A stretch of DNA of 61,380 bases, the filler included, from Dirinaria sp. TL-2023a (lineage: Eukaryota), in the NCBI GenBank assembly GCA_051941275.1. It is 6 parts of 6 records of this genome, joined end to end, with 100 filler letters (N's around TTAATTAATTAA, not from the genome) between each part and the next. Parts side by side here need not be neighbours in the genome. Positions count along the whole stretch, not along the records: positions 20,543 to 30,706 come from JAVEBF010000972.1; 5 more parts are not named here. One strand, given 5' to 3'. Under the pieces are notes generated by a model. That model did not search any database. It was not told the origin of the DNA and worked only from the letters and a program-made list of their open reading frames with translations. Positions 1 to 61,380 of the stretch are shown here, one piece after another (the stretch's first letter is position 1; each line of letters starts with the position of its first letter). The translations under genes and the position numbers were made by a program.

Positions 1-423
1 GGGGGGGGGGGGGGGGGGGGTTGCTTTTGTAGCATGTATGCTTGGGCTTTTGGTGTCTACCTTACTCATAAGACACCAATGGTCTCCTTCAATGCTGACT
101 GGTCCATACCATCATTACTGCCAACTTTCGTAGAGAAGAAGAGGTAGCCTTTTGCCCACTTCAGAAAAAGGCAGCAACGCCTTCGCTGCTCGAACGCCAT
201 TGAAAGGAAAGGAGAAAAGTGGATAAGAATACGACGGTTCTAACACAGCAGCAGCTGATACTAGAACCGTCACTCAGAGTGATGTAGAGGCCAGCTGATC
301 GTGATTTCCTCGCAAGGTCGCAGGCTTCCAGCATCCGCGACGCTTTAGCAGGTTTACCCTGTGCGATAGCAGACGATAGATTGCGGCGATGGCGATGACT
401 GAACAGCTCTAGGGTAACGTTGA

Positions 424-2207
424 CTATCGGCTCTTTGATGCTGGAGCGACATCTAGGATCTCCCTCGCTCCGAGGACGTTGTCGCCTCCAAGGTATGTCG
501 AGTGGTATTTCTTTGCCCATTGACGCGTTATGATCGACGCTAAGAACACAATTAGCACAAGCTACAAAGAGTGCACCGTGACTCGACCTACCTTTGAGGA
601 ACTTCTTGCTCGCGTACTTCTTGAAGAACGCTTCGTGAGTGACAGGACGGCGCAGATAATCGACCATCAATTTGAACACCGGCTGGATCTCTTCTTCCGA
701 GTATCCTGAGTAGTGAGTCAAGGTGACGTCCTTCCATCGTCAGCAAGGTTCTATGAGTTGAAGAGTGGCCATGACTTACCCATGGACCGCGCTCAAGAAT
801 GAGTCGCGCTAGGTACATGGATGCAGCTGCGACTTGGCTTGGATTGTATTTCATGAATCGATGGTCGAGCAATGAAATCTCCAGCAAATACTTTCCCAGC
901 GTCCGCGTCTGAATGTCGTAGTTGTCGGCCTTGGAAATTCTTCGCAAGAAATTCATCGGGTTCGGATAGCTCAGGTCATAGTTGAGCGCTGCGAGCACAA
1001 AGCGCTCAGCTTTAAGGATCTCGTCCTCCGAGAACCCATCGTCGGCGACATGCTTGAAGTTCTGGACGTGAGGGGAGAGCACCTCTTCGTACTTGGACGC
1101 GATGAACATCGCCGTGATACCGACTAGTTGCAGCTTGTCCAACTCGACGACGCGTGCTGAGAGGAACCGATCAATGATATTGACGGCGAGGAACAGCGTC
1201 TCAGGCAAGAGGTGGAAGCGCGTGTGAACTTCGATCAGCCAGTCAATAAGGACACCACGAAGATGCCACTCCAGGTGCTCCTGGTGGTCCATATAGGTGG
1301 GGTTGGGCATGGTGGCCTGCTCGAGGACGAGCAGGTAATCAAAGATCTCCACCACATACTCAGCGACCATCAAAGGGTCCGTAAGATCCTCGGCATCCAA
1401 GTCGGCGACTCCCTCGAGAAAAGCTTGCTTGATGTTCTCTTCATCTTGGACCGGCTGCTCTTCCAACGGAGCCTCTTCCTTCGTCTCGACCTTAACGCGC
1501 TCTTCGACCTTCGTGGCCTCCTGCTTGGGTGGCTCATTCTCCGATGCGGGTGTTTCCTGCCTGATCGCTTTCTTGCTGCCTGTAGAGCCCGAGCTCCGTT
1601 TCTTGGCTGGGCCCATGACACCTGACCCACTCGCGGGTCGCTTCAATTGTTCACCCACGATGTTTTTGTTGTTGTCCCTGGCACCCAGCACTGTACGCGG
1701 GGACTTTCCCTTGGTAGCTTTTTGTACGCCAGCGTTCTGGGTGGTCTTGGAGACCAGACCAGGCTTGTTCAGCAAGGACTTCTTGCCATCCTTGGCCTCG
1801 ACGGGCTCATTCTTGGTGACATTGCTTACATCACCCAATGCAGCACGCTTCCGCTGGCCGTGCTGGGATGTATTAGTATTGCCAGTATTATTATTATTCA
1901 AGACATTGCCGGCCGATTTCTTGGTTGCCAGAGGCTTCTTCGCGTTCCCTCCAGCTGCGGTGGATTCGTCGTGTCCCGCTAGCGCGGCCGCTTTGGCTCT
2001 CGTCACACGTAAGGCCCCACTATTCTCGTCATTCTCAGTGTCGACGCCTCGCGTACGGGCAGTTCGGGCCTGAATGGCAGATTTGGTTAGTACTTTAATG
2101 TTCTCTTGGCAATGCTGTTGTGGGTGGCATGTCGCGTGATAATTGCTTGCTTGAAGCGAAGAATCTTCTCTGCTTGTGGGATTGTATGGAGCACTTACGG
2201 GAGGCAT
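424..2207 (-). CDS. nimE: G2/mitotic B-type cyclin (NimE/Cdc13/Clb-like), 4 exons
   Basis: Destruction box RAALGDVSN and cyclin box LRGVLIDWLIEVHTRFHLLPETLFLAVNIIDRFL...ASKYEE. GT-AG introns at 2198-2070 (TACTAAC branch), 779-731 and 591-540 join the ORF pieces. The spliced protein ends ...KKFLKASIITRQWAKK...KSR* (TAG 426-424). Confidence 0.96.
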
Positions 2208-3168
2208 CGTGCCTTGTCTTGGGTCAATCTATGTGGTCTATGGTCGCTGTCGATGATATCAACAGTGGCAGCTCGAGGAAGTGGTAGTCTTCCGGGAAAT
2301 CCTCGACAATGACCTTCAAGCCAAGACCGCCTGGTGCAAGGCACGGATGCAGCTTTCTTGGAAGCTGGGTAGTGATAAGCTACACCGAGCTTCGCTGAAG
2401 CCGGCGTGGGCGTATGCTAAAGTACCAATTGATACAGATTAATTCGGATCCGAACGGAGTGGGGTCAATGCTTGGAGTACTGCACAAGCTGCCAGTTCCC
2501 CAGCCTGTACAGTCGAGAAGTGAGTGGAGAGAAGAGGAAGAGGAAGTAGGGAAGGTAGAGGAAGTAGAGTGGTGGGTAGTGGAGGGTGAGAGTGTAAGTG
2601 GACGTAAACAGGTAAAGTCACGTCCGTGTTGCTGTGTTTTTGCCGCTAAGAGACGAATGGTGTTTTCGATGCTGCACGCCACAAGCGATCTCCGATTGGC
2701 TGTTGAATGTTCCAAAACAATCAGTAAGATGCCGTCTCAGTATTATTGAGGTAGAAGTAGTGAGTGCACTTTCAGAAAAGATTCTTAGGTACTGATGCTG
2801 AGGACATGCAGCTGAGAGAGCGGCGGTGAGCGATCTTTGGATCCGAAGATAGAAAGCTGGGAACACTACCAAGGCACAACTCGGGATACTCGTTGCTTAG
2901 CAACAACAAACATGAGGCGCGCCGCGAACCCGTCATCGCGAATGAGCTAGCCGCAACTCTCTTAGCGTGGGGTCGGCTCGAATGAACTTTGAGCCGAGGC
3001 AGATTCATGTGGAACGACATTTGACAGATTCTGAATTTCAGCACGATAGATACCTGTCGTGAAAAAGGTCGCCAGACACTTTCAATTCAAGTACCACACC
3101 TGCTATTATCAGCGAGGAGATTATCGCTGGCGGGGAACCCATCAAACCCTCGATTCTAGTCCAGTAAT

Positions 3169-3936
3169 ATGGATTACCAAGTATGCTTCCAGTCTGATTT
3201 TCAAGCGGTCACTAACATATATCTTTTCTAGAATCGCGCTGGTAGTAAATTCGGTGGTGGAGGTGTAGCTTCCCAGTCTGCTACCAATGCCGACCGGCGA
3301 GAACGGCTGCGAAAGCTCGCGCTAGAAACCATTGATCTCGACAAGGACCCTTACTTCTTCAAAAACCACGTCGGCTCTTTCGAATGTCGCCTGTGTCTTA
3401 CCGTTCATCAGAACGATGGGTCTTACCTGGCACACACTCAGGGTCGAAAACACCAGACCAATCTTGCCAGACGAGCAGCGAGAGAGCAGAAGGAAGGGAG
3501 AGCGCAGGATGCGAACATCATGGGTGTGAACATGGGTGTGCAGGTACGGAGAAATATGGTCAAGATAGGACGTCCCGGTTACAAGATCACCAAGACCCGA
3601 GACCCTCTGACGAGGCAGCATGGCCTGCTGTTTCAGTTGCAGTACCCGGAAATAACGCCCGGCGTAGTGCCTCGTGTCAGGTTCATGTCGGCATTTGAGC
3701 AGAAGATCGACGATCCGCCAGATAAGAATTTCCAATATCTGCTCGTTGCTGCTGAACCATACGAGACGTGTGGGTTTAAGTTACAGGCAAGGGAGGTGGA
3801 TAGGAGGGAGGGGAGGTTCTGGACATGGTTCGACGAAGACGGCAAGGAGTTCTTCGTGCAGATATTGTTCAAGACAGAGCGAGAAGAGAGATACAGCGGT
3901 GTGCCTGGTTTGGCGCCTTCGGGGCCGCGTAGGTAG
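3169..3936 (+). CDS. PRP11: Splicing factor 3A subunit 2 (SF3a66/Prp11/Sap62)
   Basis: MDYQ, intron 3181-3231, then NRAGSKFGGGG...RRERLRKLALETIDLDKDPYFFKNH. U1-type zinc finger CRLC...HTQGRKH, then IGRPGYKITK and FMSAFEQ. Confidence 0.95.
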
Positions 3937-4076
3937 CAACAACTGTGAAGAAAGCTGAATTCAAACCCTACGGCCCTTTTCTATGACCACGCTGTGCTAT
4001 TTCTTTCCTTTTCTGACGCCTGTCGCTATGCCCGGAGGTCTCCCACCAAAGTATATCACCAAGCAACACAAGAAAC

Positions 4077-4605
4077 TCACTGTCCAGACTTTTGGGAATC
4101 CACGGCGGTCTCAGCGAAAGGGTCGCCGTACTCTTCTACATCCAGCCCTGTCAATAGACGGGCATGCACAGGTCTTGAATGACCTACTTAAACTAAAATT
4201 CTTATCTACCACCGTATCCATGGCTTTGGCATAGTCTTCCCTTGCCTTTCGATTTTTCCATGTCGATCCTGGGATTCTCTTGTGCTCTGTATCCTGCGAC
4301 GCCATATTTTCCATGCTCAGTGCGGAGGTCCTGGGCGGAGTTGGGCCCCCGCTCGTGTCCATGGCTTCATCCATCTGCGGGAACTGATCGTTCTGAGATG
4401 GCGTGTTTTGAGAAAGCGGCGGCGACAGATTAGCTGTCTCCGCCAACCGCGAGCCACCTAAGGTACGCCCTTCGATCGGGTGGTCTGCGGTAGGGAACAT
4501 GTCGGAATCATTGTCGGAAGACGCGGAGTGCATTTGGGAATCTGCATCTACGCTAACGTTAGCATAGGCATATTATATTCACGGATGCGCTGTCTTACCA
4601 GCCAT
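4077..4605 (-). CDS. Small fungal hypothetical protein, 3 exons
   Basis: ATG GCT G|GTAAGA intron 4598-4548. Exon 2 contains ORF 4111..4533 (PGSTWKNRKAREDYAKAMDTVVDKNFSL). A second GT-AG intron joins it to KEYGDPFAE...GQ* (TGA 4079-4077). Confidence 0.7.
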
Positions 4606-5003
4606 TATTAACACCTGATATAACAACGGCTGGACTGTAATGATGGTTTTGGAACTGTTGGCCTGAGCTTCATCACACAGACTCACACCCCAGTAATTCT
4701 GACTACCTTACCACCGTAATTCAATTGGGCCCCAACACCCCTGGCAGAACTAGTGCCTTCGGCCGTTTCGGCCCGTTGCTGCAGCCTTATAGGCCAAAAC
4801 CCCACCAAAAAGACGCTGACTCTTTGCTTCCTTGGATTTCGGATCAACAACAATTCGAAAATTCCTGTATGGAAATCAATGCACGAGAAGAGCATTTTGA
4901 ACATAACATAAGACCCGATTTCAGAATTTGCTATCAGGGTAGAGAATTTCGAACACCAAGCACTACATAAGGCCAGAAGCGCCCATCCTTTTCCCTACTT
5001 GTA

Positions 5004-5900
5004 ATGAGCGCTGCGAGAAAGGTCCCTGACGCATGGGACGATGACTGGGTAGAGAACGCCGACGTGAGTTCATTGCCCCAGCGAGGAGCCCAGCCTTGCT
5101 GATAGGTGCCTCGAAGCAGTCTGCGCCCGCCGTTTCTGAGACAGCGCCTACGAACAAAAAACTGTCCAAAGCGGAACGGCGAGCTAAACAGGCCGAATTC
5201 AATAGGCAATTATGGGATGCTGCGTTCGTATCAGAGGAGATCCTTTTGAGTGCTTCTTTGTTTACTGAGGATCTACAGTGAAGCCCCCGAAGGCTCCTAC
5301 TACATCCACACCCGGGACGACGTTCCCCTCAAGACCGAGTTCAAACCAGCGATGAAAGTCCTGAGTCGAAAACCACCATCGAAATCAACAAGTAACGACA
5401 TATTGTCTGGGATTGGGCGTCCTGATCTCGAAGACGACGATGATGATGACGAAGTGGACGGGAAAAAGGCCACGATGACCGTTGAAGAGCGACAAGCAAA
5501 GGCTCAGCGAGATCGGGAAGAGAAGCAAAGGAAATACGAAGAGGTGCGCCAACGGCTCTTTGGTAATGACAACTCCACGGGACAGAGGTCGTCGGGCAAT
5601 GGCTCTACCGGTAGCCCGAAGGATAGCGGATCCCGTCGCCAGAGCCGCAATAGAGGTGGCGCTGCCGATGGCAGGCCTTTGTCGTCGGCTGGAAACAAGA
5701 GTCGACAACTGTACGATCCAGACTACACGGTCAAAGCTGGTTCAACATATGTTCAGAAAAAGGAAGGCCAAGTAGCATCTGGTCGATCAACACCCTCTGA
5801 ACAAGTTCCAATCAGAAGTCCCAAAGGTCCAGATGGGAGTGGACGGGGAGGATTTGGCTTCGTCCCCCGAGGTGGGCGACTTACCAAAGACATGCCTTGA
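5004..5900 (+). CDS. SUZ / SUZ-C domain protein (SZRD1-like), 3 exons
   Basis: N-terminal VPDAWDDDW, MKVLSRKP, SUZ helix EEKQRKYEEVRQRLFG and C-terminal SUZ-C motif PIRSPKGPDGSGRGGFGF. Two short GT-AG introns (about 5064-5119 and 5224-5278). Confidence 0.85.
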
Positions 5901-6291
5901 AGACGTGTAAACAGCAATGTCACGCGACGGCAGGCACTGAGACGCATGTGGAGACTCGACGGTACGCATGAACTCAACTGGAATGGACATTTAACGCCAA
6001 TAGCGCCAACCAATAAAACTACTCGACCACCAAACGCTTGTTTTGACGGCTTTTCCACATTCCGTGATGCAATTACAGAACGCGTACACAGAATATTCAA
6101 AGCCATTCCTCCGTACTGATCGGCACAAAGAGCAAGTCTATAAGAAAGCACAGAGCACCTCGAGTTGAAGTCACAGAATCCAGCACCCGTCGCCGCAATA
6201 CACACTCGTTTACGCCCTGTGCCTTTCTACCGCCTTAAACCCAATTAACCAGTACGCTCGTTACCCAAACCACGACCTACTATCAGCCAAT

Positions 6292-6744
6292 ATGCGTCCC
6301 AATCTCGTCTTCTTCGCAGCACTCGCCACTGCGGCAGATGCCTTGACCGTTCCTGGCCTCCCCAACGTCGGCCTGCCATCGGTTCCCGTCAGCCTGCCCG
6401 TTCCCGTACCGACGAGTTCACTCGGCCTACCACCTTTGCCGCCGGTGTCCCTGCCTACCTCAAGTCTTCCAATTCCAATTCCTGGTGGCCTCCCCGTATC
6501 GACCGGACTCCCTCTCCCAGGCGGACTACCATCGGTCCCGGGTGTCCCCAGCGTTCCCAATGTCCCGACGGATCCTACAGCTTTACTGGGCAACATTTCG
6601 CAGGCCATCTCCCTTCTCCAGCTCATTACAAATCTGCTCCAGAGCCAAGGGCTCCAGATCCCCGGCGTCGGCGGTATTGGGGTTGGTTCCGCTCTGGTCA
6701 ATGCTCTCTTGGGCGCCGTGGCAACTTTATTGAAGGTAGCATAA
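6292..6744 (+). CDS. Small putative secreted Pro/Leu/Gly/Val-rich protein (150 aa)
   Basis: Signal-peptide-like N-terminus (MRPNLVFFAALATAADA), repetitive GLPxVP region and hydrophobic helical C-terminus. Intronless, with C-rich third codon positions. Confidence 0.75.
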   Translation: MRPNLVFFAALATAADALTVPGLPNVGLPSVPVSLPVPVPTSSLGLPPLPPVSLPTSSLPIPIPGGLPVSTGLPLPGGLPSVPGVPSVPNVPTDPTALLGNISQAISLLQLITNLLQSQGLQIPGVGGIGVGSALVNALLGAVATLLKVA

Positions 6745-7532
6745 ATCTGCCACAGAGGTTCAGGGTGGGTGGCGTGGGCTGGAGACGATGCGCTCCAGGA
6801 ATTGGATGGGAAAGACAACGTGCATCTGAGCTCGGGGTGTGACGCATTACAGATGGGAAGTGGGCCATTTTATTCTTTTCTTTCGGGACCAGGCTCTTCA
6901 AAGACATGGCAAAGTGCGCAGGATGGTATAGTCTGAGTCGGTGAATTCAAAAGTATTACGTTTTATTATATGATCGCTCATGAAGTCCAAGTTTGAATCC
7001 CGTCAGCGATACCTCATGACCATCATCCCACGCATTTGCAAAAAGGGTACTCAATCCATGAGTACATCATTTCGCTTTTTCATTTTGTCTGTGTGCACTG
7101 GTGCAGCATCAAGGGGCTGGTCTAATTGAAGATATCTCTTTAATAGGCTGAGCCATCCACTACCTCACTAATCTAGTTTTGCCTCGTGTGTTTGAGATTA
7201 CTGTACCTTAGCCCTCTGCCAGAGCGTGGAATAAAGCCTATCAGGTTAATGTCCATCGCTAGCTTAATACCTTATTCGAGACTTGATGAAGCCCTACTCC
7301 CAACCCTAAGCCCTTACGTAGGTTCAACCCTAAATAGGTCCTAAAAAGGTATTAGTGAGTGACGGGCAAATGGAAGCGCATTGGCTTTTCTATCAAAAGT
7401 TTGCCATCATAATTGCCATCACTTCCAACCCTTGCATATTGTATATTAAGAAAAGCTTCATCGTTCGCCCTCAATAGACTTGGTGCTTTGTTTATGTCTT
7501 GAAGAAGCTCTGATTATTGCGAAAGCACAAGT

Positions 7533-9475
7533 ATGAGTGCCATTCTATCGGCAGATGATCTGAACGACTTCATATCCCCCGGAGTCGCGTGCATCAAGCC
7601 CGTGGAAACCCTTCCCAAGCAGCAACAGCAACCAGATCCTCAAAAGTCAGAAGTCCGTCATAAACCCTTTAGCTTTCCACTGCAATGCTGATCCCATTTT
7701 TTTTTGCAAAGAACCCTTATGAAGTCACGACCGAAGATAAAGTCGCCGCCGCCGCCGAAAACGCACCGCCGGCGCAAATTTCCTTGACAGACTGCCTTGC
7801 TTGTTCAGGATGTGTCACATCTGCGGAAGCAGTCCTCGTCTCCCTGCAGTCCCATACCGAGGTTCTCAATGCTTTAGATACCTATCCAGGACTGGATCCA
7901 TCGAATCCTCGCTCTGGCTATGTCGACACTGCAACTCAAACAGCTGACGAAGGCGTGGGGTTATTACCAGATGAAGGAAAACTCTTCATAGCCAGTGTCT
8001 CCCCTCAAGTCCGAGCCAGTATCGCTGCGACCTACTCCATCACAGAGGCCCAGGCCGGCAATCTTATCACTCAACTCCTCTCTGGGTCCCAAGGCCTCGC
8101 CTCGAGCGGCGGGCATAAGAATGGCTTCGCATGGACAATAGATACAAACGCCATGCGTGAAGCATGTCTGGTGCTCGCAGCCGATGAAGTTCTTTCCGAC
8201 CAGTCTTCTGGCACCTGCGCCCCCAGCGACCAGGCTGGATCTTTTGCCACCGCTCCCGAGAAACCTATCCTCACCTCGGCTTGTCCAGGCTGGATATGCT
8301 ACGCCGAGAAAACCCACGCGCACACCATTCCCCACCTCTCGCGCCTGAAATCGCCGCAAGCCCTCACCGGAACCCTACTGAAAACAGTCCTCAGCCGGCG
8401 TATGGGGATTCGGCCGGATCAAATCTGGCATTTGGCCGTCATGCCGTGTTTTGACAAGAAGCTCGAGGCTTCGCGGGAAGAATTGACCGATGTTTTCTGG
8501 CGGCCACCTGGCTCTGAAGAATCCAGCATTCACAATTCATTGCACAGCGGCGGCCCGGTCAGGGATACAGACTGCGTGATCACTGCGCGCGAGCTAGTCA
8601 TGCTAGCAGACACACGTGGGATATCCCTTCCATCTCTTCCGCTCACACCACTTCCCCACCGACGACCTTTCCCAGACCCGACCCTCGAACCATTCCTCTT
8701 TCCCCCCACAACAGCACGGCGCTCTCACATCTCGCCCCAAAAAGGTCCAGAGGCCGGCACCTCAGGCGGCTACCTCCACCACATCCTCTGCACCAAACTG
8801 GCCCTCCACCCAGGAAGCACCCTGCACACTTCGCGCGGGCGCAATGCCGACGTCATCGACTTCTCCATCCTCTCACCGGACTCCTCCACTCCCCTGTTCA
8901 AAGCCGCGCGGTACTACGGTTCCCGCAACATCACGAACCTGGTGCGGAAACTACGGCCGGCGGGGAGCCGGATGCCCGTCGGTGCTGGGGTTGCTCGAAA
9001 AGCAGCTTCTTCTCGAGGTAGTGAAACTAGAGCAGGGGGAACAGGGCTCGACTACGTAGAGGTAATGGCGTGTCCGGGCGGCTGCACGAACGGAGGCGGG
9101 CAGATCAAAGCCGCAGACACGGGCACAGATATTAGTTCCTCCAACCCCGTCTCCCAGAAGGAATGGCTGGCGAAAGTGGACGAAGCGTATTTCTCCGCTT
9201 CGGACGAAGATGTCCCTCCTCCTCCCTCTTCCTCTTCTTCCTCAGATCTACAATCAGACGCAGAAGGAGAAACAATAATCAACGGCATCTCGCCCTCCCA
9301 AATCAGGTGGGTTTTGAATTACTGGTCGGAGAGCACGGGTATCCCGTTGCAGAAGCTGGTCTGTACGGGGTATCGAGCTGTGCAGAGCGATGTGGGGAAG
9401 AAAGCGGGAGGAGGAGGACGAGAGCAGCAGGAGAGAGTCGTGGAGTTGGCGGGGAGGATTGGTGGGGGGTGGTAA
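7533..9475 (+). CDS. NAR1: Cytosolic Fe-S cluster assembly factor Nar1 (Fe-only hydrogenase-like)
   Basis: [23 protein letters not shown], intron 7653-7711, [58 protein letters not shown] and C-terminal GRIGGGW. Confidence 0.96.
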
Positions 9476-10176
9476 GGCGTTAGGTTCAGGTTTGGGTTGG
9501 GTTATAGGGACAGTGATTTGATTTAGAGATGAGAATGAATTTGTGGGATTTACTACTGTAGCTTGTAGGGTGAGATTGATTAATGAAGTAAAGAAAACAA
9601 GCACTTTTTGTTTTTTTTTGTGTTTTTTTTTTTTTTTTTCAAGTAGAGGGAAGAAAGAAAGAAAGAAAGAAAGAGAAGGCGGCTCCTCGTACTCTCAAAT
9701 TTTCCCCAAGGTCATTTCTATTTTCTCTGTTTTTTTTTTGGCTTATACATTTCCATGTCCATGTCCATATCCATATCATTCCCTTTTCTTCAAGCAAGCA
9801 AGCACGTCAGTAGCGTAAATCAGCTGTAATATAACTCGCGCTGCCTATTTATTATAAAGCCCAAAACCTCCTTCCTTTCGCATATCTCATCCATCCTTCC
9901 TTTTTTTTTTTTTTTTTTTTTCCTTTCCCCTCTTCTTTCCGCATCCCACAGTACCTATACATTCTCCTCCATTCTGCTGCCCTATCTATCCCTACCTTAT
10001 ATTCAAGCACTGCTTTCTGCCTCCCCAAACAAACCAAGAAAAAAAAAATGGGATTCTTTAGGAAAAAGAGGCGGGGAGTAGAAGAAGGGGATTTTGGTGG
10101 ATGGGAGGGATTTTTCTTTGGTTTTTGGGTAGTGGAAACGGGGAGGGGGAATTTGAATACTTATAGAAAGAGGGAG

Positions 10177-10276
10177 NNNNNNNNNNNNNNNNNNNNNNNN
10201 NNNNNNNNNNNNNNNNNNNNTTAATTAATTAANNNNNNNNNNNNNNNNNNNNNNNNNNNNNNNNNNNNNNNNNNNN
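10177..10276. other. Artificial contig linker (44N-TTAATTAATTAA-44N)
   Basis: 100-bp spacer with stop codons in all six frames, identical to the other four linkers. Confidence 0.99.
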
Positions 10277-10861
10277 GTATGGAGGGAGGGGGGAGTCCTA
10301 TCAACTTACAATGTTTGTGATACCGTAGAACGTAGGATGGATACCGTTCCAAAAGAATTCGATGTGAACAATGAGGTAAAGGAGGGTGGATTACAGTAGT
10401 TAGTACCGAAATTGAGAGTGAAGTAAGGTGGGGGGGGGGAATTCGTCGATAGCAGACGCTGCATGTTCAATCAATCAGAAAATGCTATTGCTGGATTTCT
10501 AGCAGTTCTGGAGTATTCGAAATGAAGTTGATAAACTCAGTCGAGCTGATCGACTGTGATCTCGGAGATCAAAGTGTATCCCTTCTCCGGGTATACGTAC
10601 GCTCATCCAGTCTGGAAAAGTTTTACCTTGACGACATGTGTACAGACAAGAAGGAAGAACATTATCTACGCATCCTTTTTAAGTTACGAGGGTAGCATGT
10701 TCAGCGAAGGCTACGAGTTCTGATACCTCACTACTATGTCAATTCTAGGGACGGGGACAGAGCTACATTCAGTAGTATGATCTATGTTACTATGTAGCAA
10801 AGATACAAAAAGTATGAAGCTGATCTAGCACCTCACAAGCGGTTACGCTCGGAATGCCTGG

Positions 10862-11103
10862 TATCAGACATACTATTCTTCAGGAGCCCGACAAGAGATA
10901 TATCTCAAGGCATGGGAGCTTGTTAATCCTGAATGATATTAGACATATTGATGTCCAGGAGCCCGACACAAGAGCTATCTCAAGGCCAGGCATACTGATG
11001 TTCAGGAGCCCGACACAAGAAACATTTCAAGGCCAGGCATACTGATGCTCAGGAGCCCGACACAAGAAACATCTCAAGGCCAGGAACTTGTTAGTCCTGA
11101 AAT
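10862..11103. repeat. Nested tandem repeat: unit of about 75 bp duplicated, with a 47-bp subunit in three copies
   Basis: The core CAGGAGCCCGAC...TCAAGGC starts at 10881, 10956, 11003 and 11050 (spacings 75, 47, 47). Confidence 0.9.
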
Positions 11104-11123
11104 AGGCTTGAGGCACCCTGCGA

Positions 11124-11999
11124 TCACGAGTCAGCCTGACGACGACAGATATCAAGGATGCCAAGATCAGTAAGACAGCGGACGAAAACGATGGCCTCGG
11201 TGTAACATCCTCGCCGGCGGCCGGTGCAATTAGGATCGGCCTCGCCTACTACCTGCCAATCTTGCTCCAATGCCTCTACCATCTTACTTCTGGCCACAGG
11301 GAAGATATAGATCGCCGAGCAGATGGGACATTTGCGTTTCAAGCCAAACCTCTGGCCCTCGTAAGCCATGCCCAGGATTGGAGATCCCTCTCTGGAGAAC
11401 GTCTCGTTAATGCTTGAAGGCAGATTATGGCGCCAATGAGCTTGGAGGTCCTTCATTGCAGTCTCTTTGGCACTTGCCAGTTGATGCATGAGCTGCACCC
11501 TCTCAGAATTGTCTTGGAGACCTTTAATTCTGCTTCTCATCGTTTCTTCAGTTCGGCCCAGTAGCTTCGCCATCCGGTCATGATAGTTGCGGACCGCCCT
11601 TTCGACAAGAGCATTGAGAAGCCCCTGTTCATCGATTGTGAATCGAGCTTGTCGTAGATCCCTGGCCCATCCCTGAAGATCAGAGACCCCCGGTTGCTGG
11701 GCTCCGCTCAGAATTTCTGCTTTGGACAGAGCGTCTCCCCATTTGTACAATGTCGAGCCGGTAAAGAGGGTTTTGCCCGTCCAGAGGGCACAAACACAAG
11801 CCACAGATCCAACACCTAGGTTGGTCCGCTCCGGCTTGAGCCTGTATATTGCTTTCCATGCGACGCTGCTCAGACGGTGGAAGCCTGTCTGTAAGGGGGT
11901 TTGTATTGGTTCGGCAGGTGGGAGATCTTTAAGGGAGCCTACGAAAAAGCACAAGTCAGCTAGGCTCGACGTCGTCAATTGCAGCAGTCGAGGTGCCAA
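11124..11999 (-). CDS. Orphan ORF (291 codons, 5' end uncertain) with CPIC and downstream GCYTEA motifs; possible zinc/deaminase-like domain
   Basis: Long stop-free frame with globular composition and no ATG near its 5' end. Probably a downstream exon or a degraded gene. Confidence 0.5.
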   Translation of the reverse strand: MAPRLLQLTTSSLADLCFFVGSLKDLPPAEPIQTPLQTGFHRLSSVAWKAIYRLKPERTNLGVGSVACVCALWTGKTLFTGSTLYKWGDALSKAEILSGAQQPGVSDLQGWARDLRQARFTIDEQGLLNALVERAVRNYHDRMAKLLGRTEETMRSRIKGLQDNSERVQLMHQLASAKETAMKDLQAHWRHNLPSSINETFSREGSPILGMAYEGQRFGLKRKCPICSAIYIFPVARSKMVEALEQDWQVVGEADPNCTGRRRGCYTEAIVFVRCLTDLGILDICRRQADS

Positions 12000-12312
12000 G
12001 GAAGCCTTCTATCTGTCCTACTCCTAACTCCAAAGTAACTAGCCACCACACTTAGAGCACTGTGGATCGATGGTACTTGTCAATTGACGAAGCAGCGTGT
12101 GCATCAGCTCACAATGCGGGAATAACATGGAGAACAAGTTCAGAAACAAGATTGAATGAGAAGATTGGATGAACGGCTTGAGAAAGAAAATGCAGCCAAC
12201 CGATTGACCGCTGAAAGCAAGTCATGCCAGTGCGAGGAAGCCCCAGCTCAAGGATGCGCTGTACTCTTCAAGGGTTGCATCCCAATAGAGGAGGGACGTA
12301 GCATTATTGCCA

Positions 12313-12861
12313 TCATGAAGTGGACTCACCTAGCCAATGTCCAATCGTCTCGTTGCTTACCGTCGACCAACTCCTCTTGGAGATGAGGATCGCTTGCATT
12401 AAAATCTCTGGCAAAGTCCTCATGGTCGTCTCGGTTTGCGGTAGATCGGCCGGGAACTGCACAAGGTCAGCGAATTTCCATAACAAGGATGCATGCTTCT
12501 GGTTTCCTACGGCATAGCTACCCTGCCACATCCACACTTTGTGTGAGAAGACTTTGAAACAGTCATTGAGCAAGTTCATGATACTAGATAAAGTGACGGT
12601 AGTTCCATCAAGGAACCGTGCCGCTGGGGCACCGTCCAATTCCTTCCGAGCGTCAAGTTTGACGAGACAGCCACGGATCTGGTCCATGAGGGGTCCAACC
12701 CAAGTGTTTTCCGCCACGAGGATGTATGTTGCAGCCTCTTTCCAGAGCGCCGCCACCTCCGTCTTTCCTCCCTCCGTAAAGGAGAGAAGGTCATCTATGG
12801 TATCATCAAAAACGGTAATCAGATCCACTAGGTTGAGGGCCAGGATCGCTTGCCTTTTCAA
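12313..12861 (-). CDS. Orphan helical ORF fragment, possibly an upstream exon of the 11124-11999 ORF
   Basis: 182-codon frame lacking an ATG start. A GTGAGT donor-like site lies at its 3' end (about 12329). Same strand as the next ORF and about 310 bp upstream of it. Confidence 0.35.
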   Translation of the reverse strand: MKRQAILALNLVDLITVFDDTIDDLLSFTEGGKTEVAALWKEAATYILVAENTWVGPLMDQIRGCLVKLDARKELDGAPAARFLDGTTVTLSSIMNLLNDCFKVFSHKVWMWQGSYAVGNQKHASLLWKFADLVQFPADLPQTETTMRTLPEILMQAILISKRSWSTVSNETIGHWLGESTS

Positions 12862-13205
12862 GTTCCTTGTGCCACCTCTTTTGGGATAGCAATGGCTGGA
12901 TGAGAAGTTTGAGCGGGATATAAAAAAAAACAGAGCTCTGCAATCATCAATAATTCCCTCAACTAATTTCTGTTGATTTGATTGAGGTGAATTAGTGGCT
13001 TGGCACTGCGTGAATCATCCTTTGAGCCAAGTATTGAAAGCGAAGTAGGTATTTAAAGTGAAGGAGTTCCCTCACTTAAAGTCCCTTACCTCTTTCCATT
13101 CCTCTCCACTCATCCACTCCACCCACTATCTTCTCCACTCTACGCTCCGTAACTCCTTCCGTTCCATTTCCAAAATTTGCGAACAGGACCAAGCCATCAA
13201 GAATC

Positions 13206-14438
13206 ATGGCCCAGGTTCGAACCGTTGAAGATGTCTTCGATAAAATCTATCAAGAAGCCTGCGAAAGTGGAGCTGTCTATAAGATCCGAACATTTGGTCG
13301 GTACATAGACGATGAAATAGAGAAATCACGTCGAACCTATCCTTTCATGGCCGATGTAACAGCGCTCGATTATTTCACATGGAAGGTCAGAGAAAACACA
13401 CAACAAAAGCAACTTGCATTGGCCCGAGCAAAGCCTACGCCCGAACAATTCTGGAAAGCGGCCTATGAGTTCGATCCACTCGGCAGTTCAACAGGTACAG
13501 TAACGGAACTGCAGGAGATACTGAGCACCAGGCATTTAGAGTCTGTGCCTTTGGGCAAGCTCTATGGCCTAAATGAGGCCAAACTTGAGCTCATTCCAGG
13601 CATGGGAGCTCTGCCAACAACAGAAGCCACAGACCTTCCCGATCTGCATTACGCCGCAACAGACTCGGGGGCAATCAGCTATCCCGACGGACACCCTTCG
13701 GAGTTTGATGAGCCCAGACTAATAGTCACGTCCTTGGCCGACAACAAACTGCGTCGTTCCGCTAGTCTTGGCTGGGTTATACATGTGCGGCCGGATGGGT
13801 CTTGGCGTAAGACAGGGCATGTCCTCGTCATGGATATGGATGCAGGAAGGGATCGCCATCCATGGTTCGTTCTTGCGTCAGAATGGCCGTCGGACTTTGA
13901 AGACGTCGACGGAGGCTTCACTACTTACGCTGAGAGGAAGGTTTTCCGCGACGACGCTACACAGCCAGGAGTATTACCAAGCGGTGGCAAGAATCGGACA
14001 CCTGTTGCCAAGGTTTACGTGAATCAAGAGAAAGATACCAGTGAACTTCCAATGCTAAAGCGGTTTGGACCCGATTTCGAATTCGAACTCATCAGACTTG
14101 GTGGTACCAGGTCATACGACGAAAATGACCGAAAATACGGTCCTGACCTTGCGCACGTCATGGAATGGTACTGGGACCCCGCGACAGAGGAAGAGGTCTG
14201 CTTCGACAAACGTGGCAAAGAGTATATGAGATACGATCGACGAACCAAGCAATATACTTATCCGGAATGGGATCATCTACATCGGTCAGTCGTTGGCGAA
14301 TCGGCTTTGTTCGGAACCCTGACACCTCCGAGCTCTGACTCGAGTTTTGGCCCGCTCTCCGCCCGCCTAATAAGTGGTCCGGAACCATCTACGCAGCAGA
14401 GAAGGCAACGAGAAACATCGACTGCAGCAAACTTTTAA
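13206..14438 (+). CDS. Intronless hypothetical protein (410 aa), no recognised domain
   Basis: Good start context (gaatcATGG) after a CT-rich leader. Long ORF with a Trp/aromatic-rich globular core (LGWVIHVRPDGSWRKTGHVLVMD...RHPWFVLASEW). Confidence 0.75.
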   Translation: MAQVRTVEDVFDKIYQEACESGAVYKIRTFGRYIDDEIEKSRRTYPFMADVTALDYFTWKVRENTQQKQLALARAKPTPEQFWKAAYEFDPLGSSTGTVTELQEILSTRHLESVPLGKLYGLNEAKLELIPGMGALPTTEATDLPDLHYAATDSGAISYPDGHPSEFDEPRLIVTSLADNKLRRSASLGWVIHVRPDGSWRKTGHVLVMDMDAGRDRHPWFVLASEWPSDFEDVDGGFTTYAERKVFRDDATQPGVLPSGGKNRTPVAKVYVNQEKDTSELPMLKRFGPDFEFELIRLGGTRSYDENDRKYGPDLAHVMEWYWDPATEEEVCFDKRGKEYMRYDRRTKQYTYPEWDHLHRSVVGESALFGTLTPPSSDSSFGPLSARLISGPEPSTQQRRQRETSTAANF

Positions 14439-14904
14439 GCTAAGCTGTTTTAATTCTCGTAGGACATATATTCCTTGCCAAAAACCGTCCCTGGCGGGCA
14501 TTAAAAGTTCTGGTATCTCGTGCAGTTGGAGAACGCGTCCAAGCTAAGAGACTAAATTGGACATATTATCGGAGGAACGTGGATGTGGAATGTTGGTTGA
14601 TAGAAACTCGACAATAATAATAAGCACAGGTAGATTTGACCCAGTTCAAGTTGCCCCCAATGGAATGAGACTTTTACCGCGCTAATAAGCGCACTAATCA
14701 TCTTTACCCCTCACGCTTGGTAAGGAGGTACTCCGTAAGCCCGTAAAATAACTTAGTGTCCGGACTCCGGAACGGGCAAAACTTTCCCCGCCTCTGCCCC
14801 ACAATCCATACATTTTTTAGAGTGAGTTGCGCTTTCTCAATAGTCCGACAGGCCTGGTCCCTTCATGATACGGTGACCTCTCGAGTTCTTGCGCTGTCCC
14901 AGTC

Positions 14905-17669
14905 ATGGTTCAGGAACATAGTCTAGTAGTTCTACCCAGAAGTCCAAGTTCGTCGGCCCCTCATTACCAGGCTGCAGAAGTCTACTCTATAACAGGTCCT
15001 AGAAGGAAAAAACGATCAGAATTGGCTATAGCAATTGACGGGTACGGAACCAACATTTACGACGTATGTTGCAGTCATTTGGTCCTGGATTCTTTGCTTA
15101 TCCAGTATCCCAGATTCGATCCTCGAAACTGATAACCTCATACGCCGCCTCCCCTCTGGCATCTTTTACTTGCCCGCCATGTTCACTACGACGGCAAGAG
15201 ATCCCCTCGGCAGTATGGTCAAGGTTCACATATTGTTCCTCAACTACACCGAAACCAACATTGCACTGCTTTAAGCAAAGATCAATTCAGAGACACGACA
15301 TATCAACATCTACTTTTGAAATAAAAGGGTCCAACAGCCGCATCGTTCATCTGGACACATTCACAGATAGGGGCAATGATGGAGGCACCTCAAATACATA
15401 TCTGTTAGCTGTCCATGAGAATGGCCAGCTCAGGTGCTTTTCGGAGGATCTTCAATGTGAGTTGTGGGCAACTAGCTTCTCAACCGGAGATAGATATGGA
15501 AACTCCCAAGAAACGCTCCAAGTCGAACAAGCGTCTATAACAAGCCTAGAAAAGGCGCGGAAAGCAATGCTCAAGGGCAGAGAGGATTTGCTCACGGCCA
15601 TCCAGAGCAGGCAAACGGATCCAAGTATCCTCGTCCTTCTAACACGAGCCACTGAGGGCAGAGATAAGACACTAAAGCTTCAACTAGTATGTATTGGCCC
15701 ATCAGATCCAGGTTCCACCAAGCCTACCGGAGAGCCAAGTAGGATTTTAGGTCCATTACTAGCGACAAGTATCCCTGAATCGAGTCCCCCAACGAAGGAA
15801 ACGGCTCAACTTTCCTTTCACGTAACAAGCGGAACTATCTATCAAACGCACGGTCCAACTCTCCGTGTATACATCGTCAGAGGAATGATCGCACAGCTTG
15901 AACGAACGGTGTATTTAGGCCACCATGGAACCTCCAGCTGCCTCCGTATTTCGCAATCACTGATTGCCGATACTGTAGCTTCATCGATATTCGTTTTTGA
16001 CTTGAACTATTCAGCGATCCAAGCTCAACACTTGTCAAGCAGTCCAGATGAAGCTTTGACGCCTATATCATCTCAAAAGAAGCAAAAGAACATTCGAAAA
16101 GAGCCTGCCCAGTCGAGTTTTAGGCTCTTGTCTTACTTCCACAATTTGGACATGGTCGTAGCCCTTAAAGGACGACAGCTTCTGACCTTTCAATTCGACA
16201 AAACAGTGGCACAGACTTCTAGTAGCCCGATCAGAAAGAGAAAGCGTGATAGTCTGCTGATAGATTCGATCGGTTATGGCAGTGTGTCCTCGGAAAAAAG
16301 AAGGGCTCATCCTCCCTCTAGCAAGTTAATCGTTGGTCGACCCCTCATAGGACACGACCAAACTTACGAATGGAATAAATTAAAGGCACTGTTAGAAGAT
16401 CATCTTTCCAGTGGGGAGCAAATCAGATTTGACTCCTTATTGTCCTCAGAAATTCAAGTGGATGTGCCAGTAAACCAATCAAAAGACCCAAAACCCGGCA
16501 ATATTGACCGCCGAAAGGCTGACTATCTCCTCAGCCGGGTTTTCTCGGTCGAAATCAAACGGTCGTTTGAATCGAATGCTGGTGTAAAGAGACTGAAAGT
16601 CAGCAACTACTTTCCCAACGTCTGCGACTTGTTGATTCGCAAAGGTTTGTTCGCCATCAACGAGGTGGAGACCGCTTTGAGACACGAGGGCCTACTATCA
16701 TTTGATGACGGTATAGAGGCTACCGCTGTTTGCGAAGCTCTGGCTGAGCATGATTCGTCCTTGCGCACCGTTCTTTCGTTGATCCAAAGTCCAGCTCGAT
16801 TAGCTGCGAAAGATATCGTCTGCGCGCTACAAATCTCCCTAAGACAGTCTACAGATGGAAAGGCCCAGCATAACACAAAACTCCTCACTTATCGAGAGGA
16901 AAGTATTCAGAGTGCCTCAAAGAGTCTAATGGGCAATGATGGCGCACTACACGAAGATCCCTTGTCTCCCTGTGTTAGTGCTGGAAACCAGACATCGGCC
17001 TACGAAATCTTTCTCACAGCGATCAGACGGCTCTATGATTGCCCATCGCGATATGTCAGTGCGGCAGTTGCAGAAGTACTCTCACCATCCGATATGCAAT
17101 ACCTTGTCGATATGCTTAGGCTTGAGCTTGCTCATAACGGCTGCCTCACGCCCTACATTGGGAACGGTCTTCATATGACGGCGGAGGATCAACCAGATAA
17201 TGCTCAAGTATGCGTCATCGCCCATACCCTCAATAGCGTCATCGATGCCATCGGCACAGCAGGATGGTTGCTGGGGAGTTGGGCTGGGGACGACCTCGCG
17301 GAGACTGCGGACACTCTGGCATACATGAACGCAGAGATTTCAGCAGCGTTGGAAGGCATTGAGGAGGCTACTTATCTAAAGAGTATGATTGGAGAAATGC
17401 TCCTATGCGGCAAACATTTCGGTTCCATCAAAACCAAGTTTTCACATCAGCTCATCTCAAAAATTCCCACAAAGCCCAGGCAGTCTGCCATCGTGTCCTT
17501 GGGATCTAGAGAGGATTCCGCATTACCTTTAGGACTGAAGCCTCCACAAACTATCAGTACGCATAAGCTTGGTGCTGGTGGTGAGCTGATCAGCCGGAGT
17601 GCGAGAGACATCGGAAGGCTCAAGAGCAAACTAGTACCGAAATATAGCTTTGAGCGTATTAGGTTTTGA
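14905..17669 (+). CDS. UTP8: U3 snoRNA-associated protein Utp8-like (beta-propeller plus helical C-terminus)
   Basis: Exon 1 ...RKKRSELAIAIDGYGTNIYD, intron 15064-15113, then IRSSKLITSYA...FTCPPCS. EISAALEGIEEATYL and C-terminal SARDIGRLKSKLVPKYSFERI are typical of fungal Utp8. Confidence 0.8.
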
Positions 17670-17863
17670 AAGCAGCCGCATTAACGATATCTGAGTTCCT
17701 GCGCTTTCCATGACTCAATAGCACCTGAAACCCTGTGAAAACCAGCCTCCGCCAGTGTAGCCATCAGTAGTCTCATGGTAATTGAGCTATATTACAACTT
17801 GCCCACTGATTTACGTGGACGAGGTATAGCGCTGCCGCTCTATGTACTAGACATTAACACGAC

Positions 17864-18712
17864 TCACGCCGCGGCCTGCTGAAGTGTAGATTCTTCTCCT
17901 TCTGGAGGTCCCTGCATGCCCGGGTCTGCCATCTCGTACGCTGGGAAAGCCGCCGTGTACCGACTCCTGTCTAGTGAACGATGCTCCACTTTCTCCGGCC
18001 ATTTTTCTGCATACTCCTTGTCTATCGTATCTGCCCATCGTATATTGACACCATCTAAAGCTCCTATAGCTGCCGCCTCCACTGAGTGCTTCCCTTTTGA
18101 TGCTTTCTCCCTATTAACCTTATCCCAGAATTTTCTGGTTCGCTTTTTGCGTTTTGTCGTCTCTTGCGATGAGTTAACCTCATCTTGCAATAGTACGGCT
18201 GCTAAATCGGCTACTGTGTTGGCGCGCTGGTTCATGAGCACTTTGCTCCTCCTTTTCTGAGGTAGGAGGTTGCCATTTTCGGTAATGATCTCGAGATCGT
18301 AGGACGTTTCATGAAGACGCCTAAACTCTCGGAGCTTGCGATAGATGTTCAAGCCCTGAATTGAGGAAGGGAATTCAACGAGGGCGAAGGGCAGCCACAT
18401 GTCTTTCCGAATTTTGGCAGGCACGGTTTTCTTGCCCAAGAAAGGTAGCTGTTTAAGGGCGGCATTGTTCTGCGGCAGTCTCAGTCAGGCGCGTACGCAC
18501 GTAGAGCTCGTTAAGAGGAGTCATACGTTAATTGATCGGGTTAAAGAATATACGACCTGGTTCGTGCGAACGTTCCTGTATATGAAGATATGGTTGCCAT
18601 GCTTTGCTTGGATGGGTTCTACTGGCCGCACAGCATTGAGGCCTCTTCGCCAGCTGCTGTAAGTAGTCCCATCTCCCCGGAGCCGGGTGAACAAGGAAGC
18701 AGCTGGCCTCAT
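17864..18712 (-). CDS. MHR1: Mitochondrial ribosomal protein mL67 / Mhr1
   Basis: HGNHIFIYRNVRTNQVVYSL, intron 18526-18470, LKQLPFLGKKTVPAKIRKDMWLP...YRKLREFRRLHE and LMNQRANTVADLAAVL. Confidence 0.9.
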
Positions 18713-19021
18713 TGGAGCCAGATATAAGAAGACTGAATCGTAGACGTAGCTCAGCTGCTCTTATACTGAGGCAGGAAAGGTTTTGACTAGGATGCCGAAC
18801 TGGCGGAATGAGCGAGTGTCGCTTTCTCTTTTTCGGCGACTCCAAACTTCGAAAGTTTTCACCATGAGCTCATCAGAAGTACAGTCCCAGTCAGCAAAGC
18901 ACCAATTACCTGACACTAGTGCCACACAAAGCAAGGAGGTACTAGGTGGTAATTGAAGCACAAGCAATGCCACTCAAACAGGACCCCACTAAGCACCAAC
19001 AATGTGCTGATACTGCGCGCA

Positions 19022-20442
19022 ATGACGGAGCATGTACAATCAACCGGCAATGATCGTTCTACTTACATTGCCCGCTTCGAAGGTTCTTCTCAGGAAAGAA
19101 CATGGCTACTACCTTCGGTATGTTTCTCTAGGCAGCGTATGAAGCAGCATTGGGCTGCAGAACATCGCTAAAACCCAGCCCTTCCACACTACAGAATCGA
19201 AAATTGAGACATCTTGAAGGAATATCTCTGCGCAACCTCTCCCTCTCGCTCCCACCGCCCAGACATCGTGGAAAAACGACAGATGATGACTCCCTTCCAC
19301 ACGCGCTCAGAACGCCAACCAAAGCCCTTGCGCAGCGTGAGGCCCATAAGCTGGAGCACTCCCGGTCTTCGAACGACCTCAAATCGCGGCCAAGCCTCAA
19401 TGGCAGCATACATACACAGAAGGAGCAGGAAACCTTGACTCGGTCGCCAGAGAGCAAGTCCAGAGGTGGACGCCAAAAATTAAGGAGACGGAGCACGCTG
19501 AATTGGACCAATGCGCCTTTGGAAACGAGGCAGAAGAAGCTCGAAAATGCTGTAACAGAGCGATCGGCCGATACGTTCTTCTCTCTACATTGCTCCGGAA
19601 TCGAGAAACCCATCTATGTTAGCGAGGTCATAAAGAGCGCCTTGAATCCGAGCTTCAGGTTCTTCGATCTCAACGTCTACGGCCCGTGGATCACGCGGAG
19701 GGATGAGTTGACGATCAAGTACTGGGCGAAGACGAGGAGCTCAACAGATTTCCTGCTGTTAATCGAGCTGCAAGTCAGTTTCCGCTCACTGCAATTCATA
19801 GGCAAGACTGTACGTCCTTCAAGATTATTCCTGAGTCTAGGTAGGAAGCTAAAGTCAAATAGCTCGAGAGCTTTCACCACCCATTGCCCCACAATTGTAT
19901 CCTCTTCCACCTGTCGGACGGCATCTACACCAGCTTCACCGACCTCCCCCTCGACGAAGATCTTTCGACCCCTTACAAACCTCTCAAGAGCTTCTCCCAG
20001 CCGGTACAACCAACATCTTCTTTCGACGCGTTAATGCGCCTCTCCAATCTCGATGACTGCATCCAAGATGCTCTATCCGTACGTGAGAAGCTCTCTTCCC
20101 AGATCGCCTCCCTCGTACAAGAACAGCATTCCTCCCGCTCACTCATCACCTCAACCGCAAGCGCCCAGTCCTCGCTCGACTCAACCAATTGCGCCCTCAA
20201 CGCCGCACGCAAATCCTTGCGCGCAGCTCAAAACCGCCGCTCCGAGCTACAAGCAAGCCTCGCCGCCCGCCGCGCCGCCATCTCCTCCGGGACCCTCTTG
20301 CAGCAAAAAGCGCAATCCCACCTCTCCTCCGCGCAGGCGAACATGTCCTCCCGCTCCACGGTGCACGATACTACCAAGGCCTCGCTCCGCGGACAAATCC
20401 GGCGCATAGCCGAAGACCTACTCACCATCTACCCCATCGAGC
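19022..20442 (+). CDS. Vps38/UVRAG-like PI3K complex subunit, 3'-truncated by the contig end
   Basis: RTWLLPS, intron 19118-19194, NRKLRHLEGISLRNL. ADTFFSLH...PIYVSEVI..ALNPSF, second intron about 19810-19862, LPHNCILFHLSDGIYT, then coiled coil SSFDALMRLSNLDDCIQDAL. Runs into the linker. Confidence 0.85.
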
Positions 20443-20542
20443 NNNNNNNNNNNNNNNNNNNNNNNNNNNNNNNNNNNNNNNNNNNNTTAATTAATTAANN
20501 NNNNNNNNNNNNNNNNNNNNNNNNNNNNNNNNNNNNNNNNNN
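20443..20542. other. Artificial contig linker
   Basis: 44N-TTAATTAATTAA-44N. Confidence 0.99.
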
Positions 20543-20714
20543 GTTATCACAAATTGGGGTTGTGGTGAAGATCCTATTTTTTTGCATAGGGAGTGGCTCA
20601 GACGAATACGCTAGATATTCAGGTGTGGAGTGCGAAGCGCTTTCAGACCGTGACTCGGCTGGCAGGAAATGTACAGGGCTTTCTGCTTTGGATTTTTTTT
20701 TCTTTCTTGGATAC

Positions 20715-22239
20715 TCATCTTATCGTGTTCTCCTCGACCTCAACATCAACTTCCAGCCCTACCGGCACCTTATCCTCACGCGGCCTCTCCTCTGACACAG
20801 GAGGATTGTAGCCAAATACCCCCATGCCTAGCATGGAACCGGCCTCTCCCATCTGCGATAGACTCTTCCTCTGCGGTGCGGGATCGCTTCGAACATTCGA
20901 ATATAGCAAGTAGCCTCCTACAGCTGCTGCCATCGACCCGAGCGCCAGCACTGATGGAATGATGATGGATGAGAGCGAGGATGTTCCGGCAGAGGTTGAT
21001 GTGTACGCGTGGGTATCGGCAGAGTCGATGAGTATGTCATCTCTGCCAAGATGATCGGCGAAAGGTAGAGAGTTGACCATGCCTGCCAAAAAAGTAGACC
21101 CCGCATCTCGTGGCCCCCTTTCGGCTGGTTTCCCCCATGGAAGTTTCTTGCTGTTTTGCCATTCTTCGGCCTTGGGGTCATCGACCAGAGTCTCACCGTC
21201 TGAGCCGATCAATGCGTGATCAACTTGTACCGGCCCGCCAAAGAAGTCTTTCGAAAGCCGCTTAACATACAAACACAATCCAGGATATCTCGCCATCATG
21301 GTCTCAGCCAACCATTTGTGGGGTACCGGCGGGACCAGCATCAAAGCCAGGTACGATAGAGCCACGCAATCCAAGCTCGACAATGTGTCCTCGGATAACA
21401 TATACCGCTTGTCACCAAGCATTTCCTGCAACGGTTCGAAAAACGCATCAGCCAATGCATCGAGCCTGAATCTCGCCGCGTGTTGCTGCTTCTCAATCGC
21501 ACCAGTGATCGTCTGCTTCGGAACCCGTAGTGATTGGGGTATATTATCCGATGCAGAGCGTAGGGCAGGATTTTGAGGCTCGTCAGTCACCGCATCGAGG
21601 TCAAGGGCCGAAAAGCCGAGATACTCGGTTCGCGCTTTCGCACTTGCACGTTTTTGCGGTGAAATGAACCATTGGGCTGGCCATTGCAGAAGACAGGACA
21701 AGGCGGGACGAGTAGTTGTCGTGTAGTTCTCACTTGAGACGTACAGACTAAGGTCTAGGAGGGGTTGGCCGTGGGCTTCGACGAAGGCGGAGAAGCTGAG
21801 TGGGGATTAGTAATTGCTCTGACTGAGACATTTGCCGAAAGGATGGAAGTGCGTACGCTGTAATGTCCGCCTTGTCTGTAGCCGAGAAGTTATTCGAATC
21901 GAGGTCCCAATGACGGTCTGGCGTCTCACTCAGGTGTTTGACTATGTTCCGAAAACCTCCTATCCATTTCGAGCCATCCCGAAGTGCGGGCAACGCCTCT
22001 GATGGGGTAGAGATATATCAGCCATTGACATAAAAACCGTGCGCCCTTGTTTCAACAGCGTGGTGTGACAGTGAAGAACCAGGCGTACCTGTTGGACTGA
22101 GAGAGTCATCGTTGCTCGCTATCAATACCCAACTATCGCGGGGTACGACTTGTCTCAGATATACGATAGCTGCCAGGCACTGGGGTTCAATGGAAGGAAG
22201 CGAAAACGCAGGACCCCAGATATGAAGCTCTAGGACCAT
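20715..22239 (-). CDS. SAM37: Mitochondrial SAM complex subunit Sam37/Tom37 (metaxin family), 3 exons
   Basis: MVLELHIWGPAFSLPSIEPQCLAAIVYL, LPALRDG...IGGF, GST-C-like SSLDCVALSYLAL and a C-terminal hydrophobic anchor. Confidence 0.88.
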
Positions 22240-23389
22240 GATCCTCTCGATCCTTCCGCGGTCGGGCCTGTTCTCACACCAAGCAACATGAAAACCACAG
22301 GACGAGGAGACGCGTGATTGGCGACTCCATCCGAGTGTCGTGAACAGAGAACAGGAAACGGGATGAAGTTGAGCAGGTGAAACTGTTCGATATTGGCCAT
22401 CGCTGATCCAACCCTTGCCAAGACTTTAGGGCTGCAGCGCCGATCACTTAATTCACCTTACCCTAAACCGCTACCTTGGTCTGGTTTGCTTTGCCTCGCT
22501 CAACATGGAAAATCATAAGGTAGCTTCCGGCTGGAATTGAGGCCGCTGTCATTATTGGTCACTGCCATGTTCCTTCAACCATGTTCAAAGGCGATTGAAG
22601 GTTTGTAAGTGTTCGCTGTTTCAATCAGCAATCATCTCACGATTCACTACGGTAATTCAGAACAGCATGCTGAGAAATACGGGCTGTTAGGAGATAAGGC
22701 AACATGTATTGTTTTCATTGTAGCCGCTCTATAAATAGTTATGAATCCTATGTACTTTGAATACTCAATGAGCCTCTCGCCTGTCCAAAACGCCTGTCTC
22801 CTCTATGGTTCTACCTGCCAGCAGCGGACAAGCTTGTGCGCCGCCCCAAGAACCGCATTTAGACACAGTCGGACCGAATGCGAGAGCATTTTCTATGCTT
22901 ACGCCCTGTGGAGGCGACTCGTGATTTGTTCCCTCTCAGCGGTTGTATGGGTATGCGTAACCGAACCAGCGTGGAAGTAGGTGGTGTTTAGCTAGATGTA
23001 GGATAATCAAAAACGGCCAATGGTGAAAGAGTGAAACGACTCGTGGCTGGCTGGGAGAGCCCGACACGCGAGGGAGGGTATAGGCACGCTGTTATACTTT
23101 GTTTTTGGCCTACGGCAGATGCTCCCAGCCTCGTTTGTAGGGTCTGGGCCATGGGTCGAGTGCGGTAAACGGTAGGAGCCCTCAAGGCTCATCATGTATT
23201 CGCCGCTGTCCAGCAGCTAGCGATGATGCGAGATTGCAGCGTCCTTCGAATATAGGGCAATGCCGCCGTCGTGGTAATGGCGAGGGGAAGTTGCTGAAAA
23301 GGTCCCTGATAATAGTGTGTCTCACAGGATATGTCCAAGCCGCCGAGAATAGGCCAAGAAAGTCTGTTCTGAAGTTGCCAAGAGATGGC

Positions 23390-23488
23390 CTATTTGAACT
23401 TGGGGATTTGTGGCAGAGGTCGGTTTGGCGGTGGTCCTGGGCATGGAGGATATTGTGGTCGAGAGGGTCCGCGGTATTGAGTAGGCAT
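23390..23488 (-). CDS. Putative 32-aa proline-rich microprotein MPTQYRGPSRPQYPPCPGPPPNRPLPQIPKFK
   Basis: Hand-translated. Start context TCTCACA-ATG, no upstream ATG on this strand from 23489 to 23995, pyrimidine-rich leader, and an RPLPQIP (RxLPxxP) motif. Confidence 0.6.
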   Translation of the reverse strand: MPTQYRGPSRPQYPPCPGPPPNRPLPQIPKFK

Positions 23489-26400
23489 TGTGAGATGAGA
23501 TGAAATTTTATGACAGGACTGTATTTGTAAGGAAGACTTTGAGGGAGTAACGTCTGGATGGGATATTCTGAGTAACGGAGTAGTCAGAAGAAGCTTCTAG
23601 GAAGATGTTCGCAGGCAGAGGTTGTTGATTGAATGTCTTTGTGAGTAGTGCTCGCTGATGAAAGTGATGGTGAACAAAAGAGAGAGGAGGTGAGAAGTAT
23701 TTATGATCGAAGCCGGCCAGCGCTTTTGGATTACTCAAGCGGCGCCAAAGAAAGTGCCGTACGCAACCGTGGTAATTGGACTAGGCAACTGAATGTGAAG
23801 TTACTCAGGGAGTAGTAAATGAGCAGATTGACAGGGGTGGCAGCCCCAGTTCGAGTTCGGATGGGCAGGAGAACGCTAGGGAGAAGTTGCGGTGACGCGT
23901 TGGGGCAAGGGGTGAAATTATGCAAACAGGGCTGAAGCAGGGAGAGAAGATGGTGTGCGGATTGACAATTGCGACAACAGCGACAGCTTTGGGCACATGA
24001 TCCGGAAGCCATCTTTTGGGGCAGTTGGGAATTTTGGCCCGGAGGAGGTTTGAATTGGGATGTTGCTCATCCCTGTACTAATCATCGAATTACGATCCTT
24101 TTCCAGGAACGCTTCTTCGCAAGTGGCGGCTAGCGGGAAGACTCAATGACTTCAGCTGCTGTTTGATGTTGATTTCCTGGAGCAGCGGTGCGGAAGGATT
24201 GGCCTGTAAGAGACATCCCGAGTCATGGAGAGACCTGAAAGCTGGCCGTCATTCCGTCTTTGGCGTGCAACAATTCGAATGGCATTGGCAGCCTGTGGAG
24301 CGACCTGTGGCTGTCACCCATCAAGATTGAACCCCTCGGTGAGTCGGTCACCTCCTCGCCGGACTATCGGACTTACAGCATTATCTTAGAGTACCGCTAC
24401 ACGCACACCATCATTTGACGCTTCGTATTATTTTGTGGCAAGCGTAAGGTAGTTTGTAACCACACGATAATATTAATGGTAGGTAGCATTATTAGCATGT
24501 AACTTACCAACTCATTCTTAGCCGATCGCAAGTGCTATCCAACTGTGCATTTTATTACTCCCACTGTACACCGTAGACGGAGTTTTCTCCCCCCCGGGCA
24601 GTTTGATTTTCCAACAGAGTTTATCCAAACATAGGTGAAACCAAGATCTTCGCGCGTCAAATTTGAGCAAACACCTCGGTATCCCATATCCGAGAGCAGG
24701 CATATCATTGGTCTCCGAGAATGGCATTCACTTCGGCGCCACCGGCCCTCTCACAAGGCGATATCATCATGACATGCCTCTGCGGGCTTCTTGTGACGGC
24801 CGTAATTCGAGCAACATGCATTCCTAAGTTCTAAGCAAGACCCGTTGCCGATGGCTTCGTGCTGGACCAGTTCTACGATGACCCCGGGGGCTGGACCCCA
24901 AGCTTCCATCTAACACTTTTTATTAACATTATTACCGTTACTATTGCACTCGAATCGTTCAAGCCTCGATGGCCCCCATGAGTGAAGAACATGCTTTGTC
25001 CCAAAATGGCAGGCTTTGAGATGACGGACGGTGGCGAGAAGAATTTAGTGTGACTGGCTTGACTGGTGAAATGATTAATGGTGTGGCGGCTCGAGCGAAA
25101 ATCCACCGAAGCGTGCACCATCGCCTGCAGGGGGGGAAAGGGGGAGGAAAGCATGGTGTCCACGTGGTGGATATGTAGCTAACACTGATCCTTGTACATT
25201 GAAGGAACGGAAGATCGCAATCCTCCTAATCAAATGCTCCCGTTGTTGGTTCCATTCGATACCTTAGTAAGGTAACGTCGTTATACAGTAGGGTAGATGT
25301 ATGAACAGTTGGGGATTTCCCTTTGCTACCAAGTCGTCATGAACAATAACATGGACATCCAATTCCACGCTCACATCAGCCCACCATCCTGCACATTGTT
25401 CGCGATCCCGCACCTGTTTCAATTGAGCTGTTGTATGTTATCTCACTTCGGTCAACCAACAGGTCAGGGAGTAACCTTGACAAGGCCTCCCAAGCCCGAG
25501 TCCTTTCCGGTGTGCTTCTTACAAGGGCCAACCGTCTTCTGTTCCCCCTTTCCCTACAGGTCTGCTTACAGTACCTTCAGCTTTGACTGCAGCAGGAGGA
25601 GAAGCCACAGCTACGGACATGAGCGATTGGGCAGTAAGGTACAGTAACAGCAGTAGAGTAAGGTAGCTTAGGTGAAGTAAGTAGGTTAAGGTAAGGTAAG
25701 CAGAGGGTCTACCTTCACTACTTTACTTGACTTGCCGGGCTTCCCGCATCAAGTACCTTAGGTACCTTAGGTATGTTTAACCGTCTTCATCTGGGCAAGC
25801 TGCATGCCTGCATGTCATTAGCTTTTTACCCCAACTTCCACGTTACCCAAAATGTCGGGACTCACGCCCCACGGCCGCAGATGCAGGAAGCCTAAGCGAG
25901 AGGCCAGTGCATGAGGCATCCCGGCGCCTCGATCTTCTTTTTCCAGATAACACGAAGAAGAGAGTCAGATGTGGCGTCGCTCATTTCCGGCCTGTCGCAA
26001 AAAATAGATCGGGGGAAATCATTGTGCGGGAGGAAGAGGTTCAGCTCGAAGGCAAAATCTGACTGTGAGCCCCGGCAATATATCTGAATACAGTGCTATC
26101 CGTCCAAGGCAACAAAGGAACGACTGGTCGCAACCGAGTTGAGGGTCTCCGTGGCTAGCTGACCGGCCGGGTACTACATACCTGTACTGACAATTGGGGT
26201 GTGCGACGGTGGTAGTAGCCAAGGTATGCTAACGATTGCCAACGAGTGAAAGTGCAGCCAGCACCCAAAGCCTAACGAGATCACGATTTGATAATACGAC
26301 CGTTTGACTTCATCCCAAGCAGAACTTACGCGGACATTTGCGGAACAGCTTCCTCCGACCTCCTTGTTCCCTCCATACCGTACTACTCCCTGCCTTGCTT

Positions 26401-26843
26401 TTCCTCCGAGTAAGTCTTCCAAGGTAGAGCATCTGTGGGTTTACCAATCGCTGCGGGTCTCCATGCTTCATAAGCATTCTTCGCATACGAATACCGTGAT
26501 GGTGTTTCAGGTGCGGGTAAGACTGTACAATTCAAGAGCAAACTCGGTCCTCTGCAGTAGAGGCGTGGGATGCGAAGGTTTAAGGGAATGCGCTTGTGAA
26601 AAGAGAACGCCGAACTTGTGGGACTGCATCTCGACTTGGTGAACACCTCACGAGCAACTTGACTCAGCAATGTCAGAGCGCAGAGGAAGACTTTCAAACA
26701 GCGTACCTTACATCGCAAGTGCTAGAGAAACACTCTAATGCACGACCCTGTCCCAACGACAGGTACTCGTACCTGAGGCCCATCTTCGATCGCGCTTCAT
26801 CGGCGATGCCACATGTTCCTTACAACCTGTTCGCAATCCTGCC

Positions 26844-27752
26844 TCAATCCTCCAAGATCTGCCCCTCTCCAGCTTGTGTGGATGCAATCCATTCCTCCAT
26901 CATGGCTGGCCCTGCATTTCCGGCCAAATCCTTGCCGCGTGCAGCTCCCCGCCGCTTAACAACCAGGCAAAGTATTCGGCCGTATATTGTAAAGCCATCA
27001 TACATGGTCTCCAATGCTAATTTTTTCTTCTCCTCGTCGCCGTCCTCTCGGCGAGCTGGTGTAGGCTCCGCTTTGACCTCGTGTACTGGTATATTCGCCC
27101 CAGACCGTAGTCCCTCATCGTCGGATCCCTCCGATACGAACAACGGATCCTCTTGTTCCCTTTGTGAGCCTGTTGAGGCATTTTCTGTTGGTCCATCCCG
27201 TGCGACAGGGATATCTGCCAGAGGAGGGTTTACTCCTTCTTCGCTCTGTTCTCTAATCATGGGCCAGTCTACATCATCACCAACCTCTACAGGCACATCC
27301 CTTGTCCCATAGCCAGCCAGTCTACCCTTTGTGGTGCCCAGTCTCGGCTTCTCGCTCTTCGCCCGCTTGTCTTTCTTGAGGATTGCATGCCTCGAACTTG
27401 TCTCCGTCAAGAATACCGCCACATCAAAATCGTCTGCCCAAATCCACGATCAGCTACAGAGTCGCCCTTCCCTAGTGTACTGTATGCCACGCGGCCTCTA
27501 CTTGGTTGACGTACCTTTGACAACGACGTCTTTCCAACCTTTCTTCTTGCCACTTTTCCCGGATTTCGCCCGCGCATTCTCTTCGCGTAACTTAGGCAGG
27601 ACCAGCGGCCGCACAGCTTCAATGATACGCGGCAAAACAGGGTCTCGTGTGTTCAATAGCCATCGTTGGGTATCGGCGGGATTATCGAGGTAGATGCGAC
27701 ATTCAAGCACAGAATATTTGGTGATGCGAAGATATCGGCGTAGCGGAGGCAT
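26844..27752 (-). CDS. Conserved fungal hypothetical protein, 2 exons
   Basis: MPPLRRYLRITKYSVLECRIYLDNP...VRPLVLPKLREE, a GT-AG intron (about 27514-27435), then DDFDVAVFLTETSSRHAILKK...YDGFTIYGRILCLVVKRR...MMEEWIASTQ. Confidence 0.85.
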
Positions 27753-28180
27753 GGTAGATCCAAAGTGCGGGGATGGAACCTTGGACACGGCGTGCCAGTG
27801 TTGCTGGTTTGCGGGCTTGCTACGCGACAGGAATGAATCCCCAGAATAGCATATCTTGAGGTCATCAGGCCGTCAAGTGGCCTTCTATTCCATATTGGAA
27901 TGACCTCCGCTACTTTCGACCGAGTCTAGGTAGTCCTGCTTGCGCCTCAAGGAGTGCGGAGTTGCTGTTCACACATTGAGAGCTGTGAGAGCGCGTTTCA
28001 CGAAAGTCCCATCGGCGACTATCACTTTAGCCTTTCAAAGGCCTTGGCGGGACTGCCGTAGCGTCTATCTAAAGTAAGGTACGAGCACGAGTACCTTTAG
28101 AATCTTCCCTTCGTCTACAACATGCATTAATCTAATGCCAGCCACCATGTAGAGTGCAGGCTCCAGCAATCGGTAAGCCC

Positions 28181-30706
28181 ATGCGGGCAGCATCAGGACC
28201 GTTGAGGGCAGTCATTCAAACTGATCCAACTCTGCTTCCTGCCCAGCACACACAGGACTTGGCCATTCCCGTGGATTACCAACTCACCGTGTCCACTAAC
28301 AGAAAGTCTCTTTATCTGGGATGGTAATGGCGCCAACGACACATACTCCTCGGAATCCAGGGGCATTATTGCCGCCAGGAAAGCCGCAAACGGTCTGTTA
28401 GCTGTCGCCGACTCTCAGGTCGTTATCCTTTATGATACTAAGCAGGCAACACAGAAAAGCTATAGAGTCAAAGGCGCCGACGTGCGTACATCAGGACTCA
28501 TCTGGCGAAGTAAATGTGGTAATCTGCATGCGTAACGTCAAATCGGCCTACTACAATACAGCCATGATTCGATGAATTTTTTTTTTTCACCTCCACCCTC
28601 CAGCATACCGTGCAATTGTATTCTCTAAAGCATGCTAAATTATTGGATGCATTCAGCACGCATCCACCACCGTCTGACGTGTTCGTTGTCTCTGCTACTT
28701 CACATTTACTGCTTCCCGCATCCATCTCGCCCCCGACGATATTATTGTCAAGCCTAGTACAAAAGACACCCCCAATTCTGCTCCACCCGCAGTGCTCATC
28801 ATCGGCTGTCGTAATAGCGAGTTTCCATTCAGAGCGAGTATATCTCTTCTTCCTTGCCTTTGTCGATAGCGTATCGGCTGTATATGATGCTTCTGGTTTC
28901 TTTTAGGATGGAGCAAGAGGGACCCGTAAATCTGGACCAGCAAGTTTGGGCTTGCGTGTATTCGGAAATTTCACGCTTTAGGGACATATGGGCCGAACAG
29001 CAGCAGTGAATTCGATCTGCAGACATATCGTGTGCATGGTCTGAATGCAAACACGGCCCCTAATCGGTCGAGGAATCACTGGAGCCGCATTTGTACCTGG
29101 CCACCAAGCAACTGTCATGAGCATCGGTGCTGACGGGAGATGTTGTGTACTTTCTTTCCAACCATTGACTGATCGGTCTATGAGCCTGAATGGAAGCAGC
29201 AACATAACTTCTATGAGGAAGTGGCATCTGCATGGAGCAGCAACGCGCTTGTCGATAACCTCCTTCAGCGCAAGAAACGTACCTTCCATCTCTGATCATA
29301 GTCCATCTCGTCACGAAAACTTCCCAGGTCCCCCTAATATCGCTGCTGTTGGCTGTCACGATGGTCATGTCCTGCTTTATCGTCTTGACGGTACTTTGAT
29401 TGAATGGAGATCGTTCGACGCTGATCGCTATGTAGCGGCGGGTGTCCGATGGACACATGGCAAGTATACGTCTACTCAGAGTAGAAGGAGTAGACCTCAA
29501 CCAAGTCCACGTTCAAAGTGAAAGAGCTTAGGGTTGGTGTTTGCAGCAGGTTGCCAGATAAGAACTGAGGTATGGCGGTAATTGACGTCCAAGAAGAGGC
29601 CGCATCAGTCCCGATCCCACAGACTCCTAAGCATGTTCAGCCATATGACAATCCAAGGTCAAAGCCAAGGCAGTCCACATCTGCCGTCTATCACTTGGAC
29701 ATCGAATCTCAAACGAAGCTATCCAGCTCACGGACCGTCAGCGAGGATACAGGATACCAGACAGCCACAGAACACCTGAGTGGTTCGGGCAGTTCTGATG
29801 GTACAACTAGACTTACAGAAAAGTCAGACGAGGCTAAGGCAACAAGAATGAATGGTGGCCCCAACGAGCGTCCCTCTTCCGATACAATCATCAAAACAGC
29901 TCCTTATCCATATATTCCACCCCGACCTACGATGTCCAGGCCGGGCGGCCTTCTGTCACGTCGTCGAGCCCAGACTTCTCAAAGCCGCATGGCTGCTGAT
30001 AACGAACGCTCGTCGCAATTGAAGACTCAATTCATGCCAGTGCCGAACATGAAGAACAGTGCCATAACCGAGCACCTCAGTAATGTGCAGAGGCCAAGCA
30101 CACATGATACTTTTGTGTCGACTTCAGAAGCGACGCCATTAGAGTGGATCGACCTTGAACCCGATTCTCCAGAAGCAAACGCTCCGCCTTCTGCCAACAA
30201 CAAGGCTCGTGCACGAAAGTCTGCGTTATTGCCACCAACTCGGCAGTCGGAAGCCTCCCACGATACCGTTGTCGACTGGTCCAATTCTACAACCACCGAT
30301 CCCGTACCTACGATGACTCTTTCTCCAGCTCCGGTAGAGCAGCACCAACCGACTCCGCTACCCCTGAAACGGTCGTTCGCGCACAAACCGAGGAAGCCAC
30401 CACCTGCGTCATTGAATTTGGAACAATCAGCCAAGTCTGACGACACAATCGTGGAGTGGGGGCCAAGTCTGAAGAAATCGCCAAGGTTGTTCGACATTCA
30501 TAAAGACCTAGTTCATCCGAGCGCCGTCGCTGGACAGGGCGGAGCCGAGCAAACCCCTCCACCACCTGTTATACCAGCCACCGGCAGCGCGTCTCGCAAA
30601 CTGCCTCCAACCCCCCTTTCTGAGGCAACGCGCAACCGTTCACAGGCCATGTATACCGTCTCACCATCGAAATCGTTCCCCTCATCCCCTCCGTCCGGAC
30701 CGCCTC
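28181..30706 (+). pseudogene. Disabled WD40-repeat gene with a long Ser/Pro-rich tail; 3'-truncated by the contig end
   Basis: WD-like segments (SLFIWDG...GIIAARKAANGLLAVADSQVVILYD; FHSERVYLFFLAFVDSVSAVYDA; ITGAAFVPGHQATVMSIGADGRCC) are split by frameshifts (about 28303, 28580, 28955) and in-frame stops (28904-28906, 29519-29521). The apparent intron 28482-28535 ends in AA. Confidence 0.7.
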
Positions 30707-30806
30707 NNNNNNNNNNNNNNNNNNNNNNNNNNNNNNNNNNNNNNNNNNNNTTAATTAATTAANNNNNNNNNNNNNNNNNNNNNNNNNNNNNNNNNNNNNN
30801 NNNNNN
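30707..30806. other. Artificial contig linker
   Basis: 44N-TTAATTAATTAA-44N. Confidence 0.99.
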
Positions 30807-30807
30807 A

Positions 30808-31095
30808 CGACAAAGCACCCGGCAATCGACTCATCATTCGGATACTGATCCAGGGAGCGAGTACAGAAGCAGATACAGGCCTACTGAAGAAGCTGGCACA
30901 CAAGCCTCTTCGCATCGCTCCTCGCAACGTACTGCGACCCATACTTCGGGCTCGAGAAGTGGCACTCAAAGTAGCCGCAATGGCCAAGCAGCATTTTCCC
31001 GTGGACGTGGGAGAGGGAGAGGCCGAGGCCATCTCGGAAGCAGAGTGACAAGAGGACCTGCGACCATTGCAAATGACAGTGAGGAGGAAGATTAG
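30808..31095 (+). CDS. 3' end of a 5'-truncated gene; disordered tail with RGRGRGRG and an acidic end
   Basis: Frame is open from the contig start for 95 codons, ending ...FSRGRGRGRGRGHLGSRVTRGPATIANDSEEED*. Confidence 0.55.
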   Translation, partial: RQSTRQSTHHSDTDPGSEYRSRYRPTEEAGTQASSHRSSQRTATHTSGSRSGTQSSRNGQAAFSRGRGRGRGRGHLGSRVTRGPATIANDSEEED

Positions 31096-31897
31096 AGTGG
31101 CGAGTTCGATGCCCCTTGAGAGCGCTATGTATTGGTGCTGTATGAATGGGCGTATGTCCTGGCATGAAAGCGGGATAGTTTGATTTGAGCTCCAACAAGT
31201 TCGATTAAATCAGTCAAGATGAAGTACATTTTCCTGTTCCATAATTCTTGCATGTCAAGTAGTTGATTTGCGGTTTAACAACTTTTCCATGCTGCACTCA
31301 GATTCTGCTTTGTATCATGATCGAGTTTGCTCTGAGGAGGTTATTGAGTATGTTAATATTAAGTCTTTAGAAAACTGAATTCTCGTGCCTGCCGTGAGAA
31401 TTCAAGTTTGTACCATCTGGGGGTTCATATCTTTGTCTTCTAAGTCTTCCGAAGGATGGCAAGCTGGGGGGGGAGGCATTCGAACTCAATTAGACAGTCG
31501 GTCAATGATGAATATCATCATTTTCAATACAGAGTAAAGGATTGAAAACGACGCTTCATCTCTAAAAGAGTTGGAAGAATCTATTCGCAACGAGATTCTC
31601 TCCTTGGCAGAGCGAATTGAAAGTTTTACGCGAGTCCAATAGTTTGGAGCGAAGGACCCACGCGCGGATCAAAAGCCAGCAAATGAATGAGTGAATCCTA
31701 GAGTGAAATCGCGTCAAGTTGAAATGCGCTTATCGATTGGGCGCTTGAAGTTCCCCCATCGTTGATGTCATCGAACTTTATTAATCCAGATCTGAGAAAA
31801 TTATCAACACAGACCAGAGCGCACATATATTTGTTCCTTCTCCATTCTCTTCACCAGTAAATACTTAGAAATACTTAGTACTCGATCTGTAATCAGA

Positions 31898-33357
31898 ATG
31901 TCCTCCAATTCCGTTTTCCAGCTCCAATGCTCCTGCAATGTGCGCAACTTCCACCCACTCCCGCTTAGCCGCGCCTCATTGACTAAAACACTGCCATCAG
32001 AACTATCCGTGGGGGAAGACCGGCAAAGAATCCCTCGCCGCCCAATTGTGCGCCGGAACACCGAATACAGGCTTCCAGATCCAGGATGATCAGCCTTACG
32101 CCGAGATGTGGATGGGCGATTACGTGAGCCGGCCTCCGCGTTCGACCCGCCGTGCCCCTTCGTCCCATGGCTTACTTCTCCTAGCCAGTGCTTCCGGCCA
32201 AAGTCTTGGAGACGGGTGAAGAGCTGCACAAGGTGCTGGACCAGAACAAGGAGAAGCTGTTGGGCAAAAATTGCATCGAGAAATTCGACGCGGTGCTTCC
32301 GTTCTTGCCGAAGGTGCATATCTAGTGCAGCCCTGGGATCTGGCGCATGTCAAGATGCTCATGGCCATGTAGATCCTTTCCATAGCCAAAGCCCTTCCTC
32401 TGCAGATCCACCCTGACAAAGACCTCTCGGCGCGCCTTCATGCCAAAGATCCGGAGAAATTCACGGATCCCAACCACAAGCCTGAGATTGCCATCGCGCT
32501 TGGACCGTTCGAGGTCTTCGCAGGGTGGAAGCCGAACAATGACATCAAAGTCTTGTTCGATACCTTGGAGCCACTGAAGAAATTCCTGCCCAACTCTCAC
32601 CTGCACTTCAACAACGATAGCATCAGGAGCATCTGCCAAAATATATTCAAAGCGAGTGATGAGACCATCAAGGAGACGCAAGAGGCGCTGCAGAAGATAC
32701 CAAGGGAGAGATATGGAACCCAGTCGTACATCCTCGATGTGTTGCCAAGATTGCAAGAACAATATTCGACTGAAGATCCGGGGAATCTCGTTGCGCTTTT
32801 GTATTGCTTCCTTTCCCGGAGTCATTGTAACGAGGCAGGCACTCATGAGCTTTAGGACGATGAATTACATCACCCTCTCCGCCGGCGACGCGATATACGT
32901 GCCTGCTGACTGCCCACACGCTTACCTATCAGGTGACATCGTCGAGTGCATGGCTCGCAGCAACAATGTCTTGAACACGGGGTTCTGCCCACGCGCGGAT
33001 AGAGATAGCATCGACCTCTTCACCCAAGCTCTTACTTTCTCTCCACATAATGCGGAGCAAGTGCTTCTGGGGTCGACGCCGAGTACCAGAGCGAGGTTAG
33101 GCAAGACGGTGGAGTACCAACCTGCGATGAGCGAATTCAACATGATGAAGACAGTGTTGAACCCCGGAGAGACGGAAACGGTAGAGAAAATTGACGGGCC
33201 AAGCGTGCTATTCGTCACAGAAGGAAGCGGGAAGATGAGTGCGGAAGGAGAGAGATTCGAATTGCAAGAGGGGTTCATATTCTTCGTCGGACAGGGTGTG
33301 GAGACGACGTACGAGACTGGAAAGGGTTTGGTGATCTATAGAGCCTATGCGGAATAG
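31898..33357 (+). CDS. Mannose-6-phosphate isomerase, class I (multi-exon)
   Basis: CN|NYPWGK, PYAEMWMG, LPFLPK|ILSIAKALPLQIHPDK, DPNHKPEIAIAL, DPGNLVALL and PHAYLSGDIVECMARSNNVLNTG, joined by GT-AG introns. Confidence 0.93.
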
Positions 33358-33423
33358 ATAGGCTGAATTATGTAGTCAACAACACTCTTGACCTCATTAG
33401 AAGGTATCGCCGAATGTAAACCT

Positions 33424-33990
33424 TCATGCGTCTGTAATGTTTCTGATTATGGGCTTAGTCACGGTTTCAATAATCCAAGGTCCGTATCCCAAATATCCAT
33501 CATGCACATCTATCTTCATTGTCCTCGGAGGGTTGCGCGCGGCTAGCGTCTTCAGCCCGTACAGCGCCGCTACCGCCAGCTTAGTGTTCATCGCCTCAAA
33601 TCCTGGCGCAGTCGTGCTTTCGGTCTGGAAGAACACATTGGTGTCGGGAATATGGATCGCTACGTTGGGGCTCACGTATTCTTCAGACACTAATTGGTTG
33701 ATTTCGATGACGGCGTCGAGGAGGCGTGAGAGGACCTTGGCGTCTGCGGCCGTACCCAGCGGGCCGTAGTCGCGGAAGATGAGGAAACCGTCTTCGTAAT
33801 TAAAGAGTGGGTAGCGGATGCTTGGGGATGGCCAGTCGTGGAGAGTGGAGTTTGTTGAACGCTTTAACGCACTTTCGTTCATATCGGTTGCTGAGCCTTC
33901 ATGGCGTGGCAGGTTCAAGGCCAGCACGGCCTGATAAGGAGGTTGCAGACATAGTAAGAAAAGGAGTGTATAGAAAATAATCAATAGCAT
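33424..33990 (-). CDS. Putative secreted hypothetical protein (188 aa)
   Basis: The internal ATG gives MLLIIFYTLLFLLCLQPPYQAVLA (signal peptide), a propeptide ending in Kex2-like KR, N-glycosylation sequons, then a compact globular domain. Confidence 0.7.
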   Translation of the reverse strand: MLLIIFYTLLFLLCLQPPYQAVLALNLPRHEGSATDMNESALKRSTNSTLHDWPSPSIRYPLFNYEDGFLIFRDYGPLGTAADAKVLSRLLDAVIEINQLVSEEYVSPNVAIHIPDTNVFFQTESTTAPGFEAMNTKLAVAALYGLKTLAARNPPRTMKIDVHDGYLGYGPWIIETVTKPIIRNITDA

Positions 33991-36625
33991 CGCTGGCGGG
34001 CTGTGAAGCACCTTGGAGATATTTGTTTCCTTCCACCACAGAACCCCTAGAATATGCTGAGATCTTCGAGGAACACGTGCGTACCTTTTATGATCCCACT
34101 CATTTCTGGATTTTGTGATGTTGAATTTGGGAAATGAGTCTTTATTAGAAACTGGATATGGTACATCCGATATGTACATATCCGAAAAGGCGACGCGTGG
34201 CGAGCCGACAACGTTGCAGGCGCAGAACTGACGCTCCAACGAAATTGTTCACCTACAAGATCGACAAGACCCTAAATCCTTGGAAAACCCATTGCCCTCT
34301 CACATTCTTAGGCCAGCGGATGTTTCGAGTACCAGTGACGGCGTGATGCGACTACGCACGTGGAACACTTGAAGGGGGCCTTGTCGAGAACAATTTAGTG
34401 GGCCACGGTCATGCTTGAATGAATTCGGCCGTTATACAACCATCGGTTTGGATAAGTACGGTTCCGACAGGTGACTGAAAGAAGGCTAGAGATTTTCACA
34501 AGCCTGCGCAATCTCCGCCGTCAAGTAAGTCGCAGTCGGATCGCATTTCAATCCGAGTAACAGCCTGCAACACTATCCGTAGTAGGATTCAGGAGGGTGG
34601 CAATCAAGCTATCCTTTGCATTACTGTGTGCGTTTATAGAGTGGACTCCCGTCTTGTGATGCTGGGTTTGGGAGCCTACAATGGTCTGGCTAGTTGGATG
34701 TAAAGAAGGTTCGTCGCCGCAAGATTGGGACCTGGCGGCGGTGATTGGCCAACCTCCATCAACTCAAAGTATCTGTGTGTAGAATTCGTGTCAGGTGCTT
34801 GAATCAATTGGCTCGCTCCTACTTCCTTTCCGTTTGAGCCTTCTGAAAGAAACCTTTTTAACCTAGATATTTTATGATCATTGAGTCCGGCTTCCAAGGC
34901 GCTAGAAGCATGGTTTGACAATACATCGTTCAGACGCACAGCACTGACACTAGTGCTGATGACGACACAGTAGTCTTAGTGGTATCTGGAAAATCAAGGC
35001 GCTGCTCCAAAAAGGGATTCTTTGTCGACTGTCAATCTCGAGAGGAGAGAGAGAGAGCAAATTTTCAATCCCGACTCACATCTCAGTCTCATGCCGACTG
35101 ACTGGGACTAGATAATTGAAGTAACATGGCCAATGTCTTTGAGAAAACTCTCAATCATGCGCCACACCCACGAAACATGCAGACATATAGATTGACAGTA
35201 GAAGTCTAACAGTAGGCGATCGAAATAGAGCTTGGCTTTGTGGCTTTGCGTATCTGACTCCCTCGATCTTACTTGTCAGCATTTTAGGCCACACGTGCAC
35301 ACAACACAAAGGAATATAGACCGTTGTATGTCGGGCTTCTTGCGAGTTGTCCTTCACACCTTTTAACCTCGACTTCGGCTCAACTACTGGAGCGATCCCC
35401 TTCAAGAAATTACAGACAGTAGTCTGCACATAACCTATCTCGTTGTGCGCATTGCGGACTGAATCGTCCATGAGCAACACCGTAGCGGAACGTGTCTAGG
35501 CCACCATGTGTGGCTTCTTCAGCTGAAGTACAGTAGTCGACTTGGCAGAGCCAGTTGTAGGATCAAGAAGGGTATCTGTACATGAGAGGGTGTAGCACGG
35601 CTCGATGTGTCTCGAGTGCTAAGAGTGAGTCTGAGCCGCAAAGTATGGATAGTTTAGGTACATGTAGTCAGGGAATAGGGTTTGCAGTCATGCTACCTAA
35701 AGTAAGCTGCTGTTCGTATCTTTTGGGCTTGGCCTTGGGGCTCAAAAAGGTGATGGCAGGGACCCCGCCCAGTACAACTTCGTGGCAGTGTGCTCTGGAG
35801 AGCATTACAATCAGGCTACACGTGTCAAGCATTAACGCTTTGGGATCTTTGTTCACGCCACAAAATGATCGTTACAGGTGTTTTCGGCATTGTGATGGTC
35901 GAGATCAACCAAAGAAACACAAAAAGAAAAGAATATACAAACCATATTGCTAGCCCGAAAACTCGTTCAACGGTTCAATCTTCACCAAGCCTAGAGGGGA
36001 TCAAGGTACAATGTTTGTGATCCCATCCTTGTCACAACAGCTTGATCGACCGGGAGTGATCCGCACTCAGGGTTGAAGGGCAAACTAGGGACGGCTGTCA
36101 CATCCCATTTCTGCGTGGTAGAACATTGGGAAAGACGAGAATAGCAGCAAAGGTTCGGTTCGCATCCTGGTGACGGTCCGTAATGCGGAGTGAGAGTGTG
36201 TTGGCATAAATTGAGCCAATCAAAGAGGTGTGGTCATGCAAAAGAGATCGTGGATTAAAGTAGAAAGACCTCAAAGACATGATCACTGTAGGTTCCTTTC
36301 AGAGGACTTCCTAGAGTACGTATGCGAGACCGACGGATTCGTGACGTGGCAGGCCGCACGGATGAAGATGCTGGAGGAACGGGTGCATGATGCTTGCTGA
36401 CAGCTGCAAGCTAGAGTACAAAGTACCACTTTTTGGATCTGCAGTCGATGAGTAGTGTGGGATTTTCTCCCACGCATAAACCAAAAGGAAAGATGGGAGC
36501 ATGTAGTAGTTAGTAGTGCATGTATACAGTACCTTACAATTGCTATTGCGCGAATTGAAGTATGAAAATAGGAAAATAAGATTAGGGCAGTAAGAGGGTA
36601 ATTAAGCGGATGATGAGGTAAGACA

Positions 36626-36794
36626 GCCAAGACCTCGATTCCGGCCAGTGACCAGCCAACGCTTCTGAAACAGCAGCCGCTGACGGGGTGGACTCGGCCA
36701 AGTCTCAGAAAGATTGGCGGGGATACACTCGATTGGCAGGCTTGGCAGGCTTGGCGGGCTCGGCAGGAATTAAGGTTGCTGGGATCTAGCCAGG
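36626..36794. promoter_or_regulatory. Cluster of five GCCARG (PacC/Rim101-type) sites
   Basis: GCCAAG at 36626 and 36697, CTTGGC at 36741 and 36750, GCCAGG at 36789, in the divergent intergenic region of two secreted-protein genes. Confidence 0.45.
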
Positions 36795-37838
36795 GGAAAA
36801 AGCCAATCGTCGCCGAAGGAATCGAAGGAGGCACCAGAGAAACGTCGGCCGATGTCCCAGGGGTACGCGGGGACACAGGAGGGCGCATGACGAAGCACTT
36901 CAACTTCGGCCACCGGCCGCTTTCACCTCCTGCTTTACATTACAGTACTGTACTACCTGGGACCTAAGGTACCTAGCACCTCCTACCTGAGGTACCTTAT
37001 GTAGTACCTACCTTGCTGCTGCTGACCACCGCGGCAACAACAGCAGCGACTCATGCTATCTGTCTCCTCCACGAGTCATCGGTAATCCGAGTTGACGACT
37101 TTGACGACTTGATGGTAATGCGTGACAAGCAGCAGAATGCCGACTTTTGGTTCAGCAAGGCGGAAATTGGGTGTAAAGTATCATCTCGATCAGCCAGCCC
37201 ATGGAATCCCTTCGGAGAGATGTACGTAAGCGAAAGCATGAGCTCCTTCTGTACCTTACGATGCAGCTCGGCTTCGATGACCAGTGGACTGGAGCAGTGG
37301 ACTGGGAGTCCGGTTTCGAGTGCATTCCAGAGGTAAGGAATGATGGCGGCGGGTCAACCACCGCCCTCCTTCTGTATAAGTCTACTGTGACCCGAGAGAA
37401 TGTTAAAGGCCTGGGCCTCTTGAGGTATCTTGTTCAAGTACCTACTTACCTTACCTTATCCTTGAAAAGTCCCGAAATACTAGTGCTGTACCCCGCCTGG
37501 TTCTTTGTTCCTGTGCAGCGATCATCATTATTAATATTGATGCCCGGTGTTGTTCCTTTGTTCTTGGGACACCGAGTGGAACCTCGAGCCCTCACACTAA
37601 ACTCGAAACGAAATACGACGACAGTGCACCCCTGTTTTAGCGGGGGTGTTGTTTGACGCGGGCTGTCCCTTTAATCTGGAAAAGGGCTTCCCGCACCCAC
37701 ATACACCAGTGGCCCTACTACCTTACCCTACTTTTCTTTCAGGGGTGACGGGACTGACGGTGGAGCTTGACGCGCCAATACTCGTACCCACCCAATTTCA
37801 ACACTTTGGTATCACACTCGCTTAACATTCATCATTTG

Positions 37839-37885
37839 CCTTCTTCTTCTTCTTCTTCTTCTTCCTCTTCCTCTTCCTCTTCCTC
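37839..37885. repeat. (TCT)n/(TCCTCT)n microsatellite in the pyrimidine-rich leader of the CAP gene
   Basis: Read directly: cttcttcttcttcttcttcttcttcctcttcctcttcctcttcctc. Confidence 0.85.
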
Positions 37886-38263
37886 TTTTCCTCCTTTTCT
37901 TCCTTTTCTTCTACACCGACTCCTCACCTACAACCTACACACTCACCCACATTCTTTTCTACCCAAGAACATAATCTTCTGTTCATCCACTGCCTATCCG
38001 GCGACAATTCACTCATTCAACAGTGTGTACAAACCTTCCATTCTTTCTTTCACCAACCCACTCGATTCGCCAGTCGAACCGCTTTCAAGCCCAATTGGTT
38101 TCAGTCCGGTCCACCAGTCAATCCCATTTAACCGCCTCGACTCGAAACAATCGACAACACGACATTCATCTCCCTCCAATTCAGACCTCGGTGATCTGTG
38201 ATCCCCCCCTCAAGACTCCCATCAGCAAACGTATCCCAGTCTTCCTCAACTCCAGTCATCACC

Positions 38264-39425
38264 ATGCGTACCGCAGCAGTGGCTTTCCTCTTCGCCGCCG
38301 GCGTGTTGGCAACTCCGGTCCTCGATCGTCGCGTCGTGGTCACCGACGAAGTCGTCGTGACTGTTATTGACTATGTGACCGCCGGTGCGAAGCCTTCAGC
38401 CCCTGCCGTGCCCAAGGTCTCTGGCTACCACAATCCTCATGGTCATTACCACCCTTACAAGGCCCAGTCTCCTCCTGAGGCTGCCCCGGCCCCGGCCGCC
38501 AGCCCGAAGCCCTACGTTGCTCCGGCTGCTCCAGCTGCTCCGGCCCCAAAGCCGGAGGCTCCAAAGGCTGCCCCTCCGGCACCCAAGAAATCATCGACCG
38601 CCGTGGCTGCTGTTCAGCCGACCAAGCCAGCACCATCTCCTCAGACCACCGCTGCTCCCAAGGAGGCTGCAGCTCCCGCGACTGGTAGCTCCAACCTTCC
38701 TACTACCTACGTTCCTAACCTGGACTCTTCGAGCGACATCTACTCCGGGCTGGCCGTGGAACACCACAATGTTCATCGTAAGAATGCGAGTGTTCCCAAT
38801 CTAACTTGGAACAACACTTTGGCCGGCTATGCCAAGCAAACCGCTCAGACCTGCGTTTGGGGCCACAGCTTGTAAGTCATCGCGCCATTCTCTATCCTTA
38901 TCAAACATTAACATCAGTTAGGGCTCCCGGTGGAGGAGGATATGGCCAGAACATCGCCGCCGGCGTCCCGGCTGGTAACATCTCCGCCATCGTTTCCAAT
39001 ATGTGGTACAACGGCGAGGAGCCACTGTACCCAACCCCGTATGGCAACAACCACCCTGATATGACCAACTTCGAGAAGTGGGGTCACTACTCACAGCTGG
39101 TCTGGGCCAAATCCGAATCAGTTGGATGCTACACCCAAACTTGCTCTCCTCCTGGCCAGGACCCCCTGAAATGCAAGCCTGACGGAACCTCGTACCTTAG
39201 CAATAGCAAATGTGGCAACGGTATCAACTCGCCAGTCGGCATTCCCGCCATTTTCACCGTTTGCAATTACTACCCACCTGGTAAGTCACCGAAGCTTCAA
39301 TGGTACGGCTCTGTTCAGTACTGACAACGTCACAAGGCAACTATGCCGGCGAGTACGCCCAAGTCAAGCAGCCCGGCTCCATGGCTACAGTGGAGATGTG
39401 CGAGGACGGCGTGAAAGGCCTGTAA
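38264..39425 (+). CDS. Secreted CAP/SCP (PRY/PR-1-like) protein, 3 exons
   Basis: Signal peptide, Pro/Ala/Lys-rich linker, HHNVHRKNASVPNLTWNNTLA, CVWGHS, YGQNIAAG, MWYNGEE, GHYSQLVW, VGC and FTVCNYYPP|GNYAGEY. Introns about 38872-38920 and 39281-39336. Confidence 0.94.
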
Positions 39426-40961
39426 ATCCTTCTCTTCCATCATCACGACTATGCAGCATAGTTTAGCATGGGGCGCAGGCTGGCTTACGCAAAACGACGG
39501 AGTGAGGCTCAGGGAGTCTTTGCATGATCACCGGACCACCACCAATCGTCTTGTTGTCTTGTCGAGGGAGCTTTGTCTGGCACACTGTGCTTTCGACTGT
39601 CACAGCACAATTGGGCGGGGTTCACGGTGGATTCGCATGTTGGGGGATCGTCTCCAAAATCGAGACATTCTTTTAAAAAAAAAAACCTACTTTTCTGCAT
39701 CTTGCACTGAGAGGGCTTTCTTTTGTTGCCAGCACTACTTTTGTTGCATCTGCTATTGGCTCATAATATTACACTTATGAACCTAGTAGTGGATCTGAAA
39801 AGTGGAAGAGGTAGCAAACTAGATCTCTCTCTCGCCGCAAGCTCTGCGCATAAAACTTTCGATTCTCTGTGGATACAGCTTTGTTAGACGACCTCTTTTG
39901 AGCTTTTTACTGGCAGAAACCATTCGCTTCTTCACCCCCCTAGCATGCGGTATCCATCCAGATAGAAAAGCTTTGCAATTTGCTATTTATCCATAATCTG
40001 TGCACATGATTGATTCAAGTGAACAAATAATCTCCGCCTCGAAACAGTGTTTGTCTTACAGTACTTTAATCATCGCAATTCCCTCCCATCAATTCCCATA
40101 CACACTCCCCGTAATCCTGACCCTGCAGACCCAACCAATCAAATCAATCATCCCCTTCATCTCCCCAAACTCCCAATCCAAAACACCAAAATCCCCGCCT
40201 TCAAGAAACAACCCTTTAATTTCGCATCTCGAGATCTTTCATTTCCTCACATTTTATCATTAAATCTATACTTGATTGATCGCTGATGAAAGGGTCCTTA
40301 AATGTACGCAATTATTTTTTTCTTATAGACATATGAGTACAATTACGGGTGTAGAGTTTTCCTATCCTGGCGCGTCACGTGATATATCAATGTCGCATTC
40401 AGGAGCAAGAAGGCGTCAGTTAGGCACCTATTAGAGTGTCGGCGATTCCTTCTTGACGAGATACTCATCTAGTATCCCCCCCCCCACTCACCTCCAAAAA
40501 AAAGAAGACTATCAATTTCCCATCAATTCAGGTATTACGACGATTGTAGAACATGATTCCGTTCATCTCTATCTTTTGAATTGAACTGCGTCTAGGATTG
40601 CTTTTTTCTTCTTCTCTCTTGACTTATTCGTTTCTGCTGATAGGGTTTGGTATTATGGGATTTCGAGATGGGCTTACTTTTTTTTTTTTTTTTTGTGATT
40701 TTGGAGGTTGTAATTCCGTCTTAATTGCCACCGAATATTTATTCCTTCGCACCTCCACCGTAATCCCGCTCCTTAACCCGATTATATTTTCCGTTCCGTC
40801 AAGTGACGAGAGGGATGAAGAATAGAAGAAAGAGAAAGAAGCGAAGAGTGCATATAACTATTAACATGTATGTAGGTCTGATCCCCGAAGAAACGAATTG
40901 TGATGCAGTAGGTAATGGTTGTAGAGCTTGGAGGGTTTCTTTTTTTTTTTTTTTTTTTTTT

Positions 40962-41061
40962 NNNNNNNNNNNNNNNNNNNNNNNNNNNNNNNNNNNNNNN
41001 NNNNNTTAATTAATTAANNNNNNNNNNNNNNNNNNNNNNNNNNNNNNNNNNNNNNNNNNNN
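40962..41061. other. Artificial contig linker
   Basis: 44N-TTAATTAATTAA-44N. Confidence 0.99.
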
Positions 41062-41696
41062 CCATTACCCATCATTTCCTTAACACGTACTCGTACCACG
41101 AGGCTTAATAGCAGGCATACAGTCTGGATGCTCCCGTCATTCTAACTGATTCCCCATGTATTACCCCCTAACAACAACAACAAGAAAAAAATCCCAAAAA
41201 TAAAAAGAGCATGCCCAAACCCCCCATTCAAATTCCTCTCCCCTTTTCCAATCAGATCAGGGTCTGGCCTGGCCTGGCCTTAGCTCTACTTATATACCTT
41301 ATATATATATGTACTACTCTTGAGAATGAAATTAATAAGGTAGGTAAGACGCGCCATCCCTTCTTTCTACCTATCTTACACTCAATAGTTCTCGTATCCT
41401 AGCTGCGCGGTTTGAAAACCCATGCATGCCCTCTACTTCCCTGCTCTGGGTTTTGATATCCGTGGTCTGGTCTGGTCTGGTTCCAGCTCCGGTGCATGAT
41501 ATGAAAATAATTAATGGATTTGATTTGGGGTTGGTAGTAGTACAGTAAGGTAAGTAGTATATTCTACCGTCCCCGGGGGGGGGAGGAAACCAGGGAGGAA
41601 AATAAATAAATTTGGTGGTTATGACTAGTTAAAAAAAAAAGGAGAAAAAAAAAATTCCTCATGTACATATACACATTACTTTTATTGGCTAGCTGG

Positions 41697-43845
41697 CTAG
41701 CTCCTCCACAGCAGCCAGAAATACCACGGAACCGCAACCGCGGCTATCGTGGCCAAATCTCTCATTGCTTGTTCAAGCCCCGTGACAAATACACCCCGTG
41801 TGGGCACGGCACTACCTTTTCCCCCCGTATATGTTTTCCGTTCCTCATCCTCCTCGTCTACTACGCTGGAGGCGAGGAGCCTCTGCTGCAGACTCGCCGC
41901 CCGCGAACGGCCTGCTGGGAGCGCATACCCGTTGAACGCCGGGCTGGAGCTCCGGGCACGATTCGCTGCTGCTGCTGCTGCTGCTGCTGCTGAGGAGGAG
42001 GAGGAGGCAGCCGATCGAGATGCGAGGCCGCGGTGGGAGGATTTGTCGACCGAGGAGGCTTTTTCCGGGTGGAACTGGCGATGGCTAGGACCTTCGTCGG
42101 TATCGTTGGCTGCGGCTTCGAATTTCGAGATGGGGAGGAGATTGCCGTTGAGGGCTTTGGAAGGTTTAAGTGTTGCGGCTATGAAGGCGCGGATTGTTAT
42201 AACGCCGAGGGTGAGGGAGAGTAAGTAGCCGTAGCGGATGAAGATCCCGAGCTGGTCTGGGAGGAGGCATAGATGGGTTTGCATTGTTGCCGAGGTTTCG
42301 GCAGTGGACGAGGATTGGGGATGGACGTGGTTGTGTTTCAGGGAATTGCCATCTGCGTTGAGCGGGTTCCAGAGACTTAGCATCACGAAACCCGGTTTCC
42401 GGACCCCCATTGCCCAGGACATGGATTTGACGGTGATTTCTCGGATGCCTCCGCTTTTTGCCGTATACCCTCGGTGCACGATCTCGCAGTAATCGTGGTC
42501 ATCGCCGGAAAATACATGCTCTACGTCGCCAACGTTGTCGATTACTTGTTTTGATACTTCCGGGGTTAACACGTTTTGATATTGGACGCCCGATTCCACG
42601 CGGATGGCGTTCCTGTCGTCCTTTTCGCTGGTAACGTCCAAAGGCGGGTAGCGTTCTCGAAGAGGTCCGCAAGGAGTCCCGGAAGCGCGGAATAATGGTA
42701 TGTGTGTTAGGACGATGGATGGAATATCGAATATCTCTGGACCCGGCCTCATGGTTTCCGCAGGAGGCGACGGCGGGATGTCCATTACCTCATGTACATG
42801 AAGTTCATGTTCGGGCTTCCCAGCCTGCAATCGCAACTGTTGCTGGATGAGTCGTCGTTTTGTGGATTTCACATCCAATAGAAAGTCTTCTGTGGGCCTC
42901 CAGATCTCTTCGGCGCTGTGGGGTATCAAAGCTTTCTCTGCTCCAACGTTGGGTTGTCCCTTTGCGCTGAGTGACACTGTATCCAAAGACACGAAGGTAT
43001 GATTACCAATAAAGTCAACTCTGTTCCCGCTTCCGAAATAGGTGTTGAATCGCTGCCTGACGGGAGGTCTTATACCAATACCAAGGCCAAGGTCATGGTT
43101 CCCTGGAAGACTGGTAATGATTTTCCGATCGCGTCTACCATCGCTTGCGCCGCGGAGCCACGTACTAAAGAATATTCGGCTAAACCTGTAATACTCCTTT
43201 AACCAAAAAGCGTCCCCGTATTTCCTCCATCGCTTCTCAACGCTTTCCGTCTCTTCGCTCGCACCAGGATGCGTTGTCCACTCCCGACCTCCGTCAAACA
43301 GGTCCCCCAAAAAAAGAACAGTATCAGGGTCCAACGTCTGCTGAAGCTGCTCAAATGATTTTCGTAGGTAAAGATCGGTGTAGCGGACGGTCAACGTCGA
43401 GAGGGGCCACGGACGGCCAGGATATGTGTGCGGATCTACGAGTTGAGGATCGGCCAGTAAAACTACACGATGGGGTGCTGCGCTTTGTGGCTAGGGTAGA
43501 ATCAGCTCTACTCTTGTAATGACGGTGGATGTGTATAAAAAGGGCGATTACCCAATGCTCCCAGCGGTCCCAGGAACAAGCTTTCACCTTACGGTGAAAC
43601 ACCGCTCGTTCTCCCCACCACAAAGCGAGAACCCACAGTAGAATGAAAAGAGCCGAGATAGGTCGGAAACCTGACCAGACATCCTTACTGAAAGAGCGAC
43701 TATGGTACGGATGCTCCTTGATGGGTTGAGCAGGCGAGCCAGCTCTGCCAAAGAGAATAGTGCGGAGTCGTATCAATAGAGGACTGCCTTTATCAGAATT
43801 TTTGTCAAATGTGGGTGGAACATGGTTGTAGTACACCGTCATCAT
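41697..43845 (-). CDS. CDC1: Cdc1/PGAP5-like calcineurin-like metallophosphoesterase, 2 exons
   Basis: N-terminal TM (LWVLALWWGERAVF), intron 43551-43491, ADPQLVDPH, YTDLYL, FLGDLFDGGREW, LPGNHDLG, LTHIPL, CGPLRE, QYQNVL, FSGDDHDYC and EITVKSMSWAMG. Contains a poly-Ala (GCA)n tract. Confidence 0.92.
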
Positions 43846-45557
43846 ACGGGGATAGGGGGCGAGACTCGAATCATTGTTTGCACTAGCTGCGTGAGCAGCG
43901 TGTGCAGCGTGTGCACTCGTTTGAAGTAGTGTTATGTGGAGCTTGCGACGTGATTTTGTGCAACGGCTCTATTAAGGAAATTTGAAGGATGCTAATAATG
44001 GATGAGCTTGAGGTCTGTTTCTTCATGCACTCCAACATATGATCGTAATTGACAATTTTGGCTGCTCCAAAGCGAGCCGAGGTTTGAGCCTTTAGCGTGT
44101 GCATATCCCTTGGAGATACTTGGCATTGAACTCGCTGCCACGCCCAGCAAGTGTTGCCGAAGACATGCTTGATCCTTCAAGCTTCATGAAAATGTGCGCA
44201 CTGAATATGGTATTCTCATCACCCTACTCTGCTATCCACTCCCATCAGCCCCTCAAGACGGACCAGCTCCTCGCATGAGCCCTTATAGAAGATACCCTAC
44301 TGAGACATGGTAACGGCTCTAGAATAAGCGTTCGTCTTGTAGAAAGGGTCACGAGCATCGTTATGAATGAGCAAGTTACTGTACAGCCTTTGAAGCACTC
44401 ACTGAGAGTATGAGGGAAAGCAAAGAAATACAATCATGTACAGAAAAACGGGAAGTAATTAGACGTATTGTTTAAGATGAAAAAAAGTGGGTCACGAATC
44501 TCTCTTTAGATAGCAGACTCTATTGCTCATACTCAGGCTTTTCCAAAGCCTCATTTCCCAATACGAAAAAGGAAGAAAGGGCAAAAGAAAATAACAGTAT
44601 CTCAAAAGTATTGGACGTTTTATCGTAGTTAGAATTACTTGGTAAAGGGTTTATTCGCCATGGGTTGCATTTCGATTGTTTTCTATATAGTGGTAAATAA
44701 AGCCCTATTTCCCACTAACAAATCCTCGATAGCTTAGCGGTAAAGGGTTAACATACAACAGACTCCTATCAAAGGATGGAGTGCTGAGAGATGGACCGTT
44801 CGAACCACGCCAATGTCCCTACATTTCAGCAAACTTCTGACGGCTGTGATGGCCAGAGGAGGGTTTCTATAGTCGGAGAAATCGAGAGTTGAAGGGTTGC
44901 TCTCGAGGACCTGATGAATCTTTTTGCTTTTTGGACCTTTGAACAATTTCATCTACTGCCTTCTACGTACATGTATGTTGCGAATTTAGCTGTCAGGCGC
45001 GTGCTTCTCGGCCTATCTTTTCTAACATCTTTAACCTCTAACGAATTGCCTATTTAGCAGTAGCATTTTCGTGATGAATCAAACCATTGTCACTTGCTCA
45101 AACGATCTTTGCTTGAAACTCGTATCTTGTCAGAGCAGAGAAAATGGATACCTTATACTTGAATCCGAGTTATCAAAAGGGTTGAATGCATTACCATGTG
45201 GAAACAGGTGACGAGTGGGAAGGTGATATGGCGGCAGCAGAATCCTCAGCGTATCATGTCGTTGGAATGTTATCAACATGGACGGAACTTCTATCGATGA
45301 AGCCTGGCATATTCATGGAATGGGCTACACCAATACCTGGAACAGGGTATGAGGAGAGCAATTAAAGCTACCATTGTTCTGAAGCCGCTGTTAAGCGCAC
45401 CACAATGACCTGTTTAATGATCGAATTGTCATAGCAAAGAATCGAAATAGTCACTTAGTCAAGATTTCAGACATCACTCAGGTAGTCAAATGAATAGGTT
45501 TCTGGTGACGTTTGAGACATTCTTCAATCGGACCCAGCTTGGATTATCAAGTACTCA

Positions 45558-47168
45558 TCATCCATGCCAGATACCAGAGCGGGTTGACGGCTCTGGGGTT
45601 TTGAGCTCGCTTTCGAAGTCTTTTGTAATCTTAGCAACCTCTTGTTCTATCCATGAGTTCTCTAGCATCATTAGATCACGTTCTACTCCCCTCATAGAAT
45701 CAAGTTCTTCCAGCATTGAACCAGTGACGCTCCTCAGCATTGACATAATGATTGCAATGCTTGAGCCTTCAGTAGGGTTTCCAAGCCCCTGCAGCTCCCG
45801 TGATGCAGTTGTCAACTTCCTCTCTAACGAAGCGACTTCGGCTTTCCAGCCATCTCCGAGGTCTTCCAGAAATGCGTATTCAGTCTTAGCCTCCTCAATA
45901 GAATATCCACGAGTATGACGGATATTAGAAGCGGCGGCAAACCATGACTCGAAAACGTCTACTACACGGTGATATTTCCCCCCTGAATTTAGTAGAATAC
46001 AGATGTCGTGCAGATTCTTCGATAGGATCCGTATCCTTTCCGCGAACTCTACACTGGGAGTGCTTTGACTCCAATCTCTCAAAGCCGGATAGTTGATAAA
46101 CGCTTCTTTTTTGCGTTCGAGGTCTTGAACAATAGCTTGCTGTTCCGAGAGTTGTTGTGTCTTTCGTTTAAAAGACGCTTGTGCAATCTGCTCCCACTCC
46201 ATCTGAATGGCATTGGACGAACGGTGCAGTAGATGCAATTGAGCCAATTCCATCTGCAAAGACATGAATTCAGGTGAAATATCATCATCTGCCGCATCTT
46301 TCTGGGAGGGTTTGACTAAAAATGAAGCGGATGGAGCCTTTGTACCTTTTCTGGGGGTAAAATGCTGTTGGTAGGTTGAGAAAGTAGGCCTTTCATCATT
46401 TGATATCTTTGGCTTCCCTGTCATATCAGCTCTCGGTGGCCTTTTGATATCTGGTGGAGGCTTGCTTAGAAGCTGCTGGCTGCTTGATCTTGCACGGTGT
46501 GACAATGCAGTATTAGGGCCTGTGGCTGAAACTTTACGGGCCGTTTCGACGGTCAGCTTAGACGTGCCTTGTACAGATTGACTTGGGTTGTTTTTTCCAG
46601 ACACACCAGCTGCAGACGTTATACTAGGCACGGGAGAAATCGATACCTCATTTCGCGACGCAACGACAGTAGGCTGTGACTTGGCTCTCTGAGGTGTTGC
46701 AATTCGCGACGTGGTCGATTTCTGTCCGCTAGGTCTGTCCGGAGGCATGATGCGACGGGCTACTACCGTGGAATTATCTTCGCCAAGCCGTCTACTGGTA
46801 GAGGTTTGTCTTTTGACTTTGGCTTCTTCCTGCGTCCTTCCCACAAGCTCTCGGGTCGCCAACAGGGATTCGTCTACCTCTTGCAAGTTATTCTCGACAA
46901 TGCTTTGACGTATATCTTGCGACAGGTGGGAGTCGGCTGACCCAAGCTCATATTGTCCGGCTTGAAGGCGAGCGTTGCCGTTTCTCGTTGTGAGTGCCGA
47001 TGTACGGCGGAAGCCTACTGTCGTAGGCCTAATTGATTGCTGATCATTTGAATTTGAGCTTTTCTGGGGTAGCAGACTTCTCCGGCCCTCAGCAGCACTT
47101 GTTTTGCGCATTCTTGAAAGGCTCTCTGCTGGTAGCTCGGATACAGAATCTGGGATCGGTAGAGGCAC
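45558..47168 (-). CDS. Fungal hypothetical protein: disordered N-half and helical/coiled-coil C-half (start uncertain)
   Basis: 536-codon ORF with ordered blocks RPTFSTYQQHFTPRK, LQMELAQLHLLH, GKYHRVVDVFESW and LGDGWKAE. Confidence 0.75.
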   Translation of the reverse strand: MPLPIPDSVSELPAESLSRMRKTSAAEGRRSLLPQKSSNSNDQQSIRPTTVGFRRTSALTTRNGNARLQAGQYELGSADSHLSQDIRQSIVENNLQEVDESLLATRELVGRTQEEAKVKRQTSTSRRLGEDNSTVVARRIMPPDRPSGQKSTTSRIATPQRAKSQPTVVASRNEVSISPVPSITSAAGVSGKNNPSQSVQGTSKLTVETARKVSATGPNTALSHRARSSSQQLLSKPPPDIKRPPRADMTGKPKISNDERPTFSTYQQHFTPRKGTKAPSASFLVKPSQKDAADDDISPEFMSLQMELAQLHLLHRSSNAIQMEWEQIAQASFKRKTQQLSEQQAIVQDLERKKEAFINYPALRDWSQSTPSVEFAERIRILSKNLHDICILLNSGGKYHRVVDVFESWFAAASNIRHTRGYSIEEAKTEYAFLEDLGDGWKAEVASLERKLTTASRELQGLGNPTEGSSIAIIMSMLRSVTGSMLEELDSMRGVERDLMMLENSWIEQEVAKITKDFESELKTPEPSTRSGIWHG

Positions 47169-48223
47169 AATTCGTAATACTGCAGCGTTCGAGATCTTTG
47201 CTGTACCTGTAGGGTGCAGGCATCCGAGATGGCTGTTGGTTTATTAGCATGCTACAGTACACTCCCAAAAATTGCTTGAGCGATGGCCATGGCGAATTGG
47301 CGATGTTATCGATCCAACATCTGAAGCATTAAGAAGCGCATAGGGTCACGTGCGATTTAACGGGTACCATGACCTATCACCTAGCCAACTGGAAGCGACC
47401 CGTACCTGAGCCACTTTTAGGGAAGCTCCGGACGAATTGCGGCCTAGAAGATTGGCACTGCTTGGCTTGACTTGCTACCTACATACATTACTTAGGAGAT
47501 GTACGTGAGGGGCTGCCTTCAACGGTTGCCGTATCACGCATGGCTTGCGCTACAATAGGTTCCATGCGGAGATGACGCTGATAATGATGTCTCCTACGAC
47601 ATCAGCAACTGCAGCTCAGACAAGAAGCACGCAAGATGATAAGTTTCGTTGAGCTGTTCTCATGCAGGTTGTAGGATTACACGTCTTTACGACGCACTAC
47701 TTCAAGGGCTACCTCACCTATAATACTATTCTCAGTATGAAAAGCAAAGATAAAGTCTGCATTCGCACCACTACTTCCAAGATGCGCCCTCATCGCTACT
47801 TATTAACGAATTGGGCATGCAGCAGAGGTGGCTCTGAGCATCCATGGCTTTTCCAAGTCTTCAAAAACACAGCCGAGGAACCAAATCACGGATATCAGCA
47901 TCATACAAGATCGTAACATCGAGTGCCAATCCTCCTGACCGATTCTACAAAGAAAATTTCTAGTCCTTGCGGCAACGTTTAATCAATCCACAACTCCAAA
48001 TCAGATCGTCCTTCCAATGTTGAAATCTCCATCCAACTGAAGCAGTATGTTCTGTTGGTTTGCGTAAGTCGACTCAGAGATCATGAACTCTTTGCTCCAA
48101 ATTCATTTCCACGTGGATTTCATTTTCTGTGAATGCGACGCTCTTGCTTCTCTTGGGCGTTCCCACCGCGAAAGTCTCAAAAGTGGCGTCTTGCGTTCTT
48201 TGAGACGTACCGCGGAACATGGC

Positions 48224-49426
48224 TCACTTGCTGCTAGATCCAGTGGCCGACAACTCTAGAACATTTTTGCTCTCCTCATCTTGAGGATCCCGATTGGAAA
48301 GACTGCGGTACCTGGCGCCCAGTTGCTGGACGACAGGCCCCATCAATGGGAAATTAGCACTCACAACGAGGACTTCTCCCTCAACGGCGCTCCAGAGGCC
48401 GGGACCCACGTGTGACCCTATAATGTCTCCATTAGCCATACGCTTCTCGTATTCTTTATCAGTAAAGGTAACGATGATTAGGAGACCCACACGTGATGTC
48501 AGCTTCATCGAGCTCTGTCAAGGAGATAACCCGTCGTAGGCTCACAGCGCAAGCTCTGGTAGGTAAGGTAAGTAAGCTGAAATGAGATTACAGCGCATAT
48601 GGAACTTACACTCCAGCAAGGAGAAAGATGGCCACAAGACCAGATTTACGAGCCGGCGGTAAATGTAGACCCCAAAGTATCGGAATTGGCATAAGGACCA
48701 CGAAGACATCGGTCACAAGGTTCAAACTGCCCATGGCAATATAGAAGTCCAATTGATTGAAACAACTATGCTCGACTCCAGGCTGCCAGCTGCTGTGGAT
48801 TGGACGACATTGGAGGATCATACCGAGTAATCCACACACGAGCATAAGCGATAGGAATACTCCTGTCCCGTACGTTACCCAGCGGAAGGGTTTCCCGGGA
48901 AAAAGCCGGTTGTAGAAAATCAAGACGGCGATTTTGACAATTGGAAAAGTCGCCGCCCAACACAGTTGAAAAACGAAGTTGCACTGGATGACTTTTAGTC
49001 CGTGGTAGTCCTCCACATGCAGGTAGGGGTGCCTACTATCAGGAATTTCTCCATATCTTTCTCGGAAACCTGCTTGGCATGTTGTCCCAACCCGTATTGG
49101 AGGGCTAGACTTGTTGGCATGGCCACTGTTTGCTGGCTTCAGAACGCTTCAACCTACCTATATAGTAACATATCCCTGGAATTGAAGCGGCTATCTGGAA
49201 GAATACTGTCAGCGATAGGCTGCCTCATGAATCTGCGAGCTTTCACGAGCTTTCACAAATGACTTACCCACCCAATACCCATCACGTAGTCATCGTACCA
49301 TAATTTGGTCATAGACAGGCGTCGTGCCAACAGGCGCAAGGCGTACGAGGTGAGACCTAGTATCTCAATGAAGGTGATAATGCCAATGATTAGATGCCGG
49401 TGGTAGAGGACTTCTTTGGTCTCCAT
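48224..49426 (-). CDS. PTH11-like (fungal rhodopsin-domain) 7-TM integral membrane protein without CFEM; C-tail cut by TGA
   Basis: ALRLLARR...KLWYDDY, YGLGQH, VKIAVLIFYNRLF, ILQCRPIHSSW, NLVTDVFVVLMPIPILWGLHLPPARK and WSAVEGEVLVVSANFP, across several GT-AG introns. Confidence 0.88.
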
Positions 49427-50883
49427 CGCCTTCTCAGACTGTCAGGGATGGAACTCAGGTAATAACTGAATTGACTATGGTTGAGTCTAGATGGTAGACA
49501 AACCACAAAAAAGAAAAGCAAGAAGAGCGATCTGGGGAACAAAATAGGGGCACATGCCTGTAACACGACGAGTGAAACCGTGATACAAACTGAGATTGTG
49601 TACTACACAATGCCAGCTTGTAGACCGCTTCTCTTTCGCAGCAATTTTGCAAATGAAAAAAAAAACCCAAAAAAAAAAATCAATGATGGGCCATTATGAC
49701 ACAATGGAAACCACGGACGGATCATACAGTAAGCTGACGCTCTTCTATATATCTTCCGCATCGAGAAGGCATACGCAAGGGCCCTGAACGAGCGATTTCC
49801 AAATTCAAATTCCATCGTGCAACGTACTTACTGGCTGCATGCAGAGAGCATGCTAGCTAATGTACTGTAGATGAAAGAAGTCTAGAGGGGTTGCATGCAT
49901 ACAGATAGCATTACCATAATCCAGTCCTCCTGCCCTCTTTCTCATCTTGTCACACAGCATTGAGTCCCACTGGCAAAATCTTCACCTCACCCATCTCATC
50001 CGAGCCAGCTTTCTTCGGCGGTCCCCGACTCGGTTGGCTCAACCAGCAGCAAGTCTCTGGATGCCATCATATGCTTGACATGAGAAGAAAGAGTCAGATC
50101 TCAAAATGGTATGCGCATATGCACGTCAGTGCGCGTATATGCATGCCATCTCTTTTAGGGACGATTCTCTTCTTGGCATGCACTTGCCACATATCATGAC
50201 AATTTTCTTGGTCGAACCGACAGATGATTTTATAGCATCACAAGAGATAGGAAGAAGCTCCTCGTTGCGCGCTTCCAGGCTTGTTAAGTTGCTCCAACAG
50301 CCCCCATTCTTTGGAGGTTTCCCTCAACCACCGCTCAATATGAGTAGATCCTATGATTACTTCGGGTATCATCCGCATGGATATCGTCGGTTCTTGAATC
50401 TAAATCACGAAGAGCCTGATGTGATCTCGACCAATATCGTGTTAGATTCTGACGCGTAGTTGTTGGCGCTAGAGGCACCATTTAGGAAGATGCCGATTGC
50501 TGTTTGGCCCACGCCTTTTAAAACCATTGTAAAGTACATTAATTATTTCTGATGTCGACAAGGCTCAAACGAATCTGCTTGTACAGGATATTGCTAGACT
50601 ATCCATCGAAAATACTGGGCGCCGACATGACAATGCACGCATACCAAGAATCGAGGCGGCAGGTGCAATTCTTCAACTCATTCCAGCTACACCCATACGG
50701 CTTTGTAGTTCAGCAAATGCCGGGCCAGAGCCTGAAATATGTATAATTCCGTCGCAAGACTTATGCGCCTACACCATGAACACAACGTTAGCTGGTGATG
50801 CTACCTTGGGCTTGGATCTAGGAGGACCCAGGCGGTTCTGCATGTGGGTGAGGAGTTGATTCATGATGCGTTTTCTCGATAGT

Positions 50884-51179
50884 CCCCCTTCGAGTCGGGA
50901 AATTCTGTATCCTCTACCCTCATCAAAAATCACTATGAGTATCATCCCCGACGAAGAAAACCGATCAAACCTGAAATCGTTGATGCCTGTCTCTCCAACG
51001 CTTTAGCGAAGTCAGTCGATCAATATGATCAGGCTTCAGTTGTAGAGAATGTGCTCAGAAAAAAATTATCTGCAGCTGAAGAAGTGGTGTTCGGAATCAT
51101 CGGTGGAATCTTCTATGATGAACTGACATGGGCGGATGTCGTGTCAGTCTTGGAAGGTTTACGTCGATTTATTAAAGAG
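50884..51179 (+). CDS. Partial orphan coding frame running into the linker (5' exons unclear or degraded)
   Basis: About 98 stop-free codons ending ...FGIIGGIFYDELTWADVVSVLEGLRRFIKE. Upstream frames (50340-50746) are interrupted by stops. Confidence 0.45.
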
Positions 51180-51279
51180 NNNNNNNNNNNNNNNNNNNNN
51201 NNNNNNNNNNNNNNNNNNNNNNNTTAATTAATTAANNNNNNNNNNNNNNNNNNNNNNNNNNNNNNNNNNNNNNNNNNNN
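51180..51279. other. Artificial contig linker
   Basis: 44N-TTAATTAATTAA-44N. Confidence 0.99.
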
Positions 51280-51354
51280 GGGGAGGGGGAGCGATGGCGT
51301 TGGAGCTGGGGATGCGTCCGAGGGGATTGTGGCTGTTGGTGGGGTCGTGGACAT
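51280..51354 (-). CDS. Possible 5' end of a gene truncated by the contig edge (MSTTPPTATIPSDASPAPTPSLPL...)
   Basis: ATG in an agcATG context after a C-rich leader; the frame is open to the contig end. Confidence 0.3.
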
Positions 51355-51773
51355 GCTGCTGCTTTGTACTGTGTTATTGGAGGTGGGATGTGGGATGGGG
51401 TGTATGATAGAGGAAGGCAGAAGGATGGGGTTGGATACGCCGGCGGGACTGTTGATTGGGGGTTTCGGGGCGGGCTTGGCGTTGGTCGTTCAGGCTGTCA
51501 GGCAGACTTTCATATAAAGGTCATGCGAGGTCTATGAACAGTGCTTAAATATTGTAATTCCTCGCTTTTAGCAAATGGGGTAACAGCTGACTCACTGCTT
51601 TTTGACCACTCCGTGTATATTTGTAGAGTAAGTCGTATATCTTCATTGCCAGTCTGTGAATCCTAGGCTTTGTGCTCAAGCTATGCAGAGCATCAAATAT
51701 CGAGTCTACCAGGTTCGATCATCGACATTCTCCAATCAGTCCCTTGAATTTAGTCGTATCAGACCATAGTACG

Positions 51774-52208
51774 ATGGCCGAGAAAGACTGGAACAGCGAT
51801 GACGCCTGGGGCGATATCCCCGAGGGCGAATTCTGTGTCTACGGCACGGTATCATAACTCTCCCTTCCTTTTCCATCCCACAACAAAAAAAGTTCCTTCC
51901 CCACTCCAAAGTACGACGGTGTATTTGACCCACAACAAACTCCCCAGGTCTACACAGTCCCCGAGCACGCCGACAAGGTCGAAGCGGTCTACAAAGAAAC
52001 AACGAGACTCGCGCAGGCCGAAGCCGGCGTCGTGTACTACTGTCTGTCCCGAGACGCGGCGGATCCGAGTATCTTCCATTTCTTCGAGCGGTACAGATCG
52101 AAAACGGATTTTCAGCAGCATAATGATCAAGAGATCATTCAGAAGCTGGTCAGTAGTGGTTGGATGAAGGATGTGAAGGCTGTTTTTGTCAAGCCTATCA
52201 CGCCGTAG
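51774..52208 (+). CDS. Small ABM (antibiotic biosynthesis monooxygenase-like, dimeric alpha/beta barrel) protein
   Basis: MAEKDW...EFCVYGT, intron 51849-51947, VYTVPEHADKVEAVY...EAGVVYYCLSRDAADPSIFHFFERYRSKTDFQQH...KPITP*. Found by hand splicing; absent from the ORF track in this frame. Confidence 0.85.
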
Positions 52209-52774
52209 GGGATTTCATTTTTGGGAGATGGTGGCCATGCTGGATAATGCGGCGTTAGTGCTTTACTGATAGCCTGGCAATGATGGCAGAAAGCTTGAAG
52301 TTTTCATAGTGATGTTGCTGTTCTGTGTCTGATGAGGTTTCTCATTCCCAGCAGTAGGAATGATCTTGACTGTTAATGCTTGGTCAGTGGGAGACTGCGC
52401 TTGAAGGATGAGAAGAGCATGTCAAGCTCCACATTCCCTCATGCATTCAAGTTGCTCGATACGTAATATATGGTAGAAGGCACAAGGACGTTAGAATAGT
52501 CCAATCATTTCGAAGACGATAGAGTAGCCCGCCGAGCCCGCCCCGTACCTTAAGAGTGCAGGGGTGCCAGGGTTAGGGTTGTTGCTGGGCAGGAAGTCGT
52601 ATACCTTAATAAGGTAAACAAAGCATACCTATTATTGGTACTTCGATGCGGTGAAACTCAATTATAAACCTTGGTCAAGGAAGACTTGGCGCATACGTAC
52701 TCATAAAGCGAAAAGATTGCTTCGACGTGAGCTACCTCATCTGACAGTCTTCGTCTCGTGAGCCTCAGCTGACG

Positions 52775-55700
52775 ATGAACGATAGGCATCAGCAGAACCG
52801 GCGACTGCCCTCCAAGCCTGTGTGGCCTCGCAATACATTGAACTCCAGGCAGGCTCCAAGAGTCGATGGCGACGCCTCGAGTTCCGCCGTCCCAGAGATA
52901 ACGTGGACAGAAAAGCCCTCTAGTGCTGGAGACTTTTCTAGAAGCTCTACCTCGTTCCGAGTCCCAATCCGTTCAACTAGTGAAAAGGAAGAAATCAAGG
53001 CTATTGAGAAGCGACCATCAGACTTAAGTCCTAACAGAGATGACGAACGGTCGGAAGATCCAGGTTTAGCTAGTCACGACAATTTGTCACTCTTGGGCGA
53101 TTCTAGCTCCCTTTTTGCTACTCCACCGTCAATAGCCGCTTTCACATTTCGATCATCACCACCGTCCGCGACAATGGTCGTCGAACGAGAGCCTCCAAAG
53201 GCTCCGTTATCACCTCGGAAGCCAAACCAGCAACCTCCACAACCTGTTATCAAGCCTCCTCAGCAAGCCGAATTTGGGAAAGCAAGCCCCTTACGGAGCC
53301 GAGTTGAGTCAAGCGTATTTAATATACCAAAGGCGCATCACGCACGCCCAGAGCATCATAGATCAGCTCAGCCGATCTATCCAAACTACCAGCAGCGCCA
53401 AATTCCCAACCAGTCCGATGGGCAGGTAGTAAGACCACAGCAGTCTGTGCCTCAGCCGTCCGGTCCTCCGTACAATGACAAAGATGTGGTGGAGATACAG
53501 AAGCCAGCTAATATTCCGTCATGGACGCTGCCTCCTGCACCACCGACGGCTATGTTCTCATCAAGAGTAGAGAGTGGAGGATTCACTGCGATCAATCCAC
53601 CTGCAAAGCCTGGTGGCATCGTCAACTTGCCAGCCGGAGGTATTATAGACTTTACATCAATTACTGAACCTGCCCTTCTCGACCCTCGCTTTGGCGCAGC
53701 GGACCCTTATGATTATATCGAAGCTAGCAAAGCCAACGAAAACATTAAGGCGCTGCTAGAGGGCGCATTCGAAGATGAGGAGGACAAGCCGAGGACGAGA
53801 GGCAGAAAGAAGAAATTCGGAGCTGCTTTAGAGGAGCTAACTAACAAACTGCAAAACCTTGAGGTCAAGAAAGAGGAGGAAACGGTCGACGCAGATTCTG
53901 CAGCGGAAGAAGAGGAAGAAGACGACGGCAAGATTGAAGGTCTAAACGTGCGATTATTGCCCCATCAAGTGGATGGTGTCGAGTGGATGAGAGAAAAGGA
54001 GATCGGAACCAAGAAGAAAAACGGAGTCCTGCCAAAAGGCGGCATTTTGGCCGACGATGTAGGTCTGCTGTATGTCTAATTTCTTGCCATTACTGACCAT
54101 CGATAGATGGGCCTCGGAAAGACAATACAATCGATATCGGTTATTCTAACTAACACGCGTCCACCAAAGACGTCTGTAATCACAAACGATAAGAAGAGTC
54201 TGCCAAATGTAGTCGATAAATGCACACTCGTCGTCGGACCGCTTGCGCTTATTAGACAATGGGATGCGGAAATTAAGAACAAGGTCTGCGACAGCCATAA
54301 GCTGAAGGTTTGCGTCCATCATGGGCCACAGCGTACTAAGCGGTTTGAGGATTTGCGAAAATACGACGTGGTCATCACCACTTATCAAATCCTTGTCTCG
54401 GAACATGCTGGCTCTTCAAAAGGAGAAGGTGGCCCTCAGTTTGGTTGCTTTGGCATACACTGGTATCGCGTGATCTTGGATGAGGCGCATACCATCAAGA
54501 ATCGCAATGCCAAAGCGACTCAAGCCTGCTATGCTTTGCGTGCAGAGTACAGGTGGTGCTTGACAGGAACGCCAATGCAAAATAATCTAGATGAACTCCA
54601 AAGTTTGATCCGTTTTCTCAGGATTAAACCCTATAATGACCTCAAAATCTGGAAGAGTCAAATCACAGAGCCAATGAGGAACGGTCGAGGCAATGTTGCA
54701 ATGAAGCGCTTACAGTTCTATCTGAAAGCCTTCATGAAACGCCGAACGAAAGAGGTGTTGAAGCAAGAAGGGGCTCTTAATCCAGGCGGCAAGCCTTCAG
54801 CAGAAGGTGCACCGAGCAATGGCTTTAAGATTACTGCACGGAAGATCGAGAAAGTCTCTGCGGAGTTCACACCAGAGGAGCGCAGCTTCTACTCACGCCT
54901 AGAGCAACGGACTGATGAAAGCATTGATGCCATGATGAGCGGGGCGAAGATGAGTTATGCCAGCGCGTTGACTATGCTGCTGCGACTGAGGCAGGCCTGT
55001 AATCACCCACAGCTCGTTGGAGGACCACTCGCGCAAGATCAAGACGCTCTCACTACTGGGCAGACACAGAGCACTCAGACTCCCCGGAAGGCAAAAGTGG
55101 CCGAGAAAGAAGTCGATGATATAGCCGATCTGCTCGGTGGCTTGAGCGTGCAAACGAAACGATGCGACATGTGCCAGATCGAGCTTGGCAAGGAAGAAGC
55201 AAACACTGGAGCTGTCCGTTGCACTGATTGTGAGGAGAATCTAATGTCCCGGATCGAACCCAAAGTAAAACGCTCGAAGAAGAAAACTCATCACTCAAAG
55301 TCAAGATCCAAACCAAGACCAACAAAAGCGCCGTCTAAAGGAGCGGCGAAACGCAAGGTGGTACTGGACGACTCGGAAGAGGAAAATGACGGCGACTGGC
55401 TTGTGCCAGAAGACCAGCGTCCTGGACTCCATCTCGGAAAGGCCGGCGGTAGCGATGACGAGAACGCTGAAGGGGGTGGTGAAGATATTGGCTCATCAGA
55501 CAGCGACACCGGCGACGAATCCTCTATCCAAGTTCTCGGATTCCACACTCGTAAAGTCATCAGCCTGGACACCTCAGACGAAGATGTGGACAACGCTTCT
55601 GAAGCTTCGTCCAGCTCGGAATCCGCCTCGGACTCGGAAACCGACACATCCTCCACCACCGACACACTGGCAAAGCGTGCACCAACCACCTCCGCCAAGA

Positions 55701-56407
55701 TAACCCAGCTCCTGCGCATCCTCCACGCCGAGTCCGGCGCCCACAAATTCATCGTCTTCTCCCAATTCACCTCCATGCTCGACCTGATCGAGCCTTTCCT
55801 CCGGACCCGAAACCTGCGCTTCACCCGCTACGACGGCTCCATGCGCAACGACCACCGCGAAGCCTCGCTCGAGCGCCTCCGCAACGACGCCTCCACGCGC
55901 ATCCTGCTCTGCAGCCTCAAATGCGGCTCCCTGGGCCTGAACCTGACGGCCGCCAGCCGCGTCGTCATCCTCGAACCCTTCTGGAACCCGTTCGTCGAAG
56001 AACAGGCCATCGACCGCGTGCACCGCCTCAACCAGACCAGAGATGTGCTCGTGTATAAACTTACGGTGGCGGATACGGTCGAGGCCCGGATCTTGGATCT
56101 CCAGGAGAAGAAGCGTGCCCTTGCGGAAGCGGCTATCGAAGGTAAAGCCGCCGCGGGCAAATTGAGCATGAAGGATATCTTGAACCTGTTTCGGCGCGAT
56201 GCCGAGGTGCATGATCATCCTGCTGAGGGTGCTGCTGCTCCTGGAGTGGGTCGGGGGGGCTTGTTGGCTGGTCCGATGGCTGCGGCTGCGGAGCAGATGC
56301 AGGCTTTCCGGAGTGATAGGAACACGGGTCGGAAAGTTAACCCTGTGGGGGGAAGTAGCAGTAGTAGTAGACCGAAGGAGGACGCGGTGTTTGGAAGGCG
56401 ATGGTAA
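52775..56407 (+). CDS. SNF2-family ATPase (Ris1/Uls1/Lodestar-like subgroup), 2 exons
   Basis: LLPHQVDGVEWM, GGILADD, intron 54059-54106, MGLGKTIQ, VILDEAH, WCLTGTPMQNN, LLRLRQACNHP, IVFSQFTSMLD, GLNLTAASRV and EEQAIDRVHR. Confidence 0.95.
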
Positions 56408-56664
56408 AGATGGGTAGTAAAGTTTCCGATAATGAGGGCGTAGAGAGGATGGATTGGGATATGTCTTTTGATATTGATAGCTAAGGTAGCTGGTACTTGG
56501 GGTTCACGATATGGCAATGGAAGGATGTGTTTGTTATGCAGATACCACCACTGTAACAGCTGCAAAGTAGGAGAAAGAAAGATTCTAGTTCCCAAGAAAT
56601 ACGAACACCCCCAAGTACCGTTATTGCTCATTATTAATCAATCCACCACGCCTGCATGTCTATC

Positions 56665-58152
56665 CTATCCCGGACCACCCTTCGCCCACGGCGCCTTCGT
56701 CATTGGCGGCGGCATGGCGCCAGGTTTCGCCTGCTGTGGCTTCGCTGCTGAGGCATCTGGCCGAATAGCCCATGGCGCTTTTGTGCCGTGCTCCGGGGGC
56801 AGCCGGCCGCGTGCTGGGAGGTGAGTGATGTTGGATGGATCGGTCGTTGTCGTCGTCGTGGCCCAGGGTGCTTTCGTGCCCTGCTGGGCCGGGACGGGCT
56901 CAGCGATATTCGATGTGTCTGCCGGGGCCCAGGGGGCTTTCGTGCCTTGCTGCTGCTGCGGTGGCGGGAGAGGTCCTCGTGGCGGGAACTGCGTGATTGT
57001 CGTCGACGGGTCTGCCCGCAAGGGCTGGCTGGCGCTATGGGCACTGCTGGGCGGGGCAACGGCGGCCGGGTCGCGGTCCCAGCGGAACAGCGACCCGAAG
57101 CGGAAATGCTGCACCACGGGGAACTTGGACAGCACTTCGGCGTTGTACATCTTCAGCATGCCCTTGTTGATCTTCGCCCACCCGCCGCGCACGCCCGAGA
57201 TGTCGTACAGCATCGGCGAGTGCTCCCAGAACGGGCCCTTCTTCACGTCGTAGATGAATCCTATGGCACCGAAATATAAATTTCGGCCCCGTTCGCGCGC
57301 CACGGCTGTTGCGTTTGAGACGTCCCCTAGATCTGGGGCGTCGCCGCGGGAGCCTTCTGTGGGCGTTGGTTTGTTATTGGAGATGGCTGGGCCGTATTGG
57401 GCGCTGCCGAAGAGGTAGGGCAGGAACGAGTGGTCGTCTAGACCCCACACCCCGTGTGAGCCTGCGGGCTCCAGGGTGTATGTTTTGATCAGGCGGCGGA
57501 CGAGTTGCAGGTACGGCTCCATGACGCCAAGGACGATTTCTCGTTCCGCGTGCCCTGGCTTGGTGGAGGTTGGGAAGCCGTCGAGTTTCCACAGACACCC
57601 GAGGAACGCGAGAAAGCTGAGTTCGTGCCCGGTCCCGTAGTCAAGGCGTTGGGAGCTGCCGAAGCTTCCCAGGAGATACGAGCCCAGCTCGCTGTGGGCT
57701 GTAATATTTGATGTGCTTTTGACGGGAAACGGTTCAAGCGGCAGGTAGTGCTCGAGTAACGCTGGCGTGCGCTTCTCCACGATCTCGTACCATTTTCGAA
57801 ATGCGATGTTGCCGAACCGCCGGGGTCCTGGGTCTGGTGGTGCTTCGTCGATGATTTTCTCGAGGTCATCGAGTAAGTTCCTCAATCGTACGATGGTTTG
57901 GTTGAATGAAAAAGAGGTAGAATCAAAGAAGGGTATATTGGGTGACTTCCTATCCGGGTCATCCTGTGAGAAGTAGGGAAACATCGCTCGATTGAGCTGC
58001 ATAACGAAAGTCATAATATCTCCATATGCCTGCGATACAAGGAAATGAGAAACATCTTGCCCATCATTAATCTTTTTCACTGGAAGAGTAAACTCGTGAG
58101 GCTCAGACCCTTCAACAATATCTAGCCTTGGAGGATTAAGAGCCTTATCCAT
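56665..58152 (-). CDS. RRD1: PP2A phosphatase activator (PTPA) Rrd1
   Basis: GPRRFGNIAFR, SFGSSQRLDYGTGHELSF, YTLEPAGSHGVWGLDDH, KKGPFWEHSPMLYDISG and YNAEVLSKFPVVQHF, followed by a repetitive TKAPWA tail. Confidence 0.95.
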   Translation of the reverse strand: MDKALNPPRLDIVEGSEPHEFTLPVKKINDGQDVSHFLVSQAYGDIMTFVMQLNRAMFPYFSQDDPDRKSPNIPFFDSTSFSFNQTIVRLRNLLDDLEKIIDEAPPDPGPRRFGNIAFRKWYEIVEKRTPALLEHYLPLEPFPVKSTSNITAHSELGSYLLGSFGSSQRLDYGTGHELSFLAFLGCLWKLDGFPTSTKPGHAEREIVLGVMEPYLQLVRRLIKTYTLEPAGSHGVWGLDDHSFLPYLFGSAQYGPAISNNKPTPTEGSRGDAPDLGDVSNATAVARERGRNLYFGAIGFIYDVKKGPFWEHSPMLYDISGVRGGWAKINKGMLKMYNAEVLSKFPVVQHFRFGSLFRWDRDPAAVAPPSSAHSASQPLRADPSTTITQFPPRGPLPPPQQQQGTKAPWAPADTSNIAEPVPAQQGTKAPWATTTTTTDPSNITHLPARGRLPPEHGTKAPWAIRPDASAAKPQQAKPGAMPPPMTKAPWAKGGPG

Positions 58153-58844
58153 AATTACGAGAAAATCAAGGTTTAGAAGCTCTCTGAATACCTATTTGTA
58201 GGTGACTATGCTGTGTCAATATCGAGTGTAATGAAGTGTTCTTGATCTAATGTTCATCGGCATTACGGCACGTATTCCGCAGGCTTTATGCCAAGACATA
58301 ATTCGAAGGAAGACGTCAGTAATTTATCCGAGCCGCTTAGCGAGTAGAACCCCAACCTCCCATTTTTTGAATGTTGCCCATACTTTACCTCTACCCACCA
58401 ACTATCACCAACGTAGGGTCAACGTAGGGTTTTCCTATCACATTACCCTGAATTGCTGGAAGCCGACAAATCAAAAGTCGTGTGTGGCTTGTCAAAAGAA
58501 GTAGAGCATCGACTGACGAATCTTCTTGATCAAGTCGCGAGCCAAAGTGATGGAGATCGGGAGTTGTCGGGTCAACTAAATGTGTCATTGGAAGTTAAAG
58601 TATTGCGCGTTGATTTTCAGTAACGCGATTCAGTACTGAATCACAGGCTCATATTGATCGAAAGACAAAGTCATCGGTTGAGTAGGTAAGCCTTTGCACA
58701 GCTCCTCTATCTGAGGCGGCTCTGAATTATCGGCCCATCCACTGAGCTGAAGCAGTTGTCTGTGATCTGATATGAACATTTCAGCATTGGTTTAAAACAG
58801 TTCAAAAAGCATCTTCTGCCCTCGCTCTGTTCGGATCAGTCAAT

Positions 58845-60785
58845 ATGGCAGAACAGATTACTGCAGCCGATGAAGAAATGGCACAGATGCTGAATGCCAA
58901 CGCAATTGGATCTAAGGAAATAGAGCAACGAACCCTGAGATCGAAAGTGTCAAACTCAGAACCTACAGGTTCTGCGAAGAGAAAACAGGAGCAGCCTCAG
59001 GATGTTGAAGCTCCGCTCAAGAAGAGAGGACGCGGACGTCCTCGAAAAAATGGAACTGCTTTCGTGCCCAAGAAACCTGCAGAGAATCCTGACCAACCCC
59101 CGGGAAACCTTAAAAAGCCAACCAGGGCTCGAATACGTAAAGTCAACCCAGCCACGGACAACCTTTTCGACGTTTCCGATGACGATCAAGATGGGAATGC
59201 AAACTCAGCTAAAGCGGTCGGGAAGAAGTCGACACAAACAATTGGCGCCAAGCCCGCCAAGCTTACAGCAAACAAGGTAAGATATTTTATACACTCCCGA
59301 TCAGCAAAAGCTATTGACTGACTTAAATCAGCGAAAGGCCGCTGCTTTCCAAGAGCACGAGTCCTCCGTGACTGAAGCTAAGGAGGCGCCTGATTTGAGT
59401 ACCATAGCTGAGCTCGAAATAGGGGATCCGCTGGATCCGGGGGAGACATCATGCTCAGGGAAACAACGAAAAACCCTCAATCCCCCGATCACAGCAGTAG
59501 ATCCCGCACTTGATGGCAATGATGTCTTGGGGGACGATTCCTTTGTACCTGAAGACGAGGATGGAAATGGATATGGAGGTGAAGAGGAACATGGGCTTAG
59601 CGCAGTCTCTATCTCATCTCCCCCTGCCAACGATAATACTGTAAATGAATTGCAGCTGTTCGGCCAAAAGCGTGGTTGGAACATAATCCTGGAAGGTGCA
59701 CAAAATGTTGGGGTCTCAGTGCAAAAAGGCAAAACCGTGAGGGACAAACCTAGTCTCCAGACTAACACGATCACGGAGTTGCTTCGTAAGATCAAAGAAG
59801 CAAGCACCCTGTACAGCCAGCTGGGATCCTCCGAAGTACTTGAAGCAGAGAATATCAGGGGCGAGGAAGAAGCTCGCTTGATCACCTTGAGCGATGAGAT
59901 TTACGAAACAGTTGACGGGCTTTCCGAGTCGAGCTCAGGCTCCAAGAAGAGCCAAATGATCCAAGACATTTACGCATACGCCATACCAAACATGGTCTTC
60001 TTCCTCAGAGCGGCCTTGAAATGCCGCAATACTCAGTATTCCCAAGGCAGTGATCTTGCTGCTCTTCGAGAGGTGATCAAGATCCAAGACATGATCCTCG
60101 ATCTATGCCAGAAAGCTCGACAGTGGAAAGCCAAACCCCTCACCGACCGGCCCATCACCGGCTCCACGTCCCAGAAGATCGGCCCTTACATGCGAGACTT
60201 GAGAAAAACGTTCGGGGAGGAGCTCGAGCGTCGAGAACGCGCGGTACGCCAGCAATCATACGACGAAGCATTCGCGGAGAGCCACAGACGCCGCGACCAG
60301 TTACGAGAGCGTCAAAAAGCATTGAACGCGCGCAAATCCGCCGAGCAGCGCATCAAGCAGATGGAGGAGCTGAGAAATAGACCGTCACCCTGGCGTTCCC
60401 ACACTCAGCCCATGCAGAACGAAGCACCGATGGCACAGATGATGCCGCCGCCTGCACCTGATAGCCAGGTTCAAGGCTTAGGAAACGAGGCTGCTCAATG
60501 GACCACAGCGGAAAACCTTGAGCTGATTACGCAACTTACGCGAAGGGAGATCCGATATTTACCTGGTAAGCTCCATGAAAAAAGAAAAAAAAAAAAAAAG
60601 TTTGCATTCAGTATGCTTGCCGCTAACCCGGTGCCCGTCTAGCTTACGAACGCTACCTGGCAATGCTCGACTCGCCGCTCCTGCGCGATAAAGACGTCGA
60701 GGATATCCGCGAGCGAGCGCTCTATTACAAGGACATCATGATAGCGCAAGCGGGGCCCGAGGATTACATCCTTAGTATCCAATGA
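58845..60785 (+). CDS. Hypothetical nuclear protein with an AT-hook and a possible C-terminal Myb/SANT-like motif, 3 exons
   Basis: KKRGRGRPRK AT-hook. Introns about 59276-59330 and 60566-60642. C-terminus QWTTAENLELITQL...ERYLAMLDSPLLRDKDVEDIRERALYYK...SIQ*. Confidence 0.7.
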
Positions 60786-61380
60786 TGCCTCTTTTGTCCG
60801 GTGAACGGCTCTTAATGGGTGGAGTGGAACCCGTGATTCGGAGGAATCGGGATATTTTCAAGTTACATTACGCTGCACCTGATTTTCTCCCCTGTGTGTA
60901 CAGTGCAAACCCGGCCTTTGTATCAGCCAACCCCCTCCACCAACCTCCAAGAAAAAAAAAAAGTTCAGTAAGATCTTGCCTTACTTAGGCCCCACAAAGG
61001 AAATGTCCTACCTTACCCCATCATCCGGCTAACCCAAACCTCCTCTACATTACCCAAGGTAATATGTGCATGTATAATAGCATGATATCTATCACCCTCA
61101 AAACTATCACCCTCCTATATCCCCTAGAGCCCCTTAGCCACAACTTTACACACTTCCCATCCCATCCCATCCAACATCCAATTCCCTTTTCCCCTCCCTT
61201 CCTTCCTTCCAATAATCCAAACCTTGCATTAAACCCTTCCCCGCCTTTTCTCCCTTAGATTTTAAACATCCCACTACATACATATAGGATTCCCATTAAG
61301 AAGCTAGATGGTGCATGGTGATTTATAATCTACTTATGAAGCGGATTTTGTGTAGCTTTAATAGTACGTAATGTAAGTGC

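Follow-up and report, generated by a model that had tools for sequence, protein, structure and literature searches.

A conserved, currently unannotated fungal micro-gene for a basic, predicted unfolded protein of 30-33 residues with a candidate SH3-docking motif

Class-I SH3 ligands share the consensus +xФPxФP and are known from Src-type RPLPPLP sequences and from the Pbs2 proline motif, which is bound by the SH3 domain of yeast Sho1. Two examples of conserved-peptide upstream ORFs (uORFs) are the arginine attenuator peptide of the fungal arg-2/CPA1 and, in AZIN1, the upstream conserved coding region that senses polyamines. Short fungal peptide-precursor genes are represented by the CAAX lipopeptide pheromone precursors and the MSDIN-type RiPP precursors. 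To our knowledge, fungal annotations hardly ever include conserved genes of some 30 codons, and we know of no stand-alone "motif-only" regulator gene in these organisms; a literature search likewise found no such gene in fungi. Human microproteins that carry proline-rich motifs are reported to pull down SH3 proteins (PMC10032668).

Here, we analyzed a micro-ORF in a 61,380-nt stretch of DNA, filler included, from Dirinaria sp. TL-2023a (the whole stretch is hereafter called the window). The minus-strand translation of the micro-ORF is MPTQYRGPSRPQYPPCPGPPPNRPLPQIPKFK, followed by a stop, and both the 32-residue reading frame and its coordinates are exactly those claimed in an earlier note on this DNA. 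The features of the locus are as follows.

20715-22239, minus strand: SAM37/Tom37 gene, the downstream same-strand neighbor, given as context only (Tom37 and GST_C_6 match)
22703-24015, strand not assigned: unspliced transcribed block including the micro-ORF (RNA contigs, 90-98% identity, no internal joint)
23390-23488, minus strand: micro-ORF CDS of 32 codons, ended by TAG at 23390-23392 (translation, conserved boundaries)
23402-23422, minus strand: RPLPQIP, a match to the class-I SH3-ligand consensus (codons 23-29, outside the search pattern)
23426-23458, minus strand: invariant core PQYPPCPGPPP with a PPP run and a single Cys (codons 11-21, identical in 15/15 haplotypes, as set by the search pattern)
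23489-23995, minus strand: ATG-free, pyrimidine-rich leader and core promoter (507 nt, 63.5% C+T)
23697-23705, minus strand: TATA-like element CATAAATAC, 217 nt 5′ of the micro-ORF ATG
23891-23917, minus strand: upstream promoter element (tttcacc...acgcgtcacc), judged by eye to resemble the TTTCACCGCCTG.TCGCTGGGCGCGTCA block of other lineages

Several local claims of the earlier note were borne out by direct reading. The TCACA-ATG context appears in the window as ctcacaATGc, the RxLPxxP motif is the RPLPQIP segment, and the upstream run of about 507 bp without an ATG, described as pyrimidine-rich, contains zero ATGs (C175 T147 A114 G71), with the closest ATG 5′ of the micro-ORF on the minus strand at 23998. 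The proposed likeness of this leader to that of the CAP gene held in one respect only, namely that the longest plus-strand ATG-free run (37540-38264, 724 nt) abuts the CAP/PR-1 start. The CAP gene of the window belongs to the CAP/PR-1 cysteine-rich secretory family and does not encode a cyclase-associated protein.

Within the window alone, the size, ATG-free run and motif of the micro-ORF are unremarkable and no better than chance. The whole window contains 389 ORFs of at least 32 aa, 63 ATG-initiated ORFs of at least 30 aa overlap positions 21000-28500, and RxLPxxP occurs in 4 of the 418 window ORFs of at least 30 aa. Among the minus-strand ATG-free runs (600, 593 and 510), the micro-ORF leader ranks third. 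The proline fraction of the micro-ORF (0.375) is the highest of the same 418 ORFs, the runner-up being 0.25, and 5000 dinucleotide shuffles of the leader gave a mean of 4.6 ATGs with P(0)=0.0044, which makes the run locally unusual.

Relatives of the locus were sought in metagenomes with a degenerate DNA pattern that encodes PQYPPCPGPPP, the core, and 28 fungal metagenome loci were obtained. Another route into metagenome contigs, which used the SAM37 exon to anchor synteny, gave 94 matches to the exon pattern, none of which was confirmed. Invariance of the core among these loci is imposed by the pattern, and sampling is narrow, because the 28 loci come from a single assembly series and 10 of them carry one ORF haplotype; with the window included, there are 15 distinct ORF haplotypes. 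An ATG precedes the core in all 28 loci (10 codons ahead in 25 and 12 codons ahead in 3). The stop lies at +20 relative to the core start in 21 loci, at +21 in 3 and at +22 in 4, and is TAA in 14 and TAG in 14. Every locus thus carries a smORF, that is, an ORF of fewer than 100 codons with a conserved start and stop, and its length ranges from 30 to 33 aa. The earlier note had named the lack of a conserved ORF in related genomes as an observation that would count against a gene; instead, start, stop and frame are kept in 28/28 loci.

The conserved DNA is sharply delimited. In all 12 distant loci compared, the micro-ORF is the sole conserved intergenic DNA (blastn HSP, 69-81% identity), with HSP edges running from window positions 23488-23495 to 23380-23412. 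SAM37 coding DNA in the same 12 loci is 58-62% identical, and peptide identity to the window is 73-91% compared with 38-69% for the SAM37 protein. Judged by these identities, the micro-ORF is better conserved than the adjacent housekeeping gene. Conservation stops about 10 nt or less from either end of the ORF, and the region 3′ of the micro-ORF is unconserved even in the nearest relatives. The micro-gene is carried by many related fungi, which are probably lichen-forming. The same pattern gave a sole match in 596 Gb of prokaryote genomes (L029), which lies antisense to a 563-aa gene, contains no ORF of at least 20 aa started by ATG, GTG or TTG in the pattern frame and was dismissed as chance.

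To estimate selection, we used the 22 codon columns of the alignment that follow Met and fall outside the pattern-selected core. Pooled over these columns, pS is 0.63, pN is 0.16 and dN/dS, a check that the earlier note had proposed, is 0.13, which indicates purifying selection. Within the core codons, pS is 0.64 and pN is 0, with third positions free to vary. Variable sites at codon positions 1, 2 and 3 number 10, 8 and 29 of 33 (Fisher p=8e-9), the minimum nucleotide changes at these positions are 10, 8 and 54, and a minimum of 72 codon-state changes compares with 20 amino-acid-state changes. In a six-frame control, the sense frame alone is open in 15/15 haplotypes with a low pN/pS (0.16); the antisense frame to which it is geometrically linked is interrupted by stops in 15/15 haplotypes, and pN/pS in the remaining frames is 1.3-5.4. 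These codon patterns indicate that selection on the micro-ORF acts at the protein level, and we consider it very likely that the locus is a real protein-coding micro-gene.

A promoter-like arrangement accompanies the reading frame. The sequence ATGC with A at -3 is found in 29/29 sequences. The TATA-like 9-mer recurs in identical form at -207 to -284 in 9/11 lineage representatives, and a TATA-like match was found in 12/15 haplotypes. In the relatives, ATGs are concentrated immediately 5′ of this element, and no ATG occurs from about 45 nt beyond it to the start, in-frame ones excepted. Farther upstream, a block of about 45 nt, located about 450 nt 5′ of the ATG, aligns at 82-83% between L007/L012 and L008. 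The comparison indicates that a predicted TATA-type promoter and an AUG-free leader are conserved together with the micro-ORF.

A relative transcribes the micro-ORF region. Its RNA contigs cover the block listed above without splicing; they derive from a single lichen-metagenome sample sequenced in three runs. Among the 40 listed of the 187 differences in these contigs, none falls within 23390-23488. The earlier note had looked to a minus-strand transcript here; the unspliced transcript was found, in contigs that do not give the strand, and the RNA presumably derives from the minus strand. RNA depth is zero over about 24016-25996, which argues against DNA carry-over. One contig extends to 24015, 5′ of the predicted TATA, and includes ATGs at 24012 (93-aa ORF) and 23998 (26-aa ORF); therefore, on such a molecule the micro-ORF is not the first AUG. 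At the other end, about 690 nt of transcript lie 3′ of the micro-ORF stop, and a long tail after a stop usually invites nonsense-mediated decay. The rest of the transcript contains no conserved ORF. We rejected the 93-aa Cys-rich ORF at 23731-24012 as the real gene, since its 111-aa stop-to-stop frame had no tblastn match in the 28 loci at E<=1e-5. Spacer ORFs of 100-175 aa in some lineages were also rejected as genes, being unconserved between lineage groups, and a long non-coding RNA was rejected because the micro-ORF is under coding constraint.

The wider interval is otherwise sparse. Positions 25997-26972 are transcribed and spliced to the upstream gene according to the RNA contigs. The statement that the micro-ORF is the only gene in 4.6 kb can thus be kept for protein-coding genes, whereas the transcript of the upstream gene reaches down to about 25997, so that the empty part is about 24016-25996. 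Apart from the micro-ORF, no conserved ORF was found in the interval. Pfam searches of 26 stop-to-stop frames in 22738-27449 returned none at E<=1; a single sub-threshold match among these frames had E 0.2 and 12 bits, the cut-off being 25. Rfam gave none at threshold over 22200-26900, and a sub-threshold miRNA match (23.5 bits against 77.2) lies away from the micro-ORF. Taken together, conservation, selection, promoter and transcription strongly support the earlier claim that gene callers miss this micro-gene.

The encoded peptide is basic and rich in proline. Across the 15 haplotypes, it consists of 34-43% proline, has no acidic residue and no hydrophobic segment, and has a pI of 9.2-10.4. 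Y5, Y13 and C16 are invariant. Outside the search pattern, R23, P24, L25, P26 and P29 are invariant in 15/15 haplotypes, position 28 alternates between I and V, and Q, K or P occupies position 27. The resulting RPLP[QKP][IV]P matches the class-I consensus with conserved contact positions in 15/15 haplotypes. An AlphaFold2 model of the peptide has no secondary structure (pTM 0.19), and the micro-ORF protein is accordingly predicted to be unfolded. The peptides end in K, R, KFK or KS, and their Cys is at position 16 of 30-33; a pheromone or RiPP precursor was rejected, as there is no C-terminal CAAX and no Pfam domain in the flanks.

At its true length, the micro-gene product was not found in the protein databases. 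When the 32-aa peptide was searched with phmmer against 1.84 billion representatives, two matched (P0003 and P0004, 76-79% identity), and both are longer (168 and 202 aa). In these proteins, which were found without the pattern, the core is intact, Met lies 7-8 residues ahead of it and the SH3-type segment reads RPLPQLP. Their flanks show no relationship with one another or with the window, and the P0004 frame continues 137 residues beyond the motif, so that the ORF length is not universal. A homology search with P0004 residues 1-40 returned only P0004 itself, and residues 29-68 of the 68-aa window frame matched none of the database proteins of 30-36 and 37-119 aa. Pfam gave 0 families for 15/15 peptide members at E<=10, the best match of a PDB profile search had E=2.8, and ESM Atlas gave no usable match. 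The peptide is not described in the literature that we searched on microproteins and SH3, fungal smORFs and eIF5A polyproline uORFs, and its motif strings matched no paper. No SH3 domain was found among the 34 large frames of the window.

Based on these data, we propose a putative mechanism. The conserved TATA-type promoter would give rise to an unspliced mRNA with an AUG-free, pyrimidine-rich leader of about 170-240 nt. Because this leader lacks AUGs, the AUG of the micro-ORF, in a strong context with A at -3, would be the first met by the scanning ribosome. The released peptide would then work in trans, carrying short linear motifs: the invariant RPLPxФP segment would serve as a class-I ligand that docks on at least one SH3 domain, the invariant PQYPPCPGPPP core would lengthen the polyproline-II surface, and the peptide might compete with or bridge the usual proline-motif partners of the SH3 protein. 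Indirect pointers, namely the position of the first AUG past the TATA-like element and the A at -3, suggest that the micro-ORF is translated. The action in trans is putative and SH3 domains are the candidate partner class; the conservation of the SH3 motif, with contact positions fixed and position 27 free, fits the idea of a docking decoy or adaptor. We advance SH3 docking at the motif level tentatively, as a reading that falls a little short of probable. The full statement, which joins a free-standing, currently unannotated gene for a basic, unfolded protein of 30-33 residues to the SH3-docking mechanism, could nearly as well hold as fail, with a slight lean toward failing. It appears rather unlikely that the locus is a dedicated, separately regulated gene whose whole product is an SH3-docking motif plus a polyproline core and which acts as an endogenous competitive regulator of an SH3 node; such a node would belong to polarity, endocytosis or osmostress signaling, for example a Sho1-Pbs2-type contact. 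In this reading, strong purifying selection has preserved the gene in lineages in which the adjacent SAM37 protein is down to about 40% identity.

A real peptide could also act in trans on a partner other than SH3. This partner could be a different proline-recognition module, with WW, GYF, EVH1 and profilin as candidates, or the peptide could work through the Cys or the two Tyr residues that never vary, for example if these are modified or joined in a disulfide. Of the invariant stretches, the longest is PQYPPCPGPPP and not the SH3 motif, it is intact in P0003 and P0004, Y5, Y13 and C16 do not vary, and the modeled peptide is an extended polyproline without a fold. However, the best-defined consensus match is that of class-I SH3 ligands, in which the contacts are invariant and the non-contact position 27 is free. 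Moreover, the canonical motifs of WW (PPxY), GYF (PPG-hydrophobic) and EVH1 (FPPPP) are absent from the peptides of the 15 haplotypes. We regard a non-SH3 partner as distinctly unlikely, though a serious candidate.

The position of the micro-ORF relative to SAM37 raises a different explanation, in which the nascent chain acts in cis. SAM37, whose introns at 21796-21856 and 22000-22089 are defined by RNA joints, lies downstream of the single-copy micro-ORF in 21/28 loci, on the same strand, including in lineages in which SAM37 is just 38-47% identical. PPP and PGP runs are classic eIF5A-dependent ribosome-stalling sequences, and both are invariant here. The PPCPGPPP nascent chain might therefore stall ribosomes when eIF5A or polyamines are low and control its own RNA or, like a conserved-peptide uORF, SAM37, through a long isoform or read-through transcription. 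The micro-ORF and SAM37 blocks also have similar contig depths, although depth cannot rank genes. Additionally, relief of polyproline stalling by eIF5A has been linked to the mitochondrial import gene TIM50, as reported in PMC11551009.

Other evidence on the SAM37 neighborhood speaks against a role in cis. The spacer between the micro-ORF and SAM37 spans 923-1949 nt and contains 13-35 ATGs in 22/22 sequences, which makes reinitiation at SAM37 implausible. No RNA contig bridges the two blocks; they are separated by a coverage gap at 22352-22703, which is no proof of two transcripts because contigs may break for other causes. L012 and L013 are collinear with L007 only until about 760 nt past the stop. 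They retain the micro-ORF, its promoter and the tail of about 760 nt, yet SAM37 was not found in the remaining 2.2 kb of the 3 kb of downstream sequence examined. Downstream there is no further conserved ORF, a conserved TATA-type promoter belongs to the micro-ORF itself, and the SH3-type motif past the PPP run is also conserved, which a PPP stall would not need. The conserved-peptide uORF of SAM37, an explanation that the earlier note had anticipated, was rejected on the spacer ATGs, the TATA-like promoter and the synteny break in the one lineage that keeps the ORF without an adjacent SAM37. In these comparisons, the micro-gene is independent of SAM37, and we judge a role in cis to be quite improbable. 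As a separate observation, the tight linkage to SAM37 (21/28 loci) is unaccounted for by the SH3-peptide model.

It is barely credible that the block was conserved as an element of DNA or RNA (such as an enhancer or a piece of structured lncRNA) with an incidental open frame, because although the transcript lacks a long ORF and the surrounding C-rich strand keeps frames open by chance, changes are concentrated at third codon positions, ATG and stop are kept while the stop alternates between TAA and TAG, conservation ends at the ORF boundaries, pN/pS is low in the sense frame only and no Rfam match falls at the site. A first exon of a longer spliced gene or a functionless chance ORF, which the abundance of window ORFs and the greater length of the two motif-bearing database proteins might suggest, is likewise exceedingly improbable: the GT at the ORF end is unconserved and missing in 5/15 haplotypes, the RNA contigs pass through without a joint, the downstream sequence is unconserved even in the nearest relatives, insertions or deletions of 1-2 nt are present at 23172, 23295 and 23304 in the RNA contigs of the relative, the unrelated flanks of the long database proteins are those expected from ORF callers that extend open frames, and chance is excluded by the start and stop in 28/28 loci, dN/dS and the six-frame control. 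The absence of a conserved splice donor and of an RNA joint also answers the concern, raised in the earlier note, that the micro-ORF might be a fragment of a longer CDS.

The SH3-docking reading makes the locus a clean case, open to testing, of a micro-protein that is perhaps no more than a short linear motif, with a clear hypothesis as to its partner class. Moreover, such genes can be recovered from raw sequence by a simple screen, which looks behind long, pyrimidine-rich leaders devoid of AUGs for the first AUG and then compares codon patterns across species.

Similar to the human SH3-binding microproteins, the micro-ORF encodes a very short, disordered product whose likely activity is a proline-rich SH3-docking motif (PMC10032668). 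The human microproteins are described there as evolutionarily young, as products of uORFs or of overlapping ORFs in known mRNAs, and as tested on peptide arrays. In contrast, the micro-ORF is fungal, is under strong purifying selection and has its own predicted promoter, and its SH3 ligand is predicted from sequence. Like the class-I SH3 ligands, its RPLPx[I/V]P segment fits +xФPxФP with invariant contacts; however, these ligands are segments of large proteins, whereas here the motif and the polyproline core make up almost the entire gene product. Like the uORFs of arg-2/CPA1 and AZIN1, the micro-ORF has about 25-35 codons, a conserved peptide, a same-strand position 5′ of a gene and a stall-prone sequence. 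Unlike them, it is separated from the following gene by 0.9-1.9 kb of spacer in which 13-35 ATGs occur, possesses a TATA-type promoter of its own and persists without an adjacent SAM37, and its C-terminal residues and stop context vary. The locus also resembles the pheromone and MSDIN-type precursor genes in being a stand-alone gene of the 20-35-codon class that annotation pipelines overlook. It differs from these precursor genes in its central Cys and the lack of a C-terminal CAAX, in having no hypervariable core with a conserved leader and follower and no Pfam domain in the flanks, and in being single-copy and syntenic with a housekeeping gene.

The earlier note had described a 32-aa minus-strand ORF with a TCACA-ATG start and a pyrimidine-rich, ATG-free leader of about 507 bp, and all of this was read in the window. 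The minus strand of 23390–23488 translates to MPTQYRGPSRPQYPPCPGPPPNRPLPQIPKFK followed by a stop, and the start context is ctcacaATGc. The closest upstream minus-strand ATG is at 23998, leaving 507 nt free of ATG (63.5% pyrimidine, only 14% G). The features concerned are as follows.

26844, minus strand: ORF end of the upstream gene
24607–24685: island of about 80 nt conserved in the closest loci
23731–24012, minus strand: 93-aa Cys-rich ORF (MASGSCAQSCRCCRNC...)
23697–23705: CATAAATAC, upstream of the micro-ORF
23390–23488, minus strand: micro-ORF
20715–22239, minus strand: SAM37, with Tom37 and GST_C_6 matches
37540–38264, plus strand: longest ATG-free run of the window (724 nt)
38195–39321: CAP/PR-1 cysteine-rich secretory family gene

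Taken from the window alone, the micro-ORF features are weak evidence of a gene. Its ATG-free run ranks third on the minus strand (600, 593, 510), and local dinucleotide shuffles gave P = 0.0044 for a leader with no ATG. As many as 63 ATG-ORFs of at least 30 aa overlap 21000–28500, and the whole window holds 389 ORFs of at least 32 aa. RxLPxxP occurs in 4 of 418 window ORFs of at least 30 aa, and the proline fraction of 0.375 is the highest of the 418 (next 0.25), although the strand around the micro-ORF is C-rich. The likeness once drawn to the leader of the window's CAP gene stood as far as the 724-nt ATG-free run, which ends at the start of that gene; a cyclase-associated protein was rejected as its identity, the gene belonging to the CAP/PR-1 family.

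A phmmer search with the 32-aa peptide returned two matches at E ≤ 0.001 among 1.84 billion representative proteins: P0003, of 202 aa with the motif C-terminal (...MLTHYHGPSQPQYPPCPGPPPDRPLPQLPK), and P0004, of 168 aa with the motif N-terminal (MDPINWNAPSRPQYPPCPGPPPNRPLPQLPQ...). Their flanks are unrelated to one another and to the window, and the P0004 frame continues for 137 residues beyond the motif, which counts against the micro-gene reading. The core common to the relatives, PQYPPCPGPPP, was back-translated to a degenerate pattern, and metagenome contigs were scanned with it. This gave 28 loci, all from one series of assemblies, a narrow base that also counts against us. As a control, the same pattern matched once over 596 Gb of prokaryote genomes; we rejected that match as chance, as it falls on the strand opposite a 563-aa gene and its pattern frame holds no ATG-, GTG- or TTG-started ORF of at least 20 aa. 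With the window counted, the region from −330 to +370 occurs in 23 distinct versions and the ORF in 15 haplotypes, one of them common to 10 of the 28 loci and recurring in 10 assemblies. In nine assemblies, two or three different haplotypes are present together, which looks like several fungi per metagenome and not paralogues.

The pattern set only 11 codons and left the remaining ORF free to vary, yet all 28 loci have the same ATG-core-stop architecture. The ATG precedes the core by 10 codons in 25 loci and by 12 in the three that carry a two-codon insertion; the stop lies 20 codons from the core start in 21 loci, 21 in three and 22 in four (TAA in 14, TAG in 14), and the encoded peptides are 30–33 aa long. 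Pooled Nei-Gojobori counts over the 22 aligned codon columns after Met and outside the pattern gave pS 0.63, pN 0.16 and dN/dS 0.13. Core invariance among the loci was imposed by the pattern, a point against the reading; pS within the core is 0.64, and the core is therefore more than merely conserved DNA. Variable sites by codon position number 10, 8 and 29 of 33 (Fisher p = 8e-9) and minimum changes 10, 8 and 54, with 72 codon-state changes at minimum versus 20 amino-acid-state changes. In a six-frame control over one 28-codon block of the 15 haplotypes, only the sense frame was both open in all 15 and low in pN/pS (0.16); the antisense frame with coinciding third positions reached 0.22 but has stops in 15/15, and the other frames gave 1.3–5.4. 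The substitution pattern indicates that selection acts on the micro-ORF's protein. Both checks suggested in the earlier note, dN/dS and start and stop conservation in relatives, thus speak for the gene.

When the window was compared by blastn with 15 of the 28 loci, standing for the 14 non-window haplotypes (L017 repeats that of L001), all 12 distant-lineage loci had a single match between the flanking genes. It runs from 23488–23495 to 23380–23412, the micro-ORF give or take a few bases, at 69–81% identity; SAM37 coding DNA is 58–62% identical in the same loci. At the protein level, the micro-peptide is 73–91% identical to that of the window and SAM37 38–69%. In the closest loci (L009, L014, L023), the leader as far as 23937–23971 is also alignable, at 65%, and the post-stop sequence does not align. 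The island at 24607–24685, about 1.1–1.2 kb upstream of the ATG, is 79–81% identical in these three loci, its neighbourhood being about 65% or unalignable; it has no Rfam match, no counterpart of it was seen in lineages farther removed, and it may be a distal regulatory element.

The only public RNA containing part of 22300–25300 came from a single sample, which is labelled lichen metagenome and has three such runs; their contigs were placed on 20500–28000 at ≥90% identity. Because they are 90–98% identical to the window, the contigs derive from a relative. SAM37 is covered at 20695–22352, with minus-strand GT..AG introns at 21796–21856 and 22000–22089, and a separate unspliced block at 22703–24015 includes the micro-ORF (contigs cannot give strand). 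None of the three runs covers about 24016–25996, which argues against DNA carry-over; the conserved island lies in this zone. Among 12 listed of 22 RNA-contig indels, none falls in 23390–23488; downstream of it, 23172, 23295 and 23304 are sites of 1–2-nt indels. No frame of the transcript holds a long ORF. The possibility, raised previously, that the micro-ORF is a splice fragment of a longer CDS fails on the unspliced block and on the splice donor: GT is absent at the ORF end in 5 of 15 haplotypes, and no donor is conserved there across the 15. Two observations count against the micro-gene reading, namely the long transcript tail after the stop and one contig that reaches 24015, past the predicted transcript start, taking in the ATGs at 24012 and 23998.

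The 93-aa Cys-rich ORF begins at the very end of that longest contig, in a highly conserved zone. Its 111-aa stop-to-stop frame had no tblastn match in the 28 loci at E ≤ 1e-5, and it is therefore probably not coding. The zone itself (23653–24015, promoter and upstream leader) shows about 4–5 substitutions per 363 nt (about 1%) in the relative's contigs, compared with 50 per 644 (7.8%) in adjoining 23009–23652 and 5.7% in SAM37 coding sequence, and has only about 65% alignable identity in more distant loci. Farther upstream, RNA cover resumes at 25997–26972, running about 850 nt beyond the stop of the minus-strand upstream gene. Its minus-strand GT..AG intron at 26630–26706 and an alternative joint skipping 60 nt (26645–26704) both lie downstream of that stop. 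The stretch 25997–26972 is either a spliced 3′UTR or a further small gene; 25772–26021 is conserved at 65–71% in L009, L014 and L023. One contig per run, in all three, matches only the 36 nt at 26489–26524 and is flanked on both sides by long unrelated sequence, suggesting a short segment that is shared or repeated, or else a chimeric contig.

Around the start codon, position −3 is A and position +4 is C in 29/29 sequences. Of 11 lineage representatives, 9 have CATAAATAC at 207–284 nt before the ATG and 8 have GCCCTGAAT farther upstream than the TATA-like element; 12 of 15 haplotypes have a TATA-like match. Fungal transcription begins a few tens of nucleotides downstream of TATA. In these 12 haplotypes, ATGs crowd just upstream of the element, and the stretch that begins about 45 nt beyond it and ends at the start codon is free of them, save for an in-frame ATG that L007 and L026 have seven codons before the start. 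In L004 and L008, both without the TATA-like match, an in-frame ATG precedes the start by six codons, and in both pairs the extension adds only MPPTPST-, MPSTPST- or MLAQST-. Such clearing would be expected of a real 5′UTR with the micro-ORF AUG first.

Of the 28 loci, 21 have SAM37 downstream in the same orientation; the seven without a match are four short contigs and L008, L012 and L013, with about 3 kb downstream. The earlier note had allowed for a uORF of SAM37. However, the spacer is 923–1949 nt long with 13–35 ATGs in 22/22 sequences (window included), which makes reinitiation at SAM37 implausible; no spacer open frame is conserved between lineage groups. L012 and L013 share with L007 a collinear stretch that begins far upstream and extends about 760 nt beyond the stop, where homology ends; SAM37 lies about 800 nt beyond this point in L007 and is absent from the remaining 2.2 kb of L012 and L013. 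Promoter, ORF and a tail of about 0.7 kb thus survive without adjacent SAM37. The persistent SAM37 linkage is left unexplained and is a point against our reading. Overall, we hold with high confidence that the gene call is sound.

In the peptide alignment, M1, P2, Y5, R23, P24, L25, P26 and P29 are invariant, as is the P11–P21 core, which was ascertained via the search pattern; positions 27 (Q/K/P), 28 (I/V) and 30 (K/R) vary. The class-I SH3-ligand consensus is +xФPxФP. The claimed class-I motif is borne out by RPLPxФP, with contact positions fixed and non-contact position 27 free. None of the 15 peptides has an acidic residue or a hydrophobic segment (pI 9.2–10.4, proline 34–43%), and by our reading they would have neither signal peptide nor membrane anchor. 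AlphaFold2, run on the alignment, modelled the peptide as an extended chain devoid of secondary structure (pLDDT 78, pTM 0.19). We tentatively suggest that the peptide would act in trans, docking on SH3 domains through its linear motif. A partner with another proline-recognition module, or Cys/Tyr-based recognition, is a less probable option. A cis-acting, eIF5A-sensitive polyproline stall element is improbable.

The putative SH3-docking peptide was compared with known families and systems. Pfam gave no family for any of the 15 peptides at E ≤ 10, the best PDB profile match had E 2.8, the ESM Atlas yielded no usable match, and Rfam had nothing at threshold for the micro-ORF region. In a collection of 5.8 billion protein clusters, no entry of 30–119 aa shares words with the peptide; its motif strings did not occur in the papers searched, and topic searches found no description of it. 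Conserved-peptide uORFs differ: the micro-ORF is preceded by a promoter of its own, and no main ORF is within reach. Pheromone and RiPP precursors differ as well, as the micro-peptide has no CAAX end or leader/core layout and the micro-ORF has no nearby enzymes. The nearest precedent for an SH3-motif microprotein is human: evolutionarily young microproteins that carry proline-rich motifs bound SH3 proteins in peptide-array tests (PMC10032668). We class the micro-ORF among the smORF-encoded microproteins, a known kind in which it makes up a new family.
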